NCBI GenBank assembly: GCA_964016885.1
Contig: OZ024766.1
Span: 20,956,001-21,020,000, forward strand
Length of the DNA stretch: 64,000 bases
Source of the DNA: Eledone cirrhosa
Taxonomy: Eukaryota
Reading direction: 5' to 3'
Shown here: piece by piece, positions 1 through 64,000 of the stretch
How positions within the stretch are numbered: the stretch's first letter is position 1
How the letters are laid out: every line of letters starts with the position of its first letter
Notes under the pieces: generated by a model
What the model was told of the DNA's origin: nothing
Databases searched by the model: none
What the model saw: the letters and a program-made list of their open reading frames with translations, nothing else
Translations under genes and position numbers: made by a program

Positions 1-37400: not shown

Positions 37401-40143
37401 ATACCAGTGCAGTCTCCTCTCCTACACACTACATCTGATCCCTCTTATACCCAGGTCTTCCTCTACTGCAGCTTCCTTCCACTGGGAACTCCTGACACTT
37501 CTTCACCCAACAGTCACCATCCATACACACCACATGTCTATACCAGTGCAGTCTCCTCTTATACCCAGGTCTTCCTCTACTGCAGCTTCCTTCCACTGGG
37601 AACTCCTGACACTTCTTCACCCAACAGTCACCATCCATACACACCACATGTCTATACCAGTGCAGTCTCCTCTTATACCCAGGTCTTCCTCTACTGCAGC
37701 TTCCTTCCACTGGGAACTCCTGACACTTCTTCACCCAACAGTCACCATCCATACACACCACATGTCCATACCAGTGCAGTCTCCTCTCCTACACACTACA
37801 TCTGATCCCTCTTATACCCAGGTCTTCCTCTACTGCAGCTTCCTTCCACTGGGAACTCCTGACACTTCTTCACCCAACAACCACCATCCATACACACCAC
37901 ATGTCTATACCAGTGCAGTCTCCTCTCCTACACACTACATCTGATCCCTCTTATACCCAGGTCTTCCTCTACTGCAGCTTCCTTCCACTGGGAACTCCTG
38001 ACACTTCTTCACCCAACAGTCACCATCCATACACACCACATGTCTATACCAGTGCAGTCTCCTCTTATACCCAGGTCTTCCTCTACTGCAGCTTCCTTCC
38101 ACTGGGAACTCCTGACACTTCTTCACCCAACAGTCACCATCCATACACACCACATGTCTATACCAGCTCAGTCTTCTCTCCTACACACCACATCTGATTC
38201 CTCTTATACCCAGGTCTTCCTCTACTGCAGCTTCCTTCCACTGGGAACTCCTGACACTTCTTCACCCAACAATCACCATCCATACACACCACATGTCTAT
38301 ACCAGCTCAGTCTTCTCTCCTACACACCACATCTGATTCCTCTTATACCCAGGTCTTCCTCTACTGCAGCTTCCTTCCACAGGGAACTCCTGACACTTCT
38401 TCACCCAACAATCACCATCCATACACATCACATGTCTATATCAGTGCAGTCTCCTCTCCTACACACTACATCTGATTCTTCTTATACCCAGGTCTTCCTC
38501 TACTGCAGCTTCCTTCCACAGGGAACTCCTGACACTTCTTCACCCAACAATCACCATCCATACACACCACATGTCCATACCAGTGCAGTCTCCTCTCCTA
38601 CACACTACATCTGATCCCTCTTATACCCAGGTCTTCCTCTACTGCAGCTTCCTTCCACTGGGAACTCCTGACACTTCTTCACCCAACAATCACTATCCAT
38701 ACACACCACATGTCCATACCAGCTCAGTCTTCTCTCCTACACACTACATCTGATTCCTCTTATACCCAGGTCTTCCTCTACTGCAGCTTCCTTCCACTGG
38801 GAACTCCTGACACTTCTTCACCCAACAATCACTATCCATACACACCACATGTCCATACCAGCTCAGTCTTCTCTCCTACACACTACATCTGATTCCTCTT
38901 ATACCCAGGTCTTCCTCTACTGCAGCTTCCTTCCACTGGGAACTCCTGACACTTCTTCACCCAACAATCACTATCCATACACACCACATGTCCATACCAG
39001 CTCAGTCTTCTCTCCTACACACTACATCTGATTCCTCTTATACCCAGGTCTTCCTCTACTGCAGCTTCCTTCCACTGGGAACTCCTGACACTTCTTCACC
39101 CAACAATCACTATCCATACACACCACATGTCCATACCAGCTCAGTCTTCTCTCCTACACACTACATCTGATTCCTCTTATACCCAGGTCTTCCTCTACTG
39201 CAGCTTCCTTCCACTGGGAACTCCTGACACTTCTTCACCCAACAATCACCATCCATACACACCACATATCTATACCAGCTCAGTCTTCTCTCCTACACAC
39301 TACATCCTCTTATACCCAGGTCTTCCTCTACTGCAGCTTCCTTCCACTGGGAACTCCTGACACTTCTTCACCCAACAATCACTATCCATACACACCACAT
39401 GTCCATACCAGCTCAGTCTTCTCTCCTACACACTACATCTGATTCCTCTTATACCCAGGTCTTCCTCTACTGCAGCTTCCTTCCACTGGGAACTCCTGAC
39501 ACTTCTTCACCCAACAATCACTATCCATACACACCACATGTCCATACCAGCTCAGTCTTCTCTCCTACACACTACATCTGATTCCTCTTATACCCAGGTC
39601 TTCCTCTACTGCAGCTTCCTTCCACTGGGAACTCCTGACACTTCTTCACCCAACAATCACCATCCATACACACCACATATCTATACCAGCTCAGTCTTCT
39701 CTCCTACACACTACATCCTCTTATACCCAGGTCTTCCTCTACTGCAGCTTCCTTCCACTGGGAACTCCTGACACTTCTTCACCCAACAACCACCATCCAT
39801 ACACACCACATATCTATACCAGCTCAGTCTTCTCTCCTACACACTACATCTGATTCCTCTTATACCCAGGTCTTCCTCTACTGCAGCTTCCTTCCACAGG
39901 GAACTCCTGACACTTCTTCACCCAACAGTCACTATCCATACACACCACATGTCTATACCAGTGCAGTCTTCTCTTATACCCAGGTCTTCCTCTACTGCAG
40001 CTTCCTTCCACTGGGAACTCCTGACACTTCTTCACCCAACAGTCACCATCCATACACACCACATGTCTATACCAGTGCAGTCTCCTCTCCTACACACTAC
40101 ATCTGATTCCTCTTATACCCAAGTCTTCCTCTACTGCAGCTTC
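34500..40143 (-). repeat. 139/114-bp minisatellite (~41 units) made from an RTE ORF2 C-terminal segment
   Basis: The - strand unit translates RRLHWYRHVVCMDGDCWVKKCQEFPVEGSCSRGRP. An orphan partial unit lies at ~41044-41110. Confidence 0.92.
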
Positions 40144-40240
40144 TACAATATGTGTGTGTGTATTTAATCTTGTATGTGTGTGTATATATGTGTATATACA
40201 CAATTTCTAAAAACATAGATTTTTCATTCATCTAAATAAA

Positions 40241-41045
40241 GTGGTGGTGGTGGAGGTGGTGGTGGTGGTGGTGGTGGTGGTGGTGGTGGTGGTGGTGGTG
40301 GTGGTGGTGGTGTGGTGGTGGAGGTTGTGTGGTGGTGGTGTGGTGGTGGAGGTGGTGGTGGTGGTGGTGGAGGTGGTGGAGGTGGTAGTGGTGGTGGAGG
40401 TGGTGGTGGTGGTGGTGGTGGTGGAGGTGGTGGTGGTGGTGAAGATGGTGGTGGTAGTGGTGGTGGTGGTGGTGGAGGTGGTAGTGGTGGTGGAGGTGGT
40501 GGTGGTGGTGGTGAAGATGTTAGTGGTGGTGGTGGTGGAGGTGGAGGTGGTGGTGGTGAAGATGTTAGTGGTGGTGGTGGTGGAGGTGATGGTTGTGGTG
40601 GTGGTGGTGGTGGTGGCTGCTGTGATGATGATGATGATGGTGGTGGTTGTCGCCGTGGTGACGGAATTAACCTTAGTGTCTTCGAGTACACTGCAGCTGC
40701 GGCTCAGCCAATCAGCAGCTGCGGTTGCAACGCCCCCCCCCCCCCTTCCTCGCCATCATCATCATCACACACACACTCCCACCGCCACCACTATTGTTAC
40801 CATCAAACAAATCACCACCACCACCACCACCATCACCACCACCACTACACCACCACCACTACCACTTCAACCACCATCACCACCACCAACAACACCACCA
40901 CCACCAACAACACCACCACCACTACCCCCACCCCCACCACCACCATCACCACCACCACCAACAACAACACCACCACCACCACTACCAACACCCCCATCAC
41001 CACCACTGCCAACACCACCACCACCACCACTTCAACCATCACCAC
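40241..41045. repeat. (GGT)n and (ACC)n tracts flanking a ~100-bp unique island
   Basis: (GGT)n at 40241-40650 and (ACC)n at 40755-41045. The island contains CAGCTG-CCAAT-CAGCTG. Confidence 0.9.
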
Positions 41046-41124
41046 CACTACATCTGATTCCTCTTATACCCAGGTCTTCCTCTACTGCAGCTTCCTTCCA
41101 CTGGGAACTCTAATCTACAACAAC

Positions 41125-41760
41125 TAAGACTACATTATCTAATGTACAGTTCAGTAGTTAGTATTAGTGGCTATCAGACATAGTGTATCTAGGACTACAT
41201 TATCTAATGTACAGTACAGTAGTTAGTATTAGTGGCTATCAGACATAGTGTATCTAGGACTACATTATCTAATGTACAGTACAGTAGTTAGTATTAGTGG
41301 CTATCAGACATAGTGTATCTAGGACTACATTATCTAATGTACAGTACAGTAGTTAGTATTAGTGGCTATCAGACATAGTATATCTAGGACTACATTATCT
41401 AATGTACAGTACAGTAGTTAGTATTAGTGGCTATCAGACATAGTGTATCTAGGACTACATTATCTAATGTACAGTACAGTAGTTAGTATTAGTGGCTATC
41501 AGACATAGTGTATCTAGGACTACATTATCTAATGTACAGTACAGTAGTTAGTATTAGTGGCTATCAGACATAGTGTATCTAGGACTACATTATCTAATGT
41601 ACAGTACAGCAGTTAGTATTAGTGGCTATCAGACATAGTGTATCTAGGACTACATTATCTAATGTATAGTACAGTAGTTAGTATTAGTGGCTATCAGACA
41701 TAGTATATCTAGGACTACATTATCTAATGTACAGTACAGTAGTTAGTATTAGTGGCTATA
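41125..41760. repeat. 65-bp minisatellite (~10 copies)
   Basis: Unit ggactacattatctaatgtacagtacagtagttagtattagtggctatcagacatagtgtatcta. Confidence 0.95.
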
Positions 41761-42265
41761 GTTGATATTTAGCCCTAGGCCAGGCGTGATCCTGTAGACA
41801 TAGTATCAAATAGCTAACCTAGGATCACAATATGAAAGAGTCCCTATGCCAATAAGCTGTTGTTTGATTCTGACTTGGTTTAGTGCTTCTATTTCTAGCA
41901 GATTCACTGACCACCTACAGGCTTCATTGATTCAATTGCTTGGCGGATGTCATGGCAACGTGGTTGTTATGGTTACTGGTGGTTTATTTTGGTGACTGTT
42001 GTGGTGGTGGTAGTAGTAGCAGTAGTGGTAGTAGTATTAGTAGTAGTAGTAGTAGTAGCAGTGGTGGTAGTAGTATTAATAGTAGTAGTAGTAGTAGTAG
42101 CAGTGGCAGTGACAATATGACCAGACACAACCAATATTGCACATTATTGATGATAAAGCTATTGATAGAAAGGGGAGGGGGTGGTGGGTTTTTTACACTG
42201 ATTGATAAGAGATTGATTAGTATTGATTATACATCTCTCTATCTATCTATATCTATCTATCTATC

Positions 42266-42300
<35 letters not shown>

Positions 42301-42319
42301 TATATATATATTATATATA

Positions 42320-43350
42320 TCATCATCATCATCATCTTACGTCCCCCTTTCCCTGCTTGCAAGGGTGGGACGGGTCCTATTCAGCACACCATCTCTCCAC
42401 TTGTCACGGTCCTTCGTCATCTCCTCCGTGAGCTTCAGCAATCTGAGGTCTGTTCTCACCACCTCCGCCCATGTTTTTCGTGGTCTTCCTTCTACTGGGG
42501 TTTCTTGGCACTTCTTTACCCAGCGGTCGTCCTCCATGCACATCACATGTCCATACCATCTCAGTCTTCTGTCCCACACACCACAACTTATCCCTCTTAT
42601 ACAGTTTCTCTCTCAACTCATCACATGTCCATACCATCTCAGTCTTCTCTCCCACACACCACAACTTATCCCTCTTATACACAGTTTCTCTCTCAACACA
42701 TCACATGTCCATACCACCTCAGTCTTCTCTCCCACACACCACAACTTATCCCTCTCAGACACAGTTTCTCTCTCAACACATCACATGTCCATACCACCTC
42801 AGTCTTCTCTCCCACACCACAACTTATCCCTCTTATACCCAGTTTCTCTCTCAACACATCACATGTCCATACCACCTCAGTCTTCTCTCCCACACACTAC
42901 AACTTATCCCTCTTATACCCAGTTTCTCTCTCAACACATCACATGTCCATACCACCTCAGTCTTCTCTCCCACACACTACAACTTATCTCTCTTATACAC
43001 AGTTTCTCTCTCAACACATCACATGTCCATACCACCTCAGTCTTCTCCCCCACACCACAACTTATCCCTCTTATACCCAGTTTCTCTCTCAACACATCCA
43101 TGCTGGGTTGTTCACACACATTGACACTGCACATCCAACAGAGCATGCTTGCCTCATTTCTCTCCAGCCGTCGCATATCCTCTGCAGTTGCTGCCCATGT
43201 CTCACCACCATGCAGCATCGCACACCTCACACAGGCATCATATAACCGGCCTTTCGTACGCAGGGAGAAACCCTTCTTCGTCAACAGAAGAAGAAGCTCC
43301 CTAAACTTCTTTCAACCTGTCCTTATTCTAGATACTATGGCCTCTAATGT
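42320..43350 (-). mobile_element. RTE LINE 3' fragment with a ~80-bp x ~6 internal tandem and (GAT)n tail
   Basis: Encodes KGRLYDACVRCAMLHGGETW...RRLRWYGHVMCM...GRPRKTWAEVV...DRDKWR. Confidence 0.9.
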
Positions 43351-43363
43351 GTCCATATAATGT

Positions 43364-44012
43364 ATGCCCAGTTAACCTCAGTCTCCGCTGTGTCACTTTC
43401 GAGCTGACTTTTGGGAGGCTCCCGTACAGCTCTGAGTTCTTCATCCTCAGTGTATACTGATTAATGTTCAGAGCCATCCTCAGCTTTCTCGTGTAGCACC
43501 CGTCCACCATCTGAGTGAGTTTCTTGGCCAGTGTCCAAGTCTCAGACCCGTACAGCAGCACAGACTCCACTACAGAAGCTAAGAGGCGGATTTTCAGGTC
43601 TTTACGAAGGTCCGACTTCCTCACCGATCTCAAGCTGCTGTGGGAGCCCCTACAAGGACACACTGGAAGAGGGAGACTAAGGTTAGCTGGAAATGCTCAC
43701 CGACATCCAGAGTTGACACTGCACTCAGTGCTCCTGTGGGAGCCCCTACATGGACACACTGGAAGAGGGAGACTGAGGTTAGCTGGACATGCTCACCGAC
43801 ATCCAGAGTTGACACTGCACTCAGTGCTCCTGTGGGAGCCCCTACATGGACACACTGGAAGAGGGAGACCAAGGTTAACGTATGTTGATGCCCTAAGGAC
43901 AGACACTGGTCTGTTGGATACGCAGGACATGGCAGCGATAATGAGGGACAGAGACCGCTGGAGAGAACTCGTCCATGGATCTCGGGAATTTTACCCGCCC
44001 TAGATAGATAGA
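43364..44012 (+). mobile_element. Second RTE-like copy (same family as 25770-27540) with an inverted 5' segment
   Basis: The - strand of ~43636-43364 encodes KSDLRKDLKIRL...ESVLLYGSETW...RRLRLTGH. The + strand from ~43637 encodes LLWEP...[11 protein letters not shown]...YPP*, then (TAGA)n. Confidence 0.88.
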
Positions 44013-44040
44013 TATATATTTATATATATACACATGTGTG

Positions 44041-44073
<33 letters not shown>

Positions 44074-44216
44074 TTATATAAATATGTATATATGTATATA
44101 TATACATATGTTTATATTATTTTGTTGTTGTGCTCATAATTATTTTGGCATTGATATATATGTGTATATATATAAATATGTATATATGTATATATACATA
44201 TATACACACACATATA

Positions 44217-44272
<56 letters not shown>

Positions 44273-44310
44273 TATGTGTGTGTATATACATATATATATA
44301 TATATATATA

Positions 44311-44804
44311 TGAATATAGACATAGAATATTCGAAAATATTCTGTATGTTTATAATAAACATTTTGAAGACCTAATCGCTATAGAATAGAATACGTCACG
44401 TATTACAATTAGATTCTCGATAAAAGCAAGGGAAGTAATCTACGCGTTTCATTCTTGTTAGAAATCTTCAGGACTACATATCCAGTGCTTTTATCGAGAA
44501 TGACACAGCTAGAGACTTATAGAATACTTAGCTGTGTACAGGAACTGGTTTGAAAGAGCGGTTGCCGGTCCGGCAGAAATTAGAAATTGGAATAAATGCT
44601 CTGAAATAGCATTGTAATACGTGACGTATTCTATTCTATAGCGATTAGGTCTTCAAAATGTTTATTATAAACATACAGAATATTTTCGAATATTCTGTGT
44701 CTATATTCACATATATATCGCTATTTCAGAGCATTTATTCCAATTTCTAATTTCTGCCGGACCGGCAACCGCTCTTTCAAACCAGTTCCTGTACACAGCT
44801 AAGT
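44311..44804. repeat. Interleaved inverted repeats A-C-C'-B-A'-B'
   Basis: A 44311-44409 pairs with A' 44611-44709 (1 mismatch). B 44526-44610 pairs with B' 44720-44804 (perfect). C 44413-44428 pairs with C' 44486-44501. Confidence 0.93.
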
Positions 44805-44882
44805 GTGTATATATATATACACACATGTGTATATATATATACATACATATATATATATATATATCTATACATGTATATATAT

Positions 44883-44923
<41 letters not shown>

Positions 44924-45086
44924 TATATATATATACATGTATATATATATATATATACACACACACATATATATATATATACTCTCATATATATATATAC
45001 ATGTATATATATATATATATACATACACACACTTATACATGTATTAATGCTGCTGTCGTTGTTGTTGTTGTTTCAGTTTGGTAACC

Positions 45087-46662
45087 ATGGTGAACTGTCT
45101 TTTGCTCCTCCTGCTCTCCGCCGCCCTCTGCGGCCCCTGGCCCCACGCGGCTGGCACCCCAGGTGCAGGCGACCCCACTGACATGCCTCACCCCTTCGGC
45201 ACACTCGACAACCCTCCTCGCATTAGCGACCCCTTAAGAACACAGGCACCCTTAGAAACTCCTAACCCCTCTGGCACAGCTGACCCCCATCCTGGCATTA
45301 GCGACCCCTTAAGAACACAGGCACCCTTAGAAACTCCTAACCCCTCTGGCACAGCTGACCCCCATCCTGGCATTAGTGACCCCTTAAGAACACAAGAACT
45401 CTCTGTAGCGTGCGAGCCCTCTGACTCAGGCGACTCCCGTCGCATCGGTGACCCTTTAAGAACACATAAACCCTTAGAAACTGCTGACCCCTCTGACACA
45501 GGCGACTCCCGTCGCATCGGTGACCCTTTAAGAACACATAAACCCTTAGAAACTGCTGACCCCTCTGACTCAGGCGACACCCGTCGCATCGGTGACCCTT
45601 TAAGAACACATAAACCCTTAGAAACTGCTGACCCCTCTGACACAGGCGACACCCGTCGCATCGGTGACCCTTTAAGAACACATAAACCCTTAGAAACTGC
45701 TGACCCCTCTGGCAGACGTAACACCCCTCGCATTGGTGACCCTTTAAGAACACATAAACCCTTAGAAACTGCTGACCCCTCTGGCAGACGTAACACCCCT
45801 GGCATTGGTGACCCTTTAAGTACACACAATTCTTTAGTAACGCCTCACCCCACTGGCACAGGTGACACCTCAAAAACGCACAAGCCCTCAGTAAATCCTC
45901 ACGTTCGGGACCCACCCGGGGACGGTTCTGGTATACACAGGAAGCCGGTGTTTTCCACGAAAACCGCCTACAACTGGCTGAAACCGGACGCCTCGCAGTA
46001 CTTTGGTACGGAACCCGGCTGGCAGAGCGTCGTAAAGCACAAAGGACGCACCTGCAGGGCCATTTACGTCAACGCCGTCCTCCGGCACGGCTCCAGGTAC
46101 CCCGGGGACGGTGACATCGCGACCCTATTCAACATCGAACACCTCCTCAAAACCCTCAACCACACCGAGGGCCTCAACGATTCCCTTTTACAAACCCTCC
46201 ACCAATGGAAAACCCCTTTTACCGAGCAGGACGCTGGTTTGCTGTTGGGTCTCGGCGCGCACGAGCATTTTGAGATGGGGTTTGACTTTGCGCGGGTCTT
46301 TGAAGAGACCTTATTACAAAACGGGGACCACATGCCGATAAATTTTATCAGTTCTTCAAAGCAGCGTTGTCGAGACAGCTTAAGCTCCTTCAAGGACGGC
46401 ATGAAAGGTTACCTCAAGGGCCACCGCGCCACCGCGAAGGGCAGCAGGTTCGGCTACGACGAGCCGGAGTTTGATAAGGCCGCTCAGCAGAGCATCGACG
46501 ATTTCCTATTGCGCTTCTTCGACGAGTGCCCCAAATACCAGAAGATGGTGAGGAACAAGCCAGCGTTTGAGTACCAGCAGTTTTTCAAGGGTGCCCACAT
46601 GAGCAGGGTTGTCAGCAGGGTGCACCGCAGGTTTGGCCTTAACGCCAGTTTTTTCCGGACAG
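45087..46662 (+). CDS. MINPP1: MINPP1-like multiple inositol polyphosphate phosphatase (histidine acid phosphatase), coding exon 1
   Basis: Acceptor tttcag ends at 45076 and the ATG is in accATGg context. Encodes a hydrophobic signal peptide (MVNCLLLLLLSAALCG), the catalytic RHGSRYP motif (RHGxRxP) and MINPP-like LLRFFDEC. Donor AG|GTACGT at 46662/3, phase 1. Confidence 0.92.
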
Positions 46663-46666
46663 GTAC

Positions 46667-46667
46667 G

Positions 46668-46706
<39 letters not shown>

Positions 46707-46983
46707 GTGGTTGTTGTGGTGGTGTTGTGGTTGTTGTTGGTGGTGGTGGTGTGGTTGTTGTGGTTGTTGGTGGTGGTGGTGTGGTTGTTGTGGTTGTTGG
46801 TGGTGGTGGTGGTGTTGTTGTGGTTGCTGTTGTTGGTGGTGGTGGTGGTGGTGGTGTTGTTGTGGTTGCTGTTGTTGGTGGTGGTGGTGGTGGTGGTGGT
46901 GTTGTGGTTGTTGTTGGTGTGGTTGTTGTTGTTGTTGGTGGTGGTGGTGTGGTTGTTGTGGTTGTTGTTGGTGGTGGTGGTGG

Positions 46984-47014
<31 letters not shown>

Positions 47015-47613
47015 GGTGGTGTTGTTGTGGTTGTTGTTGGTGGTGGTGTTGTGGTTGTTGTTGTTGTTGTTGGTGGTGGTGTTGTGGTTGTTGTTGTTGT
47101 TGTTGGTGGTGGTGTTGTTGTGGTTGTTGTTGGTGGTGTTGTGGTTGTTGGTGTTGGTGGTGGTGGTGGTGTTGTGGTTGTTGTTGGTGGTGGTGGTGTT
47201 GTTGTGGTTGTTGTTGGTGGTGTTGTGGTTGTTGGTGTTGGTGGTGGTGGTGGTGTTGTGGTTGTTGTTGGTGGTGGTGGTGTTGTTGTTGTTGTTGTTG
47301 TTGTTACTGTTGTTGTTGTTGGTGGTGGTGGTGTTGTTGTGGTTGTTGTTGGTGGTGGTGGTGTTGTTGTGGTTGTTGTTGGTGGTGGTGGTGTTGTTGT
47401 GGTTGTTGTTGGTGGTGGTGGTGTTGTTGTTGTGGTTGTTGTTGTTGTTGGTGGTGTTGGTGGTGGTGTTGTTGTGGTTGGTGGTGGTGGTGTTGTTGTG
47501 GTTGTTGGTGGTGGTGGTGGTGGTGGTGGTGGTGGTGTTGTTGGTGGTGTTGTGGTTGTTGTTGTTGGTGTTGTGGTTGTTGGTGGTGGTGTTGTGGTTG
47601 TTGTGGTTGGTGG

Positions 47614-47644
<31 letters not shown>

Positions 47645-47851
47645 GTTGTTGTGGTGGTGGTGGTGTTGTTGTTGTTGTGGTTGGTGGTGGTGTTGTTGTT
47701 GTTGTTGGTGGTGTTGTGGTTGTTGTTGTTGGTGGTGTTGTGGTTGTTGTTGTTGGTGTTGTTGGTGGTGTTGGTGGTGGTGGTGTTGTTGGTGTTGTTG
47801 GTGTTGGTGTTACTGTTGTTGTGGTTGTGGTTGTGGTGGTGGTGGTGGTGT
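46667..47851. repeat. (GTT/GTG)n repeat starting within a few bases of the intron-1 donor
   Basis: Direct inspection. Confidence 0.95.
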
Positions 47852-47884
47852 TTTTAGCATCTAAAAAAACCTTCCATCATAATT

Positions 47885-48420
47885 TTATATAATAGTGTGT
47901 ATATAATAGTGTGTATATAATTGTGTATATATCATTGTGTATATAATAGTGTGTATATAATGGTGTGTATATAATAGTGTGTATATAATGGTGTGTATAT
48001 AATGGTGTATATATAATTGTGTGTATATCATTGTGTATATAATAGTGTGTATATATCTGTGTATATAATGGTGTATATAATAGTGTGTATATAATGGTGT
48101 GTATATAATAGTATGTATATAATGGTGTATATATCTGTGTGTATATAATAGTGTGTATATAATGGTGTGTATATAATTGTGTGTATATCATTGTGTATAT
48201 AATAGTGTGTATATAATAGTGTATATATCTGTGTGTATATAATAGTGTGTATATAATGGTGTATATAATGGTGTATATATGTGTGTATATAATAGTGTGT
48301 ATATAATGGTGTATATAATGGTGTATATAATAGTGTGTGTATAATAGTGTGTATATAATGGTGTATATATCTGTGTGTATATAATAGTGTGTATATAATG
48401 GTGTATATAATGGTGTATAT
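47885..48420. repeat. ~12-14-bp AT-rich tandem repeat (gtgtatataatagt)
   Basis: Direct inspection. Confidence 0.9.
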
Positions 48421-48421
48421 A

Positions 48422-48552
48422 TGACTCATACCCTGGTCACTCCCCTGACATTTCTACATTACTCTATCTACTATACATGCGACTTTGATGAGTTGTAGTG
48501 CACCTGAGCACTGTACAAAATCATTTTCATTATTATTATTACTATTATTATT
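48422..48552 (+). mobile_element. CR1/jockey-group LINE 3' UTR remnant with (ATT)n tail
   Basis: Homologous to 7410-7545 (gtgcacctgagcactgtaca...ttttcattatt). Confidence 0.75.
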
Positions 48553-48577
48553 AACATGGATGCTTAATTAATTGCAG

Positions 48578-48699
48578 AAGATGTCCGTGTGATGTATGTC
48601 GGCTGTGCAGTAGAGCAATGCCTCGCTAACATCTCTCATCTCTGTCAGTTGTTTGACGATAGTGACTTCGAAGTTCTGGAGTTTCTTGGAGATTTAAAG
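48578..48699 (+). CDS. MINPP1: MINPP1-like coding exon 2
   Basis: ttgcag| acceptor and AAG|GTAACC donor. The phase 1 join gives EDVRVMYVGCAVEQCLANISHLCQLFDDSDFEVLEFLGDLK, resembling vertebrate MINPP1 [20 protein letters not shown] (recalled, not aligned). Confidence 0.9.
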
Positions 48700-48789
48700 G
48701 TAACCCTATCTGTCTATCCATCTGTCTGTCTCTCTGTCTATCTGTCTGTCTGTCTGTCTCTGTCCCTATTGAGGACTGAGGACAGATGC

Positions 48790-49815
48790 CCTTCTCTCCG
48801 GACAACAACTCATTCCCTTCTTTAGGTACCACTTTAGAAGGAGAATCAGAGTGGAGAGAGAGAGAGGCACTGCACCCCAGTAAATTGACTGAAAGGTGGG
48901 TGAATGTGCCAACAATGGCCCGAGTGATTGGGCCTTCTCTGTATATAAACCTGTAGGTTGAAGAAGAGAGCAAAAGGAAGAAAGGGGCACTTGCACAACT
49001 CTCTATTCGTCTATCTATCTATCTGTCTTTCTCTCCGGACAACAACCCATTCCCTTCTTTAGGTACCACTTTAGAAGGAGAATCAGAGACACTGCACCCC
49101 AGTAAATTTACTGAAAGGTGGGTGAATGTGGCAAACATGGCCCGAGTGATTGGGCCTTCTCTGTATATAAACCTGTAGGTTGAAGAAGAGAGCAAAAGGA
49201 AGAAAGGAGCACTTGCACAACTCTCTATTCGTCTATCTATCTATCTGTCTTTCTCTCCGGACAACAACCCATTCCCTTCTTTAGGTACCACTTTAGAAGG
49301 AGAATCAGAGACACTGCACCCCAGTAAATTTACTGAAAGGTGGGTGAATGTGGCAAACATGGCCCGAGTGATTAGGCCTTCTCTGTATATAAACCTGTAG
49401 GTTGAAGAAGAGAGCAAAAGGAAGAAAGGAGCACTTGCACAACTCTCTATTCGTCTATCTATCTATTTATCTATCTATCTGTCTTTCTCTCCGGACAACA
49501 ACCCATTCCCTTCTTTAGGTACCACTTTAGAAGGAGAATCAGGGTGGAGAGAGAGGCACTGCACCCCAGTAAATTTACTGAAAGGTGGGTGAATGTGGCA
49601 AACATGGCCCGAGTGATTGGGCCTTCTCTGTATATAAACCTGTAGGTTGAAGAAGAGGGCAAAAGGAAGAAAGGGGCACTTGCACAACATGCTCCTGAAG
49701 TTGAGGGTTGTTCTATCTACGGGGTATTTACACGACTGTATGTAAAATCCCCGGCATGTGTCTTTGTTTTGTCCCCTTTTCTTGTGCGCCCTTGTGGCTA
49801 ATAAAGAAATATATC
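48790..49815 (+). repeat. ~220-240-bp tandem x4, ending in a LINE-like 3' end (ctaataaagaaata)
   Basis: ctctccggacaacaac recurs at ~48793, 49031, 49253 and 49487. Confidence 0.8.
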
Positions 49816-50108
49816 TGTCTGTCTTCTCATTACTGAATGCAGCAACTGTTACATACTGCACCAACTTTTGCACTTCTTACACTTAATTCAGCCGTCTGTC
49901 TTCTTCCATCACTCGTGAACAGAGCTTACAATCTCTGGGGAAACAAGCCCTACCCCAAAGCCCTAAAGGAAATATCAGGGGCAGTGGTAAGGAGTTCTGG
50001 TCGAGCAGGAAGGAAAAGCATCTCTATAATCGTTTGAGAGGACATTTTGTATTTTAACACGGGCTAAGGGAAGTAACTCTGTGTCAGTCGTGCTTGCTAA
50101 GTTTACTT

Positions 50109-51625
50109 GTGAAATACTGGGGTAGATTTTATAGACTAAGACTAACTTTACCTTACATTCTTCTGGAGTTGATAAAATATAGTACCAGTGAAATACTGGG
50201 GTAGATTTTATAGGCTAAGACTAACTTTACCTTACATTCTTCTGGGGTTGATAAAATATAGTACCAGTGAAATACTGGGGTAGATTTTATAGGCTAAGAC
50301 TAACTTTACCTTACATTCTTCTGGGGTTGATAAAATATAGTACCAGTGAAATACTGGGGTAGATTTAATAGGCTAAGACTAACTTTACCTTACATTCTTC
50401 TGGGGTTGATAAAATATAGTACCAGTGAAATACTGGGGTAGATTTAATAGGCTAAGACTAACTTTACCTTACATTCTTCTGGGGTTGATAAAATATAGTA
50501 CCAGTGAAATACTGGGCTAGATTTAATAGGCTAAGACTAACTTTACCTTACATTCTTCTGGGGTTGATAAAATATAGTACCAGTGAAATACTGGGGTAGA
50601 TTTAATAGGCTAAGACTAACTTTACCTTACATTCTTCTGGGGTTGATAAAATATAGTACCAGTCACATACTGGGGTAGATTTAATAGGCTAAGACTAACT
50701 TTACCTTACATTCTTCTGGGGTTGATAAAATATAGTACCAGTGAAATACTGGGGTAGATTTAATAGGCTAAGACTAACTTTACCTTTCATACTTCTGGGG
50801 TTGATAAAATATAGTACCAGTGAAATACTGGGGTAGATTTAATAGACTAAGACTAACTTTACCTTACATTCTTCTGGGGTTGATAAAATATAGTACCAGT
50901 GACATACTGGGGTAGATTTAATAGGCTAAGACTAACTTTACCTTACATTCTTCTGGGGTTGATAAAATATAGTACCAGTGACATACTGGGGTAGATTTAA
51001 TAGGCTAAGACTAACTTTACCTTACATTCTTCTGGGGTTGATAAAATATAGTACCAGTCACATACTGGGGTAGATTTAATAGACTAACACTAACTTTACC
51101 TTACATTCTTCTGGGGTTGATAAAATATAGTACCAGTGACATACTGGGGTAGATTTAATAGACTAAGACTAACTTTACCTTACATTCTTCTGGGGTTGAT
51201 AAAATATAGTACCAGTGACATACTGGGGTAGATTTAATAGGCTAAGACTAACTTTACCTTACATTCTTCTGGGGTTGATAAAATATAGTACCAGTGACAT
51301 ACTGGGGTAGATTTAATAGACTAAGACTAACTTTACCTTACATTCTTCTGGGGTTGATAAAATATAGTACCAGTCACATACTGGGGTAGATTTAATAGAC
51401 TAAGACTAACTTTACCTTACATTCTTCTGGGGTTGATAAAATATAGTACCAGTCACATACTGGGGTAGATTTAATAGACTAAGACTAACTTTACCTTACA
51501 TTCTTCTGGGGTTGATAAAATATAGTACCAGTGACATACTGGGGTATATTTTATAGACTGAAACTACATTTACCTTACATTCTTCTGGGGTTGATAAAAT
51601 ATAATACCAGTGAAATATTGGGGTT
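50109..51625. repeat. 79-bp minisatellite (~19 copies), SINE-body derived
   Basis: Unit contains ggggttgataaaatatagtaccagt...tactggggtagat, related to the SINE bodies at 12.8 kb and 61.5 kb. Confidence 0.9.
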
Positions 51626-51730
51626 TACTTAACTATATTCTTTTCCAGATATTTTTGAAACCTGTGGGGCCAATATTTGAATCCTGTTTAATGAAATACT
51701 TTTTCTTCTCTTCTCTTTTCTTTTCTTCGG

Positions 51731-54225
51731 TACCACCAACAACCACAACCACCACCAACAACCACAACCACCACCAACAACCACAACCACGACCAACAAC
51801 CACAACCACGACCAACAACCACAACCACCACCAACAACCACAACCACCACCAACAACCACAACCACCACCAACAACCACAACCACCACCAACAACCACAA
51901 CCACCACCAACAACCACAACCACCACCAACAACCACAACCACCACCAACAACCACAACCACCACCAACAACCACAACCACCACCAACAACCAAAACCACC
52001 ACCAACAACCACAACCACCACCAACAACCACAACCACCACCAACAACCAAAACCACCACCAACAACCACAACCACCACCAACAACCAAAACCACCACCAA
52101 CAACCACAACCACCACCAACAACCAAAACCACCACCAATAACCACAACCACCACCAACAACCACAACCACCACCAACAACCAAAACCACCACCAATAACC
52201 ACAACCACCACCAACAACCACAACCACCACCAACAACCAAAACCACCACCAACAACCACAACCACCACCAACAACCACAACCACCACCAACAACCACAAC
52301 CACCACCGACAACCACAACCACCACCAACAACCACAACCACCACCAACAACCACAACCACCACCAACAACCACAACCACCACCAACAACCACAACCACCA
52401 CCAACAACCAAAACCACCACCAACAACCACAACCACCACCAACAACCACAACCACCACCAACAACCACAACCACCACCAACAACCACAACCACCACCAAC
52501 AACCACAACCACCACCAACAACCACAACCACCACCAACAACCAAAACCACCACCAACAACCACAACCACCACCAACAACCACAACCACCACCAACAACCA
52601 AAACCACCACCAACAACCACAACCACCACCAACAACCAAAACCACCACCAACAACCACAACCACCACCAACAACCAAAACCACCACCAATAACCACAACC
52701 ACCACCAACAACCACAACCACCACCAACAACCAAAACCACCACCAATAACCACAACCACCACCAACAACCACAACCACCACCAACAACCAAAACCACCAC
52801 CAACAACCACAACCACCACCAACAACCACAACCACCACCAACAACCACAACCACCACCAACAACCACAACCACCACCAACAACCACAACCACCACCAACA
52901 ACCAAAACCATCACCAACAACCACAACCACCACCAACAACCACAACCACCACCAACAACCACAACCACCACCAACAACCACAACCACCACCAACAACCAC
53001 AACCATCACCAACAACCACAACCACCACCAACAACCACAACCACCACCAACAACCACAACCATCACCAACAACCACAACCACCACCAACAACCACAACCA
53101 CCACCAACAACCACAACCACCACCAACAACCAAAACCACCACCAACAACCACAACCACCACCAACAACCAAAACCACCACCAACAACCACAACCACCACC
53201 AACAACCACAACCACCACCAACAACCACAACCACCACCAACAACCACAACCACCACCAACAACCACAACCATCACCAACAACCACAACCACCACCAACAA
53301 CCACAACCACCACCAACAACCACAACCACCACCAACAACCACAACCACCACCAACAACCACAACCACCACCAACAACCAAAACCATCACCAACAACCACA
53401 ACCACCACCAACAACCACAACCACCACCAACAACCACAACCACCACCAACAACCACAACCACCACCAACAACCACAACCATCACCAACAACCACAACCAC
53501 CACCAACAACCACAACCACCACCAACAACCACAACCACCACCAACAACCACAACCACCACCAACAACCACAACCACCACCAACAACCACAACCATCACCA
53601 ACAACCACAACCACCACCAACAACCACAACCACCACCAACAACCACAACCACCACCAACAACCACAACCACCACCAACAACCACAACCACCACCAACAAC
53701 CACAACCACCACCAACAACCACAACCACCACCAACAACCAAAACCACCACCAATAACCACAACCACCACCAACAACCACAACCACCACCAACAACCACAA
53801 CCACCACCAACAACCACAACCACCACCAACAACCACAACCACCACCAACAACCACAACCACCACCAACAACCACAACCACCACCAACAACCAAAACCACC
53901 ACCAATAACCACAACCACCACCAACAACCACAACCACCACCAACAACCACAACCACCACCAACAACCAAAACCACCACCAATAACCACAACCACCACCAA
54001 CAACCACAACCACCACCAACAACCAAAACCACCACCAATAACCACAACCACCACCAACAACCACAACCACCACCAACAACCACAACCACCACCAACAACC
54101 ACAACCACCACCAACAACCAAAACCACCACCAATAACCACAACCACCACCAACAACCACAACCACCACCAACAACCAAAACCACCACCAATAACCACAAC
54201 CACCACCAACAACCACAACCACCAT
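51731..54225. repeat. 19-bp repeat (accaccaacaaccacaacc) x ~130, free of AG
   Basis: Direct inspection. Ends ~18 nt before the start of exon 3. Confidence 0.95.
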
Positions 54226-54243
54226 CATCCTCAACAACACTAG

Positions 54244-54359
54244 CATTACTGGACACGTTCCTATGGCAACCAGATCAACTATAAGCAGAGTTGTCCCCTC
54301 ATCAAGGACATCTTTGAAGAGATCCAAAGTTCTGTCGGTTCCCATATTGCTGGGGAGAG
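54244..54359 (+). CDS. MINPP1: MINPP1-like coding exon 3 (absent from the ORF track)
   Basis: tag|CAT acceptor, phase 0. Encodes HYWTRSYGNQINYKQSCPLIKDIFEEIQSSVGSHIAGE(R), matching the MINPP1 [24 protein letters not shown] region. Donor AG|GTACGT, phase 2. Confidence 0.9.
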
Positions 54360-54367
54360 GTACGTAA

Positions 54368-57300
54368 CATTATCTAATGTACAGTACAGTAGTTAGTATT
54401 AGTGGCTATCAGACATAGTGTATCTAGGACTACATTATCTAATGTACAGTACAGTAGTTAGTATTAGTGGCTATCAGACATAGTGTATCTAGGACTACAT
54501 TATCTAATGTACAGTACAGTAGTTAGTATTAGTGGCTATCAGACATAGTATATCTAGGACTACATTATCTAATGTACAGTACAGTAGTTAGTATTAGTGG
54601 CTATCAGACATAGTGTATCTAGGACTACATTATCTAATGTACAGTACAGTAGTTAGTATTAGTGGCTATCAGACATAGTGTATCTAGGACTACATTATCT
54701 AATGTACAGTACAGTAGTTAGTATTAGTGGCTATCAGACATAGTGTATCTAGGACTACATTATCTAATGTACAGTACAGTAGTTAGTATTAGTGGCTATC
54801 AGACATAGTGTATCTAGGACTACATTATCTAATGTACAGTACAGTAGTTAGTATTAGTGGCTATCAGACATAGTATATCTAGGACTACATTATCTAATGT
54901 ACAGTACAGTAGTTAGTATTAGTGGCAATCAGACATAGTATATCTAGGACTACATTATCTAATGTACAGTACAGTAGTTAGTATTAGTGGCTATCAGACA
55001 TAGTGTACCTAGGACTACATTATCTAATGTACAGTACAGTAGTTAGTATTAGTGGCTATCAGACATAGTGTACCTAGGACTACATTATCTAATGTACAGT
55101 ACAGTAGTTAGTATTAGTGGCTATCAGACATAGTGTATCTAGGACTACATTATCTAATGTACAGTACAGTAGTTAGTATTAGAGGCTATCAGACATAGTG
55201 TAGCTAGGACTACATTATCTAATGTACAGTACAGTAGTTAGTATTAGTGGCTATCAGACATAGTGTATCTAGGACTACATTATCTAATGTACAGTACAGT
55301 AGTTAGTATTAGTGGCTATCAGACATAGTGTATCTAGGACTACATTATCTAATGTACAGTACAGTAGTTAGTATTAGTGGCTATCAGACATAGTGTATCT
55401 AGGACTACATTATCTAATGTACAGTACAGTAGTTAGTATTAGTGGCTATCAGACATAGTATATCTAGGACTACATTATCTAATGTACAGTACAGTAGTTA
55501 GTATTAGTGGCTATCAGACATAGTGTATCTAGGACTACATTATCTAATGTACAGTACAGTAGTTAGTATTAGTGGCTATCAGACATAGTGTATCTAGGAC
55601 TACATTATCTAATGTACAGTACAGTAGTTGGTATTAGTGGCTATCAGACATAGTATATCTAGGACTACATTATCTAATGTACAGTACAGTAGTTAGTATT
55701 AGTGGCTATCAGACATAGTGTATCTAGGACTACATTATCTAATGTACAGTACAGTAGTTAGTATTAGTGGCTATCAGACATAGTATATCTAGGACTACAT
55801 TATCTAATGTACAGTACAGTAGTTAGTATTAGTGGCTATCAGACATAGTATATCTAGGACTACATTATCTAATGTACAGTACAGTAGTTAGTATTAGTGG
55901 CTATCAGACATAGTGTATCTAGGACTACATTATCTAATGTACAGTACAGTAGTTGGTATTAGTGGCTATCAGACATAGTATATCTAGGACTACATTATCT
56001 AATGTACAGTACAGTAGTTAGTATTAGTGGCTATCAGACATAGTGTATCTAGGACTACATTATCTAATGTACAGTACAGTAGTTAGTATTAGTGGCTATC
56101 AGACATAGTATATCTAGGACTACATTATCTAATGTACAGTACAGTAGTTAGTATTAGTGGCTATCAGACATAGTGTATCTAGGACTACATTATCTAATGT
56201 ACAGTACAGTAGTTGGTATTAGTGGCTATCAGACAGTGTATCTAGGACTACATTATCTAATGTACAGTACAGTAGTTAGTATTAGTGGCTATCAGACATA
56301 GTGTACCTAGGACTACATTATCTAATGTACAGTATAGTAGTTAGTATTAGTGGCTATCAGACATAGTGTATCTAGGACTACATTATCTAATGTACAGTAC
56401 AGTAGTTAGTATTAGTGGCTATCAGACATAGTGTATCTAGGACTACATTATCTAATGTACAGTACAGTAGTTAGTATTAGTGGCTATCAGACATAGTGTA
56501 CCTAGGACTACATTATCTAATGTACAGTATAGTAGTTAGTATTAGTGGCTATCAGACATAGTGTACCTAGGACTACATTATCTAATGTACAGTACAGTAG
56601 TTAGTATTAGTGGCTATCAGACATAGTGTATCTAGGACTACATTATCTAATGTACAGTACAGTAGTTAGTATTAGTGGCTATCAGACATAGTGTATCTAG
56701 GACTACACTATCTAATGTACAGTACAGTAGTTAGTATTAGTGGCTATCAGACATAGTGTATCTAGGACTACATTATCTAATGTACAGTATAGTAGTTAGT
56801 ATTAGTGGCTATCAGACATAGTATATCTAGGACTACATTATCTAATGTACAGTACAGTAGTTAGTATTAGTGGCTATCAGACATAGTGTACCTAGGACTA
56901 CATTATCTAATGTACAGTATAGTAGTTAGTATTAGTGGCTATCAGACATAGTGTACCTAGGACTACATTATCTAATGTACAGTATAGTAGTTAGTATTAG
57001 TGGCTATCAGACATAGTGTATCTAGGACTACATTATCTAATGTACAGTACAGTAGTTAGTATTAGTGGCTATCAGACATAGTGTACCTAGGACTACATTA
57101 TCTAATGTACAGTACAGTAGTTAGTATTAGTGGCTATGAGACATAGTGTATCTAGGACTACATTATCTAATGTACAGTACAGTAGTTAGTATTAGTGGCT
57201 ATCAGACGTAGTGTATCTAGGACTACATTATCTAATGTACAGTACAGTAGTTAGTATTAGTGGCTATCAGACATAGTGTATCTAGGACTACATTATCTAA

Positions 57301-60300
57301 TGTACAGTACAGTAGTTAGTATTAGTGGCTATCAGACATAGTGTATCTAGGACTACATTATCTAATGTACAGTACAGTAGTTAGTATTAGTGGCTATTAG
57401 ACATAGTGTATCTAGGACTACATTATCTAATGTACAGTACAGTAGTTAGTATTAGTGGCTATCAGACATAGTATATCTAGGACTACATTATCTAATGTAC
57501 AGTACAGTAGTTAGTATTAGTGGCTATCAGACATAGTATATCTAGGACTACATTATCTAATGTACAGTACAGTAGTTAGTATTAGTGGCTATCAGACATA
57601 GTGTATCTAGGACTACATTATCTAATGTACAGTACAGTAGTTAGTATTAGTGGCTATCAGACATAGTGTATCTAGGACTACATTATCTAATGTACAGTAC
57701 AGTAGTTAGTATTAGTGGCTATTAGACATAGTGTATCTAGGACTACATTATCTAATGTACAGTACAGTAGTTAGTATTAGTGGCTATCAGACATAGTATA
57801 TCTAGGACTACATTATCTAATGTACAGTACAGTAGTTAGTATTAGTGGCTATCAGACATAGTATATCTAGGACTACATTATCTAATGTACAGTACAGTAG
57901 TTAGTATTAGTGGCTATCAGACATAGTGTATCTAGGACTACATTATCTAATGTACAGTACAGTAGTTAGTATTAGTGGCTATCAGACATAGTATATCTAG
58001 GACTACATTATCTAATGTACAGTACAGTAGTTAGTATTAGTGGCTATCAGACATAGTATATCTAGGACTACATTATCTAATGTACAGTATAGTAGTTAGT
58101 ATTAGTGGCTATCAGACATAGTGTATCTAGGACTACATTATCTAATGTACAGTACAGTAGTTAGTATGAGTGGCTATCAGACATAGTGTATCTAGGACTA
58201 CATTATCTAATGTACAGTACAGTAGTTAGTATGAGTGGCTATCAGACATAGTGTATCTAGGACTACATTATCTAATGTACAGTACAGTAGTTAGTATTAG
58301 TGGCTATCAGACATAGTATATCTAGGACTACATTATCTAATGTACAGTACAGTAGTTAGTATTAGTGGCTATCAGATATAGTGTATCTAGGACTACATTA
58401 TCTAATGTACAGTACAGTAGTTAGTATTAGTGGCTATCAGACATAGTGTATCTAGGACTACATTATCTAATGTACAGTACAGTAGTTAGTATTAGTGGCT
58501 ATCAGACATAGTGTATCTAGGACTACATTATCTAATGTACAGTACAGTAGTTAGTATTAGTGGCTATCAGACATAGTGTATCTCGGACTACACTATCTAA
58601 TGTACAGTACAGTAGTTAGTATTAGTGGCTATCAGACATAGTGTATCTAGGACTACATTATCTAATGTACAGTATAGTAGTTAGTATTAGTGGCTATCAG
58701 ACATAGTATATCTAGGACTACATTATCTAATGTACAGTACAGTAGTTAGTATTAGTGGCTATCAGACATAGTGTACCTAGGACTACATTATCTAATGTAC
58801 AGTATAGTAGTTAGTATTAGTGGCTATCAGACATAGTGTACCTAGGACTACATTATCTAATGTACAGTATAGTAGTTAGTATTAGTGGCTATCAGACATA
58901 GTGTATCTAGGACTACATTATCTAATGTACAGTACAGTAGTTAGTATTAGTGGCTATCAGACATAGTGTACCTAGGACTACATTATCTAATGTACAGTAC
59001 AGTAGTTAGTATTAGTGGCTATCAGACATAGTGTATCTAGGACTACATTATCTAATGTACAGTACAGTAGTTAGTATTAGTGGCTATCAGACGTAGTGTA
59101 TCTAGGACTACATTATCTAATGTACAGTACAGTAGTTAGTATTAGTGGCTATCAGACATAGTGTATCTAGGACTACATTATCTAATGTACAGTACAGTAG
59201 TTAGTATTAGTGGCTATCAGACATAGTGTATCTAGGACTACATTATCTAATGTACAGTACAGTAGTTAGTATTAGTGGCTATTAGACATAGTGTATCTAG
59301 GACTACATTATCTAATGTACAGTACAGTAGTTAGTATTAGTGGCTATCAGACATAGTATATCTAGGACTACATTATCTAATGTACAGTACAGTAGTTAGT
59401 ATTAGTGGCTATCAGACATAGTATATCTAGGACTACATTATCTAATGTACAGTACAGTAGTTAGTATTAGTGGCTATCAGACATAGTGTATCTAGGACTA
59501 CATTATCTAATGTACAGTACAGTAGTTAGTATTAGTGGCTATCAGACATAGTGTATCTAGGACTACATTATCTAATGTACAGTACAGTAGTTAGTATTAG
59601 TGGCTATTAGACATAGTGTATCTAGGACTACATTATCTAATGTACAGTACAGTAGTTAGTATTAGTGGCTATCAGACATAGTATATCTAGGACTACATTA
59701 TCTAATGTACAGTACAGTAGTTAGTATTAGTGGCTATCAGACATAGTATATCTAGGACTACATTATCTAATGTACAGTACAGTAGTTAGTATTAGTGGCT
59801 ATCAGACATAGTGTATCTAGGACTACATTATCTAATGTACAGTACAGTAGTTAGTATTAGTGGCTATCAGACATAGTATATCTAGGACTACATTATCTAA
59901 TGTACAGTACAGTAGTTAGTATTAGTGGCTATCAGACATAGTATATCTAGGACTACATTATCTAATGTACAGTATAGTAGTTAGTATTAGTGGCTATCAG
60001 ACATAGTGTATCTAGGACTACATTATCTAATGTACAGTACAGTAGTTAGTATGAGTGGCTATCAGACATAGTGTATCTAGGACTACATTATCTAATGTAC
60101 AGTACAGTAGTTAGTATTAGTGGCTATCAGACATAGTATATCTAGGACTACATTATCTAATGTACAGTACAGTAGTTAGTATTAGTGGCTATCAGACATA
60201 GTGTATCTAGGACTACATTATCTAATGTACAGTACAGTAGTTAGTATTAGTGGCTATCAGACATAGTGTATCTAGGACTACATTATCTAATGTACAGTAC

Positions 60301-60357
60301 AGTAGTTAGTATTAGTGGCTATCAGACATTGTCTACCTTGGACTACATCATCCAATG
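54368..60357. repeat. 65-bp satellite (~92 copies) filling MINPP1 intron 3
   Basis: Same unit as 41125-41760. Confidence 0.97.
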
Positions 60358-60385
60358 TTTGATCTGTTTCTCCTTATATTTTCAG

Positions 60386-61283
60386 GTACTCAGTTGGCAA
60401 GCTAATGTTCGGACATGCTGAGACCCTGGCCCCACTCTATTCCACCCTGGGGCTGTTTAAGGACCCCCACGTCCTCAAGGCCGACAATTATGAGCAGCTC
60501 TCCAGGCGCAGATTCCGCACCAGCTTCATTCTGCCGTTCGCTGCTAACATAGCTATCGTTGTGTATCACTGTGGCACAGAGGGCGACCCCGAGGCAGGGG
60601 CAGACAATCAGCAGACATTTGAGTCAAGGGAAGATAATCTGAGATCATCAGAGGCTGTAACGGAGAGCGAGCAGATAAGTTTGTCTGCAGCGGAATATCA
60701 GCGGACATTTGAAGCAGCAGCAGAGAATCAGCAGACATCTGAAGCAGCAGCAGAGAATCAGCGGACATCTGAAGCAGCAGCAGAGAATCAACGGACATCT
60801 GAGGCAGCAGTAGAGAATCAGCGGACATTTGAAGCAGCAGCAGAGAATCAGCGGACATCTGAAGCAGCAGCAGAGAATCAGCGGACATCTGAAGCAGCAG
60901 CAGAGAATCAGCGGACATCTGAGGCAGCAGCAGAGAATCAGCGGACATCTGAGGCAGCAGCAGAGAATCGGCGGACATTTGAAGCAGCAGCAGAGAATCA
61001 GCGGACAACTCAGTCAGCAGCGGAGGAGGAGGAGAATGGAGAGGAGGCGTCTGAGGCAAGGGGAGACAACCGGGGGTCGTCCAGGGGCAGCAGGTGGCTC
61101 CCCCAGCGAGCGTTGCTGGACGGCTATGTGGTGCGGGTGTACGTGAACAAGCACCCGGTGGCGCTGTCCGGATGCGGGGTGACGTGCCCCCTGGAGACGT
61201 TCCTGGCCAGGTATGACGCCGTGCGGGACTGTGACTTCGACAGGATCTGTTTGTTGAATTCCACCTCCAAAGTTGAGCTGTGA
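60386..61283 (+). CDS. MINPP1: MINPP1-like last coding exon
   Basis: Pyrimidine tract plus ttcag|, phase 2 join. Encodes FGHAETL (MINPP HAE motif) and FRTSFILPFAANIAIVVYHC, and ends KVEL-stop (KDEL-like). Joined CDS is 2712 nt, or 903 aa plus stop. Confidence 0.93.
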
Positions 61284-61305
61284 ATGTCTTTGAGGGGCCA
61301 CAACC

Positions 61306-61337
<32 letters not shown>

Positions 61338-61349
61338 TATTATTACCCT

Positions 61350-62162
61350 CAGGGTCGGACGCTATGCTTTGCAGCACCGAGTTACGGCCCTTTGCGTTCT
61401 GAGTTCAAATCCCGCCGAGGTTTGGGTTGCCCCTAACTTTTGCCTTTCATCCTTACCGGGGGGGCTCGGTGACATAAAGTACCAGTGATACACTGGGGTA
61501 ATTGCTGGCCTTGTGCCCCCAAAAGTAGAAACATTTATTACGGGGTCAGTAAAATAAAGTACCAGTAATACACTGGGGTAATTGCTGGCCTTGTGCCCCC
61601 CAAAAGTAGAAACAGTTATTACGGGGTCAGTAAAATAAAGTACCAGTGATACACTGGGGTAATTGCTGGCCTTGTGCCCCCCAAAAGTAGAAACAGTTAT
61701 TACGAGGTCGATAAAATAAAGTACCAGTAATACACTGGGGTAATTGCTGGCCTTGTGCCCCCCAAAAGTAGAAACAGTTATTACGGGGTCAGTAAAATAA
61801 CGTACCAGTAATACACTGGGGTAATTGCTGGCCTTGTGTCCCCAAAAGTAGAAACAATTATTACGGGGTCAGTAAAATAAAGTACCAGCGATACACTGGG
61901 GTAATTGCTGGCCTTGTGCCCCCAAAAGTAGAAACAATTATTACGGGGTCGGTAAAATAAAGTACCAGTAATACACTGGGGTAATTGCTGGCCTTGTGCC
62001 CCCCAAAAGTAGAAACAGTTATTACGGGGTCAGTAAAATAAAGTACCAGTAATACACTGGGGTAATTGCTGGCCTTGTGCCCCCCAAAGTAGTAGAAACA
62101 GTTATTACGGGGATCAGTAAAATAACGTACCAGTAATACACTGGGATAATTGCTGGCCTTGT
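61350..62162 (+). mobile_element. tRNA-derived SINE with a ~78-bp x ~9 tandem of its body
   Basis: B box GAGTTCAAATCC and tttgcctttcatcc, then repeats of aaaataaagtaccagtaatacactggggtaattgctggccttgtgcc. Confidence 0.82.
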
Positions 62163-62227
62163 GGTAAAAGTAGAAATAATTAATCATCATCATCATCTCC
62201 ATCACAATATCACCACCTCCATCATCA

Positions 62228-62405
62228 TCATACAGCCAGCCTTTCACTTGTGGAGAGAAACACTTCGTTGCCAACAGAGATAGTAGCTCCCTAAACTTCT
62301 TCCATCCTGTCCTCATTCTAGCTACTATGTTCACAGAGCACCCCCCTCCACTGCTGATTAGGTCACCTAGGTAATAGAAGCTATCAACTACTTCTATGGA
62401 GCCTT
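62228..62405 (-). mobile_element. RTE LINE ORF2 fragment
   Basis: Encodes EVVDSFYYLGDLISSGGGC...RMRTGWKKFRELL...VKGWLYD. Confidence 0.85.
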
Positions 62406-62566
62406 CATGTGACTGGAGAAAGGTTTACTACACTGGGGCTCTTACAACTAACTACAGAGTGTACCTTTCCTGTTAGTCTAGCCCAAATCCCACTACACCT
62501 CTTCTGTAAACATGGTTTATCATACATCATAGAGTTTCCACCTACCCCATTTTTCTGAATACTAGA

Positions 62567-64000
62567 ATGTCCATAGTATCAGAGCTGTGATCTCTCAATT
62601 CAGAGAAGTAACAGCTCTACCTGGAGTGACTCTCCAGTGATTCTTTCCTGAGACATTCTAACCACATGTCCATAGTATCAGAGCTGTGATCTCTCAATTC
62701 AGAGAAGTAGCAGCTCTACCTGGAGTGACTCTCCAGTGATTCTTTCCTGAGACATTCTAACCACATGTCCATAGTATCAGAGCTGTGGTCTCTCAATTCA
62801 GAGAAGTAGCAGCTCTACCTGGAGTGACTCTCCAGTGATTCTTTCCTGAGACATTCTAACCACATGTCCATAGTATCAGAGCTGTGATCTCTCAATTCAG
62901 AGAAGTAGCAGCTCTACCTGGAGTGACTCTCCAGTGATTCTTTCCTGAGACATTCTAACCACATGTCCATAGTATCAGAGCTGTGGTCTCTCAATTCAGA
63001 GAAGTAGCAGCTCTACCTGGAGTGACTCTCCAGTGATTCTTTCCTGAGACATTCTAACCACATGTCCATAGTATCAGAGCTGTGATCTCTCAATTCAGAG
63101 AAGTAACAGCTCTACCTGGAGTGACTCTCCAGTGATTCTTTCCCGAGACATTCTAACCACATGTCCATAGTATCAGAGCTGTGATCTCTCAATTCAGAGA
63201 AGTAGCAGCTCTACCTGGAGAGACTCTCCAGTAATTCTTTCCTGAGACATTCTAACCACATGTCCATAGTATCAGAGCTGTGGTCTCTCAATTCAGAGAA
63301 GTAACAGCTCTACCTGGAGTGACTCTCCAGTGATTCTTTCCTGAAACATTCTAACCACATGTCCATAGTATCAGAGCTGCGATCTCTCAATTCAGAGAAG
63401 TAGCAGCTCTACCTGGAGTGACTCTCCAGTGATTCTTACCTGAGACACTCTAACCACATGTCCATAGTATCAGAGCTGTGATCTCTCAATTCAGAGAAGT
63501 AGCAGCTCTACCTGGAGTGACTCTCCAGTGATTCTTTCCTGAGACATTCTAACCACATGTCCATAGTATCAGAGCTGTGATCTCTCAATTCAGAGAAGTA
63601 ACAGCTCTACCTGGAGTGACTCTCCAGTGATTCTTTCCCCGAGACATTCTAACCACATGTCCATAGTATCAGAGCTGTGGTCTCTCAATTCAGAGAAGTA
63701 ACAGCTCTACCTGGAGTGACTCTCCAGTAATTCTTACCTGAGACACTCTAACCACATGTCCATAGTATCAGAGCTGTGGTCTCTCAATTCAGAGAAGTAG
63801 CAGCTCTACCTGGAGTGACTCTCTAGTGATTCTTTCCCGAGACATTCTAACCACATGTCCATAGTATCAGAGCTGTGATCTCTCAATTCAGAGAAGTAGC
63901 AGCTCTACCTGGACTGACTCTCCAGTGATTCTTACCTGAGACACTCTAACCACATGTCCATAGTATCAGAGCTGTGGTCTCTCAATTCAGAGAAGTAGCA
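62567..64000. repeat. 99-bp minisatellite (>14 copies, runs off the right edge)
   Basis: atgtccatagtatcagagctgtg recurs at 62567, 62666, 62765 and onward. Confidence 0.95.

Follow-up and report, generated by a model that had tools for sequence, protein, structure and literature searches.

A 2.5-kb AG-free C/A minisatellite precedes a uridine-poor 3' splice site in a MINPP1-like gene of Eledone cirrhosa

Results

Analysis of the 64,000-nt window (the whole stretch of DNA considered here) revealed four coding exons on the plus strand of a gene that, judged from its sequence, is an octopod MINPP1-like histidine phosphatase and that carries a long C/A array in its second intron. Coding exon 1 (45087..46662) has a signal-peptide-like start, a coding repeat and an RHGxRxP motif. 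It matches the Pfam domain His_Phos_2 with E=3.7e-11, and a protein search gave two matches among 547 candidates, the best being a MINPP1-like protein of O. sinensis (Octopus sinensis) at 55%. The His_Phos_2 domain, the RHGxRxP motif and the colinearity with MINPP1-like proteins together place the product in histidine phosphatase branch 2. Coding exon 2 (48578..48699, 122 nt, donor AAG/GTAACC) was assigned by homology, and its 3' end coincides with a loose end of a contig from run X3. Coding exon 3 (54244..54359, 116 nt, donor AG/GTACGT) was assigned by homology and by the same contig, whose downstream loose end marks the start of the last coding exon (60386..61283), which ends in KVEL and a stop codon. 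Joined as 45087-46662, 48578-48699, 54244-54359 and 60386-61283, the exons form a single open frame of 903 aa, which aligns with the O. sinensis MINPP1-like protein at 58% over 400 residues and is gap-free at all three junctions, including the K/H junction. Exon 3 lies inside the catalytic domain in this model, and skipping of either exon 3 or the 122-nt exon 2 would shift the reading frame.

The preliminary description of this DNA had proposed a 48699-54244 splice junction, and this join is present in one 630-nt X3 contig (depth 11.6), which also carries the exon 3-4 join. Run X3 was taken to be transcript-derived on the basis of the spliced form of this contig, so the junction is RNA evidence by inference. 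One of the eight X3 records at 54187-54385 covers exon 3, with zero differences and in the form exon 2-3-4; since contigs drop rare isoforms, some skipping may have escaped detection. Two alternative gene structures were rejected. Reading the array as a coding exon is contradicted by an in-frame stop at 52139-52141 and by homologs that lack the insertion, and a downstream in-frame AG (54272-54273), if it served as acceptor, would cost the protein 10 conserved residues; the X3 contig does not use it. A metagenome scan with the O. sinensis MINPP1-like protein for the orthologous intron returned one locus of 27% identity among 25 candidates, which was left out of the comparison.

The protein is longer than its O. 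sinensis counterpart (903 versus 527 aa), the extra length coming from coding tandem repeats at 45228-45869 (24-aa units) and 60697-61025 (10-aa units), both outside the catalytic core. Upstream of exon 1, a (GTT)n stretch at 45050-45076 ends in an acceptor-like TTTCAG 10 nt 5' of the ATG. A non-coding upstream exon may therefore exist there, and the exon numbers would then shift.

Tandem repeats dominate the window: TRF masks 53,173 of its 64,000 bases, and the three introns of the gene are 88-99% repeat. Repeats reach within 5-28 nt of five of the six splice sites, so that a repeat abutting a splice site is normal here. A 79-bp tandem array that does contain AG occupies 50109..51624 of intron 2 (TRF; plus strand). 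Elsewhere, a 65-bp array at 54367-60358 fills 99% of intron 3 and recurs in the same orientation 5' of the gene (41124-41759), and three further minisatellite families each occur twice in the window (6481-7338/24605-25592, 10508-10960/31296-31835 and 26037-27405/43460-44003). Some of these pairs are in inverted orientation, and fragments of a LINE-like reverse transcriptase gave rise to some of the families.

The C/A minisatellite itself was delimited by TRF as 131 units of 19 bp (51732..54224, plus strand; 2,493 nt with 3 G). Eighty-eight units have the consensus sequence and 43 are variants, which involve five substitution types and are arranged in ordered blocks, as is typical of a real minisatellite. 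The array contains 251 CACC, 108 CACA and 384 CAA motifs, and folding prediction on three 600-nt pieces gave 0 pairs and 0 kcal/mol. Looping by the array's own structure was rejected on this basis, and no hairpin is predicted that could bring branch point and AG together in the way that structure shortens distant branch-point spacing in yeast. It is highly improbable that the array was over-expanded or misplaced in assembly, or represents a long allele of a polymorphic VNTR, and that most chromosomes have a tract-to-AG spacing of tens to hundreds of bases, as in an ordinary distant-branch-point intron. Zero X1, X2 or X4 records bridge the array and exon 3, which would fit such an artefact, although that record set was filtered and its holes are uninformative. 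The ordered variant blocks argue against it, as do a window without any N and the many other arrays resolved in it; moreover, the array grades into the acceptor, so that a U-rich tract would be missing there whatever the copy number.

An AG at 51647 is followed by the next one at 54242, a gap of 2,595 nt that is the longest in the window and ends at the used acceptor. As the preliminary description had stated, a scan finds no AG from 51649 to 54241, repeat included. That description regarded the gap as an AG-selective exclusion zone, and here the data point the other way. The dinucleotides GT, TG, GG, TT, CT and GC are missing across the same ~2.5 kb, and the long absence of AG follows from an array that is nearly devoid of G. 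Among 2,000 shuffles of the array, 13.7% were AG-free, and the three G residues of the array represent two independent G-creating mutation types, for which the probability that neither makes an AG is about 0.28. Neither the shuffles (0.14) nor the mutation events (0.28) thus indicate AG depletion beyond composition, and selection against AG is not detectable among the array variants. When the 83 unique bases upstream of the array are shuffled, 8% of the shuffles are AG-free, a figure that is not independent because the last AG sets their boundary. Gaps longer than 400 nt between AGs occur 12 times on the plus strand of the window and seven times on the minus strand; one of the latter, of 2,505 nt, is on the antisense strand of the C/A array itself. 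The AG gap is therefore compositional and not AG-specific.

The acceptor region of exon 3 (54225..54243, plus strand) consists of a degenerate array end, a short CATCATCCTC stretch and the TAG used in the X3 contig. It lacks a U-rich tract, in agreement with the preliminary description: positions -20 to -4 hold 10 pyrimidines out of 17, with 3 T. By comparison, the intron-1 acceptor has 8 pyrimidines out of 17 yet is U-rich, and has a good branch motif at -24. The last 60 nt before exon 3 contain four CACC and two CATC motifs. Two proximal branch candidates are predicted. A54227 (-17), within the acceptor region, is weak, and A54193 (-51), chosen by its U2 match score, lies in the last AATAAC unit of the array (54188..54194, plus strand). 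Ten array units contain AATAAC; those at -51 and -108 each make 4 of 6 Watson-Crick matches to U2, and no U-rich tract follows either. Six of the ten fall in the last 26 of the 131 units (nominal P=0.004, with units dependent through block duplication). The 25 nt downstream of A54193 contain zero U; judged by human rules, they would bind U2AF65 poorly, and a branch at -51 is itself rather distant. This predicted position is at the edge of the ~50-nt interval before 54243 in which, according to the preliminary description, a branch point would speak against distant branching.

At the other end of the zone, its 5' edge, the last AG belongs to a canonical-looking acceptor (51627..51648, plus strand) with a branch-like TTAAC, a short pyrimidine tract and CAG, which is unused in the X3 contig; from it, an in-frame pseudo-exon of 81 nt without stop codons would extend to a weak GTACCA donor. 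Immediately beyond lie the features that had drawn attention to the locus, a TTTAAT at 51687-51692 and a 30-nt pure pyrimidine tract at 51699-51728, and both positions proved exact. The tract (plus strand) is U-rich with TTTTC/TTCTC-like pentamers, and the next AG 3' of it is the one at 54242, so that the acceptor is indeed the first AG available from there. Motif scoring predicts branch candidates at A51690, A51691 and A51694 (-2554 to -2550; 51687..51694, plus strand), 5-9 nt upstream of the tract. The motif is weak: TTTAAT makes two U2 matches plus two wobbles, and A51694 three plus one. A distant-branch-point layout, in which a branch-like motif and a pyrimidine tract stand at the 5' end of the zone, is therefore borne out as far as these elements go; the AG-selective zone that would complete it is not.

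The tract is unusual for its surroundings. All 30 of its bases are pyrimidines, whereas the corresponding positions of six other C/A-type arrays have 14-18 out of 30. In the sequence of the window left unmasked by TRF, no other U-rich stretch on either strand reaches 27/30 pyrimidines. Inside the TRF mask, a further run of pure pyrimidine, 33 nt long (29487-29519, minus strand), lies in a unique island and is followed within 6 nt by CAG; it is the only comparable pure tract outside CT microsatellite, and shows that such tracts can look acceptor-like here. The island (29420-29560, minus strand) is a 140-nt unique stretch in an (AT)n array and combines a branch-like TAAC with pyrimidine tract and CAG. 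The distal tract is itself a pentamer-like microsatellite. Microsatellites cluster. In a check for a SINE-like tail, the sequence at 51605-51690 turned out to extend the 79-bp unit and to have an anchor in common with an 81-bp array, but the parts downstream of it have no visible match. A recursive splice site at the tract end was rejected, since the sequence reads CG/GT and not AG/GT (one base short) and would supply no tract for 54243. The chances that the distal tract is an ancestral tract displaced by the expansion of the array are roughly even.

Intron 1 carries, from its position +5, a 1,184-nt G/T microsatellite (46667..47850, plus strand) that resembles the reverse complement of the C/A array and aligns with it end to end at 81% identity in many registers. 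For 300-nt pieces, the predicted duplex reaches -387 and -409 kcal/mol; when the G/U strands are shuffled, the values are about -284 and -304. The duplex would, according to this modelling, enclose exon 2. The two arrays have 178 of 1,173 12-mers in common. For other arrays the number is at most 13, although these also align at 77-80%. This count exceeds Markov nulls of order 2-4 and not that of order 6, in which 137 of 200 replicates reach it. Shared motif grammar thus explains the 12-mer sharing, which does not point to selection for complementarity between introns 1 and 2. The predicted duplex could be an ADAR substrate in which AA is edited into decoy acceptors among the 384 CAA motifs; ADAR2 is described as creating acceptors from AA in PMC9105294.

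Discussion

The reading that we favour, with moderate confidence, is that the repeat creates the AG-free zone, that branching occurs close to the acceptor, and that this acceptor is weak and probably assisted by protein. The branch point is likely to lie in the last repeat units, at A54193 or A54227, and not 2.55 kb upstream. This placement is favoured because AATAAC matches U2 at least as well as TTTAAT does, and is weakened because no uridines follow any AATAAC unit. A mechanism is proposed in which the donor downstream of exon 3 would define this exon across its 116 nt, with the UAG read as a weak, AG-dependent acceptor. U2AF would be recruited with the help of a YB-1-type C/A-binding protein that replaces the U-rich tract, U2 would pair with an AAUAAC variant unit, and the first AG downstream would then be the only one available. 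A helper protein is likely to be needed at this acceptor; YB-1 is proposed by analogy with human cells, in which YB-1 bound to CAUC/CACC brings U2AF65 to weak tracts (PMC3458536). The distal tract would then be what is left of an older acceptor, stranded there, or else a neighbouring microsatellite of (CTTTT)n type.

The preliminary description had instead taken the layout to imply very long-range scanning or looping. U2AF and U2 would then assemble on 51687-51728, the first step would occur at about -2553, within 51690-51694, and the AG, 2.55 kb farther downstream, would be reached by scanning of the unstructured C/A minisatellite or by protein-mediated looping. The layout is what such a mechanism would call for: branch-like A's come first, a 30-nt U-rich tract follows, and the next AG is that of the used acceptor. 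Of seven C/A-type array edges compared, this is the one that has such a tract, and unmasked sequence contains no second one. The used acceptor has just 3 T in -20 to -4, and it is this combination of an unusual U-rich tract with an acceptor that lacks one that keeps distal branching alive. No predicted array structure stands in a scanner's way. The 0 predicted pairs speak, however, against looping by the array's own structure, and A54193 offers a closer branch candidate. The distal motif matches U2 no better than the proximal ones, and the AG gap carries no selection signal (P about 0.28). RNA helices can block spliceosomal scanning. The intron-1 G/U array, if still attached, is predicted to pair with the C/A array and would obstruct the scanner. 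In favour of distal branching, human lariat data (PMC5378181) place ~8% of branch points more than 60 nt upstream of the AG; against it, removing distal branch points from minigenes had a modest effect, smaller at greater distances. The distance would also be ~7x the -351 verified for PTB exon 11 (PMC1431707). Taken together, we consider branching at the distal site unlikely.

Recognition could also be split, with U2AF65 held on the distal tract and brought to the proximal branch and AG by an hnRNP L/YB-1-type coat on the array. Such recognition would explain why a U-rich tract and proximal AAUAAC units occur together, and the 251 CACC and 108 CACA motifs of the array would offer binding sites. 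Over short distances, CA-rich elements bound by hnRNP L do occur between a tract and its AG, as in CaRRE1 (PMC4320613), but the tract-AG elements described there and in PMC6339879 span ~10-15 nt and are mostly silencing. Such a division of labour is very unlikely.

If the proximal branch point that we favour is correct, the locus offers an acceptor with almost no uridine which, after a 2.5-kb C/A repeat, still splices a catalytic-domain exon, and adds a modest example of cephalopod introns that keep functioning although flooded with repeats. It also cautions that, in genomes of this kind, a long AG-free zone should be checked against base composition. Were the distal branch the true one, the array would be a naturally length-variable spacer setting a new limit for the second-step AG search, and the locus a natural test of the range of that search by the spliceosome. 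In a cephalopod, pairing with the intron-1 G/U array would in addition expose the spacer to A-to-I editing, where any of the 384 CAA motifs could become a decoy acceptor.

Comparison with Known Systems

A literature search, mainly of main texts outside subscription journals, turned up no example from cephalopods and no branch point mapped at kilobase distance; longer mapped ones may be listed in supplements. A repeat-made AG-free zone is already known, and what sets this one apart is its size together with a uridine-poor working acceptor. Gooding et al. 2006 (PMC1431707) describe a repeat-caused 369-nt AG-free zone whose sole good branch candidate is at -17 (IDB1079466.8106). As in that intron, an AG-less repeat abuts the 3' splice site, the zone is long and a branch candidate lies near the AG; unlike there, the zone measures 2,595 nt (7x), and a plausible tract and branch-like motif stand at its 5' edge. 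The same paper reports verified distant branch points at -275 (GABBR1 exon 23) and -351 (PTB exon 11), and predictions to -1079 in PTPRS that are unmatched in mouse. The E. cirrhosa intron resembles the two verified cases in having a branch-like motif and tract 5' of an AG-free zone whose first AG is used. It differs in its distance (-2553), in a zone made of G-less tandem repeat with no AG-specific depletion, and in branch sites that are predicted. Compared with those two exons, skipping of exon 3 would also shift the frame, and none is seen in the single X3 contig.

Other parallels concern the acceptor and the array. REPA/CaRRE1 elements (PMC4320613, PMC6339879) likewise place CA-rich sequence between tract and AG; the elements described there are ~10-15 nt long and belong to alternative exons, in contrast to 2.5 kb before a catalytic-domain exon. 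The YB-1-assisted weak 3' splice site of CD44 v5 (PMC3458536) similarly combines a poor tract with nearby CAUC and CACC, although that is a human alternative exon, and the likeness here is one of sequence motifs. The fish (AC)m-(GT)n introns of Lin et al. 2016 (PMC4691745) also have complementary simple repeats at donor and acceptor that obscure the usual tract. In those introns both repeats lie in the same intron, AC 5' and GT 3', an arrangement that is absent from this gene. Here, the order is reversed, with G/T at the donor and C/A at the acceptor, and the units are not dinucleotides; the arrays occupy introns 1 and 2, so that their pairing would bridge no single intron and would enclose exon 2.
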